Source of the DNA: Candidatus Dojkabacteria bacterium
GTDB taxonomy: Bacteria; Patescibacteriota; Dojkabacteria; SC72
Direction: 5' to 3'
Assembly (NCBI GenBank): GCA_035370505.1
Contig: DAOOVU010000001.1
Span: 17,109-81,108, forward strand
DNA: 64,000 nt
Part shown: one piece after another, positions 1 to 64,000 of the stretch
Position numbering within the stretch: position 1 is the stretch's first letter
How the letters are laid out: the number at the start of each line of letters is the position of its first letter
Translations under genes and position numbers: made by a program
Notes under the pieces: model-generated
Told to the model about the DNA's origin: nothing
Databases searched by the model: none
The model's input: only the letters and a program-made list of their open reading frames with translations

Positions 1-1028
1 CTGATATTCTCAGGAATTTCAGAAGATGACATTATTACTAAGTCTCCTTTTTTTATCTTTATGGTTCTATGTTCATTGAGTGATATTCTATTTAATACTG
101 CAAATCTTTCTCCTTGACTTCCTGTGCATAGAATTAAGATTTTCTCATCAGGATATTTATTAAGATCCTTATCTTTAATGAAGATATCATCTTCAACATT
201 GATATAGCCATTATTTCTCGCAATGGTAATCGCTTGATCTAAACTTCTTCCTGCCAAAAGTACTTTTCTGTTTGTTTTTTTGGCTATCTCTATGACAGAG
301 TATAGTCTTGTTATTAGGGAAGAAAACGCCGAAAGGATTATTCTCCCAGGGTAATTGGATATGACCTCTTCTAAATTCTTTGAAACTTCAGTTTCAGACG
401 GTGCTTTTCCTGGAACAGTTGCATTAGTGCTTTCTATTAGTGCTAAATCTACTTTCCCTCTTAAACTGTGAAGCTTTTGATAGTCAGAAAGAGGCTCATT
501 CGCTGGTTTTACATCAAATTTAAAATCTCCTGAAAAAAACAGATTCCCTTTTGGACTCTCCAAAAATATAGAAAAAGCATCTGGAATACTATGGTTTATG
601 CCTATGAATGAAGCTTTGAAGTATTTTCCAATATTTATCTGAGAGTTTCTGTCTACTCCATATATTTTTACCTTGTCTTCCATTTTGTACTCTTTCATCT
701 TTAACTCTATGAGGGATTTCGCAAATCCTCCAGCATATATCGGAGGATATCCCAAATCAGGAAGCATCCATTTTAAGGCACCAATATGATCCAAATGTCC
801 ATGGGTTATCAATATTGCCTTAATATATTGCTTATTTTTTTTTAGATATCTTGTATTAGGAATTAAATAATCAATTCCATACATTTCCTGTCCAGGAAAT
901 GAATAACCAGCATCTACCACAACAATCTCATCTTTGTATTGGACAAAATTGCAATTTCTTCCTATTTCTGTAGTTCCTGATAGTGTGCATAGCTTCAGTA
1001 CATCTCTGTTATCTCTCTCTTCTTTCAT
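1..1028 (-). CDS. rnj: RNase J-like metallo-beta-lactamase / beta-CASP ribonuclease; C-terminus runs off the window edge
   Basis: Reverse-strand ORF with ATG at 1028-1026 (MKEERDNRDVLKLCTLSGTTEIGRNC...). It contains the MBL HxHxDH motif ITHGHLDHIGAL (reverse complement of ~785-815). It is absent from the ORF track, presumably because it is open at the window edge. Confidence 0.7.
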   Translation of the reverse strand, partial: MKEERDNRDVLKLCTLSGTTEIGRNCNFVQYKDEIVVVDAGYSFPGQEMYGIDYLIPNTRYLKKNKQYIKAILITHGHLDHIGALKWMLPDLGYPPIYAGGFAKSLIELKMKEYKMEDKVKIYGVDRNSQINIGKYFKASFIGINHSIPDAFSIFLESPKGNLFFSGDFKFDVKPANEPLSDYQKLHSLRGKVDLALIESTNATVPGKAPSETEVSKNLEEVISNYPGRIILSAFSSLITRLYSVIEIAKKTNRKVLLAGRSLDQAITIARNNGYINVEDDIFIKDKDLNKYPDEKILILCTGSQGERFAVLNRISLNEHRTIKIKKGDLVIMSSSEIPENI

Positions 1029-1104
1029 CTTTGTTAAATAATAATCAACTATTCAAATATCTGCAGATTATACCATAATCCAAAAATATGCTTTATGTTT
1101 TGCT

Positions 1105-1133
1105 TTGTAATAGCTATTTGTTATTGATATAAT
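1105..1133 (+). promoter_or_regulatory. Putative sigma70 promoter TTGTAA-N17-TATAAT upstream of valS
   Basis: TTGTAA at 1105-1110, 17-nt spacer, TATAAT at 1128-1133. The -10 overlaps the first in-frame ATG (1132), which argues that the true start is the ATG at 1150. Confidence 0.35.
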
Positions 1134-1149
1134 GCAAAAGATTTCAAAT

Positions 1150-3429
1150 ATGGAAAGAAATATACCAAAAACATTCGATTCAAAAGAAAATGAATCAAAA
1201 ATATATGAACTTTGGGAGAAATCTGGATATTGTAATCCAGATAATATGAGGGATTATTTAGAAAAGAATAATTTGGAAGTAAAACATTCTTTTACGATTA
1301 CTCTTCCTCCACCGAATGCTAATGGGAATCTTCACTTAGGGCATGTATGTGGATATTCTTTCCACGACTTAATTGGAAGGTATATGAGAATGACAGGGCA
1401 TCCGGTTCTGCTTCTCCCTGGGAAAGATCATGCTGGGATTCAAACAGAATCTGTTTTTACAAAAGTTTTAGAAAAAAGAGGATTGGACAAAAAGAAAATG
1501 GGAAGAGATGCATTCTATGAGGCTACATACAAATTTTGTATGGAAAATATTGAAAATGCTAGGGAGCAGGAAAAAAGGATAGGTTTGTCTGCTGACTATT
1601 CTAGGGAACTCTTTACGCTTGATCCTAAGCTCACAAAAATAGTGTATGAGACTTTCTACAAGATGTTTAAAGAAGGTTTGGTGTATAGAGATAAGAGGAT
1701 TATAAATCAATGTCCAAACTGTAAAACGGCTCTTGCAGATGTTGATACAGAGCATGAAGAAAGAAGAGGAATTTTTGCTTACATAGTGTATCCATTTGTT
1801 GATGAAAATGACAGGAAGCTTGCGAAGAAGATGTTTGGTGTAGAAGGTATAACTGTTGCCACAACAAGGCCTGAAACTATGCTTGGAGATACAGCTGTCG
1901 CAGTAAATAGTAAGGATGATCGATACAAGGATTTTGTTGGGAAGAAGGTTCTTCTACCAATTGCAAACAGGGAGATTCCAATAATTGCAGTTGATGATGT
2001 TGATATTAATCTAGGAACTGGAGCATTAAAGGTTACTCCTGCTCACTCTCCGATAGATTTTGAGATAGGGAGAAAAAATAATTTAGAAATAATTAATGTG
2101 ATAAACGAGGAAGGGAAGATGGATGGTAATATTCCAGAAAGATTTAAGGGTATGGGAACAGTAGAATGCTCTAAGGCATTATGCAGAGAGCTTGAGGGAC
2201 TTGGTTTGCTGGTAAAGATTGAAAATATTAAACATGATGTGGCAGTGTGTGAAAGATGTAAAACTCCTATCGAACCAATTATTTCCAATCAGTGGTTTTT
2301 GAATGTAGAACCTCTTGCAAAGGAAGCATTGAAAAGTATAAAAGAAGGTGAAGTCAAAGTTATTCCCTCTGGTCAGCAGAAGGCATTAGAATATTTCTAT
2401 GAAAATATTCAGCCTTGGTGTATCTCTAGACAGCTCTGGTGGGGTCAAAGAATTCCTGTCTGGTACAGTGGAGGGAAAAAATTGTATGACTGGATTCTTG
2501 AGAATAAAGGGAAAAGTGTTGAGGAATACGAGAAAGAAACAGGTTTGAAACCTAAGGGTACTGGAGAGATATTTTTGGGAGAGACTGTGCCTCAGTCGAA
2601 AAATGGAGAAATTTGGGAGCAAGAAGAAGATGTTTTTGATACTTGGTTCAGTTCTGGTCAGTGGCCTTTTTCCACGCTAGGAGGTGTTGATGGTGAAGAC
2701 TTTGCAAAGTATTACCCTACTCAACTGATGATTCATGGAAGAGATATTCTTTTTTGGTGGTCTGCAAGAATGATAATGATGGGGTTATATAGAACGGGAA
2801 AAGTACCCTTCTCTAAAGTATTTCTAACGGGAGTAATTTTGGCATCAGATGGATCTAAGATGTCAAAATCTAGAGGAAATGGAATTGAACCTGCACAGGT
2901 ATTTGAAAGATACGGGGCAGATGCTCTGAGGCTTTGGTACTACAGTGATGCTCTTCCAGGTTCTAATGCTCCTCTGCGTGAGGAAAAAATTAAGGGAAAC
3001 AGAAACTTCATAAACAAGATTTGGAATGCAAGTAGGTTTATACTAATGAATGTAGATGATTCTGAAATAGAGGCAATTGCATCGGTAAATGTGTTTAGTA
3101 GCGATAGAGTAAGAGAAAATCAAGAACATACAAAACAAGTTAAAAAATATATGGAGAAGTATAAGTTTAACCTTGGAGCAGAAAGTATTAGGGAGTTCTT
3201 CTGGCATACTTTTTGTGATAAGTGGATAGAGGAAATTAAAGTAGAAGTAAAAGATGAAGAAATAGGAAGTGAAAAAAGGATAAAGAAGCTTGCAGAACTT
3301 CTTTATCTATTAAAAGAGAATTTGAAGATAATGCATCCATTTGCTCCTTTTGTTACAGAAGCAGTTTGGCAAGAGTTGGTCAACTTGGGATTAGCAGATG
3401 GCCTTCTGTTTACGAAGCAGATTGATTAG
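1150..3429 (+). CDS. valS: Valine--tRNA ligase (class I aaRS)
   Basis: HIGH motif PPPNANGNLHLGH; KMSKS motif KMSKSRGN; DTWFSSGQWPFSTLG. The ORF is open from 1132, but MERNIPKTFDSKENESKIYELWEKSGY (from 1150) aligns with canonical ValRS N-termini. The product is shorter than typical ValRS. Confidence 0.8.
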   Translation: MERNIPKTFDSKENESKIYELWEKSGYCNPDNMRDYLEKNNLEVKHSFTITLPPPNANGNLHLGHVCGYSFHDLIGRYMRMTGHPVLLLPGKDHAGIQTESVFTKVLEKRGLDKKKMGRDAFYEATYKFCMENIENAREQEKRIGLSADYSRELFTLDPKLTKIVYETFYKMFKEGLVYRDKRIINQCPNCKTALADVDTEHEERRGIFAYIVYPFVDENDRKLAKKMFGVEGITVATTRPETMLGDTAVAVNSKDDRYKDFVGKKVLLPIANREIPIIAVDDVDINLGTGALKVTPAHSPIDFEIGRKNNLEIINVINEEGKMDGNIPERFKGMGTVECSKALCRELEGLGLLVKIENIKHDVAVCERCKTPIEPIISNQWFLNVEPLAKEALKSIKEGEVKVIPSGQQKALEYFYENIQPWCISRQLWWGQRIPVWYSGGKKLYDWILENKGKSVEEYEKETGLKPKGTGEIFLGETVPQSKNGEIWEQEEDVFDTWFSSGQWPFSTLGGVDGEDFAKYYPTQLMIHGRDILFWWSARMIMMGLYRTGKVPFSKVFLTGVILASDGSKMSKSRGNGIEPAQVFERYGADALRLWYYSDALPGSNAPLREEKIKGNRNFINKIWNASRFILMNVDDSEIEAIASVNVFSSDRVRENQEHTKQVKKYMEKYKFNLGAESIREFFWHTFCDKWIEEIKVEVKDEEIGSEKRIKKLAELLYLLKENLKIMHPFAPFVTEAVWQELVNLGLADGLLFTKQID

Positions 3430-3518
3430 AATCCTTTTGTATATTTACTTTTTTGAGTTTTTTTGATAGAATATCAGTGTAGGTCATTAAAAAAGCAAAA
3501 GAAAAGAGGAAAAATTGT

Positions 3519-3989
3519 ATGGACAGTGAAGTTATCAAAAACTTCCTGAAGACAGTGGAGGTTATCTCCCTGTTTTATCAGGTTGATCCTGAAATTAAGA
3601 ATCACAATTTTTTAAGGGATGATATTCGGATTAACCCTAATCATAGAACTTCAGAGGGTCTTTTCATTTATATGAATGATAGATTTCCAATTGAAGCGTA
3701 TACACTATGGGGAGGGATTAATTGCTTTGATCCGATTATTGAGTCCTTCAGGATAGGAAAAACATTTGATTTTACCCCAATATTTAAAAAAGGGAGGAAA
3801 GCACTTGTTTACTATAGCCTTAATGGTACTTTGAAAAAGGAAGAAAGTGCTTTCTTGGAATTTGATGTTTTTCCAAAAAACGCTATGTTTCCATCTTATG
3901 TCTACCGAGGAAGAATGAACGGATATGAGCATTTCCTTAAAGAATGGGATGACTTATTATCTTGGGGATATAAGGAGGGAATATACTAA
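3519..3989 (+). CDS. Hypothetical protein
   Basis: 156-aa ORF in the intergenic gap between valS and metG; no recognisable motif. Confidence 0.4.
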   Translation: MDSEVIKNFLKTVEVISLFYQVDPEIKNHNFLRDDIRINPNHRTSEGLFIYMNDRFPIEAYTLWGGINCFDPIIESFRIGKTFDFTPIFKKGRKALVYYSLNGTLKKEESAFLEFDVFPKNAMFPSYVYRGRMNGYEHFLKEWDDLLSWGYKEGIY

Positions 3990-4228
3990 ATTTGGATGAA
4001 TTTGATGAAAAATATTTTAGGAGTCTTTCTCCAAAGGATACCAAGTCCAATACAAATGAGTTTTGATTTTGATGAATCTAATGATAAATAATTGATATTT
4101 ATCATGGAAGAAGCTTGGTTGGTTTTTTACCAATTATTTTTATTGATAAGCCGAGCTTCTTCCTTCTTCTCTTTTGTTTTAACCTTCTATATATGTCCAT
4201 TTTGTGTACTGTTGTATAATACTTATGT

Positions 4229-5686
4229 ATGAATGATAAAAAAGTATATATAACTACGACTTTGCCGTATGTAAATGCAGAACCTCATATTGGTCATGCT
4301 TTAGAATTTGTTCAGGCAGATGCATCTGCTAGGTATTTTCGTCAAAAGTTAGGGAAGGAGAATGTTTTTTTTAATGTAGGCACTGATGAACATGGTTTGA
4401 AGATTTACAGGAAAGCTTTAGAAGAAAATATCTCTATTTATGATTTTGTTGATAAATATGCTCAAAGATTTGTTGATTATTGTAAATTATTTTTTGTTGA
4501 TTATGATTTTTTCTACAGAACTTCTTCCAAAGAGCATGTAAAGGTGGCTCAGGAATTTTGGAAGAGGTGTGCAGATCATGGAGATATTTACAAAAAGAAT
4601 TACAAGGGTTTGTACTGTGTTGGATGTGAGAGATTTATTACAGAAAAAGAATTAGTTGATGGAAAATGTCCAGATCATAATATTGAGCCAGAGCAAAGGG
4701 AGGAAGAAAATTACTTCTTCAGGTTGACATCATACAGAGAAAAACTTCTAAAATGGCTTAATGAAAATCCTGATTGTATCAAACCTAAATCTGCATTTGA
4801 TGAATTAAAGAAAATAATTTCTGAAATAGAGGATATAAGCATATCAAGAGTGAAAGAAAATCTTCCTTGGGGAATTGATGTCCCAGGAGATGATTCTCAA
4901 GTTATGTATGTTTGGTTTGATGCTTTAACGAATTATGTAGGAGCAGTAGGTTTTGGAGAGGATGAAAGGAAACTTATGGAATGGTGGAAAAATTCCGTTC
5001 AGTTTTTTGGGCCTGATAACCTTAGATTTCAGGGAGCTATATGGCAAGGCATGCTTATGTCAGGAAATCTTCCAAATACGAAGAAACTTCTTAGACATGG
5101 AATGGTTTTGGCATCAGATGGAAGAAAGATGTCAAAGTCTTTGGGTAATGTAGTTTCTCCGTTTGAAGAGGAGAAAAAATATGGAGCAGAAATAGTGAGA
5201 TTCTATTTGCTTGCAGGAATTTCAACATTTTTTGATTCTGCATACAGAGAAGAAGATCTTGTTAATATGTATAATGCAAGACTTGCTGATAATTATGGAA
5301 ATTTGCTTAATAGAGTAATACATTTAGCGAATTCTACAGGGGTAAAGATTAATGATGAAGAAAATGTAGAAAAAACTTTTCTTGATGAAGTTAACAAGTA
5401 TGAGTCTGAGATTAGTTCTTTGTATGAAGATTTCGAACTTTCTAGTGCGTTGGAAAAGGTAGATGAACTTGCTGATTTTGGGAATAAATACATTACGAAA
5501 GAGGAACCGTGGAGTAAGGGGTTAGAAAAAGGAAAGGTAGAAATAATACTAAACAATTTGAGTTATTTATTATCTGTTGTTACAAAGTTGTATTATCCTG
5601 CTATTCCAATCAGCAGTGCAAAAGCTGAAAAAGCGTTAAAGAATAGAGAAAAAATAATTCTTTTCAACAAACTTCAGCCTTTATGA
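4229..5686 (+). CDS. metG: Methionine--tRNA ligase
   Basis: N-terminal TTTLPYVNAEPHIGH (HIGH); Cys knuckle CVGCERF...CPDH; KMSKSLGN. Confidence 0.85.
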   Translation: MNDKKVYITTTLPYVNAEPHIGHALEFVQADASARYFRQKLGKENVFFNVGTDEHGLKIYRKALEENISIYDFVDKYAQRFVDYCKLFFVDYDFFYRTSSKEHVKVAQEFWKRCADHGDIYKKNYKGLYCVGCERFITEKELVDGKCPDHNIEPEQREEENYFFRLTSYREKLLKWLNENPDCIKPKSAFDELKKIISEIEDISISRVKENLPWGIDVPGDDSQVMYVWFDALTNYVGAVGFGEDERKLMEWWKNSVQFFGPDNLRFQGAIWQGMLMSGNLPNTKKLLRHGMVLASDGRKMSKSLGNVVSPFEEEKKYGAEIVRFYLLAGISTFFDSAYREEDLVNMYNARLADNYGNLLNRVIHLANSTGVKINDEENVEKTFLDEVNKYESEISSLYEDFELSSALEKVDELADFGNKYITKEEPWSKGLEKGKVEIILNNLSYLLSVVTKLYYPAIPISSAKAEKALKNREKIILFNKLQPL

Positions 5687-5718
5687 TATACTAAGATTGT
5701 ACAAACTAAAACTGCTCA

Positions 5719-6270
5719 ATGCTTACATCTAAAAAGGAACCACAATCAATAAACTTTTTGGAGCCTGTCTATTCTCCCTCGGATATTTGGTCGAAGGCCT
5801 ATATTTGGCTCACAGATGTTGGAAAGTATCTACTGATAGGTGTCGAGCTTGTCGTTTTGGGTGTGTTTTTTTCTAGGTTTATCCTTGATAAAAAGAATAA
5901 TGACTTAACAGAAGAAATAAATGATAAAACTGCTTTGCTATCAAATGAAAGTTGGAAGCAAAAAGATGCTTTATTTGGAAATTATCAATCTTTACTTACA
6001 GATGTTAGAAAAGTAAGAGAAAATCAAACAATAAATTCGACTATAATTAGTGACTTGATCAGTGGTATCCCCTCTCTTTTGTCTTTAGATAGTTTCTCTT
6101 TCACAGAAAATCGTGTATTTTTGAGCCTAACAAGTACGAGTTTCGAAACAGTGAAAAATTATGAAACAGCATTAAAGAATAATCCGGACTATAAAGATGT
6201 TACATTTAATATAGTAAAAGAAAAATCTGATATTGGAGTAAAGGTTACTTTTACTTTGACTGGTGAATAA
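5719..6270 (+). CDS. PilN-like bitopic membrane protein (type IV pilus/competence assembly)
   Basis: N-terminal SINFLEP resembles the conserved PilN INLLP motif, followed by a single TM (YLLIGVELVVLGVFF) and a periplasmic domain. Confidence 0.45.
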   Translation: MLTSKKEPQSINFLEPVYSPSDIWSKAYIWLTDVGKYLLIGVELVVLGVFFSRFILDKKNNDLTEEINDKTALLSNESWKQKDALFGNYQSLLTDVRKVRENQTINSTIISDLISGIPSLLSLDSFSFTENRVFLSLTSTSFETVKNYETALKNNPDYKDVTFNIVKEKSDIGVKVTFTLTGE

Positions 6271-6272
6271 AT

Positions 6273-6893
6273 ATGGAAAAGGAAAGTATTAATACAGTCG
6301 AATATATAAAAATAGTAAAGGAAGCTCCTGAGAAGAGAAAAGGGTATGGTTTTTTTGCGGTTACATTAATAGCTTCTATTCTTCTGATTGTATTTGCGAT
6401 AAGACCAACAATTCTAACTATTACAAGAATAAAAAAGGAGATTAAAGGAAAAGAGATTATGAATTCTCAACTTGATACAAAAATAACTACTTTATCATCA
6501 TTGGATAAGATATATCTTGAAAACAAGGAAAGTTTTGATAGTCTAAAATTGATCTTTCCTGCTGATGGGAATTTTAGTCTTTTTCTATCAAATGTTGATT
6601 CTATAGTTGCTAGAAATGGTTTCGCTTTAACTGGAATAATATTTGATGATTATAAAGGGGAGACTTACAAGGCTTCTTCTACTTCTGTTTTAAAACCAAA
6701 AACTGCAAGAGTTACAGTCAGTGGGAAGGTTGTTAATATTGTTAATTTATTGAAAGATTTTGAGGCTTTGCCAATGTATCCCGTTGTTGAGACTTTGTCT
6801 TTTACAAACCATGAAGATGATAATGGAATGATTACTTTTAGCATCGGGTTGAGAGTGTATGCTATAGATAATAATAATTTTTATAAAGAGTAG
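6273..6893 (+). CDS. PilO-like bitopic membrane protein
   Basis: Short cytoplasmic N-terminus, one TM (FFAVTLIASILLIVFAI), then a coiled-coil-like region and a C-terminal domain. It lies immediately downstream of the PilN-like gene (2-nt gap). Confidence 0.4.
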   Translation: MEKESINTVEYIKIVKEAPEKRKGYGFFAVTLIASILLIVFAIRPTILTITRIKKEIKGKEIMNSQLDTKITTLSSLDKIYLENKESFDSLKLIFPADGNFSLFLSNVDSIVARNGFALTGIIFDDYKGETYKASSTSVLKPKTARVTVSGKVVNIVNLLKDFEALPMYPVVETLSFTNHEDDNGMITFSIGLRVYAIDNNNFYKE

Positions 6894-6895
6894 CT

Positions 6896-7138
6896 ATGGA
6901 TATTGTTAAGAAATCTCTTCCTGCACTAATATTGTTATTTGTTGTAGTAATGGCTTGGGTTGGTCTATCAGCATATTTTGATGCTACTGGAAAGGTTGTT
7001 GATACGAAAGCAACAGGCTATACGAGAGCTTTGAAAACATCTTTTGACTTAGAAGAATTAAATAAGGTAATGGATAGATCTAAGAAAGCTTTTCCAGTAT
7101 CTCCTGATGAGTTTCTATCTTTAATGGAAAAGGATTAG
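6896..7138 (+). CDS. Small membrane protein (80 aa), possibly third component of the PilN/PilO-like set
   Basis: N-terminal TM ([17 protein letters not shown]); tightly spaced (2-nt gap) after the PilO-like gene. Confidence 0.35.
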
Positions 7139-8217
7139 TCTATGTAATCATCAAGCTTTTGTTGTGAGGATTTATCTTTAAGTTTCTTCAGGGCTTTTGC
7201 TTCTATTTGTCTTATTCTTTCTCTAGTTACTCCAAATTCTTTCCCTACTTCCTCTAAAGTTCTTGATACTCCATCATCCAAACCAAATCTTAATGAAAGG
7301 ACTCTTCTTTCTCTATCTTGCAGTGTATCTAAGATTCCATGTAATTGGTTCTTTAAATACTCTGATGTTGCATAATCTTCTGGAGATTGTGACCAATCAT
7401 CTGGGATAATGTCTTGAAGTTTACTGTCTTTTTCTTCACCAGTTGGTGTTGAAAGTGAAGTTGGATTTTGATTTATTTTCCTTATTTCAGCTATCTTTTC
7501 AACATCTATTTGCATTTCTTTTGCAATTTCTTCATCAGTAGCAGGTCTCCCAAGTTTGGTAGCAAGAGCATTGCTGACTTTCCCATATTTATTTATCGTT
7601 TCTATCATGTGAACTGGAACTCTGATGGTTCTTGCCTGATCTGCGATTGCCCTAGTAATAGCTTGTCTGATCCACCATGTTGCATACGTAGAAAACTTAA
7701 AGCCTTTTTTGTAATCGAATTTCTCAACAGCTCTCATTAAGCCGATATTTCCCTCTTGTATCAAATCCAAGAGTTCTAAATTACTTTTGCTATACTTTTT
7801 TGCAATGCTAACTACTAATCTAAGGTTTGCTGTTATTAAAAGTTGTTGTGCCTCTTTATCTCCTTTTTCTATTCTTTTAGCCAAAATCACCTCTTCTTCA
7901 CCTGTTAGAAGTGGAATTCTTCCTATTTCAAACAGATATGATCTTATTGCGTCTGTGGAGATAGTTGATTGGATACTTTTTAGAATTTTTATTTTCTTTT
8001 CAAGAGTCAATTCTTCTTTTGAAACATCAGTCTTTTGATTTTCTTCTGGTTCTAGTACTTCTATTTCGTTTTCCTGTAATTTCTCAAATATTTTGTCTAA
8101 GAGTTTTACATTGTCTTCTATTGTTGGAAAAACATCAAGCAAATCTTCTTGAGTCAAAAAACCTTGCTCTTTTCCTTTTTTAATTAAGAAATTGATTGCT
8201 TTTGTATTATTCGGCAT
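7135..8217 (-). CDS. rpoD: RNA polymerase sigma-70 factor RpoD
   Basis: Region 2 [41 protein letters not shown] and region 4 [27 protein letters not shown]. The ORF is open to 8271, but the ATG at 8217 ([10 protein letters not shown]...) avoids a 5'-5' overlap with the divergent gene at 8245. Confidence 0.9.
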
Positions 8218-8227
8218 ATTTAAATTA

Positions 8228-8236
8228 TGGTATAAT
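8228..8236 (+). promoter_or_regulatory. Extended -10 element TGGTATAAT, 8 nt before the ATG at 8245
   Basis: TGGTATAAT at 8228-8236 with the ATG at 8245 predicts a leaderless or near-leaderless transcript. The same TGGTATAAT occurs before the gene at 57015. Confidence 0.3.
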
Positions 8237-8244
8237 TTAGATAT

Positions 8245-8583
8245 ATGAATAGCAAAAATAATAGCACACAAGAAGAGAAGCAGTTTTTTATCGATTCAAT
8301 ATCGAGATTCTGTGATAAATGTGGCACTGCATATACTCCTGATGATGTTAATATCTTTCAAAACACCAGTACAACGACGATTATACACTTCTCATGTAGT
8401 CATTGTAAAGCAGAGCATATTGCTACCTTTATCAAAAGTCTGGGCTTGAGTCAAAGAGTTCCAGTAAGTACAGATCTTAATGTAGATGAGATTAAGAAAT
8501 TTGCTGAAATGAAGGAAATTTCTCTGCAAGAAGTATTAAACATGTATACTTTGCTAAAAAGGAGTTCAGCTACAGAGATTTAA
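8245..8583 (+). CDS. Small zinc-ribbon protein
   Basis: CDKCG...CSHCKAEH Cys4-type pattern; divergent from rpoD. Confidence 0.45.
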
Positions 8584-8601
8584 GGTTAATTTCTTCATTG
8601 T

Positions 8602-11600
8602 TTAGTTAGGTATATTCCATACTATGCTGTATGTTTTGTCGCTGTTTAATTCAAATCTTGAGGATAACTGATTGCTGATGTTGTTGAAATTTGATGAATT
8701 TTGTAATTTCCAAGTTACTGGATAGGTGATATCTAATTTGTATGCATAATTCTTTTCTCCTGCTTGTTTAAATATATTTATATCAAAAAATGCATTTGCT
8801 TTACTTTGTACCAAAGGGAAATTCCCTGAGTTGGCATTTTTTTGAAGTGTGTACTCTATTTTTAGAGTTGATATGGATTGTATTTTAGTATTGAACCAAC
8901 CACCTATTACTTTAAATCCATTTTCTTTGTATATATCGAACTTATTATTTTCAAATCCTTCTATTTTTGTTAAAACTGCATCAGAAGGAATATATACACG
9001 TTCATAGTTTATGTAGTCTCCATATGGATATGTCGTTGATGTTGATTTGTTCTCAACGGATAGTGTGTACGCAAAATCAATTGTTTTTTCATTCTTTATA
9101 TTTATTTTCAATGCATGGTTTTTGTCTAAGAAAAGATTTGCTTTGTTTCCTCCCCAATTCCAATCAACTACCGCAGGAGCACTGTTAAATTTGTCATCTA
9201 ATGAACCTGCCCAATTCCTTTTATTGAAGAATGCATATGCATCTGAATTCCTAAATGTTGCCTGTATGTGTTTTTCATCAAGAGATGATACAAAAACATC
9301 TTTGAGAGATATTAAATCTGAGATTTTCATTGAAAAGATTTTTTTTACAACTTCATTAGCTAAATTGGCTAAGAAAGAAGCCTTTTGAGTTGATCCAGGT
9401 TCAAATTCTTCATGCATTTCAAATATTTTTGGATATATGTTTTGACTTGTAATGATTTCATCTTCCCCAGGAACTTGTATACCACCCCATTTATCAAGTA
9501 ATTTTTGAAGAAATGCTATATCTATTGTAATTACCCCATCTATTCGTGATCCAATGCCTAAATCTTTTGTGAATTTTTCTAGTGAATCATGAGTATCTGA
9601 AAGATCTGGGTACCAATTAGCTAAAGAGAACGACCATTTTGTTAAATTAAGAGCTTTTGCCATGGAATCAGGAGGGTTGTATGTTTTGCCTTGTACCTTG
9701 AGTGTTCCATCTGCATTGTATATATCGTCGACGAAAATTTCTCGTATTTGTCCACCCTCTATTCCTAAAACTCCGTAACTTGTTGGCCATCCACCAGTGG
9801 CTCTCATTTCTGATTCGTTTTGTAAAAGTATCAGATATCTTTGTCTTTCGTCTTGCCCTAAGACAGCAGGAAGAAAAGAGGAAGCTTCTTTATATGCTTT
9901 TGCTACATCATCTATTTGTTTGACATAATCTTTTATATCTAGAATTTCACTTTGTATTGACTTTGGAAATACTGTAGTATCAACTTTTGTCATAATTTCT
10001 GATGCCAAGGACAACTTGTACGAGGCTTCGTTTAATTTGTATGAATTTTTCGACATTTCATCTAAATATTGTCTGTATTCTTTTGTAGTGGATGGAGTAT
10101 TGTCCTGAAAAGTAATTGCAGGCTCAAATTCTTTAATGTAGTGTGCAAAAGGAGTAACTGCTTCTGTAAGTTGTTTTGCGCCTTTAGAGGCATTTTCTCC
10201 TGCTTGTATCATTTGCATTAAATTGAGATACAGATCATCTTTGTTAAGCATAGTAAACAGCCATTTTATATTTGAAATTCCATCTGAAACTCTCTCTATA
10301 TTTTTGTCTATTGTTTCTATGCTTTTTAGATTTTGATCTTCATCAAGATCGAAGAAGGAATCTGAAAGTTGTTTTGATGTTTTGTTTATAATGTAGAGAC
10401 CTAAGGAAGAGGCTACAATTGGGTAGACAAGAAAATATGCAAAAAGTACAGTAAGTACCGATATTGCGATCCCTTTTATAAATGTTTTTCCAGTAAGTTT
10501 TTTTGCTGTTTCTTTGTTGAAAATTTTTTTGAATGGATTTGTTAGTTTTGATACAGCTTCTCCAAATTCTGTTTTACTGATTTTTACATTTTTTTCTTTT
10601 AATTGTTTTTCATCATTTTTGTCTTCTTTAGATACATTCCATTGTTTGTTTATTTGTCCATAATAGTTTTGAAGTTGAGCTATACATGATTCTTCCAATG
10701 ATACTTGTTGAGTCCATCCATATTTTCCTGCATGTGGAGCTGGTACATATACATCTTGTATTGTGAATTTTTCATTTGGGTTATCAACAAATCTTATACT
10801 TTGTGCTTCTGTATTAAGCTCAAGTAGTTTGTATGCTATTGAAAGGGTTGTATAGTTGTTTTTGTTTGCTAGGGTTATTACCTCTTTTTTTGTGGAATCT
10901 GAAAATGTTAGTTTCAAAAGTCCATATGCTGCGTCTTCTTCATTTATTAAATTGTGTATGTCTAATCCTTCTCCATATATTGTTATCTGGGGCTTTGAAA
11001 CAGCATCTCTAAACATTGTGTCTAATATCGGGACATCAATTTTGTCAATTCCTTTTCCAAGTAGTGTTCCTAATCTGATAATTCTCAAATTGGTGTCGGT
11101 TTTGTCTCCAAACTCTGCAACAAGATTTTCACAGTACTTTTGTAGTTCCACATTTGAGTAAGGAGATGGTGATGCTGTCTTTTCTGTTTGAATTCTGTTT
11201 GCTAGTTCTCTATTTAGTGCAAGTGAAGTTATCAACGTAAATTTTGCATTATTTTTCTTGGTGCTGAGTAGTGCTTGTTCTAAATATTTTGTTTGGGAAA
11301 GAAATTCTTTGCTATCAAATTCTGGTTCTTTTAATTTTTCATTTAGAAAATAGAAGAGATAATCAAATCTTTTTATATTTTTGAAAAGAGAATCAAATCC
11401 TTTGTAATCGAAGAAATCAACGAGTTCAGATTTTTTTAATTCTGAGATATATTTTTTGGTCGAGCTGTTGAATTTGTCTATTATTACAACATAGCTCCCT
11501 TGCTCTATGAGTGTTTTTGCTACCAGATAGCCTAGTCTATTTCCTCCTCCTACTAGGATAGTTATTGGTGTTTGACTTTTAATTTGATTTATTCGTAAAT

Positions 11601-11607
11601 TGCTCAT
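8602..11607 (-). CDS. Large envelope protein: N-terminal NAD(P)-binding Rossmann (epimerase/dehydratase-like) domain, one TM, C-terminal extracytoplasmic DUF4012-like domain
   Basis: ILVGGGNRLGYLVAKTL (GxxGxxG); a TM near residues 375-395 (IAISVLTVLFAYFLVYPIV); C-terminal region with ...RATGGWPTSYGVL...WNWGGNKANLFLD... The DUF4012 assignment is from memory. Confidence 0.55.
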   Translation of the reverse strand: MSNLRINQIKSQTPITILVGGGNRLGYLVAKTLIEQGSYVVIIDKFNSSTKKYISELKKSELVDFFDYKGFDSLFKNIKRFDYLFYFLNEKLKEPEFDSKEFLSQTKYLEQALLSTKKNNAKFTLITSLALNRELANRIQTEKTASPSPYSNVELQKYCENLVAEFGDKTDTNLRIIRLGTLLGKGIDKIDVPILDTMFRDAVSKPQITIYGEGLDIHNLINEEDAAYGLLKLTFSDSTKKEVITLANKNNYTTLSIAYKLLELNTEAQSIRFVDNPNEKFTIQDVYVPAPHAGKYGWTQQVSLEESCIAQLQNYYGQINKQWNVSKEDKNDEKQLKEKNVKISKTEFGEAVSKLTNPFKKIFNKETAKKLTGKTFIKGIAISVLTVLFAYFLVYPIVASSLGLYIINKTSKQLSDSFFDLDEDQNLKSIETIDKNIERVSDGISNIKWLFTMLNKDDLYLNLMQMIQAGENASKGAKQLTEAVTPFAHYIKEFEPAITFQDNTPSTTKEYRQYLDEMSKNSYKLNEASYKLSLASEIMTKVDTTVFPKSIQSEILDIKDYVKQIDDVAKAYKEASSFLPAVLGQDERQRYLILLQNESEMRATGGWPTSYGVLGIEGGQIREIFVDDIYNADGTLKVQGKTYNPPDSMAKALNLTKWSFSLANWYPDLSDTHDSLEKFTKDLGIGSRIDGVITIDIAFLQKLLDKWGGIQVPGEDEIITSQNIYPKIFEMHEEFEPGSTQKASFLANLANEVVKKIFSMKISDLISLKDVFVSSLDEKHIQATFRNSDAYAFFNKRNWAGSLDDKFNSAPAVVDWNWGGNKANLFLDKNHALKINIKNEKTIDFAYTLSVENKSTSTTYPYGDYINYERVYIPSDAVLTKIEGFENNKFDIYKENGFKVIGGWFNTKIQSISTLKIEYTLQKNANSGNFPLVQSKANAFFDINIFKQAGEKNYAYKLDITYPVTWKLQNSSNFNNISNQLSSRFELNSDKTYSIVWNIPN

Positions 11608-11618
11608 ATGTTTACTTT

Positions 11619-12257
11619 TTATTCTTCATTGGTGATTATTGGAATTGGAAAATGGAAGGTTTTCAAATTAAGTTGGTATCCTTCTCTTATCAGTACTGGG
11701 ATTTCAACAGTTTCATATCCTTCTGCGTATACCTTTACTTGGTATTGCCCTGTCTTTAGTGAGAGGTTTGCAACAGATTGTGTGTTCACAAGATCTTTAT
11801 CTATGTACACTTTTGGATTTTCAGCACTGCTAGTTACTGTAATATATCCGTGTTCTTTTTCAGTTGCCTTTGCAGGTGTGTAGTAGAGAATTGAACCATT
11901 TAGCGTGCCATCTGGTCCTATTTCAACATCAATTCTGGCTGATGTATTTTTCGATAGTTCTATATTGAAAGATTGCTTTTGATAGAAGGATTCTTGAGTA
12001 GTTATTCTTTCTAATTCTACAAGATATTCGCCTTCTGGTAGGTCTTGTATTGTTACTGGGGTTTCTCCATAGTCTTTTCCATTCACCCATACTCTTGTTT
12101 TACTATTGGGAGTAACTATTTCTATTGTTGTGTTGTTATAGAATTTGTTAACTAAAGGCAGTCTGCCAATGAGAGATTTTACTGGAAGAAAATAGAAGAT
12201 AATTGAGAGAACTATGACAGATACTATTATCAGCAGGGCAGTTTTTATGCTTTTCAT
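11619..12257 (-). CDS. PEGA-domain protein, membrane anchored
   Basis: N-terminal signal/TM; two PEGA-like repeats (IQDLPEGEYLVELE and YQVKVYAEGYETVEIPV). Confidence 0.55.
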   Translation of the reverse strand: MKSIKTALLIIVSVIVLSIIFYFLPVKSLIGRLPLVNKFYNNTTIEIVTPNSKTRVWVNGKDYGETPVTIQDLPEGEYLVELERITTQESFYQKQSFNIELSKNTSARIDVEIGPDGTLNGSILYYTPAKATEKEHGYITVTSSAENPKVYIDKDLVNTQSVANLSLKTGQYQVKVYAEGYETVEIPVLIREGYQLNLKTFHFPIPIITNEE

Positions 12258-12295
12258 ACTGCTAATTATAGTGAGAAGTTGTGCATATGTCTATC

Positions 12296-13507
12296 TTAGT
12301 AAGAATATTTTGATTCTGGAGATTTCTTTTTTTCTTCCATTTTCTTTTTTCTGGAGGAAAGTATATGCATTACAACAACTAATATTAATGCAAGACCAGT
12401 TGTTAGTATTAAAGCAAAGTATCTCATAGCGCCTGTTGAGAGAATTGCAAAGGAGCCAAGGAATAGTGTAATACCTGCTTCTAGCAGGACTATGTTTCTT
12501 CTTCCAATACCGAGTGCCATCAGCTGATGTTGAAAGTGGTCTGGTCCATTTATTTTCATTAAATCGAGTGGATTTTTAGGTTTGTATGTGATGTATCTTT
12601 TAATAATTACATAAGCGAAATCTATGAGAGGAACTATCAGCAACATAACTGTAGTTGAGAATTTTGCATCAGCAATTATTGACAGTAGACAAATCATAAA
12701 GCCATACACAGATTTTCCAGCTGATCCTGTCATTATTTTCTGAGGGGGCATTGCAAATACAAGAAAGATTAGCAGTCCTCCAGCCATGAAAATTGATATT
12801 GTCGAGGCAAATACAGAATTAAATCTTACACCGAGAATGAATATTAAAAGGAATATGATTAGGGAATTAGCCTCAATAATTCCGGGTGATCCTGCAGTCC
12901 ACTTAAACGCATTGGTGCAGATAATCATCCATATGATCAGTAGGATATCTCCCGGAAAAACTACTGACTGTTGTATTCCAAAGAGTGAGAAATTCCATGT
13001 ATACATATCTAGATTGATGTTTCCAAAAGACAAGTTTGTCAGATTTATAACTGAGAAGGCTATTATGACCGCAGATATAAATTGATAGAGGAATTGGGTC
13101 TTCGCTGGGAGGTTGAATATATCGTCAAGTGCTGATCCAATAATTAAAACGAGTAAGGCACATATTATCGGTATTGTGAAGCTGTCCATTTTGAAAAAAA
13201 GGCAGGTTATTATCAATGCTGGAACAGTAATGGCTAATCCTCCTAGTGCAGGAGTTATTCCTTCGTGCAAAGCTTTTTCTTCATTGTCAAAACTTTTTCC
13301 TTTCCTTTTAACTCCTGGTTTGTATGTTATGTCATATTTGAGTGCTAATTGTCCTACAATTGGTGTTAAAACTAGGGAGCATACAAACCCGATTAGAAAA
13401 ACATATAGATATTGAAAATATTTGAAGTATTGAGTTCCTTCAAAAAGTGCTAAATTAAATGAGCTCAGTATCTTATTCAATATTTCTGTTGCTGTGGACA
13501 TATCCAT
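12296..13507 (-). CDS. Glycosyltransferase family 4, MraY/WecA-like polyprenyl-phosphate sugar-1-phosphate transferase
   Basis: Polytopic membrane protein with a GSALDDIFNLPAKTQF motif (DDxxN/D loop of the MraY/WecA family). Confidence 0.5.
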   Translation of the reverse strand: MDMSTATEILNKILSSFNLALFEGTQYFKYFQYLYVFLIGFVCSLVLTPIVGQLALKYDITYKPGVKRKGKSFDNEEKALHEGITPALGGLAITVPALIITCLFFKMDSFTIPIICALLVLIIGSALDDIFNLPAKTQFLYQFISAVIIAFSVINLTNLSFGNINLDMYTWNFSLFGIQQSVVFPGDILLIIWMIICTNAFKWTAGSPGIIEANSLIIFLLIFILGVRFNSVFASTISIFMAGGLLIFLVFAMPPQKIMTGSAGKSVYGFMICLLSIIADAKFSTTVMLLIVPLIDFAYVIIKRYITYKPKNPLDLMKINGPDHFQHQLMALGIGRRNIVLLEAGITLFLGSFAILSTGAMRYFALILTTGLALILVVVMHILSSRKKKMEEKKKSPESKYSY

Positions 13508-13514
13508 ATTTGTT

Positions 13515-13982
13515 TTAGAGTATCAGTTCAATTAAGATAATGCTTTGAGAAATTATACATAAAAGTGTTGTAATCATAAGAAGTTTTACCAAACTCTTTT
13601 CTCTATTGTAACAGCGTGGAACAAGTATTAGTGAAAATAACATAGCACAAGCAGAAATTGCTGGATATATATATATGTATACCTTATCAGTGAGCTTGTT
13701 CTGTATTGCCATATTGTACTTGTATATTGGAAGATATTTTGGAAGTGAATCAAAGTTTTGGCGTATCAAGAATATTTGTTGAATTATTAAGATTGTCCCT
13801 ATAACAACAACTGCCCATAATAGAGGATCTTTAAGGAATTTTAATATTTCGAGTCTGGTAGTCGTTTTATCTATTTTTCCCTTAACTTTGTAGAATTTGT
13901 TGCTGAATGGCTCTTTTATATCAAGTCCGAGCTGTGTATACTCTTCTTCATCTTTGCCTCTTGATTTTTTTGTATCAGACAT
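13515..13982 (-). CDS. Hypothetical membrane protein
   Basis: 155-aa ORF with hydrophobic helices; no recognisable motif. Confidence 0.4.
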   Translation of the reverse strand: MSDTKKSRGKDEEEYTQLGLDIKEPFSNKFYKVKGKIDKTTTRLEILKFLKDPLLWAVVVIGTILIIQQIFLIRQNFDSLPKYLPIYKYNMAIQNKLTDKVYIYIYPAISACAMLFSLILVPRCYNREKSLVKLLMITTLLCIISQSIILIELIL

Positions 13983-14014
13983 ATGGTGAATTATATCACA
14001 GAGATAGTCTGTAT

Positions 14015-14764
14015 CTATTTTCGCTTGACTTCTGAAAACATTTGTAAGTACTGCTCTAGTGAAAGATGTTGTGCTCTTTTGGTCAAAAGCTCATTATACT
14101 GTGGAGGTACATAGTATTTCTGCCTTAAATTGCTGGAAAGAGTTTTTCTTGGGTGCTTAAAGCATTCTGTAAGAAAAGCAGAGAATTCTTCCGTATCTGT
14201 AATATCTTTTTTAGATGGTAAGAACTTTATGAGTGAACTCGTTACCTTTGGATGTGGATTAAATGATGCTCCAGAAATATCAAAAAGTTTTTTAGAATCA
14301 GCATAAAGTCTTGTCTGAATGGCGAGTAGATTGTTTTTTGGTTCAAGATTGGTATATTTTTGAGAGACCTCTTTTTGTATAATGAAGTATGATGCTGTAT
14401 TAAAATATTCCGAAGATATTACTTTCTTAATAATTTTTTTACATGTATTGTATGGAAGTGATCCGAAAAATAGTATTTTTTTGTCTTGCAAATTTTTTAA
14501 CTGTTCAAAATCCCAGTACAAAAAGTCTTCATTTACTACTGTAATTTGTGGAAAACGAATAGATAGGTCATTAGAAAGTTCATTATCTTTTTCCACTGCT
14601 ATGATGTTTTCCCTCTTCTCTACAAATATCTTTGTAAAATATCCTTGGCCCGGTCCTATTTCAACTAAAACATCGTGATGTTCTGAGAGAACTATATTTG
14701 CAATTTGTTCTGCGAGGTTTTTATTTACAAAGAAGTTTTGTCCTAAAGATTTTTTTGGTTTCAT
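14015..14764 (-). CDS. rsmA: 16S rRNA (adenine1518/1519-N6)-dimethyltransferase
   Basis: KKSLGQNFFVNKNLAEQIAN and VLVEIGPGQGYFT (SAM-binding motif I) are characteristic of KsgA/RsmA. Confidence 0.85.
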   Translation of the reverse strand: MKPKKSLGQNFFVNKNLAEQIANIVLSEHHDVLVEIGPGQGYFTKIFVEKRENIIAVEKDNELSNDLSIRFPQITVVNEDFLYWDFEQLKNLQDKKILFFGSLPYNTCKKIIKKVISSEYFNTASYFIIQKEVSQKYTNLEPKNNLLAIQTRLYADSKKLFDISGASFNPHPKVTSSLIKFLPSKKDITDTEEFSAFLTECFKHPRKTLSSNLRQKYYVPPQYNELLTKRAQHLSLEQYLQMFSEVKRK

Positions 14765-15700
14765 TTACATAGTTCTAAAATCCCATATATCTTCTTTCTT
14801 TGTATATACAGTTGAGCACTTTTTACAAATGGCTTTTGATTTTGATGAAAAGTCTAGATCTCCCTTACATTTTGGGCAGACAAGTACATCTTCTAATTTT
14901 AATGGAGAATCTAATTGTGGAGTATTTTTAGTTCTGCATACTAAAAATATACTTGGAGGAATATTGGTCCAAGAGAGAGAGTTTTGAAGCAATTTTTCAA
15001 AGAAAATCATAGTGCTAGGATTGAGGAATTTTTTCAATAGTGGGATTCTTAGAAATGAACAACCATACCTTTTCTCAATTGAAAAACCAGCAGTTTCTAA
15101 TTTCTTTTGAATGTCTTTTGGATGATAATTGTAGAATATACCCTTTAATCCTTGTGCTGTCCCTTGTGCATTATGCTCGGAAAGAGGATGTTCATAGGGA
15201 GTTTGATTAAAGAATTTAAAATTGAGATGAGCTATAGCTTTTAGAGATGCTTTTATATGTATTTTGTTTGGAATTTCTTGGATGTAGATGGCATTCCCAT
15301 TCATGACTTTGTGTACTTCTTCAAAATACTCAGGAATATTTTCAATGTGGTGTAGGACTCTAACCATCATTGCTCCATCGAATGTATTTTGCTTGAACGG
15401 CATCTTGTAAGCATTTCCTGCAATTAATTCCACATTAGGATATTTACTCAGTATGTTCTTCCTATTTTTTTGTAATGTCTTTATGGAGTAATCTAGGATT
15501 ATGGGATTTGAATATTTTTTATAGTAGGTTGATGTAAGTCTTCCATATGAACCTCCTATATCTAAAAACCATTTTCCACTTTCACCTTTTAATATTTTTT
15601 GCAGTACATTTCTTTCTGCAAGGTCTTCATATTGCCTAGCTTTCCAGTATTCTCTGTAGTCATAATCAAATAGATCGTAGTCTGTTACATCGTTAGTCAT
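14765..15700 (-). CDS. Class I SAM-dependent methyltransferase with C-terminal zinc-ribbon (Trm112-like) tail
   Basis: FLDIGGSYGRL motif I; FDGAMMVRVLHHI; C-terminal CPKCKGDL...CKKCSTVY. Confidence 0.55.
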   Translation of the reverse strand: MTNDVTDYDLFDYDYREYWKARQYEDLAERNVLQKILKGESGKWFLDIGGSYGRLTSTYYKKYSNPIILDYSIKTLQKNRKNILSKYPNVELIAGNAYKMPFKQNTFDGAMMVRVLHHIENIPEYFEEVHKVMNGNAIYIQEIPNKIHIKASLKAIAHLNFKFFNQTPYEHPLSEHNAQGTAQGLKGIFYNYHPKDIQKKLETAGFSIEKRYGCSFLRIPLLKKFLNPSTMIFFEKLLQNSLSWTNIPPSIFLVCRTKNTPQLDSPLKLEDVLVCPKCKGDLDFSSKSKAICKKCSTVYTKKEDIWDFRTM

Positions 15701-17426
15701 TTTTTAATTTGTTTATAATTTTAGCTGTATGTTCAAGTTGTTTGAGAAGTTCAGCTTGTTTTAGAGTATCTCCGATTTCTTCAGTCATTGCTATCTGTGA
15801 GGATATATTTTTCTGTAGGTTTGTATAATATCCAATTTTAATCTTTTTTATTAAATCTTTGAGTTGAGAATCTCTTTCTTCTGTTGTATCAGGAATTTCT
15901 CTTGCTTGAAATATTAAGTTTTCTACGAGTGTATGGAGTTGTTCTTCATTGTCAAATTGCTTAAAAAATTTTTCTTTATCAAAATTGTTAATTTGTTCAA
16001 GTAAGGATTTGTATATTTGTTCATACGGAGTATCTCTAAAAAAAATAGAGTCGATTATCAATTCTTTGGGAATATCATCATCGTAGAAAATCAGCATCTG
16101 TAAATACAAAAATTCGGGTGTTTTATATTTTTCAGTTTGTAATGACTTTGTAATCTGTTTGTGAGTTTTCGTTTCACGAATATCTATAGGTTTTACTGAA
16201 TTGTATCGAATCTTAGTTATCTTTGTATACTTAGAGATGTAAAGTGCTTTGGTCGAAGTGTCCTTAACGCTTTCTAGGAGAGGCTCAATGACTGCTCTTA
16301 TCTTATTAATATCCTCAAGTTTGTTAAGATCTTTTCCCCCTATAGTGTTAAATAAAATGATAGAGAAAGCCTCCTGTTTGTTTGACAAAGCCTCCTCCAT
16401 TTTCTGAGAACCAGACTGAAGCATTTCATCTATATCTTTGTAAGGAGAGGAAGTCGCTGCATATGGGTTTATTCCTATTTCAGAAGCAAGCTTGAAAGCT
16501 CTAATCAAAGCCATTTTTCCTGCATCATCATTATCAAAAAAGAAGATTATATTTTTAGTTAATGTTGATAATAGCTTTAGCTGTTCTATAGTTAAGCTTG
16601 TTCCAAGTGGAGCTACTATATTTTTAAAACCATGCTGATGAGATGATATTACATCCATAGATCCTTCACATACTATTGCTGAATCCAATTTCCTTATTTC
16701 TTGTTTTGACTCGTATTGTCCAAAAAGATTGTCTTTTTTATGAAAAATTGGTGTTTCAGGGGTATTCATATACTTTGGTCCTTTATCATCACCTGGCATA
16801 ATTCTAGCGGTAAATCCTATGACATCACCTTTTTTAGATCGTATTGGAAACATTATTCTGTTATAGAATTTCTCTTTTATGACTCCATTCTTTTCTGTAA
16901 ATAGCCCAGATTGTAGTAGTTCTTCTTTTGTATATTTTTTCTTGCTATTTAATTCATTTAGAAGATGAGGATATCTCGGAGCAAAACCTATTCCAAAGTT
17001 TTTTATTGTTTCTTTTGTTAAACCTCTTTTTTGTAGGTACTGAGAAGCTTCTTCACTTAATGCAAGTTGTCTGTAATAGTATTTTGTTGCCGTATAGTTA
17101 ATTTCTTCTAAAATCTTGTATTTGGGATTTGGTTCAAATTTTTTTAATTCCACTCCTGCTTCTTTTGCTAATTTTTCTAGTGTTTCTGGAAAATCTAAGT
17201 TCTCAATTTTTTGTATAAAGTTGAAAATATCCCCTGATTCCCCACATCCAAAACATTTGTATCTTTGCAGATCAGGGCTAACCATAAATGATGGTGTTTT
17301 TTCTTTGTGAAAAGGACATAATCCAGAAAAATTCTTTCCAGTCTGTTTAAGCTGGACATATCTGCCAATAACTTGAACAATATCAAGCCTATCTTTTATC
17401 TCTGAAACCTGATTGTTGTACTCCAT
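15693..17426 (-). CDS. dnaG: DNA primase
   Basis: CHC2 zinc finger CPFHKEKTPSFMVSPDLQRYKCFGCGESGD; Toprim region EGSMDVIS...FDNDDAG. Confidence 0.85.
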   Translation of the reverse strand: MEYNNQVSEIKDRLDIVQVIGRYVQLKQTGKNFSGLCPFHKEKTPSFMVSPDLQRYKCFGCGESGDIFNFIQKIENLDFPETLEKLAKEAGVELKKFEPNPKYKILEEINYTATKYYYRQLALSEEASQYLQKRGLTKETIKNFGIGFAPRYPHLLNELNSKKKYTKEELLQSGLFTEKNGVIKEKFYNRIMFPIRSKKGDVIGFTARIMPGDDKGPKYMNTPETPIFHKKDNLFGQYESKQEIRKLDSAIVCEGSMDVISSHQHGFKNIVAPLGTSLTIEQLKLLSTLTKNIIFFFDNDDAGKMALIRAFKLASEIGINPYAATSSPYKDIDEMLQSGSQKMEEALSNKQEAFSIILFNTIGGKDLNKLEDINKIRAVIEPLLESVKDTSTKALYISKYTKITKIRYNSVKPIDIRETKTHKQITKSLQTEKYKTPEFLYLQMLIFYDDDIPKELIIDSIFFRDTPYEQIYKSLLEQINNFDKEKFFKQFDNEEQLHTLVENLIFQAREIPDTTEERDSQLKDLIKKIKIGYYTNLQKNISSQIAMTEEIGDTLKQAELLKQLEHTAKIINKLKND

Positions 17427-17444
17427 TATATCAGTATTATACCA

Positions 17445-18380
17445 TTATTCGCATGATATCTTGTTCTCTTGTACAGTACATTGCATTTCTGCAACTCCTG
17501 TGCTGTTTGGGGTATTCCACTGTATTTCCTCTCCGTTGAAGAAAAGATGCGTACTGCTTAACTTTCCTGTTATTATGTGTAAGGTTTTTTCAATTTTAAA
17601 CTCTGTTTCTGATGGTTCGACTATATTTGCAATCTTGTTTACACTGTCGATATCAAGTTTTATCCAAGCAGAAGAATCAGTTACTTTCAGCTTAATGATA
17701 TTTTCTTTTGGTGCAACTTCTTGTTGAACTTGTGGTTTTTCATATGTAATTTTTCTGGTCTCAACCGTTTCGAGTACATTGTTATTATTCTTTCTCGCTT
17801 TGAAAGTGATAATATTCATTCCTTCATTTAATTTAATCTCTTTTTCAAATTCTCCTTGTTCATTCTGTTCTACTGCAACATCATTTATTTCTATATCTGT
17901 ATTATCTGAAACTTTTCCTTTTACCTTTATAGTCTCTTCAGTTGTAGTAATGTCCTGTTGAGGTTCTGTTATTATTAATTCTGGTGGTGTCTGAAATCTG
18001 TGTATTTGTACAAAAATATATGCAACTACACCCAAGGAAAAAAGCGTAAGTAACACGGTTATTAACAATTGTGGTGTCAACACATTTCTTTTATTGTTTA
18101 GAGCCTTTTGTTTAAATATTGGAGTATCTTGGGATTGAGCGATAGGAGTGTGGTTAGTTCTTCTGTATAGTGCTAAAACTTTTTTTACATCAAGTCCTAG
18201 ATATTCTGCATATATTTTTATGAATCCTCTCAGAAAAACTTCTGATTCAAATGGCGAAAACTCATCCTTTTCTATGTATTCAAGGAATCTCTTTTGTATC
18301 TTTGTATCTGCTGATACAACATCTAAGCTTTTCCCTAGCTGTAATCTCTTGTTTTTTATGACTTGTCCTACTGTCAGCAT
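17445..18380 (-). CDS. RodZ-like HTH membrane protein
   Basis: N-terminal HTH (MLTVGQVIKNKRLQLGKSLDVVSADTKIQKRFLEYIE); central TM (LLITVLLTLFSLGVVAYIF); C-terminal beta-rich domain. Confidence 0.5.
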   Translation of the reverse strand: MLTVGQVIKNKRLQLGKSLDVVSADTKIQKRFLEYIEKDEFSPFESEVFLRGFIKIYAEYLGLDVKKVLALYRRTNHTPIAQSQDTPIFKQKALNNKRNVLTPQLLITVLLTLFSLGVVAYIFVQIHRFQTPPELIITEPQQDITTTEETIKVKGKVSDNTDIEINDVAVEQNEQGEFEKEIKLNEGMNIITFKARKNNNNVLETVETRKITYEKPQVQQEVAPKENIIKLKVTDSSAWIKLDIDSVNKIANIVEPSETEFKIEKTLHIITGKLSSTHLFFNGEEIQWNTPNSTGVAEMQCTVQENKISCE

Positions 18381-18398
18381 TATGCATGTATTTTACTA

Positions 18399-20657
18399 CT
18401 ATGCACTTTGTTCGTCATCTTGTTCTCTTTTTATTATCTCATCAACTGAGTGAGCAAGTACTTTTCTTGGTTTAGAGCCTTCTTCTGGCCCTATTGCCCC
18501 AGCTTCATATAGCTCATCTATGAGTCGTGCAGCCTTATTGTAGCCTATCCTCATCTTTCTTTGTAAAAATGATGAAGATGCCTTCTGTGTGAGAATTACT
18601 ATTTCTAAAGCTTTCTCAAAATCTGGATCTCTCACGCCTGCTTCTTGGATAGATGATCCTTCCTTATTCTTTTCGATTGCTTTTGCCAGTTCCTCGGAGT
18701 ATTCAATATCTTCTTCTGTTATCTGTTCTTTTATCTTTTGAATAATGTTTTCAGTATCTTCTGTAGTTGTATATGTTCCTTGAATTCTCAGTGCTCTTGG
18801 TGTTGTTTGGTCTTTGTAAAGCATATCTCCATTACCAAGTAGTGTCTCTGCTCCTGATTCATCTAAAATTACTCTTGAATCAATGAGTGTAGAGACTGCA
18901 AATGCCATTCTTCCAGGAATGTTTGATTTTATGAGGCCAGTTATTACATTAACTGTTGGTTTTTGTGTTGCTAGAATTAAGTGGATACCAACTGCTCTTC
19001 CCATTTGGGCAAGTCTTTGAATTTTAGTTTCAACCTCTATTCCTGAAGTAAGCATCAAATCTGCCATTTCATCAACTACTACAACAATATATGGCATTGC
19101 TGTAAATCCCATTTTTGTATTGTATTCAGAAAGCTTCTTAACATGCATCTGCTTGAGTAGTCTATATCTTCGCATCATTTCATCAATTACCCAGTCGAAT
19201 GCGTTTGAAGTTAGAGAAACATCGGTGATAACTGGATTGAGGAGATGAGGAATACCATTGTATATTCCCATTTCAACGCCCATTTTAGGATCAACCATTA
19301 TGAATTTTACTTCATCAGGAGTTTTAGTCATTAGTAAACCTGCAAGAAGTGAATTGATTGCGACAGATTTTCCTGTTCCTGTTGCACCTGCAACGAGCAA
19401 ATGAGGAATTTTTGCTAGATCCTTTATAATTGTTTTGCCTGTAATATCTTTACCTAGGATTAATGGCAACTCATATTTATTAGGATCCTGTTTCATCTCT
19501 TGTCTTAGCTTTTTTACCATATCCTTTGTATAGACGAAATTCGGTGTAGGATTTGGTATTTCTACTCCTATAAATGAAGTTCCCGGAATAGGCGCCTCTA
19601 TTCTTATAGATGCTGTTTGTGATGCTAGAGCAAGTGCTAGATCATTGCTCAGATTTTTTACCTTTGAAACTTTTGTTCCTGTACTAATGCTTAAAGAGAA
19701 TCTTAGGACTGTTGGTCCTACAGCTATTGCAACAACTTTGGATTGAATACCAAAATTTCTTAAAGTTACTTCAATTATTTTTGCCTTCTCCTTGTATATC
19801 CTTTCATCTTGTTTTTGATGCTCTCTCTCTGGGAGGATATCTACTGAAGGAAATATCCAATTTGTAAATTTAGGTCTTTGAGGTTCATTGTTATCTGTTT
19901 CTAAATTAGCTCCTTGTGAATATTGTTGAGGATTTTCATCCTCCCCAAAATTTTCATCCTTAGGTGCTGAGTCTCCATGGAGAATCTCTTCTAACCTTCT
20001 TTCCTGTTCTTCTTCATCTGTCTGTTCCACATATGGTTCTGCTGTCTGTATTTCTTCTCCACTTATCTGAATGTCTCCTTCTTTTTTCTCAAAACCAATC
20101 TTTTTGAAAAAATCTTTCAAATTGAATCCTTTTTTCTCATTTCCATTTTCTTCAGGAATTTTGTTTTCTACGAAATCGCGAATCTGTTCCAAGGTTGTTC
20201 CAGTTATTAATGAGAAAGAAATAACGAGCATAAGTATTACAATGAGAATCTCAATGAAATTTCCAAATACTCCATTTAGAGATTGATGAAGAATTTTCCC
20301 TATTTCTCCACCTGCACCCTTAAGAGAATCTTGATTGTTAATTTGTTCTGGTGCTAGCCAAAAAGATAGTAGTACAGCTAGAGAAAGAGAAAAGAGGAAA
20401 AGGCCTAAGGCTTGTTTTTTTGATACAAATTTTTTATGTTTGAGTAGAAGAAAGAAGGAAGAATATATTAAAAGTGTTCCCCATGCTATTGATGAATATC
20501 CTAGTTTTAGTGATATGACATCAAATAGTTTGGTTTGTTCTACAAAAAAAGGAGAAAACAGCACTATTAAACCAAGTACAAAAACAATTAGACCAAAGAA
20601 TATTTTAGTTTCATTGCTTTTTATATTTATTTCTTTTGGTTTCTTTTTTCTGGACAT
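18399..20657 (-). CDS. ftsK: DNA translocase FtsK/SpoIIIE
   Basis: N-terminal TM segments; Walker A LLVAGATGTGKS; Walker B VVVDEMADL; C-terminal gamma-like winged helix ...FLQRKMRIGYNKAARLIDELYEAG. Confidence 0.85.
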   Translation of the reverse strand: MSRKKKPKEINIKSNETKIFFGLIVFVLGLIVLFSPFFVEQTKLFDVISLKLGYSSIAWGTLLIYSSFFLLLKHKKFVSKKQALGLFLFSLSLAVLLSFWLAPEQINNQDSLKGAGGEIGKILHQSLNGVFGNFIEILIVILMLVISFSLITGTTLEQIRDFVENKIPEENGNEKKGFNLKDFFKKIGFEKKEGDIQISGEEIQTAEPYVEQTDEEEQERRLEEILHGDSAPKDENFGEDENPQQYSQGANLETDNNEPQRPKFTNWIFPSVDILPEREHQKQDERIYKEKAKIIEVTLRNFGIQSKVVAIAVGPTVLRFSLSISTGTKVSKVKNLSNDLALALASQTASIRIEAPIPGTSFIGVEIPNPTPNFVYTKDMVKKLRQEMKQDPNKYELPLILGKDITGKTIIKDLAKIPHLLVAGATGTGKSVAINSLLAGLLMTKTPDEVKFIMVDPKMGVEMGIYNGIPHLLNPVITDVSLTSNAFDWVIDEMMRRYRLLKQMHVKKLSEYNTKMGFTAMPYIVVVVDEMADLMLTSGIEVETKIQRLAQMGRAVGIHLILATQKPTVNVITGLIKSNIPGRMAFAVSTLIDSRVILDESGAETLLGNGDMLYKDQTTPRALRIQGTYTTTEDTENIIQKIKEQITEEDIEYSEELAKAIEKNKEGSSIQEAGVRDPDFEKALEIVILTQKASSSFLQRKMRIGYNKAARLIDELYEAGAIGPEEGSKPRKVLAHSVDEIIKREQDDEQSA

Positions 20658-20874
20658 ACAGGCTATATGCTAAAAGATTAATGCAGATCGAACCAGTTAT
20701 ATCGTAAGTATAGCTAATGAGTGAATGAAAATACAGAGTGTGTAAGAAATTGACTTGAAATTTTCATTAAGGCTTATGGATACTAGATATTTTATGAATA
20801 TTATGATATAATTGTGGCGTATTAAAGAAAATTAAATACAGCATATTAAAAAATCAGAAAGAGGGGAATTCGTC

Positions 20875-21048
20875 ATGATATGGAAGTGTCTTTTATGTCT
20901 TTCAGGGATGTTGTTGGTGGGGACAATATTCTTTGCATGTATGGCAGTGTTTCAATATGGAACTATGCCATTATATACAAAGGTCCTGTTAATTATCTCC
21001 GGAATCGGCATTTTGTGCTCCTATGGATTCGGAGATTTTGAAGAATAG
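20875..21048 (+). CDS. Small two-helix membrane protein (57 aa)
   Basis: Strong SD GAAAGAGGGG 6-14 nt upstream of the ATG; MIWKCLLCLSGMLLVGTIFFACMAVFQYGTMPLYTKVLLIISGIGILCSYGFGDFEE. Below the ORF-track length cutoff. Confidence 0.35.
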   Translation: MIWKCLLCLSGMLLVGTIFFACMAVFQYGTMPLYTKVLLIISGIGILCSYGFGDFEE

Positions 21049-21183
21049 TGAATAGTAATCTTTCTGATTACAAAAAGAAGGGAAATGATCCTAATTACTA
21101 GCTTTCCTAGTATTTTATCGTTTCCCTTCGTTCTTTTTGTGTTATTTTATGTAAATAATTTCCTTTTAGTGGTACTATACTCT

Positions 21184-21212
21184 TTGACTATTCTTGATAA
21201 ATGTGTTAATAT
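21184..21212 (+). promoter_or_regulatory. Putative sigma70 promoter TTGACT-N17-TAATAT for rpoBC
   Basis: TTGACT at 21184-21189, 17-nt spacer, TAATAT at 21207-21212, about 110 nt upstream of the rpoB ATG. Confidence 0.35.
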
Positions 21213-21325
21213 CCCCCAAGTCCTTGGATTTTTGCTTAAAGAAGTGGTATCATACCATGCTTTGTTGGATATCGCTTCGGTCAAGTAACAAGTAATATGT
21301 TATAACATAACTAAATATTTACCCT

Positions 21326-24300
21326 ATGCTAAAACCTAAAAGTAATAGATCTGGGAGGTTGAACCTTGGCCTCGATTATTCAAAAGAGCTCGAATTCCCC
21401 AACCTCATAGAAGCTCAATTGACTTCTTTTGATAATTTTAAGAAGAATGGATTCCAAAATCTATTTGCGGATATAAATCCTGTGAAAGATACAATGGAGA
21501 GGATGTGGACTTTGGAATTCAAAGATTTTAGATGTGGAGATCCATATAGAAGTATAGAAGAGGCAACAAATAAGGGATTGTCATATGAAATTCCAGTCTA
21601 TGCAAAGGTTCAGTTAATGAACAACAAAACTGGTGAAATTAAAGAACAGGAAATATTTGTAACAGACCTTCCATGTATGACGGATGATGGTGTCTTTATC
21701 TTTAATGGAGAAAGAAGGGTTGTAACGCACCAGATTGTAAGAGCAGAAGGTGTTTTGTATGAAGAGTCAGAAAAACTTCCAACAAGAACTTTGTATAAGT
21801 GTAGGCTTATGCCTGAGAAAGGTCCTTGGTATGAAATTGACACAAACAGGCACAATGTCATATCAATGAGGGTTCTTCCTAAGAGACCAAAAGTGTTAAT
21901 AACAGAACTTTTGCGTGTATTTGGATGGGAAAGTGATGATGAAATTAGAAAGCTATTTGCTGATGTTGATACGAATGAAGAGAATAAATATATAGAGGCT
22001 ACTTTAGCAAGAGATTTTTCAAATAATAAGGAGGAGGCTGTAATCAGCATATATAACAAGCTTAGACCTGATGAATCAGTCACATTAGAGAGTGCTGAGA
22101 GGTACATTAAAAGTAATTTCTTTAATGTGAGAAAATTTAATCTGGGGAGAATTGGAAGGTATCAGTTAAATAGGAAGCTTGGAACCACATATGATATCAA
22201 TAATAAAGATGAAATTGTTTTGTATCCAAATGATATTGTACTTGCAGTTAAGAGATTAATTCAGACAAATAATGGAGAAGTTGAGCCTGATGATATTGAT
22301 CATCTTTGCAATAGAAGGATAAGGAGTGTTGGAGAAATAATTGAAAGACAACTCAATGGTGCAGTCAGAAGACTTGAGAAGAATATTAAAGACAAGATGA
22401 GTTTGTATGGACAAGATGCAAAGGTTACGCCATCAATGCTTGTTAGTACTAAGCCAATATCTGCAGCAATTCAGTCATTCTTCGGTACTAATGCTCTTTC
22501 TAGCTTTATGGATCAGACAAACATACTTTCTGAGCTTGAAAACAAAAGAAAAGTTACAGCAAGTGGTCCAGGTGGAATTACTAAAGAGAGAGCAACTTTT
22601 TCTGTGAGAGAAGTGCATAATTCTCACTATTCAAAATTTGATCCTGTAACAAGTCCGGAAAGTGCAAGTATTGGTGTTGTAACGCAGTTAGCAATGCTTG
22701 CAAGAATTAATGAATTTGGTTTCTTAGAAGCTCCATACTACAGAGTATTTCATACAGTGGAAAATACTAAGGCTAAATTAGTTCATAGAATAGCACTAGA
22801 GGATATTAAAATAGGGAAAACTGTATTAGTAAAGGCAGGTACTTTAATAGATGAAGAAACTGCAAAGAAGATAGAGAAGGAGAGCAAAATTAAAGAGATA
22901 AGTGTTAAACCATTCGTAGGAGAAGATATAGAATATCTAGATGCTATGGAGGAGGAAAAGTGTCACATATCATCTGCCACCATAACTAAAGATGAGTATG
23001 GAAATATAATTGATACACTTGTTCCAGTAAGGTACAAAGGAGATTTCTCTATTGAGGATTCTAGAATAGTTACACATGTTGATGTTGTTGCAAGCCAGCA
23101 AGCGGGATTAGGAATGTCCCTTATTCCATTCGTATCCCACGACGATGCAATGAGAGCTTTAATGGGTGCAAATCAACAAAGACAGGCTGTTCCACTTGTA
23201 AAACAGCAGGCTCCTCTTGTAGGTACTGGAATGGAAGAAGTTGTTGCAAGACAATCATCTTGGGGTATCTTTGCGGAAGAGGATGGGGAAGTTCTGTACT
23301 GTGATGCTAACAGTTTGTCTGTTAAATATTCAAAATCAGGAGTAAAAGAGTACAGAATAATATCTTTCTACAGAAGTAATGATAATCAATGCTTTACTCA
23401 AAAACCCATAGTTGAAGTAGGACAAAAATTTAAAAAAGGAGATGTTTTAGTAGATGGTCCTACCATGGTTGATGGTGAATTTTCAGCCGGAACAAATATT
23501 AGGGCGGCATTGATGTTTTATGAAGGCTACAACTATGAAGATTCTGCAGTTATTTCTGAAAGGATTGTTCGAGATGATATATTAACATCTGTGCATATTC
23601 GAGAATATTCTGTTGATATCCGAGATACTGAGCTTGGACCTGAAATGATAACTGCTGATATTCCACATATTAATGACAGGATTCTACACAAACTAGATGA
23701 AAGAGGAATAGTAATCCCAGGAGTCCAAGTTAAATCTGGAGATATTCTAGTTGGTGTAATAGCGCCTAGGGGCGAGAAGGAACTTACAGCTGAAGAACGA
23801 TTACTTCGAGCAATATTTGGAGAGTCAGCAAGTGATGTAAGAGATAATTCATTGAGAGTCCCTCATGGGGAGGAAGGAATAGTAATAAGGACGCAAATTC
23901 TTTCTACAGATAAAGGAGATAAACTTAGTCCAGGTGTTCTTCATCAGGTAAAAGTCTGGGTAGCAAGTACGAAGAAAATAGGTTTTGGAGACAAAATTGC
24001 AGGAAGACATGGAGACAAAAATACAATTGCTGCGATCAGACCTATTGAAGATATGCCATTTACAGAAGATGGAGAACCAGTAGATATTGTTCTCACTCCA
24101 ACATTCCTTAAAAGAATGAACATGGGGCAAGCTGAAGAAGTCCATTACGGACGATTTGCTGAACTTCTTAATGAGAAACTAGGTTTCCCGATTTTTGAAG
24201 GAGAAAATACAGAATGGATATCTGAAGAATTGAAAAAGAGAGGATTTTCAGATGAACAAAAAGTTGACTTGTATGATGGAAGAACCGGAGAGAAATTCCC

Positions 24301-24706
24301 AAATAAAGTTACCGTGGGAGTTAAATATGTGCTCAAGCTTCATCATATAGCTGATGAAAAAATGCATGCAAGGTCTACTGGTCCGTACACTGCTGTATCT
24401 CAGCAACCATTAAGAGGAAAAGCTCAAATGGGAGGACAGAGATTTGGAGAAATGGAAGTGTGGGCTCTTGAGTCTCATAGTGCCGCATATGCTTTGCAGG
24501 AAATGTTAACCATAAAGTCAGATGATGTAAAAGGAAGATCCGCAACGTATAAAGCAATAATCCATGGGGAAAAGATAGAGAATGTAAATATTCCAGAATC
24601 ATTCAAAGTGCTGGTTAAGGAATTAAATGCACTTTGCTTAAATATTGATTTAATTTCAACTAAAAGTAATCAGGAAGAGGAGGTTATAATTGATGAAGAA
24701 AAATAG
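21326..24706 (+). CDS. rpoB: DNA-directed RNA polymerase subunit beta
   Basis: 1126 aa with rifampicin-cluster-like FGTNALSSFMDQTN, GEMEVWALE and other beta-subunit hallmarks. Confidence 0.95.
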   Translation: MLKPKSNRSGRLNLGLDYSKELEFPNLIEAQLTSFDNFKKNGFQNLFADINPVKDTMERMWTLEFKDFRCGDPYRSIEEATNKGLSYEIPVYAKVQLMNNKTGEIKEQEIFVTDLPCMTDDGVFIFNGERRVVTHQIVRAEGVLYEESEKLPTRTLYKCRLMPEKGPWYEIDTNRHNVISMRVLPKRPKVLITELLRVFGWESDDEIRKLFADVDTNEENKYIEATLARDFSNNKEEAVISIYNKLRPDESVTLESAERYIKSNFFNVRKFNLGRIGRYQLNRKLGTTYDINNKDEIVLYPNDIVLAVKRLIQTNNGEVEPDDIDHLCNRRIRSVGEIIERQLNGAVRRLEKNIKDKMSLYGQDAKVTPSMLVSTKPISAAIQSFFGTNALSSFMDQTNILSELENKRKVTASGPGGITKERATFSVREVHNSHYSKFDPVTSPESASIGVVTQLAMLARINEFGFLEAPYYRVFHTVENTKAKLVHRIALEDIKIGKTVLVKAGTLIDEETAKKIEKESKIKEISVKPFVGEDIEYLDAMEEEKCHISSATITKDEYGNIIDTLVPVRYKGDFSIEDSRIVTHVDVVASQQAGLGMSLIPFVSHDDAMRALMGANQQRQAVPLVKQQAPLVGTGMEEVVARQSSWGIFAEEDGEVLYCDANSLSVKYSKSGVKEYRIISFYRSNDNQCFTQKPIVEVGQKFKKGDVLVDGPTMVDGEFSAGTNIRAALMFYEGYNYEDSAVISERIVRDDILTSVHIREYSVDIRDTELGPEMITADIPHINDRILHKLDERGIVIPGVQVKSGDILVGVIAPRGEKELTAEERLLRAIFGESASDVRDNSLRVPHGEEGIVIRTQILSTDKGDKLSPGVLHQVKVWVASTKKIGFGDKIAGRHGDKNTIAAIRPIEDMPFTEDGEPVDIVLTPTFLKRMNMGQAEEVHYGRFAELLNEKLGFPIFEGENTEWISEELKKRGFSDEQKVDLYDGRTGEKFPNKVTVGVKYVLKLHHIADEKMHARSTGPYTAVSQQPLRGKAQMGGQRFGEMEVWALESHSAAYALQEMLTIKSDDVKGRSATYKAIIHGEKIENVNIPESFKVLVKELNALCLNIDLISTKSNQEEEVIIDEEK

Positions 24707-27700
24707 TAAAACAAAAATGGGTGATTTTGATGCACTCAAGCTTACCCTTGCTTCTGCTGACCAGATTTTAGATTGGTCATATGGAGAAGTAACTAAAGCA
24801 GAAACAATAAACTACAGAACATTTAGAGCTGAACCTGATGGATTGTTTTGTGAGAAAATTTTTGGACCAACTAAAAACTATGAATGTTACTGTGGAAAAT
24901 ACAAGAAGATAAGGTACAAGGGTATTGTATGTGATAAATGTGGAGTTGAAGTTACATCGCAGGATGTGCGAAGAGAAAGGATGGGACATATAGAGCTTGC
25001 TATCCCAGTCGCACATGTTTGGTATGCATATGGCATTCCTAACAAAATGTCCATAGTTTTAGATATCCCTCACAAGAAGATACTTTCTGTCATCTACTAC
25101 ACAAGATATATGGTTGTTTCTGCAAATACAGAGGAGAGAGAAGCAACATTAGTAAAAGCAAGAGATTTGAAGGAAAAAGAAATTAAGGAATTGCATGAAC
25201 AGTTGGAAGAAGAGCTCAAAGCTACAACTGAGACATTTGAGCAGGAAATGAAGGCAGAAAAGAAGACAAAAGAGAAGAATAAGGAGTTCAAAGTAAGTCA
25301 GCTTGAACATAAAAGGAATCAAGCTCTTGCAAAAATTAGAAGAGACTATGCAGAAAAGGAAGAGGAGATTGAAAATTTCTATTCGAAGATAAATCAAACT
25401 CTTGAAAAATTAGAAGTTGGAACTGTTCTTTCTGAAGATGAATATTCTGATTTAGCTGATAGAGATTTAGTTTTCTTTGAAGCAATGATGGGAGCAGAGG
25501 CAATAGAAAAGCTTTTGGATAATCTGAACTTAGAAGAAGAAATTGCCAAACTAAAGAAAAGGTCAGAAAAGGAAAAGGGAGAAAAGAAATCTGCAACAGT
25601 AAGAAGGATGCAGTATCTAGAGGGATTCTTGAAGAATGGTATTAAGCCTTCAAGTATGGTTATTAGGATTCTTCCAGTACTTCCTCCTGAATTAAGACCA
25701 ATAATTCCTCTTTCTGGAGGAAAATTTGCTACTTCTGATTTGAATGATTTGTATAGGAGAATCATTAATAGAAATAACAGGCTCAAAAAGCTAATGGAAA
25801 TAGGAGCTCCTGATGTGATATTGAGAAATGAAAAAAGGATGCTTCAGGAAGCTGTAGATGCATTGATTGATAACTCGCATAGACCTTCCAAGGCAATGAT
25901 TAATAGTAAAAGACTTCCATATCAGTCTTTGACAGATGATTTAAGGGGAAAGAAAGGTATTTTCAGAAAGAATCTTCTAGGAAAGAGGGTTGATTACTCT
26001 GGGAGAGCCGTTATTGATGGTGATCCTAGTTTGAAATTTGATCAGTGTGGACTACCAAAGAGTATAGCTTTAGAAATATTTAAACCCTTTGTTATATATC
26101 AACTCTTGAATAGAGAATTAGCCCCAAATGTAAGGGTAGCAAAAGATATGATAGAGGAAGAGGAGGATGTTATCTGGGATCTTTTAGAGGAAGTAATAAA
26201 GAATAAACCAGTATTACTTAATAGAGCTCCTACCTTACATAAATATAGTGTACAGGCCTTTTATCCTAAACTTGTTGAAGGAGAGGCAATTAGAATTCAT
26301 CCACTTGTATGTAAAGCATTCAATGCAGACTTTGATGGAGATCAAATGGCAGTTCATGTGTTGTTAACAGATGAGGCTATTGAAGAGGCAAAAAAGGAAA
26401 TGATGTCCTCTCTCAACATTGTTAATATATCTAATGGAGAAGTTTTAGCATCACCAAGTAAAGAGATGCTTCTTGGATATTATTTGATGACAGATTTGAA
26501 AGAGCAGAAGAATCCTAAAATTTTTTGTGATGAAGATTCTGCAATAAAGGCATATGAAGAAGGAAAAATCTCAATAGATGAAGAAATTATAGTGAAAACA
26601 AAGGGACAGGTACTTCATACATCTGTAGGAAGAGTGATTTTCAATAATATTCTTCCTGAGGATTATCCATTTGTGAATGAGCAGATCAATATTAAGGGAT
26701 TGGGAAAAATAATAAACAAAATAAAGAACACGAGAGAACTTTCTGAGCTTGTCAGAATTTTAGATGATCTAAAGTCTCTTGGTTTTAAGTATGCTACGGA
26801 TTTAGGATTCTCATTTGCAATAAGTGATTGTGATGTTGATTTTGATTTGAAGTCAGAAATAAAGAAAATGGAAGAAAAAGATGAGCAGCTTCAGGAAAAT
26901 TACATTCAAGGTCTAATAACTCGAAAAGAGAAAACGAATATATCAATCAACATGTGGGACGATTTTGCAACAGAAATTGCGGATAAAGCATGGGAAAAAC
27001 TTGATAAACATAATCCTGTTCTTCAAATGGTAGAATCAGGAGCCAATGGAGGTAAAATACAGGCTGGACAGGTTCTTGCAATCAAAGGAGTTGTCAGAGA
27101 CTCTAGAGGAAACTTAGTAGCTATGCCAATCAAAGGAAACTACAGAGATGGTCTTAGTGCTTTTGAATATTTTGTTGCTGCTAAAGCAGGACGAAAAGGT
27201 GTAGCTGATAGATCTTTGAAGACTTCTTCATCTGGTTACTTAACTAGAAAACTTGTTGATGTTGCTCATGATGTAATAATCCGACACGATGATTGTGGAT
27301 ATGATGGGGAAGGATTAGCAATCAGAAGAGAAGACAACAGAAGGATAGAGTTTAAAGATAGGATATATGGAAGAGTATTAGCAAAGGATGTTACAGTTGG
27401 AAAGAAAGTTATTGGAAAAAAGAATGAGATCATAACACAAGATATAGCAGAACAAATAGATAGTGCGGGTATTAATGAGGTTTCAGTGAGGACGCCTTTG
27501 CTCTGTAAGTCTCCTATTGGAATTTGTAAAAAGTGCTATGGATTGAACTTAGAGAATGGAAAAGAAATAGATATGGGAAGGGCAGTTGGTGTAATTGCAG
27601 CACAATCAATTGGTGAGCCTAGCACTCAGATGACTATGCAGACATTCCATAAAGGAGGAGTTCAAAAGATAGATATAACACAGGGTCTTCCAAGAATAGA

Positions 27701-28577
27701 TGAGCTTTTTGAAGCAAGAACACCAAAAGCTGAAGCAAGTGTGTCCTCAATTGATGGAAAAGTTCATATTGATGTAGCAGAAGATGAGTCTGCCATAATT
27801 ACAATAACGGGAACTAGGAAACTAGTAAGATATAGTATTGTCTCTCGAGCAAAAAGTTTACTTGTTCAAAGTGGTCAGGAGGTAAAAAATGGTGAGGTGA
27901 TGTTTGTCGATGAATATGGAGATGAGAGACAAGCTCCGTTTGATGGAGTTGCAATGATTGATGGCGGAATATTAACCTTAACTGGTACTGTCAAAGCAGA
28001 AGAATCAATTCCTGTACTTCCAGGAGTTAGTATTTTGGTAGAAGATGGAAGTCTTGTAAAAGCTGGGACACAACTAACGGAAGGTTCTCTAGATCCGAAG
28101 AAGTTGGCAGAAGCTGTAGATATACTTTCTGCTCAAAAATATATTCTAGACGGTGTTCAGGAAGTATTTAACAAGAATGGAGTTTCTGTCGATGATATCC
28201 ATATTGAAATAATACTCCGACAAATGGCGAGATTAGGAAAAGTAGTTGAATCAGGAGATTCAAGTTATTTGATAGGATCATTTGTTAATAGATTTATGGG
28301 AGAAGTTAAGAATGAAATTCTGGTATCAGAAGGAAAGAATAAAGCATTGATACTTCCTGTCCTTTTGGGAATTAAGACATCATCTTTGAATACTGAGAGT
28401 TTCCTCTCCTCTATTTCATTCCAAGAGCAAGTTAGAGTCCTTACAAATGCCGCCATATTAGGGAAAACCGATTACCTAAGAGGTATGAAGGAGAATGTAA
28501 TAATTGGTAAATTAATTCCTGTTGGAGAAAGAGCTGAAGTGAAAGACTTTAAATCTCTGGAGGAGTTTAAAAATTAG
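24690..28577 (+). CDS. rpoC: DNA-directed RNA polymerase subunit beta'
   Basis: Zinc finger CYCGKYKK...CDKCGVEV; catalytic NADFDGDQMAVH; overlaps the rpoB stop by 17 nt. Carries a K/E-rich coiled-coil insertion at ~25100-25600. Confidence 0.95.
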   Translation: MMKKNSKTKMGDFDALKLTLASADQILDWSYGEVTKAETINYRTFRAEPDGLFCEKIFGPTKNYECYCGKYKKIRYKGIVCDKCGVEVTSQDVRRERMGHIELAIPVAHVWYAYGIPNKMSIVLDIPHKKILSVIYYTRYMVVSANTEEREATLVKARDLKEKEIKELHEQLEEELKATTETFEQEMKAEKKTKEKNKEFKVSQLEHKRNQALAKIRRDYAEKEEEIENFYSKINQTLEKLEVGTVLSEDEYSDLADRDLVFFEAMMGAEAIEKLLDNLNLEEEIAKLKKRSEKEKGEKKSATVRRMQYLEGFLKNGIKPSSMVIRILPVLPPELRPIIPLSGGKFATSDLNDLYRRIINRNNRLKKLMEIGAPDVILRNEKRMLQEAVDALIDNSHRPSKAMINSKRLPYQSLTDDLRGKKGIFRKNLLGKRVDYSGRAVIDGDPSLKFDQCGLPKSIALEIFKPFVIYQLLNRELAPNVRVAKDMIEEEEDVIWDLLEEVIKNKPVLLNRAPTLHKYSVQAFYPKLVEGEAIRIHPLVCKAFNADFDGDQMAVHVLLTDEAIEEAKKEMMSSLNIVNISNGEVLASPSKEMLLGYYLMTDLKEQKNPKIFCDEDSAIKAYEEGKISIDEEIIVKTKGQVLHTSVGRVIFNNILPEDYPFVNEQINIKGLGKIINKIKNTRELSELVRILDDLKSLGFKYATDLGFSFAISDCDVDFDLKSEIKKMEEKDEQLQENYIQGLITRKEKTNISINMWDDFATEIADKAWEKLDKHNPVLQMVESGANGGKIQAGQVLAIKGVVRDSRGNLVAMPIKGNYRDGLSAFEYFVAAKAGRKGVADRSLKTSSSGYLTRKLVDVAHDVIIRHDDCGYDGEGLAIRREDNRRIEFKDRIYGRVLAKDVTVGKKVIGKKNEIITQDIAEQIDSAGINEVSVRTPLLCKSPIGICKKCYGLNLENGKEIDMGRAVGVIAAQSIGEPSTQMTMQTFHKGGVQKIDITQGLPRIDELFEARTPKAEASVSSIDGKVHIDVAEDESAIITITGTRKLVRYSIVSRAKSLLVQSGQEVKNGEVMFVDEYGDERQAPFDGVAMIDGGILTLTGTVKAEESIPVLPGVSILVEDGSLVKAGTQLTEGSLDPKKLAEAVDILSAQKYILDGVQEVFNKNGVSVDDIHIEIILRQMARLGKVVESGDSSYLIGSFVNRFMGEVKNEILVSEGKNKALILPVLLGIKTSSLNTESFLSSISFQEQVRVLTNAAILGKTDYLRGMKENVIIGKLIPVGERAEVKDFKSLEEFKN

Positions 28578-28601
28578 TTGATTTTGTATATAATAAGCAC
28601 C

Positions 28602-29021
28602 ATGCCAACAATAAATCAGTTAGTAAGAAAACCTAGGAAATCAAGTCAAAAGAAAGCAAAGCATACTCAATTGGCTAGAGATTTCAATCCGTTGAAAAAT
28701 AGATACAAGAAGACACCAAATCCTTTCAAGAGAGGGGTATGTCTTCAGGTTAAAACAATGACACCTAAGAAGCCTAATTCAGCCTTAAGAAAAGTTGCCA
28801 AGGTTAGAATGTCTAACGGAATGGAAGTTACAGCATATATTCCAGGTGAAGGACATAACCTTCAGGAACACTCAGTTGTGCTACTCAAGGCTGGACGAAA
28901 AAGGGATCTTCCTGGTGTAAAATACATTGTAGTCAGAGGAAAATATGATGCAGGAGGAGTAAAAGGAAGGAAGAAAGCAAGATCTAAGTATGGGGTTAAG
29001 AAAGAGGATGTTGAAAAATAG
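28602..29021 (+). CDS. rpsL: 30S ribosomal protein S12
   Basis: [13 protein letters not shown]...[11 protein letters not shown]...; the ORF-track start at 28578 is a TTG-initiated extension and is rejected. Confidence 0.95.
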
Positions 29022-29049
29022 TTATTTTTAATTGTAATTTGATTTAATA

Positions 29050-29520
29050 ATGAGAGGAAAAAGAGCTAAAAGAAAGACGCAAAAAGTTGACAGGAAATAC
29101 GGTAGTCCAATAATTGGAAGATTTGTTACTAAGGTTATGCAGGATGGAAAAAAGAGTGTTGCAGAAGACCTAGTGTATTCTGCAGTTGAAAATGGAGCAA
29201 ATACCGTAAAAGAAAAGGACGTAGTTACATTTGTAAATAAAGCGGTTGACAATGTCAGACCATCTCTGGAAATAAAAGCTAGGAGAGTTGGTGGAGCAAA
29301 CTATCAAGTTCCTATGCCTGTTTCTCCAAGAAGACAGGAAACACTCGCAGTGAGGTGGATAGTTGAAGTTTCTAGAAATAAGGGTGGAAAGTCATTTGAT
29401 AAAATATTGATGGAAGAACTGGTTAGTGCATATAAGGGAGAGGGAGATGCCGTGAAAAAGAAGGAAGAAACTGAGAGAATGGCTGAAGCAAACAAGGCTT
29501 TTGCACATTTCAGGTGGTAA
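29050..29520 (+). CDS. rpsG: 30S ribosomal protein S7
   Basis: MRGKRAKRKTQKVDRKYGSPII...; typical S7 length and composition; follows rpsL. Confidence 0.95.
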   Translation: MRGKRAKRKTQKVDRKYGSPIIGRFVTKVMQDGKKSVAEDLVYSAVENGANTVKEKDVVTFVNKAVDNVRPSLEIKARRVGGANYQVPMPVSPRRQETLAVRWIVEVSRNKGGKSFDKILMEELVSAYKGEGDAVKKKEETERMAEANKAFAHFRW

Positions 29521-29528
29521 GATTAATC

Positions 29529-30470
29529 CTATTTTGTGCTTTCAATTCTTTCCCATCCACCCTTTGGCATACCTTTTCTAAGAATTTTTTGTTGCCACCA
29601 AATTACTATCCAAGTAATTAATCTCATAGGAAATAATTGCAGAGACCACCAGAACTGTTTGATACTTTTTGCATACCTTAAAACGAAGAAGGTATATTTT
29701 AATTCAATAAAGAAACTTCTTGATTGTTTATCCCTCTTAAATACTCCAATTCTCTTAAGTTGAGAAAATCCTCCAAGGGATCTTGCTTTCTGCTTGAGAT
29801 AATCTTTAAAGTTTGTGGGATATTTGACATAGCATACAGCTTCAGGTGCATATCCTATTTCTTTGCCAATGTTCCTTATGGCATATGAAATATATGCATC
29901 ATCAGACAGTACATCTCTTGGTATCTTAATGTCATAATTCCTCATGGCCATAATATATCCACTCATTGGGAAAAAAGTATCTTTGCTTACATAATAGTCC
30001 TTTCCTTCTACTTTATTCATAAGTTTTGTCCTTCTGTGATGTGCTGAGTCCGAGAGTAGATGTCCCCAATATGAATATTTATCAATTATTGGATCTCCCG
30101 ACATTGGTCTTCCACTTACTCCCCCAATGCTATCATTCTCAAATGGTTCTAGAAGTTTTTTTACAGCATTTCTTTCAAAATATGTATCTCCATCTGTTAG
30201 TATTACGATATCTCCTTTCGCCTTTTTTAAAGCCATTCTTAAAGCATATGGCTTTCCTTTTTTTGGATCCTTTATTTGTATAAATTGTTTTTTTGATAGC
30301 TTTAGCTTATTAGCCTCTTTTTTACCAGCTCTTAATGTAAGAGTATCAGGAGATACTTGAATGATCTCAAATGGTGATTTAATACCAGAATATTTTTTGT
30401 TGGCAACAGAAGAAATACACCTACCAATAGTTTTTGGCTCTTTGAAAGATACTATGATTACACTGACCAT
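29529..30470 (-). CDS. Glycosyltransferase family 2
   Basis: MVSVIIVSFKEPKTIGRCISS (GT-A N-terminus) and ILTDGDTYFE (DxD). The ORF is open to 30590, but that basic N-terminal extension overlaps rplY by 104 nt, so the internal ATG at 30470 is preferred. Confidence 0.6.
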   Translation of the reverse strand: MVSVIIVSFKEPKTIGRCISSVANKKYSGIKSPFEIIQVSPDTLTLRAGKKEANKLKLSKKQFIQIKDPKKGKPYALRMALKKAKGDIVILTDGDTYFERNAVKKLLEPFENDSIGGVSGRPMSGDPIIDKYSYWGHLLSDSAHHRRTKLMNKVEGKDYYVSKDTFFPMSGYIMAMRNYDIKIPRDVLSDDAYISYAIRNIGKEIGYAPEAVCYVKYPTNFKDYLKQKARSLGGFSQLKRIGVFKRDKQSRSFFIELKYTFFVLRYAKSIKQFWWSLQLFPMRLITWIVIWWQQKILRKGMPKGGWERIESTK

Positions 30471-30486
30471 AAGAAACGATAATATG

Positions 30487-31152
30487 TTATTCTTCTTTCT
30501 TTGCCTCTTCCTGAGTTCCCTCTGCAGGTGTTTCTGCTTCGGCTGTTTCTCCTTCTGCAGCTGTCTCCTCTTCAGGAGCTGTTTGTACAACTTCTTCTTC
30601 CTGCATCTCAGTTATTGTTACTACTGTAGCATTTTTAATTTCATCGTTTACAAAGGATATATTTTCAGGAATTTGCAGATTGGAAACGGTTATAGTTTGT
30701 CCAGGATGCTCCAATGAAGAAACATCAACCTCTATGTGTGGAACTAAATCTTTAACTTTGCACTTCACTTCTAAAGAGGGCATAACCTGTACGAGAACAC
30801 CCAAGTTATTCTTAACAGCAGGAGAGATACCAACGATATTGAAAGGAATTGAAAAAACCATCTCTTTAGTTTCATCTATTTCGAAGAATGATATGTGTCG
30901 AATTTCATCGGTTACAGGGTTCATATCTATATCTTTGACTATTACCTTCATATCTTTTCCATCAAGTTGTGCATCTAGAATAGTTGCTGAGGTAGCCTCT
31001 TTCAATATTTTTTTAGCAATTGAGGAGTCTATCATAATTGGTGTTGATTCAGTTTTTGAATTGTATACAACTGCAGGAGTTTTTCCCTCTTTTAGGAGGA
31101 CCTTAGCCTTCTTTTCCTTAGGATTTCTCTTTTCGAATGATATCTTTTCCAT
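30487..31152 (-). CDS. rplY: 50S ribosomal protein L25 / general stress protein Ctc
   Basis: MEKISFEKRNPKEKKAKVLLKEGKTPAVVYN...; L25/Ctc beta-barrel pattern plus an acidic C-terminal tail. Confidence 0.8.
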   Translation of the reverse strand: MEKISFEKRNPKEKKAKVLLKEGKTPAVVYNSKTESTPIMIDSSIAKKILKEATSATILDAQLDGKDMKVIVKDIDMNPVTDEIRHISFFEIDETKEMVFSIPFNIVGISPAVKNNLGVLVQVMPSLEVKCKVKDLVPHIEVDVSSLEHPGQTITVSNLQIPENISFVNDEIKNATVVTITEMQEEEVVQTAPEEETAAEGETAEAETPAEGTQEEAKKEE

Positions 31153-31276
31153 GAGTTATTCAGTAATAGTGATTATTTATGTGTGGTGAGTATACCAAAT
31201 TTGAAAGAGCAGAGCAAGACGTAGTAATAGCTAAGAAAGAAGTAAAGATCATTGTTAAAAATTTTAATTTTAGTAC

Positions 31277-31305
31277 TTGACAGTATGTTTTCTATTAAAT
31301 ATACT
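31277..31305 (+). promoter_or_regulatory. sigma70 promoter TTGACA-N17-TATACT for hrcA-grpE-dnaK
   Basis: Consensus -35 TTGACA at 31277-31282, 17-nt spacer, TATACT at 31300-31305. Confidence 0.5.
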
Positions 31306-31331
31306 TAGCAGATAATCTTATTCTCTGCTAA
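31305..31331 (+). promoter_or_regulatory. CIRCE operator (HrcA binding site)
   Basis: TTAGCAGAT-N9-CTCTGCTAA, a 9-N9-9 inverted repeat matching the CIRCE consensus TTAGCACTC-N9-GAGTGCTAA. It lies between the -10 box and the hrcA ATG at 31333. Confidence 0.6.
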
Positions 31332-31332
31332 T

Positions 31333-32058
31333 ATGGATCTTACAGAAAGACAGAAGGAGATACTTTTGGCCATAATCCATGAATTTATGGAAGAGCCAGA
31401 AGAAGTTGGTTCTTTATCGCTCGTTGAAAAGTATAATCTAGGAGTAAGTTCGGCCACGATACGAAATGAAATGGTAAAATTGATGAGATTGGGACTGTTG
31501 GAAAAAAGTCATGTATCATCAGGAAGACTTCCTACAGACCAAGCCATCAGATTCTATGTTTCCGAAGTTCTTCGTGACGGGAAGCTAAATCCATTGATAT
31601 CTGTTGAAATTCGTCAAGGAATTTTTCGAGATAGATTTTCTAAAGATACGGTGATTAACTCGATTTTGGAAATAGTTTCTAAAGAGGCAGAGTCATTGGT
31701 TTTCATAATTTTGGATGAGGAAGTTAGATACTATGGAATGTCAAATATATTGAAATATGACGAGTTTAAAGATGTAGACAAAATAGCAACGATATTTGAC
31801 ATACTCGAGGACAAAAGCTTCCTTTTAAATCTGGCTGAAAAGTATTCTAGTTCAGGTGTTTCCCTGCTCATTGGAAGTGAGCTTGGAGTTGAGAATATGT
31901 CAGAGTGTGCTTTGGCTTTCACAAAAATTCCCTTCTGGGACACTGAAAAAGCATATGTAGGAATAATAGGATCTAAGAGAATGGATTATTCGAAAATAAT
32001 ACCTATACTGGATGAGGTCAGAAATTCACTGGTATCATCCATGGCTGGGTGGAATTAA
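31333..32058 (+). CDS. hrcA: Heat-inducible transcription repressor HrcA (short form)
   Basis: N-terminal winged HTH MDLTERQKEILLAIIHEF...SSATIRNEMVKLMRLGLLEKSHVSSGRLPTDQAIRFYV. At 241 aa it is shorter than typical HrcA. Confidence 0.8.
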   Translation: MDLTERQKEILLAIIHEFMEEPEEVGSLSLVEKYNLGVSSATIRNEMVKLMRLGLLEKSHVSSGRLPTDQAIRFYVSEVLRDGKLNPLISVEIRQGIFRDRFSKDTVINSILEIVSKEAESLVFIILDEEVRYYGMSNILKYDEFKDVDKIATIFDILEDKSFLLNLAEKYSSSGVSLLIGSELGVENMSECALAFTKIPFWDTEKAYVGIIGSKRMDYSKIIPILDEVRNSLVSSMAGWN

Positions 32059-32075
32059 TTTAATAGTGTTTTAGT

Positions 32076-32606
32076 ATGACTAAAGATGGTCGAAAAAAAA
32101 TTGAAAAGAATTCAAAAGAGAAAGAGCTGGAGGAGAAACTAAGGCAGTTGGCATTGGATATAGATAAGGTTGAAGATGAGAAGCTGGAGATACAGAATCA
32201 ATTGAAGAAGGCTTTAGCGGATTACCATAACCTGCTTAGGGATGTTGGAAAGAGGCAGGAGTTACAGTTCTTTCAATTGAAGAAGACATTGTGTGAAGAT
32301 GTTATACCATCTCTTGATGCCATATATCTTGCGATAAAAAGCGGAGAAGAGATGAAGCTTGGTGAAAAAGAGAAGGCATGGATGGATGGGATAGCAGGAA
32401 TATTAGAAAATTTAGAAAAATCTTTTGAAAGGATAGGATTGAAACAATATTGGCCTCAAAAAGGCGAAAACTTTGATAGCTCTGTGCATGAGGCTGTCGC
32501 TGTTGTCGAGCAAGGAGAAAGCGGGAAAATATTTGATGTTTTACAACCTGGGTACACTCTTGATGACACAGTGATAAGACAGGCCAGAGTTGTGGTATCG
32601 AAATAA
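32076..32606 (+). CDS. grpE: Nucleotide exchange factor GrpE
   Basis: Coiled-coil N-terminus and C-terminal GYTLDDTVIRQARVVVSK beta-sheet domain typical of GrpE; sits between hrcA and dnaK. Confidence 0.8.
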   Translation: MTKDGRKKIEKNSKEKELEEKLRQLALDIDKVEDEKLEIQNQLKKALADYHNLLRDVGKRQELQFFQLKKTLCEDVIPSLDAIYLAIKSGEEMKLGEKEKAWMDGIAGILENLEKSFERIGLKQYWPQKGENFDSSVHEAVAVVEQGESGKIFDVLQPGYTLDDTVIRQARVVVSK

Positions 32607-32629
32607 TATAAATTTTTAATTGTACAAAT

Positions 32630-34531
32630 ATGGGAAAAATAATAGGAATAGATCTTGGAACAACAAATTCTGCGATGGCATATATGGAAGGCGGAAAGCC
32701 TAATATTATTGCTAATTCACAAGGAGGGAGATTAACTCCTTCTGTTGTTGCTGTAGATGATAAAGGAGAGATTTTGGTTGGAACTCCAGCCAAGAATCAG
32801 GCGATTATGAATCCTGAAGGAACTATCTACTCTGTGAAGAGATTGATAGGAAGAAGTTGGGATGATCCAGAAGTTGAAAAGGACAAGAAATTGCTTCCTT
32901 TTGAGATGAGAAAAGCATCTAACGGAGGAATTGAAGTGAAGATGGGTGATAAGTGGTACACTCCACAGGAGATTTCTGCAAAGATACTTGGAAAAATGAA
33001 GAAAGATGCTGAAGACTTTTTAGGAGAAAAAGTTACAGAGGCTGTGATAACGGTACCTGCATATTTTGATGATTCGCAGAGACAGGCTACAAAAGATGCT
33101 GGGAAAATAGCTGGACTTGATGTCAAGAGAATAGTCAATGAGCCTACTGCAGCTGCTTTAGCATATGGTATTGGTAAAGGTAAAGACGAGAAGGTTGCCG
33201 TTTTTGATCTAGGTGGAGGAACATTTGATATCTCAATACTAGAAATAGGAGATGGTGTTTTTGAGGTTCTGTCAACAAATGGAGATACACATCTTGGAGG
33301 TGATGACTTTGATCAAGTGATAATTGACTATCTTGCAGAGCAGTTTAAGAATAAGGAGGGATTTGATTTGAGGAGTGATAGAACAGCGTTGCAGAGGCTA
33401 AGAGAAGCCGCAGAAAAAGCTAAAATAGAGCTTTCAACAACAGAGGAAACAGAAGTAAATGTTCCGTACATAACTGCGACAGACAAAGGGCCTAAGCATC
33501 TGAAGGAAAAGTTAACAAGATCTCAGCTTGAGAAATTAACTGCTGATTTAATTGCAAAAACAGTTGAACCATGTGAAAAAGCATTGAAGGATGCAAAATT
33601 AAGTAAGAAAGATATTGATGAGGTTCTTTTAGTTGGAGGAATGACCAGAATGCCGGCTGTCCAGAAGAAAGTATCTGAAATATTTGGGAAAGAGCCAAGT
33701 AAAGGTGTTAACCCAGATGAAGTAGTTGCTTTAGGAGCGGCAATACAAGGAGGTGTTCTAGGTGGTGATGTAAAAGATATTACACTTCTTGATGTTACTC
33801 CATTGTCTTTAGGTTTAGAGACTCTAGGAGGTGTAATGACAAAACTCATAGAGAGAAATACAACAATACCTGTGGAGAAGAAGCAAATCTTTTCAACAGC
33901 TGCAGATAATCAACCCGCTGTAGAAATACATGTTCTTCAAGGAGAAAGGGAAATGGCTGATGACAATAAGACTCTTGGCAGATTCATACTTGATGGAATA
34001 GCACCAGCACCTCGAGGTGTTCCTCAGATTGAGGTAACATTTTCGATAGATGCAAATGGTATTTTGAATGTAAAAGCTGTTGACTTAGCTACGAAGAAGG
34101 AGCAGAAAATCACAATAACTGCATCTACAGGCTTAACAGAAGAGGAGATAAACAGAATGGTAGAGGAAGCTGCTAAGAATGCTGAAGAGGATAAAAAGAA
34201 GAAAGAAAGGGCTGAGAAGAGAAATAATGCAGATACTTTGTCGTTTAGTGCATTGAAATTTGTAGAGGAGAATGGTGATAAAATTGATGAGGCACAGAAG
34301 GAAGATATAAAGAAAAAGGCGGAGGAACTTAAAGAAATGATTTCGAAAGACGACTTTGATACTGAAGAAGTAGAGAAGAAATCTGAGGAATTAAGCAAAG
34401 TTATGCAGGAGGCAGGAAAGAAGATGTATGAAAATGCCTCTAAAGAGTCTGCTTCTCAATCAGATTCTTCTGGCAAATCAAAGGATGATGAAAAGAAAGA
34501 TGATGTGAAAGAAGGAGAAGTAGTCGAGTAA
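32630..34531 (+). CDS. dnaK: Molecular chaperone DnaK (Hsp70)
   Basis: [29 protein letters not shown] and other Hsp70 signatures. Confidence 0.95.
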
Positions 34532-34561
34532 ATTTCTTCTTGAGTCCTGACTTCTTTATGA

Positions 34562-34591
34562 CAAGGGAGGTATTGGCCTCCCTTGTTTTTT
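34562..34591 (+). terminator. Rho-independent terminator after dnaK
   Basis: CAAGGGAGG (34562-34570), 6-nt loop, CCTCCCTTG (34577-34585), then TTTTTT. Confidence 0.6.
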
Positions 34592-36929
34592 GTGTTACCA
34601 TTTACTGATTGTAAATAATATGTTGATCTGCCCTAACATGTCTGATAATCAGAAAAGAGGTTTTCTTAAGAACTTTAGTATAGTTAAAGCTGAAAGATTA
34701 TTGTTATGCATTCTCCTTTTTATACTTCCATTAGCGGTTGTTCCATTATCTTGGGATTGGAATGAGAGACCTATGTCTTTGTGTATTTTGCTATTTACTA
34801 CAATAATTGCAGGGCTGGAGATAATAAAGCTAATAAAGGAAGGTAAATTTTGTGTGATCAAAACTTCTGTAGATACTGCTGTTTTGCTGTTATGCGGATC
34901 CTATGTACTTTCTACAATTTTTTCACAGGATGTTAATACAAGTTTATGGGGAATAGATCATAGACTTGGAGGTGGATTGATAACTGTTATGTCAGTTGTT
35001 GCATTAACAGTTTTTTCAAGATCATTCATAACTGATGTTAAACATGTAAAAGAGTTGTTTTTTTCGTTTATGGCAGGTATGTTTATCAACAACATACTTA
35101 GTATTTTAGCTTTTCTTGGAGTAAATATTTGGTCTTCCGTGCCTGTCTACAAGAATATGTTTCAAGAAGGTCTACCAATACTTAGATCAGCAAGAATATA
35201 CATTCTTACAAATTTGATAACTCTGTTGCTTTCCTTTGGCTTTATTGGTGAATATTTGATTTTTAAGGGAAAGAAAAGTGTTTTCATGGCTTCCCTTATA
35301 ATTGCGTTGGTCTCAATTATTGGTATTTTAATGTTCTCAATAGTTCAGGGAACTGGTCTAGTTGTACTTTTCTTGGTTTTGTTTGTTCTTATGAATATGT
35401 TCATAATTAAAAAGTTTAAGCTTTCAGAAAAATCGTTTAAGAATATTCTTGTTGTGTTTCTGATTATTACTCTTTCAATATCTATCCCATTTGCATTGAT
35501 GCATATTCCATCATTTAGGGAAAGTAAAATTCCTGATGATTTTAGATTAGTGGGACAAGTATTTTTAGGGAGTGATCTTTCTTGGTCTGTTGCATCTTCT
35601 GTCTTTGTAAAATCATTGTCTACTGCACTACTTGGTCTTGGAATGGATACCTATTCCATTGCTTACAATATGTTTAAGCCAGTTAGTGAAAATCTTCTTG
35701 CATACAACAATGTGACATTTTATTCCGGAGGGAATGAGATCTATACTCAGTTTGCGAATGGAGGATTGGTGTGGCTTTTGTGCTGGGTGATATTTGGGTA
35801 TTCGATATTTAAGTCTGTGTTTTTGGATTTAAGAAAACTCAAATTAAATTCTGGAAAGATAAATACTTGGTATTTGATTGTTGTTGACTCAGTTATGGTC
35901 TTGATATTTTGTTCTTCTTTGTTTACTGCATTTTCTGTTATCAATTTGCTTATCTTATTCTTGATGGTGTCTTTAAGGGGTGTTTTGAAGGATATTTTGA
36001 ATGAAGGAAACGAGGAAAAAGTTGTCATGAGATTATGGGCAGGAAGTGTATCTGGTTCTCCAGAAAAAGGTAATGCAAAGGGAAATTTCCGTGTGTTGTT
36101 AGCCGTTATAGTTGCTGTTGTAGTGGTCCTTATTTCAAGAATTTGGGTTTACAAGGGCATTTCTACTGGATATATGCTAATGGCCGAGTCATACAGGATT
36201 TCTGAAGGAGCAAAATTGACTGATCAGAAGGTATCGTATGAAGATAAAAAGAGTACAGCTGATTCAATAATTAATCATTATACTAATGCTGTTAAATTTG
36301 ATAAAAATAACCCTCTTGCAAACAGGAAACTTGGATTGGCATATATGGATAAAATAGACATAGAGGTGAAAGAGTATCTTAGTGTAGAGGAAGATAAGAG
36401 GAGTCAAGATATAGTGAATGAAGTTAATAAATTAAAAAACTACGCAATAGATACTACGAAAAAAAGTACAGAAATTGCAGGATATGTATATTCCAATTGG
36501 GAAGCTATGTCCAATGTCTATATGGGATTGGTAGGTATGGGTTATGAGGGTTTTGTGTCTGATTGTGTATATTCAATAGAGAAGGCTATATCACTTAATC
36601 CTTCTAATTATGAATTGTATTTTAAAGAAGCACAAATGTATGTCATAGGGAAGGATACTGATAGTGCTTTATCATCGCTTACAAAAGTTTTAGGAATTAA
36701 TCCACAGTATATCCCAGCGTTATATTTGTCTGCCGAATTGAATAAAGAAAAAGGAAGGGAAGATGTTTATGAATCCTATCTTCGTGCTGCAAAGACTATT
36801 CTAGAAACAAATGATGCAACAAATAATGAGGTATACAACGATATTTCTAAAAAGCTTCAGGAACTTGAAAGTTCATCTGTAAACAAGAAACAAGAATCTG
36901 GTACTGAAAAGACAGAAAAAAGTGACTAA
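34590..36929 (+). CDS. Polytopic membrane protein with O-antigen-ligase-like (Wzy_C-type) core and C-terminal TPR repeats
   Basis: About 12 TM helices over the first ~480 aa, followed by TPR-like repeats (...KAISLNPSNYELYFKEAQMY...LGINPQYIPALYLSAEL...). The true start may be an internal Met. Confidence 0.5.
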   Translation: MCYHLLIVNNMLICPNMSDNQKRGFLKNFSIVKAERLLLCILLFILPLAVVPLSWDWNERPMSLCILLFTTIIAGLEIIKLIKEGKFCVIKTSVDTAVLLLCGSYVLSTIFSQDVNTSLWGIDHRLGGGLITVMSVVALTVFSRSFITDVKHVKELFFSFMAGMFINNILSILAFLGVNIWSSVPVYKNMFQEGLPILRSARIYILTNLITLLLSFGFIGEYLIFKGKKSVFMASLIIALVSIIGILMFSIVQGTGLVVLFLVLFVLMNMFIIKKFKLSEKSFKNILVVFLIITLSISIPFALMHIPSFRESKIPDDFRLVGQVFLGSDLSWSVASSVFVKSLSTALLGLGMDTYSIAYNMFKPVSENLLAYNNVTFYSGGNEIYTQFANGGLVWLLCWVIFGYSIFKSVFLDLRKLKLNSGKINTWYLIVVDSVMVLIFCSSLFTAFSVINLLILFLMVSLRGVLKDILNEGNEEKVVMRLWAGSVSGSPEKGNAKGNFRVLLAVIVAVVVVLISRIWVYKGISTGYMLMAESYRISEGAKLTDQKVSYEDKKSTADSIINHYTNAVKFDKNNPLANRKLGLAYMDKIDIEVKEYLSVEEDKRSQDIVNEVNKLKNYAIDTTKKSTEIAGYVYSNWEAMSNVYMGLVGMGYEGFVSDCVYSIEKAISLNPSNYELYFKEAQMYVIGKDTDSALSSLTKVLGINPQYIPALYLSAELNKEKGREDVYESYLRAAKTILETNDATNNEVYNDISKKLQELESSSVNKKQESGTEKTEKSD

Positions 36930-37630
36930 ACATAATTGGGTTTCCCTCTGAAAAGGCAAAATCCATGTATACTCGTTAATTCTTCGGAGCTATTTTTAAT
37001 GCATGCACCAACACTATTTAATGTACTACCTGTAGTAACAACGTCATCAACGATTATTACATTTTTGTAGCTATTAAGTTTTTCTTTATTTCCTACTGAA
37101 AATTTATCCTTTGAAATAAAATACCTACTTTCCCTATCTTTTAGCGATTGATGCTCATTTGAGAGATCGTTATTTTTAACAATGTCATCTGCATAATCAA
37201 AATTGAATTCCTCTGCCAATATTTCAGCTATGTACTCTGTTTGATTAAAACCCCTTTCTCTTAATCTCCTTTGAGAAATTGGCATGGGTATAACTAAAGT
37301 TCTTGAAAGTTCTTTTGTATAAGAAAAGTCTCTAGAGATTAAAGGGATTAAAACATCAAGAAGAATATTTATATCATATACTCCAGAGTACTTATATTTT
37401 TTTAGAAAAATAGATGATACCTTGTTATATTCCCATCCAGTAAAAACTGAGTCGAAAACAGCATCAGCTCTACACACATCATGAGTTTTGTAATTGCTTG
37501 AAATCCTTCTGCATACATAGCACTCAGGTAAATTCCTCTTAAGTAATTTTTGGCATTTATCACATAAATAACTTCCAGTTTTTCCACATATACAACATGA
37601 CCTTGGATAGAAAATATCTAAAATTCCCAT
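36926..37630 (-). CDS. comF: ComF-family protein (zinc ribbon + phosphoribosyltransferase domain)
   Basis: N-terminal CCICGKTGSYLCDKCQ...CYVCRR double zinc ribbon; PRTase motif VIIVDDVVTTGSTL. Confidence 0.65.
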   Translation of the reverse strand: MGILDIFYPRSCCICGKTGSYLCDKCQKLLKRNLPECYVCRRISSNYKTHDVCRADAVFDSVFTGWEYNKVSSIFLKKYKYSGVYDINILLDVLIPLISRDFSYTKELSRTLVIPMPISQRRLRERGFNQTEYIAEILAEEFNFDYADDIVKNNDLSNEHQSLKDRESRYFISKDKFSVGNKEKLNSYKNVIIVDDVVTTGSTLNSVGACIKNSSEELTSIHGFCLFRGKPNYV

Positions 37631-37721
37631 TAAAATATAGTACTGAAAAAATCTTAAAAAATAGTGAAATAAAGAAAATTTTGGTATAAACTATGAAGAC
37701 GATCCCAACCTAAATAATTCC

Positions 37722-39506
37722 GTGAAGAAAAGCATGTTTGAGTTTTTGAAGAAAAAAAACAGTGTCTATGTTGTAATGATTCTCCTTTTGATTACTAAGG
37801 TTTTGGGCTTTTTGAAACTTAGAACTATTGCCCAATTGTTTGGTGCAACACATGAATTAGATATCTTCTGGGCTGCCTTTACAATTCCAGATATGCTGTT
37901 TATGATTGTCGCTGCGGGATCTATCAATGCTGCTATTATTCCCATATTTAGTGAACTACTTCATAAAAAAGGGCAGGAAGCTTTGGACAAGTTTTTCAAT
38001 AATTTATGCTTGATTATGAGTTGGACAGTAATAATAATTGCTATTATTTTGTTTACTTTTACTCCGCAGTTAACCAGCCTAATAATTGGTTCTGAAAATA
38101 TACAGAACATGCTTAACTTTTCGAACAGGATAGAAGCAGAGGATTTTAATTTGTTTGTTCAATTGACGAGGATAATGATGATATCCCCAGTATTGTTGAG
38201 TATTAGTACACTGTTAACAGGTTACCTTCAGACTAGAAAAGAATTTTTTATAACATCACTCTCTCCACTTTTCTATGACTTAGCAATGATAATAGGACCA
38301 ATTGTTTTTGTTGCATACATGAAAAATGGAGTGTATGGAATAGCATGGTCTGCAGTATTAGGTTCTTTAGCACATTTTTTGGTGCAAGTTCCTACTTTCA
38401 GAAAGTTCTACAAAGGAAAGTTCTTCTTCTCTTTTAATACCATAAAAGAAGCTGTACACGACTCTCAAGTTTGGAGGACGATAAGACTTGCAGTTCCTAG
38501 GACTATATCAATAGTAGGAGAACAGATAAATGTTGTCGTAAACACATTGATAAGCTTTTCATTGGCACCTGGAGCTCTTAGTGCATATAAATTTGCATTA
38601 AGTCTGCACATGTTTCCAATCAACATTATTGGAAGTGCTGTAGCTCAGGTATCTCTTCCAAATCTTGCCGAAAATTGTGATGATTCTAAGAAGTTTGGAG
38701 AAATATTAAATGAAGCAGTGCAATTTTCTTTGTTTCTTGTTCTTCCGATAGTTGCTGTATTTTTAATATTGAGATTCCCAATAGTAAGACTGGCGTATGG
38801 AACTGGGGCATTTGACTGGAGAGCTACAATCATCACTGCATGGTGCTTAGTACTTCTCTCTCTCTCGATCATAGGGCAGACAATAACTCAAATTCTGCTT
38901 CGTGCATTTTATGCTATAAAAGAGACATGGCTTCCCCTTCTTGCTGTTGCAATTTGTATAGTTATAAATATAGTTCTCGCATTTTGGTTCACAAATTTTT
39001 TTAGCCATTATTACGATTGGAGACCGATTATTAGGCAGATGACTGTGCAGATTTCAGATGCTAATGGTCCTGAGTTTTTTAATGTACTGCATTCATTCTT
39101 TAAGGATGTTTCTGTTTGGTGTTCAACAAGAGGAGATTCAGATATGGCAGTAGGAGGTCTTTCTTTAAGCTTAAGTGTTACATACTTTGTTGAAAGTATA
39201 ATCCTCGGAATATTACTGAATAAAAAGATTAAGATAATTTCTTGGAAGGAGACGATACAACCTGCTCTAGTAAAATTTGTAAATGCAGGATTCATGGCTG
39301 TTGGTATGTATTTCTTGTACAGGTTGTTTGATTTTCAATTAGATACTAGTAGAACGATATCCATATTGATATTGACAGTATGCACGACTCTTTATGGGTG
39401 TGTGTCATATTGGATAGGATGCAAGGTGTTTAACATAAAGGAACTTGAATATTTTGAAAAGCACTTACATTCGCTTAAAAATAGATTATTAAGAAAGGCT
39501 GAATGA
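37722..39506 (+). CDS. murJ: Lipid II flippase MurJ (MviN)
   Basis: 14-TM MOP-family protein with N-terminal ...LGFLKLRTIAQLFGATHELDIFWAAFTIPD... typical of MurJ. Confidence 0.75.
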   Translation: MKKSMFEFLKKKNSVYVVMILLLITKVLGFLKLRTIAQLFGATHELDIFWAAFTIPDMLFMIVAAGSINAAIIPIFSELLHKKGQEALDKFFNNLCLIMSWTVIIIAIILFTFTPQLTSLIIGSENIQNMLNFSNRIEAEDFNLFVQLTRIMMISPVLLSISTLLTGYLQTRKEFFITSLSPLFYDLAMIIGPIVFVAYMKNGVYGIAWSAVLGSLAHFLVQVPTFRKFYKGKFFFSFNTIKEAVHDSQVWRTIRLAVPRTISIVGEQINVVVNTLISFSLAPGALSAYKFALSLHMFPINIIGSAVAQVSLPNLAENCDDSKKFGEILNEAVQFSLFLVLPIVAVFLILRFPIVRLAYGTGAFDWRATIITAWCLVLLSLSIIGQTITQILLRAFYAIKETWLPLLAVAICIVINIVLAFWFTNFFSHYYDWRPIIRQMTVQISDANGPEFFNVLHSFFKDVSVWCSTRGDSDMAVGGLSLSLSVTYFVESIILGILLNKKIKIISWKETIQPALVKFVNAGFMAVGMYFLYRLFDFQLDTSRTISILILTVCTTLYGCVSYWIGCKVFNIKELEYFEKHLHSLKNRLLRKAE

Positions 39507-40087
39507 AAAAATTTCTTTTGATATTTTTTGTGGGAATATTTGTAATAGCTATTATCTTTTGTGGAATTGTTCTCTTCAAATATAACTCTTGGAAGAAGGA
39601 ATTTAATAAAGAAGGTGATAATATTTCATGCTTTAGTAATATTCATCAGGATAGCAATATTGATACTTCAGAAAAAATTAAAGATTTTGTACTATCATCT
39701 TCTTCTGGGTATTTACAATTTTCAATAGATGAAACACTCTCTTTTCTTCATAATGATGTCAAAGTTTCAGAAGGTATGAATATTGAAGATATATGCATAA
39801 ATCCAAGTAAGGGTGAGTGGACAGTGTATATTAATACGAAGGTAGAGAATTTTGATCTTCCATGGATAAAATTAAATGTTATCAAAGATGAAAGAGAGAC
39901 AGTAGAACTTTATGTTAGTGAAATTTCATTCGGAGATATGAAAATACCAGATATTCTTGCAAATGGTATCCTAGATGAGATAAACAGAGGAATAAGCGAT
40001 GGTATTTTGATAGTAAATGAAAATAATTTCTTGGGGAAAAATATAACTAACATAGAACTGTTAAATGATGGTGTAGTAATACGCTGA
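39503..40087 (+). CDS. Hypothetical membrane-anchored protein
   Basis: N-terminal TM (FLLIFFVGIFVIAIIFCGIVLF) then a soluble domain; overlaps the murJ stop by 4 nt. Confidence 0.4.
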   Translation: MKKFLLIFFVGIFVIAIIFCGIVLFKYNSWKKEFNKEGDNISCFSNIHQDSNIDTSEKIKDFVLSSSSGYLQFSIDETLSFLHNDVKVSEGMNIEDICINPSKGEWTVYINTKVENFDLPWIKLNVIKDERETVELYVSEISFGDMKIPDILANGILDEINRGISDGILIVNENNFLGKNITNIELLNDGVVIR

Positions 40088-40093
40088 TGATTA

Positions 40094-40122
40094 TTGCCAA
40101 AATAAATCTCAGATGCTACAAT
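40094..40122 (+). promoter_or_regulatory. Putative sigma70 promoter TTGCCA-N17-TACAAT for groES-groEL
   Basis: TTGCCA at 40094-40099, 17-nt spacer, TACAAT at 40117-40122. Downstream is a degenerate CIRCE-like CTGGCAATT-N9-ATCTGCTAA (40126-40152). Confidence 0.4.
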
Positions 40123-40159
40123 ACTCTGGCAATTGATAAATTGATCTGCTAAATGTCAT

Positions 40160-40459
40160 ATGAGTAAAGATATAAAAATTAAGCCATTAGGCAAAAAAGT
40201 TCTTGTTAAACCAGATAAGGTTGAGGAAAAAACTGCTGGTGGTCTAGTTCTTCCGCCAAGCTCAACTGAAGGTGAAAAACCTGAAACTGGTGTAGTAATC
40301 AAGCTCGGAGAAGGTACTGTAAAAGGGAAAAAGGTTACTTTTGATGTCAAGGTTGGGGATAGAATATATTTTAAGAAATATTCTCCTGATGAAATAGAGG
40401 TTGATTCTGAAAAATATTTTATTCTTGATTCTGACGATATACTGGCTGTCTTGGAATAG
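40160..40459 (+). CDS. groES: Co-chaperonin GroES
   Basis: IKPLGKKVLVKP...GEGT...VKVGDRIYFKKYSPDEIEVD; 99 aa. Confidence 0.9.
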   Translation: MSKDIKIKPLGKKVLVKPDKVEEKTAGGLVLPPSSTEGEKPETGVVIKLGEGTVKGKKVTFDVKVGDRIYFKKYSPDEIEVDSEKYFILDSDDILAVLE

Positions 40460-40502
40460 CCTTTTTCTGTGTGAGCTATATTAATTTTTAGTACAAAAAA
40501 CT

Positions 40503-42128
40503 ATGGCAAAATCAATTATTTACAATGAAGAAGCTAGAAAAGCCTTAAAAGCTGGAGTAGATACAATCGGGAATGCTGTTAAAGTAACATTAGGACCAAA
40601 AGGGAGAAATATTGCATTGGCTAAGAGTTTTGGGAGTCAAGTTATTACTAAAGACGGTGTTACTGTTGCTAAAGAAATAGAAGATAAAGATCCTTTCAGG
40701 AATGTCGGTGTAGAAATGATAAAAGAGGCTTCAAACAAAGTGAATGATTTGGCAGGAGATGGTACAACAACCGTTACTGTACTTGCTCAAGCAATAGCAG
40801 CTGCTGGCTTTAAAAATGTAGCTGCAGGAGCAAATCCAATATCGTTAAAAAGGGGCTTGGATAAAGGAACAGAAGAAATAGTAAAGGAGCTTTCAAAAAT
40901 GGCTAAAAAAATAAGTGGAAAGGAAGAAATTTCACAAGTTGCAACAATTTCTACAAATAACGAAAAAGAACTAGGAGATATGATAGGCGGAGTTTTTGAA
41001 AAAGTTGGTAAAGATGGAGTTATCACTGTAGAAGAGGCTAAAGGCTTTAACGATGAAGTTGAATATACGGAAGGTATGGAGTTTGAGAATGGCTATGTAA
41101 GTGCATACTTCATAAATAGCCCAGAGACTTTAGAGACAATTATGGATAATCCATATATATTTATAACGGACAAAAAGTTGTCTAATTTGCAGGATATTCA
41201 AGCTATTGCAGAAAAAGTTTTGTCAGCTGCAAATAGACCTTTGGTAATCATAGCTGATGATATTGAGAATCAAGCGTTAGCAACATTAGTTGTTAATAAA
41301 CTGAGAGGAACTTTAGATGTTGTTGCAGTGAAAGCTCCTGGATTTGGGGATAGGAAGAAAGAAATGCTAAAAGATTTAGCAGTTTTGACTGGGGCGGAAT
41401 TCATATCGGAAGAGTTAGGCAGAACCCTAGATGCTGTTGAGTTAACTGATTTAGGGTCTGCTAAGAGAGTTATTGTAAACAAGGAGAAAACAATTATTGT
41501 TGAAGGAAAAGGAGAGAAAGAGGATATTGAAAATAGAATAAAAGAGATAAGAACACAAATAGAAAATACAACATCAGACTATGACAGAGAAAAACTTCAA
41601 GAAAGGTTAGCCAAACTAGCAGGAGGAGTTGCAGTTATAAAAGTAGGAGCTGCTTCAGAGGTAGAAGCTAAAGAAAAGAAAATGAGAATAGAAGATGCAA
41701 TAAATGCAACTAGAGCTGCAATAGAAGAGGGTGTTGTCGCAGGAGGTGGTCTTGCATTGCATAATGCTAAGGAAGTTTTAAACAAGATTAAACTTGATGA
41801 CAAAGATGAACAACTGGGAATAGATATATTGAAATCAATTCTAAGCGAACCATTGAAGCAAATTGCTGAGAATGCTGGAGAAGATGGTGCAGTTGTGGCA
41901 TCTAATTGTAAGGGAAACAAAGGATTTAATGCTAAAACAGGAGAATATGTTGATATGTTTGAGGCAGGAATAATAGATCCAGTTAAAGTTACAAGACTTG
42001 CTCTAGTTAATGCAGTATCTGTGGCGTCAATGTTGATAACAACAGAGGCAGTAGTCGCAGATATTCCAGAAGAAAAAGAGCATTCCCATGCAGGAGCAGA
42101 AATGGGAGATATGTCAGGAATGATGTAA
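40503..42128 (+). CDS. groEL: Chaperonin GroEL
   Basis: [16 protein letters not shown]; ITVEEAKG; C-terminal GDMSGMM. Confidence 0.95.
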
Positions 42129-42154
42129 TAAACTAAGTCCTTTATCCGCCGTCA

Positions 42155-42454
42155 ATGGGGAACTTTGTAAAGAGAACGGAGAATTTTGTATGTGAAAACT
42201 GTAAAACAGAGAATATTGGCGGTGGATACACGGACCATTGTTTTAAGTGTTTGTATTCAAAACATGTTGATATTAATCCAGGTGATAGGAACTGTAAGTG
42301 CCAAGGACTGATGAAGCCGGTATTTGTAGATATACATAATGGCAAGTATCGAATATATTATGAATGTGAAAAATGTGGCTACAAGCATAGAGTTATTGCT
42401 AGTAAGAATGATAATTTTGAAGAGATTGTAAAATTAACAGGATGTGGATATTAA
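42155..42454 (+). CDS. Cys-rich zinc-ribbon protein (four CxxC/CxC pairs)
   Basis: CENC...CFKC...CKC...CEKC; 99 aa; convergent with the XRE-S24 gene. Confidence 0.45.
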   Translation: MGNFVKRTENFVCENCKTENIGGGYTDHCFKCLYSKHVDINPGDRNCKCQGLMKPVFVDIHNGKYRIYYECEKCGYKHRVIASKNDNFEEIVKLTGCGY

Positions 42455-42993
42455 AACCTTATCTCTTGGGCAATGACTTTCCCAAGAAGTGTATCTTTCA
42501 TGCCTTTTGAAAATCTTTTGACAAAAAGTTTATTTTGATTCTGTACCAAAACTAGATCACCTGCAGAAATATGAGAATTTGGAGAGATATACAAACATCC
42601 AGCTTTAGTAAATTCGTAAGCCTCTGTGCTGTTGATTTCAATGATTGAAGTATCTATGACAAACGCATCTTGATCTTGCTGAATAATCCAGTCGGGACAT
42701 GAATAGAATAAATAAGTGTTTGATTTTGAAAATTTCTTCGGAATCTGGGTAAACAAAGGTACTCTGTTTCCATGAGAAAATGCAATATCATCAGAATCTC
42801 TCAACAAAGCTGACGGAGTTGTATCTAGAGCATCGGCTAAATTGTCTAATTGATTGAGTGGAGAGCTGACACCTCTTTCGTATCTAGATACCATTTCCCA
42901 TGTCTTCCCTATTTTATCAGCAAGCTCCTGTTGTGTAAGTTTCTTTTTCTGCCTATATATCTTTATATTCTCTCCAATATAATTATCTTTCAT
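42451..42993 (-). CDS. XRE-family HTH repressor with C-terminal S24 (LexA/CI-like) peptidase domain
   Basis: HTH IKIYRQKKKLTQQELADKIGKTWEMVSRYERG. The C-terminal region GDLVLVQNQNKLFVKRF matches the S24 Lys motif, with a candidate Ser in VIDTSII. Confidence 0.6.
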   Translation of the reverse strand: MKDNYIGENIKIYRQKKKLTQQELADKIGKTWEMVSRYERGVSSPLNQLDNLADALDTTPSALLRDSDDIAFSHGNRVPLFTQIPKKFSKSNTYLFYSCPDWIIQQDQDAFVIDTSIIEINSTEAYEFTKAGCLYISPNSHISAGDLVLVQNQNKLFVKRFSKGMKDTLLGKVIAQEIRF

Positions 42994-43007
42994 ATATTCA
43001 AATTCTA

Positions 43008-43021
43008 TTTACATATGTAAA
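43008..43021. promoter_or_regulatory. Perfect 14-bp palindrome TTTACATATGTAAA; candidate operator of the XRE-S24 repressor
   Basis: Located 15-28 nt upstream of the repressor start codon (42993, minus strand). Confidence 0.35.
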
Positions 43022-43113
43022 AGGATAGAATAGATTTTACTGTCATAAATAAGAAATATACTTTCTTGTTTTGCAATGATTTTGTAATTTAATAAGCCTA
43101 AAATATTCTGATT

Positions 43114-43251
43114 ATGAATGAAAAAGTCATAGTTTCTCAGATAGAAAAGCTACTCTCCAGCTATAACAAACTTATGGAATCAAACAGTTATAGTCATTCC
43201 AATATCAAAGAAATGAGAGAAATCCTAAAGAAAATACAAAAATCATTATGA
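43114..43251 (+). CDS. Possible small ORF (45 aa)
   Basis: MNEKVIVSQIEKLLSSYNKLMESNSYSHSNIKEMREILKKIQKSL; lies between the repressor and the metallopeptidase genes; no SD; weak. Confidence 0.2.
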   Translation: MNEKVIVSQIEKLLSSYNKLMESNSYSHSNIKEMREILKKIQKSL

Positions 43252-43701
43252 AATTACTTTTATCCAGTTCTCTTTAAGCCATTTGTCTGCTAATTTTTGC
43301 TCCTCGAGTAATCCTCTTTTTTTCAACTCTTTATTAATAATATTTCCCTTGTGTGGTTTGGAAAATTGCTTTTTCAATGGAGAATTAAAGCCATGAGTAT
43401 AATGACATAACTCATGAGCTATTGTTGCTTTTATTACATACTCTGGAACTACCTCATTTCGAAAATATCTAGTTATTGTTATTATAGAAATACTTTTGTT
43501 ATCTTGAACGATATATTCATCATATTTCTTTCTCATTAAACCCTTGATCTTACTTTCATTGTGAGCCAACGATATACATCCAAGCTGCCTTTTAGAATAT
43601 TTTCCAAACTTAATTAGCACAAAATTCTTCCTAGGAACATCACAGAAATAGTTGTCCCATAAGTCATAAAGTAGATTTTCTAAAAAATCATTATCTCTCA
43701 T
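43246..43701 (-). CDS. HExxH zinc metallopeptidase, SprT / DUF45(YgjP) / ImmA-like
   Basis: ATIAHELCHYTHG motif followed by a ...KWLKENW C-terminus; 151 aa. Confidence 0.5.
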   Translation of the reverse strand: MRDNDFLENLLYDLWDNYFCDVPRKNFVLIKFGKYSKRQLGCISLAHNESKIKGLMRKKYDEYIVQDNKSISIITITRYFRNEVVPEYVIKATIAHELCHYTHGFNSPLKKQFSKPHKGNIINKELKKRGLLEEQKLADKWLKENWIKVIS

Positions 43702-43715
43702 TTATTCAATATATT

Positions 43716-45524
43716 TTGACAGCATGTTATCATATTTCAATGAGTCTTAAGAAAACCACAGGCAATTTTACCACATTAAAAAAAGTTCTATCATTTATCT
43801 ATTCTAGATACGCAAAATATGCGGTCTCTAGAGATATTTTGTCTGTAATCTCCTCAATTGCAGAAATCTTGTCAATTACAGTATTTGGTAAATTCATAGA
43901 TGCGACGGTAGAAATATTTGCAGAATGGGACTCTTTTGATCTTACGACATACATAGCGTCTGAGTCTTTTGAATATCTTCTCTTCCTACTACTTCTTTGG
44001 ATATTTTCACAGGTATGTTCCCAAGGGAAATCATACCTATATACAGTAATATCCGAAAAGATTACAAAAGATTCTCAACATATGCTGATATCAAAAGTTG
44101 CAGAATCAAATATGGAAGACGTTGAGAAAGAAGATTTTCAAGATATGATTACATATGTTCCAGCACTTTCAATAGGCAAAATAGCCCCAATATATGATTA
44201 TTTATCAGTCATATTATCTAACATTATTCGTTTTGTAGGAGCGGTCATAATCATTTACAAAATAATGGGTGTTTCTGTATTTTTAATTGTACTATTTGTC
44301 ATTCCAGAAGCGGTAATTGTACACTTGAAAAGGAAGGAAATACTCAGATACCAAGATGAATCAGTAGGAAAATTAAAATTCCTAAATTACATACAAAATC
44401 TTTCCCTTACAATTTCAAACTTTCTTGAATTACGAGTAAACAATGTATATTCATATTTGAAAAGAAAATATGAATCAGAATATGATGAATATCAAACAGG
44501 GTATCTTAAAGCACTCTCTAGCTTGTATTCAGATGATACAGCAGCTGGTATTCTTGGACAGTGCATGAAATTTGGATATGTTCTATATGTACTGTCTGTT
44601 TCTATTGCTAAAAAAGTATCCTTTGGTACATTCAAAGCTTTATATGACTATATTGATTCTGCATATGCAGGAATTTTTAATATATTAAACTCAATCTCCC
44701 TTATAGGGTTTAACTTGGGATATGTTGAAAAATTTTTTGCCCTTGTAGAATACAACTGTTTCGGAGATAAATACCATGGAGATAGAAAACTTGGAAGTCA
44801 CACCCCTTTACTTGAATTTAAAAATTTGAGTTTTGCATACCCTGATGATCCAGAAACACTAATTTTGAAGAATTTAAATATTACAATTAGACCAGGAGAA
44901 AAAGTTGCTTTTCTAGGAGGAGATGGATCTGGAAAAAGTACTACTGTAAAGATATTAACTGGGCTGTATGCTGTTGAGATTGGAGATTATCTGTTAGATA
45001 ACATACCTACAAAAGAATTAGACCGAGGAGAATTGAAGAAAAAGCTTTCTGTAATTTTTCAAGACTACATTAACTATAATTTTAGTCTAAAAGAGAATGT
45101 AGTAATATCAGGACAACGAAAAAATGTAAACGAAGAGCTATACAAAAAGGTTACAAAAATAGCTGGAATAGAAGAATTGAAGAAAGTCGCCAATATTGAG
45201 GATAAAAGTATTCTTGGAAAAGTATTTCCATCAGGAAAAGATCTTTCTCCTGGTTATTGGCAGAGACTTGCGATAGCAAGAATGTTATACAGAAATAAAG
45301 ATATATTCATAATGGATGAACCTTTTACATATGTAGATGATATATCCGCAGAAAAAATTTTGAATGGAATATTTGAATTTGCTGGAGAAGATAGAACAAT
45401 TATATATATAACTAGGAGAACAAAGTTTTTGGAAAAATTTGATAGGATATATTACTTTGAAAAAGGTAAGATCATAAGGGAGGAAAAATGGAGTGAAATA
45501 CAAGATAAACTAGGAGTATTGTAA
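43716..45524 (+). CDS. ABC transporter, fused permease/ATP-binding protein (exporter type)
   Basis: N-terminal TM domain; Walker A GGDGSGKST; signature LSPGYWQRL; Walker B IFIMDEP. Confidence 0.75.
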   Translation: MTACYHISMSLKKTTGNFTTLKKVLSFIYSRYAKYAVSRDILSVISSIAEILSITVFGKFIDATVEIFAEWDSFDLTTYIASESFEYLLFLLLLWIFSQVCSQGKSYLYTVISEKITKDSQHMLISKVAESNMEDVEKEDFQDMITYVPALSIGKIAPIYDYLSVILSNIIRFVGAVIIIYKIMGVSVFLIVLFVIPEAVIVHLKRKEILRYQDESVGKLKFLNYIQNLSLTISNFLELRVNNVYSYLKRKYESEYDEYQTGYLKALSSLYSDDTAAGILGQCMKFGYVLYVLSVSIAKKVSFGTFKALYDYIDSAYAGIFNILNSISLIGFNLGYVEKFFALVEYNCFGDKYHGDRKLGSHTPLLEFKNLSFAYPDDPETLILKNLNITIRPGEKVAFLGGDGSGKSTTVKILTGLYAVEIGDYLLDNIPTKELDRGELKKKLSVIFQDYINYNFSLKENVVISGQRKNVNEELYKKVTKIAGIEELKKVANIEDKSILGKVFPSGKDLSPGYWQRLAIARMLYRNKDIFIMDEPFTYVDDISAEKILNGIFEFAGEDRTIIYITRRTKFLEKFDRIYYFEKGKIIREEKWSEIQDKLGVL

Positions 45525-45545
45525 GTGATGGTGTAAAATATAGGT

Positions 45546-46400
45546 ATGCAAATATTAGATGGAAAGAAGCTTTCTAAAAAAATACTAGAGAACATATCTG
45601 AAGAAATTCAAGGGTTAAAAGCGATGAAAAAACAAGTTCCAAGGCTTGATGTGATAATTGCTGGGGACGATTTTGGTAGCATGAAGTATGTTCAAATGAA
45701 GGAGAGAACTGCACAGGAAATAGGTTTAGAGGTGAAGGTTCATCATTTTTCTAGTGAGACGAAAACAGATGAAATCGTAAATTTGATAAATTCGTTGAAT
45801 AAAGATACAGAAGTAACTGGCATTATGGTTCAGCTTCCTCTCCCAAAAAATATTGATGATAATGTTGTTCTTGAAACAATTTCGTCAGAGAAAGATGTAG
45901 ATGGACTTACCGCAGTGAACTTAGGAAGACTTTTTCAAAATAGTAAGTTTGGAATAGCTCCTGCGACACCGCTTGGTATAATGAAATTGCTTAGTGAATA
46001 CAATATTGATATATCTGGAAAAAGAGCAGTAATAATTGGAACTAGTAATATTGTTGGAATTCCTCTAGGTGCTATGTTTCTTAATGAGCATGCGACTGTT
46101 ACTTTATGTAACTCAAAAACAAAAGGTCTAAAAGAAATTTGTAAAGAAGCTGATATATTAGTTAGTGCTACAGGAATTCCCTTGTTGATAAAAGGAGAAT
46201 ATCTTAAGAAGGGCTGTGTAGTTATCGATGTAGGATCAAACAAGCATCCTCGAACTGGGAAGGTTACTGGTGATGTTGATTGGGAATCTGTGAATGGAAT
46301 TCCATCTTATATAACTCCAGTTCCTGGAGGTGTTGGTCCAATGACTATAGCTTGTCTTATGTTAAATTTAATGACCTGCTGGAAAAATGCTAAGAGATGA
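45546..46400 (+). CDS. folD: Bifunctional methylenetetrahydrofolate dehydrogenase/cyclohydrolase
   Basis: MQILDGKKLSKKI..., VQLPLP, GTSNIVGIPLGAM (NADP binding), PVPGGVGPMTIA. Confidence 0.85.
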   Translation: MQILDGKKLSKKILENISEEIQGLKAMKKQVPRLDVIIAGDDFGSMKYVQMKERTAQEIGLEVKVHHFSSETKTDEIVNLINSLNKDTEVTGIMVQLPLPKNIDDNVVLETISSEKDVDGLTAVNLGRLFQNSKFGIAPATPLGIMKLLSEYNIDISGKRAVIIGTSNIVGIPLGAMFLNEHATVTLCNSKTKGLKEICKEADILVSATGIPLLIKGEYLKKGCVVIDVGSNKHPRTGKVTGDVDWESVNGIPSYITPVPGGVGPMTIACLMLNLMTCWKNAKR

Positions 46401-47613
46401 AAAAATAGAGAGTCTGATAGATTTAGAAAAGGAAAGGCAGAAGAGTGGAATAGAGTTAATAGCTTCTGAGAACTATACTTCTGAAGAGGTTTTAAAGTGT
46501 ATGGGCTCGATACTGACGAATAAATATTCGGAAGGTTATCCTGGGAAGAGATATTACAAAGGGAATCAATATGTAGATGAGATAGAGATAGAGGCTATTG
46601 AGAGAGCTAAGCAATTATTTGGTGCTGAGCATGTCAATGTTCAACCGTATTCAGGATGCAGTGCAAACTTAGCAGTACATTTTGCTTTGCTTAATCCTGG
46701 AGATAGAACTCTTGGAATGAGTTTAGATTCGGGTGGTCATTTAAGTCATGGTTTTAAGGTTTCTATAAGTGGAAAATATTTTAATTCTGCAAGTTATGGG
46801 GTAGATGAGAATGGGTATTTAGATTATGAAGAGGTTGAAAAAATAGCAAAGGAGCATCATCCTAAATTGATATGGGCTGGTTTTTCTGCATATTCTAGAA
46901 TCGTTGACTGGAAAAGATTTAAGGATATAGCTGACAGTGTGGGGGCATATTTGTGTGCTGATATATCACATGTTGCAGGTTTGGTTGCTGGAGGTGTTTA
47001 TCCTTCTCCTGTTGGTATAGCCGATGTGGTTACTACGACAACGCACAAGACACTGAGAGGACCACGAGGGGCCATAATCATGTGTAATGAAGAGTTGGCT
47101 TCTTTGATAGACAAGGCAGTGTTTCCAGGTCTTCAAGGAGGTCCTCACAATCATATTACGGCAGGTATGGCGGTTGCGTTTAAAGAGGCTATGTCTGACG
47201 AGTTTAAGGAATATGTTGCACAAGTAGTTAAAAATTCACAAGAATTGTGTAATTCCCTAAAAAGTATGGGTTATGACATTATATCTGGAGGTACTGATAA
47301 TCACATGTTCCTAGTAAATATTATGAGTTCATCAGGTATAGGAGGGGAGGAGGCATCTTCAATTCTTGAGAAAGTGAATATTACGGTTAACAAGAATGCT
47401 ATTCCGTATGATAACAGAAAACCATGGGATCCTTCTGGTATAAGGATAGGAACACCTGCTGTTACTACAAGGGGAATGAAGGAAAAAGATATGACTAAAA
47501 TAGCAGTATTTATAGATACTGCTATAAAGAATAGAGATAATGAAGAAGTTTTGAAAAGCTTAAAATTAGATGTGCAGGATTTTGCATCCAAATTTCCAAT
47601 ACCAGGTATTTAA
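46387..47613 (+). CDS. glyA: Serine hydroxymethyltransferase
   Basis: ELIASENYTS, TTTTHKTLRGPRG (PLP lysine region). Confidence 0.9.
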   Translation: MLRDEKIESLIDLEKERQKSGIELIASENYTSEEVLKCMGSILTNKYSEGYPGKRYYKGNQYVDEIEIEAIERAKQLFGAEHVNVQPYSGCSANLAVHFALLNPGDRTLGMSLDSGGHLSHGFKVSISGKYFNSASYGVDENGYLDYEEVEKIAKEHHPKLIWAGFSAYSRIVDWKRFKDIADSVGAYLCADISHVAGLVAGGVYPSPVGIADVVTTTTHKTLRGPRGAIIMCNEELASLIDKAVFPGLQGGPHNHITAGMAVAFKEAMSDEFKEYVAQVVKNSQELCNSLKSMGYDIISGGTDNHMFLVNIMSSSGIGGEEASSILEKVNITVNKNAIPYDNRKPWDPSGIRIGTPAVTTRGMKEKDMTKIAVFIDTAIKNRDNEEVLKSLKLDVQDFASKFPIPGI

Positions 47614-47629
47614 TTAATATAGTTTAGAT

Positions 47630-49225
47630 ATGAAAATAAGTTTTAGAAAAGATTTAGGAATTGCAACAATAAAATCTGAATCTAACTGGAATAGTATTAA
47701 TATACATACACTTTTGCAAAATGTGGGGGAGAAACGTCCTTCAATAAATGCATATCTTGCAGCAAGATACAGTAGGTCATCTGATTCCATTTTGGATATT
47801 GCTTCGGAGATAATTAAGGATAATAGGGATTCTGCAGAGAGACTCGAGAAGATATTTGCTGGGTATGGTCATAAATCAGTTGGTGATATGGCTGACCTAT
47901 TTGTGTGTCTTGAGAATATTCCAATGTTTTCTGCGATGAAAATATTTTATGCTAATTCAGTTATAGCTGGGCAGGAAAGATCTACAAGATATCAGAATTT
48001 TGAGAATCCAGAATTTATCAAGATACCAAGAGAGATTTGTGAGAATACTGATGTGAGGAAGGAGTATGAAAGGATTATGTTAAAGGAGATTTCTGATTAT
48101 AGAGAACTTCTTAAGCCTACAAGAGAGAGTTTAGGTAATTATTTCTCAATAAATCAGGAGAGTCCTCAGGAAACTTCGGCTTTGAAATCGAGAGCTTTTG
48201 ATACTGCTAGATATCTCTTGCCTTTTGGGCTTGCTACAAGTTCTGCATATTTGATGTCTGCAAGATGTTGGTCTGACGAGATTTCATATTTATCTGCAAG
48301 TGATTCTGTTGTTGATAATGAGATATCAGAATTACTTATTAATTTGCTTGGTGAGAGTGATTTGGATGCGAAGGGGTATATTCGTGAGGCTGATAATTTG
48401 ATAAGGCATACAGATGCTAATTGCAATAGAAAGAATTCAACAGAGGAAATAATTGAATATTTAAGTAAATTTATTTCGAAAGAGCAAATTAGGGATATTG
48501 CAGAGAATGAGAAGGATTCTGTCATAGTGTCGTATTGTCCAGATTGTACTGAAACATTGATTTCCCATTATGAATTATTAATAAATCCCTTAGGGTCTGC
48601 TGAGGAATTAGAGTTTTCTGAAGATGATCAGGAATACATAAGCAATGTATTGTTTGAGAGGCATGATCATAACAACACTATTGGAAATTTAGGACAGTCT
48701 GGTGCTATTAAAGTTTCTGGTTTTGCTTCTTTGGGGACGCTAAAGGATTTGAATAGGCATAGGAGTTTAGAAAGATTTATTCCTTTGCTACATGATGGTG
48801 TAGATATGGATCAGGAGTTAAGGAGAAGGAATGATCAGTGTTTTTATTTGTGTAACTATTTGGATATTCCAAATTTGAGCAGATTAAAGAAGGAGTATCA
48901 GGAGAGGCTAGAGGAGACATACGAGAGGATAAGGGGGTGGAGAAAATATGCAGAAGAATATATGCCAAAGGAAGTAGTTGATGAATTTACTAGGTATCTG
49001 CTTCCTCATGCTCATGCAACTAAGTATGTAATGTATGGGTCTTTTGATGATTTGCAATATGTAATTAATTTGAGGAGTAGGAATGGAGGACATATAGCGT
49101 ATAGAGTGCTAGTCTATGAATGGTTGAGACAGCTTAGTGCGAAGGATCCTATATGGAAAGCATTGCTTAAAAAAGTTATTACTCCAAGGGTTGATGATAA
49201 ATCTCAGTTTATAGATAGGAGTTAA
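47630..49225 (+). CDS. Putative flavin-dependent thymidylate synthase (ThyX-like), unusually long / tandem form
   Basis: First half has GYGHKSVGDMADLF (ThyX GHxSVxE-like) and ...QERSTRY (the ThyX SxRY element) but ANS in place of RHR. Second half has NRHRSLERF (RHR) without SxRY. It sits between glyA and dcd. Confidence 0.4.
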   Translation: MKISFRKDLGIATIKSESNWNSINIHTLLQNVGEKRPSINAYLAARYSRSSDSILDIASEIIKDNRDSAERLEKIFAGYGHKSVGDMADLFVCLENIPMFSAMKIFYANSVIAGQERSTRYQNFENPEFIKIPREICENTDVRKEYERIMLKEISDYRELLKPTRESLGNYFSINQESPQETSALKSRAFDTARYLLPFGLATSSAYLMSARCWSDEISYLSASDSVVDNEISELLINLLGESDLDAKGYIREADNLIRHTDANCNRKNSTEEIIEYLSKFISKEQIRDIAENEKDSVIVSYCPDCTETLISHYELLINPLGSAEELEFSEDDQEYISNVLFERHDHNNTIGNLGQSGAIKVSGFASLGTLKDLNRHRSLERFIPLLHDGVDMDQELRRRNDQCFYLCNYLDIPNLSRLKKEYQERLEETYERIRGWRKYAEEYMPKEVVDEFTRYLLPHAHATKYVMYGSFDDLQYVINLRSRNGGHIAYRVLVYEWLRQLSAKDPIWKALLKKVITPRVDDKSQFIDRS

Positions 49226-49243
49226 TTTTAATTTTGTTTTGAT

Positions 49244-49828
49244 ATGATTCTCTCAGATGTTTCTATTAAGGAGAAGATGAAGAATGGCGAGATTATTATT
49301 GATCCTTTCCATGATGAATTTTTACAGCCTGCATCATATGATCTTCACCTAGATAGATATTTTTTAGTTTTTAATAAAGAAAATGTAGGGGTTATTGATG
49401 TGAAGAATCGTTGTGATAATTTAATGAGGGAGATTGATATTGGGGAAAATGGATTTTTTATAATTCATCCGGGGGAACTTGTTCTTGCTAATGTAAAAGA
49501 GGTAATAGGTGTTGATGATAAGCATGTTGGGCGATTAGAGGGAAAGAGTTCTTTAGGAAGAATTGGTTTGATAGTACATGCCACGGCTGGTTTTCTTGAT
49601 CCTGGGAATAAGTTGAGGATGACGTTAGAGTTATCAAATTTATCGTCTCTTCCCATTAAGGTATATGAGGGAATGGGGATTTCTCAGATAGCTTTTGAAG
49701 AGTTAGACCGTCCATGCAGAAGAGTATATGGTGATAAGGCTTTACATAGTAAATATGTTGGCGATTCAAAGGTAAAAGAAAGCCAAATGTGGAGAAACTT
49801 CAAAGATAGCAAAAACACACTCCATTAG
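49244..49828 (+). CDS. dcd: dCTP deaminase
   Basis: MILSDVSIKEKMKNGEIIIDPF...SYDLHL...GKSSLGRIGLIVHATAGFLDPG; typical dCTP deaminase/dUTPase-fold motifs. Confidence 0.85.
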   Translation: MILSDVSIKEKMKNGEIIIDPFHDEFLQPASYDLHLDRYFLVFNKENVGVIDVKNRCDNLMREIDIGENGFFIIHPGELVLANVKEVIGVDDKHVGRLEGKSSLGRIGLIVHATAGFLDPGNKLRMTLELSNLSSLPIKVYEGMGISQIAFEELDRPCRRVYGDKALHSKYVGDSKVKESQMWRNFKDSKNTLH

Positions 49829-50947
49829 TTACATTGTAGGTGGAACTTGAGGAAGTTCACCTGATGGAGTTTCATCAATTTTGGGCTGTATTGGTTGTCC
49901 AGCAGGTTGTTGAGGAATTTTGCTTATTTCACTATTAATCATATTCTGAAAATCATCTTGAGCTGGTATCTCTCCTGTAGTGTCAGGAATAGTAACTGCT
50001 GGTTCTGTTTGCATTGGCTGTGGTTGTTGTGGAAACTGAGAACTATTATCTGGAGACAAAAAATCGCTCGCAACAGATTGATCTAATGTGGGTTGACCAA
50101 ATGAAAGAGTATTGTTATTTTGAAATGTATTAATATCACTTGCACCGTAATTCTGTGCTTGGACTGGATTCTGAGCGACAGGTTGTACTGGTTGAGTCAT
50201 GTCTATGTTTGAAGAGAAAGGTTGCTGAGTTTGTTCCTGTTGTTGTGTCTGGTATGGATAAGGTTGATTTTCTGTTTGTGTTTGTACAGGGGTTGATGCA
50301 GTCTGTCCAATTGTAAAGTTAGGTTGCACTGAGGATTGCATATCATTGCCAGATTGAGGGATTGTTTGTTGAGTATCCATAGAACTGGGTACAGTAGTCT
50401 GATTAACTATATCAGCAAGTGTAGGTTTCGTTTCTTCAGTTTGGGTCTGAGGAGTTGAAACAGCTTGATTATTTGAATCGTTGTTAGGTGCAGAATTGAT
50501 ATCTTCTGGAGCAGATGTAGGCTGTGGAGTTACCTGTACGAGTTCCTGTGCTCCTCCTTTCTTCTTACTACTTATCAAAATCCCAATTATGCTAACAAGA
50601 AGGATAACTGATCCAACGATTAGTACATATGGAAGATAATCCATGTAACTGCTGGATGTACTTTTCGTAGACTTGCTTGTAGTTGTAGTAGTAGTTGTTG
50701 TTGTAACGGGTGTCGTTGTGGTTTCTGCTGTTGTTCCATCAGTTTGTGTTGTTGCATCAGTAGTTTGAGTAGTAGATTGGGTTGTATTTGCATCGTTTGT
50801 ATTTGATGTTGAGGTATCGTCAGAAGTGGTAGTAAATGATGATTCACTTGATGATACTGATACTCCAGAATCTGTTTGAGCAAAAACAGCCATTGGTAAA
50901 ACACAAACTAAAGATACAATAAAAATATACTTAGATAAATTTTTCAT
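49829..50947 (-). CDS. Bitopic surface protein with Thr-rich mucin-like segment and Gln/Pro-rich low-complexity domain
   Basis: Signal peptide, T-rich run (...TTTPVTTTTTTTTTSKST...), TM (LPYVLIVGSVILLVSIIGILI), then a Q/P/T-rich domain. Confidence 0.5.
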   Translation of the reverse strand: MKNLSKYIFIVSLVCVLPMAVFAQTDSGVSVSSSESSFTTTSDDTSTSNTNDANTTQSTTQTTDATTQTDGTTAETTTTPVTTTTTTTTTSKSTKSTSSSYMDYLPYVLIVGSVILLVSIIGILISSKKKGGAQELVQVTPQPTSAPEDINSAPNNDSNNQAVSTPQTQTEETKPTLADIVNQTTVPSSMDTQQTIPQSGNDMQSSVQPNFTIGQTASTPVQTQTENQPYPYQTQQQEQTQQPFSSNIDMTQPVQPVAQNPVQAQNYGASDINTFQNNNTLSFGQPTLDQSVASDFLSPDNSSQFPQQPQPMQTEPAVTIPDTTGEIPAQDDFQNMINSEISKIPQQPAGQPIQPKIDETPSGELPQVPPTM

Positions 50948-51029
50948 TCTGCAGACAGTTTTATATTATTTCTAATCAAAATTACCACAATGATAATGGG
51001 ATGTCAAAGGAAGCAGTAATGCTTTAATT

Positions 51030-52307
51030 ATGTATTTGACTTGGCATCTTACAAAATATACACTTAGTGAGAATATGAATTACCAAGATTTGAACATTAT
51101 TCAAAACGGAATGCAAGGTGAAGCACAGAATGCTGTTGTTGGTGTGTCTGCTATGGATGAAAGTTTGAATGAGATAAAAGAGCTTGAAGAGAAGCTTCTG
51201 AATTCTGGGTGTCCAGATGGATTGAAAGAAGAAACTATGAGGTCAATAGCACGACTTCGAAGGATGGTGAAAATGGGTGGATATAGCAGTGAATTTGAGA
51301 ATGTAAGTAAATATGTTGATTGGGTAGTAAGAATTCCATGGGGAATGATTTCCGCGGATAACTTAGATATTAGCAATGCTAAAACTGTAATGGATCAGAC
51401 TCACTATGGAATGGATGATATAAAGAAGTTAATAATTGATTATCTTGCTGCAATGCAACTCCAAAGTGGGATAGGGATACCATCTAGTCAAGCAAGTATT
51501 CCTACGCAGTTAGGTACTCCTTATTCTCCAGAAGCAGATCATGTATCTGAAATGGTTAAATTGAAAGGGTCTTCAGCAAATGCTCCTGTTTTCCTTTTTG
51601 TTGGATTACAAGGTGTAGGAAAGACTTCTATTGCGAAATCGATAGCTGTTGCGATGAACAGAAAATTTGCAAGGGTGTCTCTTGGTGCAATAGGTGACGT
51701 AAGAACTTTAAGGGGTACTCCAAGATATTCAATAGATGGGGAGCCAGGACAGATTATTAAGGCGCTTATTCGTTGTGGAACTATGAATCCAGTGATCCTT
51801 TTAGATGAAATTGAGAAATCAAGTGGAAATTCAGGTCTACTTAATGATGTTATGGCAACTCTTCTGGAAATTCTTGATCCAGAGCAGAATTCAACATTTA
51901 TAGATCATTACATAGATTATCCTGTTGATTTATCAAAAGTATTTTTTATATGTACTGCGAATAATTTAGGAGGGTTATCTGCTGCACTGCTAGATAGGGT
52001 GGAGGTCATAAGGTTTACTAGTTATTCTGATGCAGAAAAAGAGGTCATTGCTAAGGAATATATTCTTCCTAAGGTTTATGAAAATCTGCATATATCTCCA
52101 GAGTATGTAACAATAGATGAAGATGTTTGGCCCAATTTAATAAGGCCTGTTGGTTTTGATGCAGGTATCAGGCAACTTGAGAGGAATATTGCGACAATGA
52201 TGAGAAGTGCGGCCAGAATGATAGTCGAAGGTCATCCTCTGCCTATTAGTATTACAAAAGATAATTTGAATCAGTTTGTTTTGTCTGATCAAGGGCCTTT
52301 GAGTTAG
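51030..52307 (+). CDS. Lon-type AAA+ ATPase module lacking the S16 protease domain
   Basis: Pre-AAA motif VDWVVRIPWGM...DQTHYGMDDIKKLIIDYLAAMQLQ; Walker A GLQGVGKTS; LLDEIEKS; LDPEQNSTFIDHYIDYPVDLSKVFFICTANN; LDRVEVIRFTSYSDAEKEVIAKEYILPK. The ORF ends where the Lon protease domain would begin. Confidence 0.7.
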   Translation: MYLTWHLTKYTLSENMNYQDLNIIQNGMQGEAQNAVVGVSAMDESLNEIKELEEKLLNSGCPDGLKEETMRSIARLRRMVKMGGYSSEFENVSKYVDWVVRIPWGMISADNLDISNAKTVMDQTHYGMDDIKKLIIDYLAAMQLQSGIGIPSSQASIPTQLGTPYSPEADHVSEMVKLKGSSANAPVFLFVGLQGVGKTSIAKSIAVAMNRKFARVSLGAIGDVRTLRGTPRYSIDGEPGQIIKALIRCGTMNPVILLDEIEKSSGNSGLLNDVMATLLEILDPEQNSTFIDHYIDYPVDLSKVFFICTANNLGGLSAALLDRVEVIRFTSYSDAEKEVIAKEYILPKVYENLHISPEYVTIDEDVWPNLIRPVGFDAGIRQLERNIATMMRSAARMIVEGHPLPISITKDNLNQFVLSDQGPLS

Positions 52308-52573
52308 TATCCCTTAAATGGGTTTTCTAATTTTAGAGCTGATATAGCTGCTTCCATCTGTGGAGATTGTATTCCCCTAGCTATAGCTCTATGCATTCTT
52401 TTTTGTTCTGCCTTGTTAAGGAGATATAGATCACTCTCCTTTTTTTGTTGTGGTATTGAATTTGTATCTATAGCATGTGTTATGAGGTAGTTTTCTTCTT
52501 GAATTGTATTTGTGTTATTGTTCTGCTGATTGTCCATTATCGTCATTATTATTCTCTTCTGGATAGCTTTCAA
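52304..52573 (-). CDS. Small hypothetical protein (89 aa) at the distal end of the VirB4 operon
   Basis: Overlaps the VirB4 3' end by 59 nt; N/Q-rich; no motif. Confidence 0.3.
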   Translation of the reverse strand: MKAIQKRIIMTIMDNQQNNNTNTIQEENYLITHAIDTNSIPQQKKESDLYLLNKAEQKRMHRAIARGIQSPQMEAAISALKLENPFKGY

Positions 52574-55145
52574 CTATTCCCTGAGGAGTTAAATGTCCTT
52601 TCCCTTTTTGTATCTTCATTCTGTCTGATACGACCTGTCCAGAGATTGTGCTGTCTTCGATCTTTTGAAGAAAATCTTTTTGTTGTTGGTATCCTCCTGA
52701 ATTCAATTGCATCTCTTGTTGCTTTAGTCTTTCCTCAAGTTCTTTCTGATATTGTTCTCTTTCCTCTTCTAAGAATGTTTTTTCTGTTTCTTTCTTTTCT
52801 ACTGCATGTTTTATAATTTCTTCTTGTCTTGCAATCTTTCCGTCTTTCATAGGTTTTTGTTGTGTTGGAGTATCAAATACTTGTGCTAATTCCTCCATAG
52901 TTCTTGTGTCAGGCTGTCCCTTTCTTTCAGCAAGTTTTTCAAGGTCTCTTGGATCTGAGGTTATCAACTCATGTTCTGATGTGCTAGAGAGGACTTGGAT
53001 TCCAACATGGTTTGATCCTGCGAAGAATAGTCCTTGTCCTTTATCACAGTTCAAAAGGAAATTTTTTTCTCCATCAGAGAGATTAAAGACTTGCTGTAGT
53101 TTATCTGCGGCGGTAGGGCTTTGCATCATAAGCATTTGCAGAGAGGAGTTGGCAATAATTGCCTTCCCCATGTCATTGTTTAGGAAGTCATTTACATCCT
53201 GTGTAATCGTTGATAGGCCAAGATAGTATTTCCTTGCTCTTTTTGCTATGGAGTACATAAATTTTGCAGAATCTTCAGATTGCATCATATACCATGCCTC
53301 ATCTACTATAAGTATTCTTCTTTTTCTGTCTTTTCTTACTTTTGTCCATATAAAATCGAGCATGAGATACATTGCTAATGGTTTTAGTTCTTCCTGCAGG
53401 TCACGAATACTAAAAACAGTAAGAGGGTTGTCAATTTCAAAATTACTTGCTTCGTTGAATACTCCTGCCCCGCTTCCTATGATGTATCTTTCTAGTCTTC
53501 TTGCCAATCCGTGTGCCTCTTCTTCTGCCATTCCTTTTAATACTTTGTAGAGATCTTCTAAAAGTGGAGGCTGTTTACTTTGTGTAGCTGGATCGTATGT
53601 TATGCCTTTCTCTCTGTAAGTTAGTATGAGAGCTCTGTCAAGTATGGATTCTTCTATATTAGTGAGATTTCTGTATAGTACTTTGAAGAAGCCATGTAGA
53701 GAAAGTAATTTCATTCTTAGCTCGTCATCTCCCTCTTCTGTAGATGATGCCAATTCGAATGGGTTCATTTTATTTCCCTTATCCTGTGAGAATGATATAT
53801 ATGAACCATTAACAGCAGATGCTAGGTTTTCGTATTCTCTTTCTGGGTCAATAATAATTATTTCGGTTCCGAGCATTAAACTTCTCAAAGCTTCTAACTT
53901 TACAAAATAACTTTTTCCAGCTCCTGACTTTGCAAACACAACGGTATTTGCATTCTCAAGTTCAAACCTATCAAAAATCACAAGGCTTTTGTTATGCATA
54001 TTTAATCCGTACATTATTCCATGATCCATAGTTAATTCTGATGTGACGAATGGGAATGTAGTTGCTAAGGATGTCGTATCCATATTTCTTGTAATGTACA
54101 AGTTGTCAATTCCAAGAGGTTGTGTGCTTATAAATCCTTGCTCCTGTTGAAGGGTTGCTGGTTTTGCTGTCACATTTATAGCTGCTAGAGTGGATACTAC
54201 ATTCCTAGATATTTTTTCTAGTTCATCCTTACTTTTTGCATATATTGTAATGTACATCGTGAAATGGAAGAATTTTTCTGTACCTTCAGCTATTGAATCT
54301 TGCAACTGTTGTGCATCGGAGAGAGCAACTTTTAGTGATGGATCTATTACTTTCCTTTCTTCCATTTGTGTATACATTGTTGCTTCCATTTCACCTATTT
54401 TCTTTTTTAATTTCTCAAGTATTGTTTTAGAATCAACTGGGTAATAGAAAGTACTTATTCTGAGGGAATGTTCAAAATTAATAATAGGAGAAAGCCAATT
54501 TGGCCCAACAAATCTAGGATACCCACTTACAAACAGGGTTCTAAAATAGTAATCTCCCATTTGAAGGTGGTTGAAATCGACTTCTAGATCTATTGGAGCA
54601 ATGATATCTTGTAAAGAGATATTAACATCTTCACCAATTATAGATGGAATTACTGAAGAATCTTCTTGAGGAGCTTCTTCTTGTGTTTTATTCTCAGGTG
54701 TTGGAGTCGTGGATTTACTATCCTTGTTTACTTGTGTGGAGATTGTATCAAGAAACTGAAAGAGTGGATTTTTGTTTTGTTTTGCAGGTGTACTAGTTTG
54801 TTGTGTTGTTTGTGAGGAAGTAGTATTTTCCTTTTCGTCCTTGTTTTGTGTCGGCTGTGGAGTAACCTTTATGTTGTTTTTCTTGTTATATTGACCTGCA
54901 AAATAATCAAGAATCTTTAGAAGTGGATTCTTTTTTGGTTTTGTTTTCTCTTCATCAGCAGGGAATGGATCTAAATATTTAGCCCTATTATCATTTGGGT
55001 CTTTTTGCTGTGAAGTTTTTATTGGGTTATTGATAGGATTTTTCTGTAAAGTTGATATTGGGTCTTTATTTAATGTTTTAGTTAAGTCATTCTCAAATGT
55101 TCTGTTGTAATTATTTTTGCTTATGTCTTCCATACTATTCTTCAT
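52515..55145 (-). CDS. virB4: VirB4/TrbE-family type IV secretion ATPase (Gram-positive type) with N-terminal low-complexity extension
   Basis: Walker A VVFAKSGAGKSYFVKL; Walker B ILIVDEAWYMM; a CagE/TrbE-type N-domain (...YYFRTLFVSGYPRFVGPNWL...) preceded by ~170 aa of T/Q/P/N-rich sequence with two copies of a K(K/N)NPL(L/F)x(I/F)LD motif. Confidence 0.85.
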   Translation of the reverse strand: MKNSMEDISKNNYNRTFENDLTKTLNKDPISTLQKNPINNPIKTSQQKDPNDNRAKYLDPFPADEEKTKPKKNPLLKILDYFAGQYNKKNNIKVTPQPTQNKDEKENTTSSQTTQQTSTPAKQNKNPLFQFLDTISTQVNKDSKSTTPTPENKTQEEAPQEDSSVIPSIIGEDVNISLQDIIAPIDLEVDFNHLQMGDYYFRTLFVSGYPRFVGPNWLSPIINFEHSLRISTFYYPVDSKTILEKLKKKIGEMEATMYTQMEERKVIDPSLKVALSDAQQLQDSIAEGTEKFFHFTMYITIYAKSKDELEKISRNVVSTLAAINVTAKPATLQQEQGFISTQPLGIDNLYITRNMDTTSLATTFPFVTSELTMDHGIMYGLNMHNKSLVIFDRFELENANTVVFAKSGAGKSYFVKLEALRSLMLGTEIIIIDPEREYENLASAVNGSYISFSQDKGNKMNPFELASSTEEGDDELRMKLLSLHGFFKVLYRNLTNIEESILDRALILTYREKGITYDPATQSKQPPLLEDLYKVLKGMAEEEAHGLARRLERYIIGSGAGVFNEASNFEIDNPLTVFSIRDLQEELKPLAMYLMLDFIWTKVRKDRKRRILIVDEAWYMMQSEDSAKFMYSIAKRARKYYLGLSTITQDVNDFLNNDMGKAIIANSSLQMLMMQSPTAADKLQQVFNLSDGEKNFLLNCDKGQGLFFAGSNHVGIQVLSSTSEHELITSDPRDLEKLAERKGQPDTRTMEELAQVFDTPTQQKPMKDGKIARQEEIIKHAVEKKETEKTFLEEEREQYQKELEERLKQQEMQLNSGGYQQQKDFLQKIEDSTISGQVVSDRMKIQKGKGHLTPQGIVESYPEENNNDDNGQSAEQ

Positions 55146-55770
55146 CAGGGTTATATATAGTGTAGAACTCAGATATCAACTCTTTGTCTGTTAATTGATG
55201 CCCAAATAATCCCATTCTTCCTAATTGCTTTAGAATATGGTCTCTCTTTGGATACAGAAAGATTTTTGCCTTTTCAATCACTTGAGATGTGTCCATATCT
55301 TCTATTTGTTGCTGCTCTTCTTTGGATTTTTTCTTCTTTAGTGGAGAGACATTTGGAAGTTGACCACCTGGATAGTATGGGATAACTATAAAGAAGCTTT
55401 TATCAAGCACATCATTTTCTACTATCAAATTCTTAACAAACAGTGTATAGATATCAAGCTGTTTTCTTAATCCTTCTGTCATAGGTCTTTCTTTTTGTAT
55501 ATTTAGATAGTCAAGATAGTTAGTAATATCAACTCTCTTTGTCCTTATCAATATTTGAATTTTGAAATTTAGAGAGTTTAATAGGCCTGCAAAAGCATAA
55601 ATTTTATTGTCTTGTTCATAGTCAGCTAAAAGCTCAAAGTTTATGGAAGATGTTTGTAATACCAATGCCACACTCCCATTTTTATTTATAACCAAGTCGT
55701 CGGTTATTTGTTTTATAGCAAGATGGTCTTGTGTTGATGCTGTCGCTCTTGCTCGCGCATTTTTATCCAT
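55135..55770 (-). CDS. VirB4-associated protein resembling the extreme N-terminal segment of Gram-positive VirB4 homologues (possible split VirB4)
   Basis: ...LVINKNGSVALVLQTSSINFELLADYEQDNKIYAFAGLLNSLNFKIQILIRTKRVDITNYLDYL... pattern; ends 11 nt inside the start of the VirB4 ORF. Confidence 0.45.
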   Translation of the reverse strand: MDKNARARATASTQDHLAIKQITDDLVINKNGSVALVLQTSSINFELLADYEQDNKIYAFAGLLNSLNFKIQILIRTKRVDITNYLDYLNIQKERPMTEGLRKQLDIYTLFVKNLIVENDVLDKSFFIVIPYYPGGQLPNVSPLKKKKSKEEQQQIEDMDTSQVIEKAKIFLYPKRDHILKQLGRMGLFGHQLTDKELISEFYTIYNPDEE

Positions 55771-55775
55771 TTTTT

Positions 55776-56600
55776 CTACAAAGCATTAATCTTAATTGGT
55801 AATCTATTATTTATTTTATTCATTATTATTTCAACAGAGGGAAATTCATATTGAGGGTGCTGGAAATCTATTGTGTAAGTTCCTGGCTCCCACTCCTTGT
55901 TAGTTAGGAAATAGCCGTTTGGGCCAGTTTTGCTTGCATAAAGGATTTTTCCGTTGGAATCCCTTAGATATGCTACAACATTTGGGATAGGTTTAAAATC
56001 TTTAGTACAGAGCCAGCAGTTAATATTGCCGGGAAGGTTTTCTAAACCTTTTGTTGAGAATTGATAATTTGCTAGGTTTTCATCGGTAATAATCAGTTTT
56101 GTTGGATCAATTTGTGTGGTCTGCTGAGGAGCAGTCTGCAGAATGTCTAAATTATCTTCAGTTTTTTCATCAGCTTTCTCAGTGGTTATTGTATCTAAAC
56201 CTCCTCCTATTATCTTTTTTGTATTTTCTTTCTGATCTTTATTAATTAATTGACCATCTTTTGTTGGTTTCAGAAGTGGCTTTGTTCTCGCTTCCTTCAT
56301 TTGTTTGTTTAGCCATGTTCTTTGTGTTGGATTATTTATAGCGGTTATATAACTTTGTATGAATTTATCAGCATCTTGTCCATTTATTGGGACAAGTCCA
56401 AGAACAATTCCTATGATTGAGCTGACTATACATATTGGGATACCTAAAATTGCAGGCATAATGTCTGATACCACTAAATACACCATTAGTCCGCCGAATC
56501 CAACTCCTATGGCGAGGTATGTAAACTCTTTTAATGTGAATTTAGTAAATAACTTAAATTCAACATCTAAAACATTTTGCGGTATAGCATGTTGTCTCAT
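55776..56600 (-). CDS. PrgI/VirB3-like two-TM protein with C-terminal beta-rich extracytoplasmic domain
   Basis: N-terminal ...VEFKLFTKFTLKEFTYLAIGVGFGGLMVYLVV... (PrgI-family pattern), a second TM, then a C-terminal domain with PGTYTI-type beta-sandwich signature; first gene of the minus-strand operon. Confidence 0.5.
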   Translation of the reverse strand: MRQHAIPQNVLDVEFKLFTKFTLKEFTYLAIGVGFGGLMVYLVVSDIMPAILGIPICIVSSIIGIVLGLVPINGQDADKFIQSYITAINNPTQRTWLNKQMKEARTKPLLKPTKDGQLINKDQKENTKKIIGGGLDTITTEKADEKTEDNLDILQTAPQQTTQIDPTKLIITDENLANYQFSTKGLENLPGNINCWLCTKDFKPIPNVVAYLRDSNGKILYASKTGPNGYFLTNKEWEPGTYTIDFQHPQYEFPSVEIIMNKINNRLPIKINAL

Positions 56601-56666
56601 ATAGGCAGATTCTACTAAAGTTTAGCAGAATATTAAAGGAAAGAGTATAAGGATTATAATTAGTAA

Positions 56667-56685
56667 GGTTCTGCCTAGGTAGAAG
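56667..56685. repeat. Palindromic repeat copy 1: GGTTCTGCCTAGGTAGAAG
   Basis: CCTAGG core flanked by inverted GTTCT/AGAAC arms. Confidence 0.5.
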
Positions 56686-56816
56686 ATGGAAGAAAAAAAT
56701 AAAGAAATGGAGCAATTAATTTATATTTTCTGTGATTTTCGATCATATTAGCATCACATACTTAATATGTGTTTTTGTTCTAAATAAGTGCTTTCTTTGT
56801 GATTATCCATGTATTA

Positions 56817-56834
56817 GGTAGAACCTAGGTTAAG
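56817..56834. repeat. Palindromic repeat copy 2: GGTAGAACCTAGGTTAAG
   Basis: CCTAGG core with AGAAC/GTT arms (AACCTAGGTT is a perfect palindrome). Confidence 0.5.
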
Positions 56835-56967
56835 CCTTGTATTAAACTTGGGTGCATTTCTGCTAGAAATTTTGTTTCTAAAGGTTCTATTTTAGAAGTA
56901 CAACTAAATGTTTTTGTATACTCAAAAAACTTCAAGCCAAGAGGTTTTCTTTATGTTTTGTAGATTG

Positions 56968-56994
56968 TGGGTTCTACCTAGGCTGAACCTAGCC
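56968..56994. repeat. Palindromic repeat copy 3: TGGGTTCTACCTAGGCTGAACCTAGCC
   Basis: GTTCTACCTAGG half-site plus a second GAACCTAG copy; ends 6 nt before the -10 box at 57000-57008. Confidence 0.5.
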
Positions 56995-56999
56995 TTACT

Positions 57000-57008
57000 T
57001 GGTATAAT
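57000..57008 (+). promoter_or_regulatory. Extended -10 element TGGTATAAT, 6 nt before the ATG at 57015
   Basis: TGGTATAAT at 57000-57008 with the ATG at 57015 implies a leaderless or near-leaderless transcript. Confidence 0.3.
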
Positions 57009-57014
57009 CAATAT

Positions 57015-57797
57015 ATGAATATATCGGAGAGAATAGAGGAGCTTAGAGTTTTTCGATCGTTGATGGGTATCGATTTATCCGCCTCTGATATTAGCAGAAT
57101 TTGGGGTTCTCAGTACTCTAAAAAAGCGAGAAATCAACCACCTGATAGATGTAATCCTGTAATTGAAGAAAAAATTCAAATTTTACAAAAAAATCTAAAC
57201 CACTTCCTCCTTTTGGATAAAGTCAAGTTTATAGGTATTTCAGGCTCTGTAGGTGCCGGTTTTGCTAAAAGGGAGGATGATATTGATCTCTTCATAGTAG
57301 TTGAAGATGACTTTATGTGGGTGTATAGGTTGTACTTAGAATTATCAAATTTATTTAATGGGAAAGTTCGTCAAAAGAAACATAAAAATGATGTAAAAGA
57401 TAAATTTTGTGTAAATCTAATAGCTGAGGAACGTGGGGTTGTATTTGATAATGACATCTTTAATTTTCATGAATTAATGTTTTTGAAACCTGTGTATAAC
57501 AAAGAGTATATCTATCAGATTTACCTTAAAAATGAATGGTTGTTTGATGATTGGGGAATTAAGCCGTGTTCAAAACAAGAGAAATATGTGAAAAAGAATA
57601 ATGTAATTAAAAAAGTATTTAATGAAACCTGCTTCTTAATACAGTTGTCATTCATGTTTATCTCAAATCATGCTCCAGATCTCCATAGATTAGTGAGAAA
57701 CAACAATATCGGTAGGATAGAATTTTTCCCATGTGAATTCAAATTGAAGAAAATAAAGGAATACAAAAGAAAATTGGCATCAGCCCAAATTGTTTAA
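57015..57797 (+). CDS. Pol-beta-superfamily nucleotidyltransferase domain protein (260 aa)
   Basis: GISGSVGAGFAKREDDIDLFIVVEDD matches the GS...DxD minimal NTase motif; the C-terminal ~150 aa are of unknown fold. Confidence 0.5.
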   Translation: MNISERIEELRVFRSLMGIDLSASDISRIWGSQYSKKARNQPPDRCNPVIEEKIQILQKNLNHFLLLDKVKFIGISGSVGAGFAKREDDIDLFIVVEDDFMWVYRLYLELSNLFNGKVRQKKHKNDVKDKFCVNLIAEERGVVFDNDIFNFHELMFLKPVYNKEYIYQIYLKNEWLFDDWGIKPCSKQEKYVKKNNVIKKVFNETCFLIQLSFMFISNHAPDLHRLVRNNNIGRIEFFPCEFKLKKIKEYKRKLASAQIV

Positions 57798-58823
57798 ATC
57801 TATAAATTGAGCATCTTTAATAATTGCTTTTGGAAGATCCTTCTTGTCTATTATTGTTATGAATGTTTGTTGTTTATCTAATTCTTTTTTATTGAATATT
57901 GATTTTGTATTTTCTTCATCTAGCTCAGACGCAATATCATCTAATAGTAGAATAGGATAGTAATCAAGCCTATTTTTAATGACATCCTGTGTCTTAAAGA
58001 CTAATTTTCCTATGGATATCCTTTTTTCTCCTCTAGATCCAAACTGTCTAATATTTTTTCCGTTAATTAACTGCCAATCATCTCGATGGGGACCGATATT
58101 CGTATATCCAGTAGCAATATCTCTCCTTTTAGAATTCTCAATAGCATCTGCTAACGAGGTATCTCCGTTTGATTTTGTATATTCAATATGAATATCGTCT
58201 GAATACATTTCATCTATGATACGAACCCTTTCTGTTTGTATTATTTCGGACAATCTTAAAAACTCTGCAGTCCAGAAGTTCAGTTGAACATCATTTATAG
58301 CGACTATTCCATAATCATAAAACTTTTTTGCTAATTTTTTTAAATATGCATTCCTTTGTCTTAGAACTTTCCTAAACAATGTAAGCGTTTCTATATATTC
58401 GTAGTCCACTGTAGAAATTATTTCGTCTAGGAACTTTCTTCTAGCAGAGGCTGAGATCATTAAAATTTCTATTTGTTCTGGGTTGAATATTGTAGATGCA
58501 TTTTGGTCAAAAAATTTTCTTGGTGAAACTTTTTGGTCATCTATTTTTAATACTCTTGTTCCAGCATTTTTATACAAAGAATAGACTTTATCATTATTTG
58601 TCATTTCAATTCTTGTGAATTTTTCACTCATATTTTGATCTGTATTTATGAATTCATCACTAATAGCCCATGGAGATTTTCCATTTGTAAGAAGGTATAT
58701 TGCTTCCAGTACTGTGCTTTTGCCTTTCGCATTGTTGCCATGCAGTACTATAAGTTTGCTTTGTATATTCAAATCTAAGTTTTTAAACTTTCTGAAATTT
58801 GTTAGTTTTATATTTGTTATCAT
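57780..58823 (-). CDS. recF: DNA replication and repair protein RecF
   Basis: MITNIKLTNFRKFKNLDL..., Walker A GNNAKGKSTVLEAIYLL, C-terminal LLLDDIASELDE. Confidence 0.8.
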   Translation of the reverse strand: MITNIKLTNFRKFKNLDLNIQSKLIVLHGNNAKGKSTVLEAIYLLTNGKSPWAISDEFINTDQNMSEKFTRIEMTNNDKVYSLYKNAGTRVLKIDDQKVSPRKFFDQNASTIFNPEQIEILMISASARRKFLDEIISTVDYEYIETLTLFRKVLRQRNAYLKKLAKKFYDYGIVAINDVQLNFWTAEFLRLSEIIQTERVRIIDEMYSDDIHIEYTKSNGDTSLADAIENSKRRDIATGYTNIGPHRDDWQLINGKNIRQFGSRGEKRISIGKLVFKTQDVIKNRLDYYPILLLDDIASELDEENTKSIFNKKELDKQQTFITIIDKKDLPKAIIKDAQFIDLNNLG

Positions 58824-60631
58824 TATGTCTTTAATATAGCAAGAAAAGCATCTTGAGGTATATTTACTTGTCCTATTTGTTTTAATCTCTTTTTGCCTTT
58901 TTTCTGTTTTTCTAGGAGTTTCTTTTTTCTCGAGTAATCTCCTCCGTATAGTTTAGCAGTAACATCTTTTCTAAAGGCTTTTACATCTTCTCTGGCTATT
59001 ATTTGAGATCCTATTGCTGCTTGAAGTGGCACAGAAAATTGTTGTCTTGGTATTACATCTTTCATTATTTCTAGAAGTTTCAATGCTTTTGTTCTTGCAT
59101 TTTGTCTTACTTCTAAAAAGTCTAATGCTGATATTTCTTCATGATTAACAAGCACAGAAACTTTTACTATGTCAGAAGGAAAATAATCTATGAATTCATA
59201 TTCCATAGAGGCGTATCCGCTGGATATATTCTTAATTTGATCAAAGAAATTTGAAATTAAAGAGGCTAAAGGCATGTCATATTCTAAAATAATATAGCGA
59301 TTTGAGGAATTTTTATCATTAGCATTCAAATATTTAGTATTGACATATTGTCCTCGTTTGTTTTGACATAATTCCATTAGGTCTCCGATATATTTATCTG
59401 GTGTCATTATTTCAACTCGGACCCATGGTTCTCTGATTTCTTTTATTTGTTCTGCATTTGGTAACTCTTGTGGTGTTTGTATAACAATCTCAGTTCCATC
59501 TGTTTTTGTAACTTGATATTCTACTGTTGGTGCGGTAACTATCAGGTTAACACCATATTCTCTTTCTAATCTTTCTTGAACAATTTCCATATGGAGTAGT
59601 CCAAGGAATCCACATCTAAATCCGGATCCTAAGAGGTTTGATCTTTGTGATGTGAAGGATAGTGAAGCGTCGTTTAGAGAGAGTTTAGTTAGTGATATTC
59701 TGAGATTTTCGTAATCTTCTGTATCTATTGGGAAGAATGTTGCAAACATATTTGGTTTTGGAATTTTATATCCAGGGAGTGGCTTTGTAGTTGTTTTGTC
59801 AGAGATTGTGTCGCCAACTGTAAAACAGCTAATATCCTTCATTCCTGTGGCTATATACCCTACTTCTCCAGCACTTAATGAGTTAGTTGGCTGTAAATCT
59901 GGATTAAATACTCCTATTTCAGTAGGTTTAAATTGCAGGTGTTTTTGTATCATATATAGGGGAGTTGTTTTTCCAGCTTCAAAGGTTATTTTCCCATCAA
60001 AAAGTCTAACTGCTATGACTACTCCTCTGTGTTCATCGTAAAATGAATCAAACACCAGTCCACTTAGAGGTTTATTGGAATCTCCTAATGGAGGAGGAGA
60101 TTCTTTAATAATTGCATCTAAGAGTATTTGTACATTTTCTCCTGTTTTTCCAGAGACTTTAATTATTTTGTCTTTTGAAAATCCTAGAAGTGATTCCATT
60201 TCATTTTCTATCTGTGGAATATTAATATCTGGTAGATCTATTTTGTTTATTACTGGAATTAGTTTTAATCCTAAATCAGTGGCTTTTCTTGCATTCGAAA
60301 TTGTTTGTGCTTGTATTCCTTGACTTGCATCTACTAGTAGTATTGCTGATTCACATGCGGCGAGAGATCTTGAGACTTCGTATGAAAAATCTACATGTCC
60401 GGGAGTATCTATAAGGTTGAGTTCATGTCCTTTCCAATTCATTTTACATGCCTGAAGTTTAATAGTTATTCCTTTTTCTTGTTCTAAATCTAGTTTATCC
60501 AGTAGTCTTTCTTTTCCTTTTTCTCTTATTGCTGTCCCATTGGCTATTTCAAGCATTCTGTCTGCAAGTGTTGATTTGCCATGATCTATGTGGGCGATTA
60601 TCGAAAAGTTCCTTATTTTTTCTTGTGTCAT
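58823..60631 (-). CDS. lepA: Elongation factor 4 (LepA)
   Basis: NFSIIAHIDHGKSTLADRMLE, DTPGHVDF, and LepA-specific C-terminal domain (...KKLLEKQKKGKKRLKQIGQVNIPQDAFLAILK). Confidence 0.9.
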   Translation of the reverse strand: MTQEKIRNFSIIAHIDHGKSTLADRMLEIANGTAIREKGKERLLDKLDLEQEKGITIKLQACKMNWKGHELNLIDTPGHVDFSYEVSRSLAACESAILLVDASQGIQAQTISNARKATDLGLKLIPVINKIDLPDINIPQIENEMESLLGFSKDKIIKVSGKTGENVQILLDAIIKESPPPLGDSNKPLSGLVFDSFYDEHRGVVIAVRLFDGKITFEAGKTTPLYMIQKHLQFKPTEIGVFNPDLQPTNSLSAGEVGYIATGMKDISCFTVGDTISDKTTTKPLPGYKIPKPNMFATFFPIDTEDYENLRISLTKLSLNDASLSFTSQRSNLLGSGFRCGFLGLLHMEIVQERLEREYGVNLIVTAPTVEYQVTKTDGTEIVIQTPQELPNAEQIKEIREPWVRVEIMTPDKYIGDLMELCQNKRGQYVNTKYLNANDKNSSNRYIILEYDMPLASLISNFFDQIKNISSGYASMEYEFIDYFPSDIVKVSVLVNHEEISALDFLEVRQNARTKALKLLEIMKDVIPRQQFSVPLQAAIGSQIIAREDVKAFRKDVTAKLYGGDYSRKKKLLEKQKKGKKRLKQIGQVNIPQDAFLAILKT

Positions 60632-60692
60632 GGGGAGTATTATACATCTAGGACTGATTATTTAGCCATTTTTTATGAGGGCTGATGAATTT

Positions 60693-61301
60693 TTATTCAA
60701 TGCTTATGGTCATTTTGAAAATTTCTGAAAATTGTACATTAGCAGAATTTTCAACAGCTAGAAATATGATTTTTTCTTCATTTGGGTTGAAAGTTAATTT
60801 TTCAGTGTGTGTAATACCAGTGCTATTTTGTAAGATGTATGAATTATTTCCACTTAGAAGAAAGATGTCAGATTTGGTATTTATAGCTGTTTGTCCATCA
60901 AATATGATGGTTTTTTGCTGGTCTGTTTTGTTTTTTATTCTCAATATTGGTTTTGAATATCTACCAGCGGATCTTTTTCCTATTGTAACAGTGTATTCAA
61001 ACATGCCAATGCCTTCAGTTTGAGTTAATTTCTCTGATGAGAATATTTTGTGCTGTCCTCCAATTAAATCTACGGTACAACCAGACTGTGTAGAAGCTCC
61101 TAGTATGTCTGATTTCTTAATTTCTCCAGTCTTTGGGCTTAAATTTATAACAGAGAGAATTGGTAAAACAAAAATAGTTATCAAAGCAACTATGAGTAAG
61201 GGTTCAGCTAACTTTGAAAGTATTGTTTTTGTTTTAAAGCTGTATACTGCCATTTGACTAATAGTATATATTTTCTCTTGGGTATATCTTATCAGTTTCA
61301 A
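60693..61301 (-). CDS. Hypothetical membrane-anchored beta-rich protein
   Basis: N-terminal hydrophobic anchor (LLIVALITIFVLPILSVI) then a ~150-aa soluble domain. Confidence 0.4.
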   Translation of the reverse strand: MKLIRYTQEKIYTISQMAVYSFKTKTILSKLAEPLLIVALITIFVLPILSVINLSPKTGEIKKSDILGASTQSGCTVDLIGGQHKIFSSEKLTQTEGIGMFEYTVTIGKRSAGRYSKPILRIKNKTDQQKTIIFDGQTAINTKSDIFLLSGNNSYILQNSTGITHTEKLTFNPNEEKIIFLAVENSANVQFSEIFKMTISIE

Positions 61302-61806
61302 GTTGATATGTCTTTATCATTCCCCAAATTGATAATATTCCGATTATCATAGCTGTTATTCCAACCCAGCTATATGCATTTCCTTGTACAGAATGTGCAA
61401 TGGCTATTGCAGAACTTGTTGTTAAGAATGCACTCCATATGAATATTTGTAGAAATGTCGTTCCTTTCTTTGTAATCCATTTTAGAATATTGAGTTCAGT
61501 AATTTTGACTATGGTTCTTGGATTTTGAAATGAAGTTTCATACAACAGCGTTTTTATCGTGAAGTAAAATGTTGGGAGTGCCAATGCAACAATCATTATG
61601 ATATCCGATAGGGAATTTACAAGAATGGTAGAAGATGGATCTGTATAGCAGATCTGTACAGAATAGATTCCTTCTATTTGATTATCAATATAGTAATCAA
61701 GATTGTACAGAGCATTTATACCTAAAATTCCTAGAACTTTGGCAGCAATCATTATTATTGCCGGCCATACAGCTATTTTAAGTGCTCTTTTTAGAAGTTT
61801 TGACAT
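61258..61806 (-). CDS. Hypothetical polytopic membrane protein
   Basis: Four predicted TM helices; no motif. Confidence 0.4.
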   Translation of the reverse strand: MSKLLKRALKIAVWPAIIMIAAKVLGILGINALYNLDYYIDNQIEGIYSVQICYTDPSSTILVNSLSDIIMIVALALPTFYFTIKTLLYETSFQNPRTIVKITELNILKWITKKGTTFLQIFIWSAFLTTSSAIAIAHSVQGNAYSWVGITAMIIGILSIWGMIKTYQLETDKIYPRENIYY

Positions 61807-62074
61807 TATCTTTGGACAGTTTGTTTAAATCTTTAGTAAGCCTCGATTTTAATCTATCGGCTTTACCTTTTTTGATAACATTTTTCTTTGCGGATTTGTC
61901 TAATATTTTGTATACATTTTTAAGATTTTTCTGTGCCGCAGAAATATCTTCCTTTTTGACCAAAGTTTTCTGTTTTTTTACAGCTCTTTTTAGTCTTTTT
62001 CTAGTTCTGTTGTTTATCTCATTTTTTCTTTTATTTTTTCTTAGATCTTTGATTGATGTTTTTAAGTTAGGCAT
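61778..62074 (-). CDS. rpsT: 30S ribosomal protein S20
   Basis: MPNLKTSIKDLRKNKRKNEINNRTRKRLKRAVKK...; the internal ATG at 62074 is preferred over the ORF-track start at 62116. Confidence 0.75.
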   Translation of the reverse strand: MPNLKTSIKDLRKNKRKNEINNRTRKRLKRAVKKQKTLVKKEDISAAQKNLKNVYKILDKSAKKNVIKKGKADRLKSRLTKDLNKLSKDNVKTSKKST

Positions 62075-62171
62075 CTGATTTTCTGAGTTAATATAATTAG
62101 TTGTTAAGTCAAGCAATTATATACATATTAGAAAAGTTTGTAAACATATTCTTTTATGCTAAACTTTTATT

Positions 62172-62591
62172 ATGTTAAGAAGCAAAAAATTTAAGCTTAT
62201 TATATCCTCTATCTTTGTATTTGTTTTTCTTAGTTTTTCAATAACATATATGCTTTTAGAAGAAAGCAGGAAGGATGTTAAGGGATTGTCTGATAGTAGA
62301 AATACAAGTAGTATTAGCGGTGTACCTTTTATTGTTTCTTTAGCTCCGATTTCGGTAGTTGCAGGAGAAGAGTATATATATATTCCATTACTGTCAGATA
62401 TGGATACTCCGTTAGAAGATCTTGAATTGTCTTTGAAAGAATCACCATATTGGTTGTTTTTGGAGAATGGGCGTGTGAAAGGGAAGGCTCCGATTGATAG
62501 TGGATCTAAAACATACAAGTTTGTGCTTAGAGTGTCTGATGGGTATAATTCGTCCGAGCAGGAAAATTATATTGTTGTTTTAGATAGATGA
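62172..62591 (+). CDS. Membrane-anchored protein with putative Ig-like (cadherin/dystroglycan-type) domain
   Basis: N-terminal TM; ...PFIVSLAPISVVAGEEYIYIPLLSDMDT...YKFVLRVSDGYNSS... Confidence 0.4.
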   Translation: MLRSKKFKLIISSIFVFVFLSFSITYMLLEESRKDVKGLSDSRNTSSISGVPFIVSLAPISVVAGEEYIYIPLLSDMDTPLEDLELSLKESPYWLFLENGRVKGKAPIDSGSKTYKFVLRVSDGYNSSEQENYIVVLDR

Positions 62592-62992
62592 CCAAAAATA
62601 TCTTTGTGATTACAAGTATTGTTTCGTTTTGTGTTGTTGTGGCATGTTCAATATTGCTCTTGACGAGGAAAGCAGGTGGTTTTAGTTTGTTTTCTTCAGA
62701 TAACAGTTGTACACCGTATAATGTGTTTGTATCGAAAGGTGCTGAAGATTATTCTGTAGTTGTTGAATGGTATACAAAGGGTAAGTGTGTAGGGTTTGTT
62801 AGATATGGGAAGGATATGAATAGCATGGAAAATATTTCTCTAGATTCTTTGGGAGGGAATAGGGGGAATTTTCATAGGGTTGTGATAGACAAGGTGGTAA
62901 CTTCTAAAAAATATTACTATTTGATTATTTCTGGGGGGCAGAGTTATGGAAATAATGGATCTCCCTTGGAGTTTGTACTTGATGAACTTTAA
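62588..62992 (+). CDS. Membrane-anchored protein with FN3-like beta-sandwich domain
   Basis: N-terminal TM; ...YSVVVEWYTKGKCVGFVRYGKD... reminiscent of FN3 / purple-acid-phosphatase N-domains; overlaps the previous gene by 4 nt. Confidence 0.35.
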   Translation: MTKNIFVITSIVSFCVVVACSILLLTRKAGGFSLFSSDNSCTPYNVFVSKGAEDYSVVVEWYTKGKCVGFVRYGKDMNSMENISLDSLGGNRGNFHRVVIDKVVTSKKYYYLIISGGQSYGNNGSPLEFVLDEL

Positions 62993-63939
62993 TCCCTTTT
63001 TGATATTTTCTTTATGGTTTTCTTTTCAAAATACTTCTTTGGTTCAAAAATCCTAAGGGATGTCATTTCTGCATTTTTGTAGATATCTGAATCAGTTAGT
63101 TTTTTGGCTACTACTCTTCCGAATGGTCTGTTTAGAATGAACCATCCAAGTATTAAGATTATGAATCCAATGAAGATGCGAATAATTGATGAATCAAAGA
63201 TACCAGTTTGTGGTTGATTTCCTGAAGGCTCTGATGGTTGTGGGATACTCGCTTCTGGGTTAGAGCAGTCCTGAGCTACTAAAATAATTGATTCTGCTCT
63301 AAGCTGACTTGGATCTACTGGGATTTGTTGTGGTGTTATTATTACCTCATTTTGATTATTTCCCGTAAGTGCATTTGGTCCTGCCTGTGCTGTAAATACT
63401 ATTATGAGGGATTGAGTTGGAGATAGCGTCCAGCCTTGTGTTTTACTCCAGACGAGTTCATGAGTATCTCCTATGGTTGTATCTGTTAGGTAATCAGCAT
63501 CTTTTACTAAAGCACCATTGATTTTCGTTGTATTTTCAGAATATATAAATCCAAGAGGAAGTTTGTTTTTGATTGAATTAATAGTCTGTGCTGAACTACT
63601 ATTATTTACTATAGTTATTGTAATTTCTACTTTATTTGTAGGCTCAACTCTTTCTACGCATGATAGATTGGCGTTATTAGTTACTTGGAAGTCAGATTCT
63701 TGTTCCTCTTGTGGAGTTTGTTGCACTTCAGGTTGTATATATGTGACAACTTTTGATGTTTTACCTATTTCTTGATTTTTGGTTATGTCAGTTATGCTTG
63801 CAGTTATAGTTACATCTCCTTCATATCCATCAAGTTGAGAAAATGTTACACCATCAGCGAAATTTGTTTGATTATATAGATCTTGTCCTAGTATGGATAT
63901 CTCTCCCTTAGAAGAGTTTAATGTAAAGCCTTTTGTCAT
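62989..63939 (-). CDS. Secreted/cell-surface protein with C-terminal sorting-signal-like tail
   Basis: C-terminus ...NQPQTGIFDSSIIRIFIGFIILILGWFILNRPFGRVVAKK is an LPxTG-like QPQTG motif followed by a hydrophobic helix and a basic tail; the rest is T/S/Q-rich with beta repeats. Confidence 0.45.
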   Translation of the reverse strand: MTKGFTLNSSKGEISILGQDLYNQTNFADGVTFSQLDGYEGDVTITASITDITKNQEIGKTSKVVTYIQPEVQQTPQEEQESDFQVTNNANLSCVERVEPTNKVEITITIVNNSSSAQTINSIKNKLPLGFIYSENTTKINGALVKDADYLTDTTIGDTHELVWSKTQGWTLSPTQSLIIVFTAQAGPNALTGNNQNEVIITPQQIPVDPSQLRAESIILVAQDCSNPEASIPQPSEPSGNQPQTGIFDSSIIRIFIGFIILILGWFILNRPFGRVVAKKLTDSDIYKNAEMTSLRIFEPKKYFEKKTIKKISKRD

Positions 63940-64000
63940 TGTTATATTCTGATGCTTCTTTGTATCAAATGAGAAAGTTATTTCCAGTTTATCTTCTTCT

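Follow-up and report, generated by a model that had tools for sequence, protein, structure and literature searches.

Most descriptions of REP/RAYT systems come from Proteobacteria, and classical REPs are present in tens to hundreds of copies per genome. The palindrome-associated transposable elements of haloarchaea are an example of MITE derivatives of IS200/IS605. REP or BIME sequences associated with a RAYT (TnpA_REP) gene, also known as REPtrons, occur in E. coli, Pseudomonas, Stenotrophomonas, and Marinomonas (PMC3333891, PMC8266576, PMC5581495), and hairpin-forming REP doublets are termed REPINs (Bertels and Rainey 2011, PMC3116915). In a full-text literature search, no paper was found that mentioned RAYT or REPIN together with Patescibacteria.

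Here, we analysed a 64-kb stretch of Candidatus Dojkabacteria DNA (hereafter, the window), in which a divergent spacer of 414 nt (56601–57014) separates a PrgI-family gene on the minus strand from a Polbeta-type nucleotidyltransferase gene on the plus strand. We estimate a probability of roughly 0.8 that this spacer harbours a non-autonomous REP/RAYT-like transposable element of ~329 nt, whose palindromes are candidate recognition boxes and probably do not constitute an operator array.

Palindromes of the spacer and layout of the element

The PrgI-family gene is the first gene of a T4SS-like operon, and is followed by a 211-aa ORF and then by a VirB4/TraG-P-loop ATPase. The two Pfam matches of the nucleotidyltransferase both fell just short of their cutoffs (PF18765, 26.8 bits vs 26.9; PF01909, 20.0 bits vs 21). 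The 64-kb window contains 8 occurrences of CCTAGG (7.25 expected), three of which were located inside the spacer (56674, 56824, and 56977), corresponding to a Poisson P of 5.6e-6 with the rate taken from the remaining window. The three CCTAGG-centred motifs that a first-pass annotation had pointed out are therefore real and clustered (P about 6e-6), and their reported spacing of ~150 bp also held, the start-to-start distances being 150 and 153 nt. A restriction-site-centred motif, suggested at the same time, was without support, as CCTAGG was neither depleted nor enriched in the window. When the 18-mer GTTCTNCCTAGGNAGAAC was searched with up to 3 mismatches in the 64-kb window, matches were confined to the spacer except for a weak 3-mismatch one at 43624 (0.2 expected).

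The copies were not uniform. GTTCT/AGAAC arms, previously ascribed to every copy, were present on copy 1 only (GGTTCTGCCTAGGTAGAAG, 56667–56685) and absent from the other two: copy 2 is a palindrome of another type with the arms reversed (56817–56836), and copy 3 spans 56970–56989 and is followed by TAGCCT. Copy 3 had also been described as ending 6 nt before the -10 box; TATAAT actually lies at 57003–57008, 8 nt past that end, or 5 nt if the TGG of the extended -10 box is counted. All three belong to one non-coding element, as its left, middle, and right boxes; with its flanks and neighbouring genes, this element is arranged as follows ("full-length locus" denotes the transposase locus described below).

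55776–56600, minus strand: PrgI-family gene, which opens the T4SS-like operon (Pfam PF12666; HOV34433.1, named PrgI family protein, Candidatus Dojkabacteria).
56601–56647, minus strand: predicted ancestral PrgI proximal promoter and leader, outside the element; 96–100% conserved in all relatives down to 67% PrgI identity, in any upstream context.
56648–56666, no strand: left flank, external to the element; it forms the inverted repeat I1 with the right flank 56996–57014.
56667–56995, minus strand (transposase-sense orientation): whole non-autonomous element, ~329 nt, supported by the nhmmer profile, alignments A1 and A3, and its absence from the L034 and L036 spacers.
56667–56686, no strand: outer palindrome 1, GGTTCTGCCTAGGTAGAAGA (copy 1); its counterpart is the palindrome in the 3' end of the transposase ORF of the full-length locus.
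56687–56816, no strand: interior A, at the position occupied by the transposase ORF in the full-length locus.
56817–56836, no strand: middle palindrome, GGTAGAACCTAGGTTAAGCC (copy 2); its counterpart is the palindrome 66 nt upstream of the L045 transposase start codon.
56837–56969, minus strand: interior B; its homologue in the full-length locus is the stretch separating the two palindromes that precede the transposase gene.
56970–56995, no strand: outer palindrome 3, GGTTCTACCTAGGCTGAACC, with the conserved tail TAGCCT (copy 3); its counterpart is the palindrome farthest upstream of the transposase gene.
56996–57014, plus strand: right flank with the extended -10 box TGGTATAAT (57000–57008), read from the sequence.
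57015–57797, plus strand: Polbeta-type nucleotidyltransferase gene (HOV34434.1; Pfam PF18765 and PF01909, both sub-cutoff).

An nhmmer profile of the element, built from 6 copies including the window's own, gave a single match in the 64-kb window (56662–56999). The element was present at the same site in a sister species (86% PrgI identity; L068, L069, L070, and L033), where outer palindromes 1 and 3 showed 85 and 87% identity to their window counterparts, respectively, and the middle palindrome was a perfect 22-nt palindrome. Interior A showed 51% identity between the window and the sister species in the multiple alignment and 66% in the pairwise alignment. No similarity was detectable between interior A and the transposase ORF (local alignment score of 19.5 vs 17.7 ± 2.2 for shuffles), and tblastn of the transposase gave no match in it. 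Interior B was identical to the reverse complement of L045 5070–5201 at 95 of 133 positions (71%, z 9–10), and also holds a small TTCTA-TTT-TAGAA hairpin box (56881–56898).

The element orientation initially taken from the MAFFT alignments A1 and A2 was overturned by blastn and pairwise tests, which matched the right half of the window element, on the minus strand, to the region upstream of the transposase gene. Because the element is oppositely oriented, the VLPRLN match between a 21-aa ORF (56954–57019) and the transposase C-terminus is the palindrome read in one frame. This ORF has AAGAGG as a ribosome-binding site and overlaps the start of the nucleotidyltransferase gene by ATGA, but it is not conserved in the sister species and was discarded. 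Dyad symmetry of the window element was limited to its outer ~70 nt, and none was detected in the interiors of five copies (z 0.1–1.5); a single long hairpin formed by the whole element was ruled out, as the symmetry is limited to the ends.

Just beyond the left end, a promoter-like match (TTAATA-16-TAGAAT) precedes the PrgI gene, with the ATG 8 nt past the -10 box, and 56601–56647 is predicted to function as the PrgI promoter. At the right end, 6 nt separate the extended -10 box from the nucleotidyltransferase ATG (57015); with the transcription start deduced from the box, the mRNA is predicted to be leaderless. TGnTATAAT lies at an equal distance in the sister species, and L036 has a plain TATAAT 6 nt before the ATG. 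CCTTACT flanks the element on both sides, in inverted orientation, in the window and the sister species. Sequence resembling the left flank was found in the sister species and was not found at other element copies, and comparison of five element junctions gave no clear common target sequence. The arms TTCTRC...GYAGAA are common to the element and a palindrome in the PrgI core promoter, with 2 sites in the window against 0.21 expected; the arms are not retained in L038 and L040, so that this match is probably a coincidence.

Orthologous spacers and dispersed copies

In relatives at 75–76% PrgI identity, the gene order was kept, and the spacer measured 78 nt (L034) or 100 nt (L036) with no motif. 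The motifs were absent from L034, L036, L038, and L040, representing orthologous spacers at 75%, 73%, and 67% PrgI identity, and the PrgI core promoter (47 nt) was fully conserved in all four. The window, L034, and L036 kept the first ~47 nt next to PrgI as well as a TATAAT 6–8 nt before the nucleotidyltransferase ATG. Subtracting the element from the window spacer (414 - 329) leaves 85 nt, compared with 78–100 nt for the empty-site spacers of the relatives. Judging from these sequence comparisons, the element is an insertion into an ancestral divergent spacer of ~85 nt that took place in a recent ancestor. No presence/absence polymorphism was found at this site among 14 strain contigs, which gives no sign of recent mobility.

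The first-pass annotation had favoured an operator array, in which the palindromes would be double-stranded DNA sites of a dimeric factor co-regulating the T4SS-like operon and the nucleotidyltransferase. Twofold-symmetric sites of 18–20 bp next to the -10 boxes of divergent genes do resemble LexA- or XRE-type arrays; both outer copies are closely followed by outward-facing TATAAT boxes, the window and its sister species agree clearly better in the palindromic boxes than in the interiors, and a symmetric dimer would select for symmetry-keeping compensatory changes equally with a hairpin. We nevertheless consider this explanation very unlikely, as the palindromes are missing from the orthologous spacers of the relatives despite the conserved core promoter, and are thus not conserved at the orthologous promoters. 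Moreover, the same boxes, with the same spacing and a homologous spacer, recur as a mobile module at functionally unrelated genes and around the transposase gene, and one copy lies within a coding region. The window encodes an XRE-type HTH protein (42451–42993) and HrcA (31333–32058), and no copy of the motif was found at either gene; the XRE-type gene, which had been put forward as a candidate regulator, was set aside, with no motif nearby and no Pfam S24 domain at E <= 0.001.

A distance of 293–305 nt separates the outer palindromes of the window, L046/L049/L056, L050, and L057. For the window, L046, L050, and L057, the middle box was identified as well, and common boxes are visible in alignment A1. 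The three-box layout was observed in at least 3 unrelated Dojkabacteria intergenic regions, including at least 2 loci within the same genome. All short copies were intergenic, mostly between divergent genes, and the element boxes adjoined unrelated genes, namely SpoIID-like, UvrD-like, GT2 glycosyltransferase, and transposase genes, with both orientations relative to the neighbouring genes. Copy number was 1 per 64 kb, with about 4–5 loci seen in an exact-match scan that missed known positives. The nhmmer profile also matched transposase loci outside its training set (E 1e-17 to 1e-23). The consensus boxes contain ...CCTAG-GTAG-AACC..., and some middle boxes read GTAG-AACCTAGGTT; GTAG pairs with CTAC inside the stem, and other middle boxes have GTGT, GTTA, or GTAT instead. 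The alternative also offered at the outset, that the motifs are remnants of a small palindromic repeat element, was therefore essentially right: the motif is dispersed and also occurs inside a gene, the transposase ORF, at its 3' end, a pattern that the first-pass annotation had itself named as one that would refute a specific operator.

NCBI accessions, together with the PLS56 tag, place the window and the transposase locus in one MAG with further loci that carry the element. HOV34432–34436 are window proteins, for which the locus tags are PLS56_00325 and PLS56_00335. The transposase, HOV34583, is numbered between HOV34582 and HOV34584; of the neighbouring genes, the SpoIID one has the accession HOV34754 and the one at L050 the tag PLS56_00605. 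GCA_046128215.1 likewise includes the window and transposase loci, but its contig numbering is suggestive of a bulk metagenome assembly, so that this is no proof of a common genome and the HOV accessions and the PLS56 tag are the better link. Separately, a scan of genome contigs with TTCTACCTAGGCNGAACC returned 17 matches, none from Patescibacteria. These were mostly on gut 'Bacilli' MAG contigs, an unrelated lineage, with the 20-mer upstream of rpsL, and were treated as coincidence, the count being in the estimated chance range. A scan of viral contigs gave no match.

Conserved boxes separated by variable spacers of constant length would also be expected of a structured non-coding RNA gene, with the boxes as helices of an RNA of ~330 nt, and the single-strand fold of the element was better than shuffled (z -4.2). 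This signal came from the terminal inverted repeats alone. Rfam, tRNA, and terminator scans found nothing, with no Rfam match even at E <= 1, and no promoter or terminator signals bracketed the element. Considering also that both orientations occur relative to the neighbours and that half of the element has its homologue just upstream of the transposase gene, an RNA gene can hardly be what the spacer contains.

The transposase locus and its co-evolution with the palindromes

In the full-length locus (L045, L053, and L042), a palindrome and, 152 nt on, a middle palindrome precede a 169-aa Y1_Tnp gene, the 3' end of which contains the third palindrome. In L045, the palindromes are at 5050, 5202, and 5711, and the gene spans 5268–5777. 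The protein matched Pfam PF01797 (E 6e-9), and its sole NCBIfam match was NF047646, the REP-associated tyrosine transposase (E 6e-13 and 4e-16), with scores of 49.0 and 59.2 bits that are below the 80-bit cutoff; the NCBIfam IS200-family model gave no match. The HUH motif (H63-Y-H65) and Y124xxxN128P129 were invariant in all five homologues. In a phmmer search against PDB sequences, the transposase had no match, and fold comparison alone succeeded: the best Foldseek hit was 4ER8, the E. coli RAYT bound to a REP hairpin, with 2A6M and 2F4F also at the top. The TnpA folds of IS608, IS200, and ISDra2 matched with E about 1e-5, IS608 and IS200 almost as well as RAYT. In JGI, the protein is labelled RayT.

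The syntenic locus (UvrD, G5, Y1, TPR, and EF-G) was found in all of the at least 17 contigs read, which fall into three lineages with 100, 84, and 63% amino acid identity. The arms of the middle box showed compensatory changes between lineages. Even in the 63% lineage, the spacings were retained (154 and 506 nt), and the palindromes GGTTTAACYTAGGTTAAACC showed compensatory changes. Taken together, these features suggest that the same Candidatus Dojkabacteria genome likely encodes the enzyme that moves such repeats.

These data also bear on whether the locus is a selfish IS200/IS605 insertion sequence with MITE derivatives, in which case the transposase would be an autonomous TnpA and the window copy a decaying passenger. 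The locus shares with that family the Y1 transposase fold, subterminal hairpins at both ends, and palindromes that bracket the gene as in IS200, with about 730 nt from the first palindrome to the transposase stop codon. Furthermore, the short derivatives are few, retain both ends without the gene or an ORF remnant (alignment A2), and are inserted intergenically with no obvious target-site duplication, and the RAYT model score is sub-cutoff. However, all of the contigs read, from three lineages, carried the gene at the one syntenic locus, a pattern typical of a vertically inherited single-copy gene. The third palindrome is inside the ORF and the downstream gene begins 10 nt past the stop codon, leaving no room for a separate right end. 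In addition, there is no tnpB, the IS200-family model is unmatched, no conserved target tetranucleotide was definable from the five junctions, and the window copy shows conservation, not decay, at its ends. We therefore regard an IS200/IS605 insertion sequence as improbable, somewhat less so than an operator array.

Comparison with REP/RAYT systems and implications

The preferred reading, a non-autonomous REP/RAYT-like element, is in line with several properties of the described systems. The Dojkabacteria gene encodes a predicted HUH/Y1 enzyme at a single, apparently vertically inherited locus; the palindromes that border it are also dispersed at intergenic sites of the same genome, and variation in the palindromes accompanies variation in the enzyme from one lineage to the next. 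RAYT proteins provide both the nearest solved structure and the only NCBIfam match. The differences are that the protein is below the RAYT model cutoff, that the host belongs to Patescibacteria (CPR) and is not a proteobacterium, and that the dispersed unit is ~330 nt long with three palindromes, as opposed to a 20–40-nt REP or a short doublet. Copy number also appears low, the GTAG of the consensus boxes is located inside the stem instead of at the 5' foot of the hairpin, and one palindrome is within the 3' end of the transposase gene. As with REPINs, the unit is non-autonomous, exceeds a single REP, has inverted terminal palindromes, is homologous to the flank of the RAYT gene, and persists at an orthologous site across speciation. 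It differs in having three palindromes of two types and about three times the length, and since its interiors lack dyad symmetry, it is unlike a REPIN in not being one long hairpin.

By analogy with the IS200/IS605 and RAYT mechanism, the palindromes would fold into hairpins on single-stranded DNA, and the Y1 transposase, acting in trans from its own locus, would bind, cut, and rejoin them, an activity that may have spread the element to other loci. In the spacer, the insertion would have put about 330 nt between the PrgI and nucleotidyltransferase promoters, which had been back to back, and would have spared the conserved PrgI core promoter at one end and the extended -10 box of the nucleotidyltransferase gene at the other, each just outside the element. 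A putative protein-binding palindrome would now occupy the expected -35 region of the nucleotidyltransferase gene. In CPR bacteria, T4SS-like operons are suspected of contributing to an episymbiotic or DNA-uptake lifestyle; the element sits directly against the promoters of such an operon, which would lend interest to any effect on its expression.

Between the window and the sister species, the boxes were 84% conserved and the interiors 51–65%. Conservation of boxes above interiors is not needed by a dead passenger copy, so that some in-place function or host-level role of the element is possible. Among strains, none of 10 variable sites was located in the boxes, which is not significant (p about 0.17, our own estimate). 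A more far-reaching and rather doubtful proposal is that the streamlined Dojkabacteria maintain a vertically inherited REPIN/RAYT-like system with an unusual unit of ~330 nt and three palindromes, and that individual copies, the one in this spacer included, are under purifying selection, with palindromes co-opted at promoters as protein-binding or structural elements. If this were true, the initial regulatory idea would be partly right, with regulation exerted through the transposase or a host factor.

For annotation, the locus illustrates that a promoter-proximal cluster of palindromes can mimic an operator array and that comparison with relatives reveals a mobile insertion. For the family, it would fit the view of REP/RAYT systems as long-term residents: an ultra-small CPR genome with its transposase at a single locus, cognate palindromes that appear to co-evolve with this enzyme, and an orthologous non-autonomous copy with conserved boxes and a decaying interior. 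Dojkabacteria may thereby offer a compact natural system for testing whether such systems are residents or short-lived parasites.

Palindromes in the divergent spacer

The window has a G+C content of 33%, and its exact protein matches were NCBI HOV34432.1-HOV34436.1, labelled as a Dojkabacteria MAG (WS6, Patescibacteria; anaerobic digesters). The palindromes and their neighbours are arranged as follows.

52515-55145, minus strand: VirB4/TraG-P-loop ATPase
Between the ATPase and the PrgI-family gene, minus strand: 211-aa ORF
55776-56600, minus strand: PrgI-family gene, on one side of the spacer
56601-57014: divergent spacer, 414 nt
56667: copy 1, GGTTCTGCCTAGGTAGAAG
56817: copy 2, GGTAGAACCTAGGTTAAGCC
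56970: copy 3, GGTTCTACCTAGGCTGAACC, followed by TAGCCT
57015-57797, plus strand: Polbeta-type nucleotidyltransferase gene, on the other side of the spacer
Beyond the nucleotidyltransferase gene, minus strand: recF, then lepA

CCTAGG is ordinary overall in the 64-kb window (8 sites versus 7.25 expected), and three of the eight fall in the 414-nt spacer (P = 5.6e-6). When as many as 3 mismatches were allowed, the 18-mer consensus matched only within the spacer and at one weak site, 43624. The cluster reported in the first-pass annotation is real; its three-palindrome description slightly idealised the arms, and copy 2 is a different type of palindrome from copies 1 and 3. The weak site (ATTCTTCCTAGGAACATC, 43624-43641, 3 mismatches) lies near the 5' end of an ORF (43246-43701), approximately 630 nt from an XRE-type HTH gene (42451-42993), and is probably a chance match.

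Insertion and dispersal of the element

The 414-nt spacer was present in all 14 same-species contigs, where none of its 10 variable sites lay within the palindromic boxes, a distribution that was not significant. The spacers of relatives are compared below.

PrgI/nucleotidyltransferase spacer in related contigs
Sister species (L033, L068, L069, L070): PrgI identity 86%, nucleotidyltransferase 69-72%; gene order kept; element at the same position; spacer 340 nt in L068 and 409 nt in L069
L034: PrgI identity 76%; gene order kept; spacer 78 nt; no motif
L036: PrgI identity 75%; gene order kept; spacer 100 nt; no motif
L038: PrgI identity 73%; upstream genes different, spacer not comparable; no motif
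L040: PrgI identity 67%; upstream genes different, spacer not comparable; no motif

Subtracting the element (56667-56995, 329 nt) from the spacer leaves 85 nt, the ancestral size, and this comparison of spacers shows that the element entered by insertion. The sister species, a separate MAG (tag PLD77), contains two strains distinguished by a 69-nt deletion in the element of L068 (L068 3650-4016 versus L069 1027-1462); the boxes are kept, showing that the interior is dispensable, and both strains encode the identical nucleotidyltransferase protein. The initial interpretation of the palindromes as an operator array for a dimeric regulator is unsupported, because the motif is absent from all four more distant relatives although the PrgI-proximal ~47 nt are kept. 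Since gene order breaks between the 75% and 73% PrgI relatives, the boundary upstream of the T4SS-like operon is prone to rearrangement. A 76-aa rve_3 integrase fragment was also observed immediately upstream of PrgI in the 73% relative (L038 5708-5938).

Metagenome contigs were scanned with the exact pattern GGTTCTACCTAGGNNGAACC, and the matches formed two classes, namely gut 'Bacilli' contigs and digester or activated-sludge contigs with 34-36% G+C. The copy counts are lower bounds, as the scan missed the pattern-bearing L008 and L014 (JGI Ga0255342_1003881 and Ga0116255_10000270). In every digester or sludge contig without a transposase gene, a second palindrome lay 293-305 nt from the first, and in L046, L050, and L057 a middle box could be placed between the two, a layout equal to that of the window (56667, 56817, and 56970). 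The flanking genes were unrelated to those of the window:

L046, L049, L056: DAGK and a SpoIID-like gene, with the element 84 nt upstream of the latter
L050: VTT-domain gene and UvrD-like helicase, divergent
L057: PPDK and GT2 glycosyltransferase, divergent

In a multiple alignment, the boxes were common to the copies and the interiors had diverged. An nhmmer profile based on six copies, including that of the window, matched the 64-kb window once, at 56662-56999, and detected no additional degenerate copies there. The alternative already raised by the first-pass annotation, a small palindromic repeat element, is therefore right, as the same layout recurs at unrelated loci.

Several of these loci appear to share one genome. 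The window proteins HOV34432-34436 bear the locus tags PLS56_00325 and PLS56_00335; HOV34583.1, a member of the transposase cluster, sits between HOV34582.1 and HOV34584.1, the exact neighbours in the transposase contig L045; and HOV34754.1 is the exact SpoIID-like protein of L049. From the shared PLS56 prefix and the contiguous accession range, we infer that the window element, the transposase locus, and the SpoIID-upstream element lie in a single MAG. The L050 and L057 loci probably belong to it as well, given that HOV34480.1 (PLS56_00605) clusters with the L050 neighbour and HOV34737.1 is a cluster member resembling the L057 GT39 protein.

Regarding the gut 'Bacilli' class, many MAG contigs carry an identical 20-mer, GGTTCTACCTAGG(CA/TA/TG)GAACC, approximately 60 nt upstream of rpsL-rpsG-fusA (L017 3040-3160; also L016-L021, L024, L026, L027, L030, L032, L041, L043, L044, L048, L051, L052, L054, L055, and L058). 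A second hairpin (ACACACATCCTGGTGT) and a ribosome-binding site come after it, variants of the 20-mer preserve RNA pairing, and the region had no Rfam match. It may be an undescribed S12 operon leader; because of the database size, its identity with the Dojkabacteria sequence is probably a coincidence.

Relationship to a Y1 transposase

The transposase locus is arranged as follows in L045 and L053, and also in L042 from a second species (76% nucleotide identity across the locus).

5050: first palindrome
5202: middle-type palindrome
5268-5777: 169-aa Y1_Tnp gene (Pfam)
5711-5730: third palindrome, within the 3' end of the gene

The inter-palindrome segment upstream of the L045 gene has its homologue in the right half of the window element (minus strand, copy 3 to copy 2), with identity at 95 of 133 positions (z 9-10; blastn and pairwise tests), and the first half of the element profile matched the transposase loci, which were left out of the model, at E values between 1e-17 and 1e-23. 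Because of this homology, copies 3, 2, and 1 read on the minus strand as the palindrome farthest upstream of the transposase gene, that nearest its start, and that in its 3' end, respectively. At the ORF position the window element has approximately 130 nt instead, in which similarity to the gene was undetectable.

The sole NCBIfam match of the 169-aa protein was NF047646, REP-associated tyrosine transposase (RAYT), with E values of 6e-13 and 4e-16 and scores of 49 and 59 bits, under the 80-bit cutoff. The protein is named RayT at JGI and Dojkabacteria transposase at NCBI, and the HUH and YxxxNP motifs were invariant among its homologues. A PDB sequence search gave no match; the best structural match of its AlphaFold model (pLDDT 69) was 4ER8, the E. 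coli RAYT with a REP hairpin (E 5e-6, rmsd 3.3 A), followed by the IS608, IS200, and ISDra2 TnpA proteins. Every contig read (3 + 6 + 8 places) had the gene at one and the same locus (UvrD, G5 on the minus strand, Y1, TPR, EF-G), and these contigs represent three lineages, with amino-acid identities of 100/99%, 84%, and 63%. The three palindromes of the 63% lineage retain their spacing (154 and 506 nt, versus 152 and 509 nt) and read GGTTTAACYTAGGTTAAACC, with paired changes that preserve symmetry; the middle-box arms also show compensatory variation between lineages. Together, these features are hallmarks of RAYT/REP systems (PMC5581495, PMC3333891, PMC8266576), and the window feature is a non-autonomous REP/RAYT-like element. 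By analogy with IS200/IS605 and RAYT chemistry, the palindromes would fold as hairpins on single-stranded DNA, and the Y1 enzyme would bind, cleave, and rejoin them in trans.

Some features fit less well. The Dojkabacteria unit greatly exceeds a REPIN in length, dyad symmetry is missing from its interiors, the GTAG of its boxes lies within the stem rather than at the 5' foot as in REPs, and copy number seems low. A fixed passenger copy would also need no such constraint as is seen in the boxes between the window and L069:

Outer palindrome 1: 85% identity
Middle box: 81% identity
Outer palindrome 3 plus tail: 87% identity
Interiors: 51-53% identity (multiple alignment), 64-66% (pairwise)

The difference between boxes and interiors was significant with either alignment (Fisher p = 8e-8 and 6e-4, respectively). 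Any one of four causes would account for it: persisting binding by a protein, service as a source copy, gene conversion, or a function for the host.

Promoters flanking the element

The ~47 nt preceding the PrgI start (56601-56647) were 96-100% conserved in every relative down to 67% PrgI identity, regardless of the DNA further upstream. This stretch contains a promoter-like match, TTAATA-16-TAGAAT, and the position of the ATG, 8 nt past its -10 box, suggests a leaderless mRNA. It also contains a palindrome, ATTCTACTAAAGTTTAGCAGAAT, that is a better candidate than the element boxes for a true operator of the T4SS-like operon. The pattern TTCTRC-N(2-12)-GYAGAA occurred twice in the 64-kb window versus 0.21 expected, in this promoter palindrome (56610-56630) and in the adjoining element palindrome (56669-56684); the sharing is probably a coincidence, because L038 and L040 do not retain the arms.

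On the other side, an extended -10 box, TGGTATAAT, precedes the nucleotidyltransferase gene, whose ATG lies 6 nt downstream. TGnTATAAT ends 6 nt before the ATG in the window (57000-57017) and the sister species (L069 ~1430-1450), neither of which has a ribosome-binding site for this gene, and L034 and L036 retain a TATAAT box at 6-8 nt from the ATG, plain and at 6 nt in the latter (5900-5925). The mRNA is probably leaderless in the window species, and the same arrangement suggests this for the sister species and L036; L034 differs in having GGAGG between the box and the ATG. The 17 nt just beyond both element ends (CCTTACTnnnTATAATC) are mutual inverted repeats in the window and sister species only, with an outward-facing TATAAT in each flank (56651-56666, GATTATAATTAGTAAGG; 56996-57009, CCTTACTTGGTATAATC), and are absent from the other element copies.

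After insertion, the core promoter of PrgI and the extended -10 box of the nucleotidyltransferase gene would still lie just outside the element, with copy 1 approximately 30 nt upstream of the predicted PrgI -35 hexamer (TTAATA, 56631-56636), and copy 3 would now sit where the nucleotidyltransferase promoter has its -35 region. The CPR host, the three-palindrome unit of ~330 nt, and the sub-threshold RAYT homologue set the element apart from known REP/RAYT systems, and the conserved boxes may have gained a function at these promoters.
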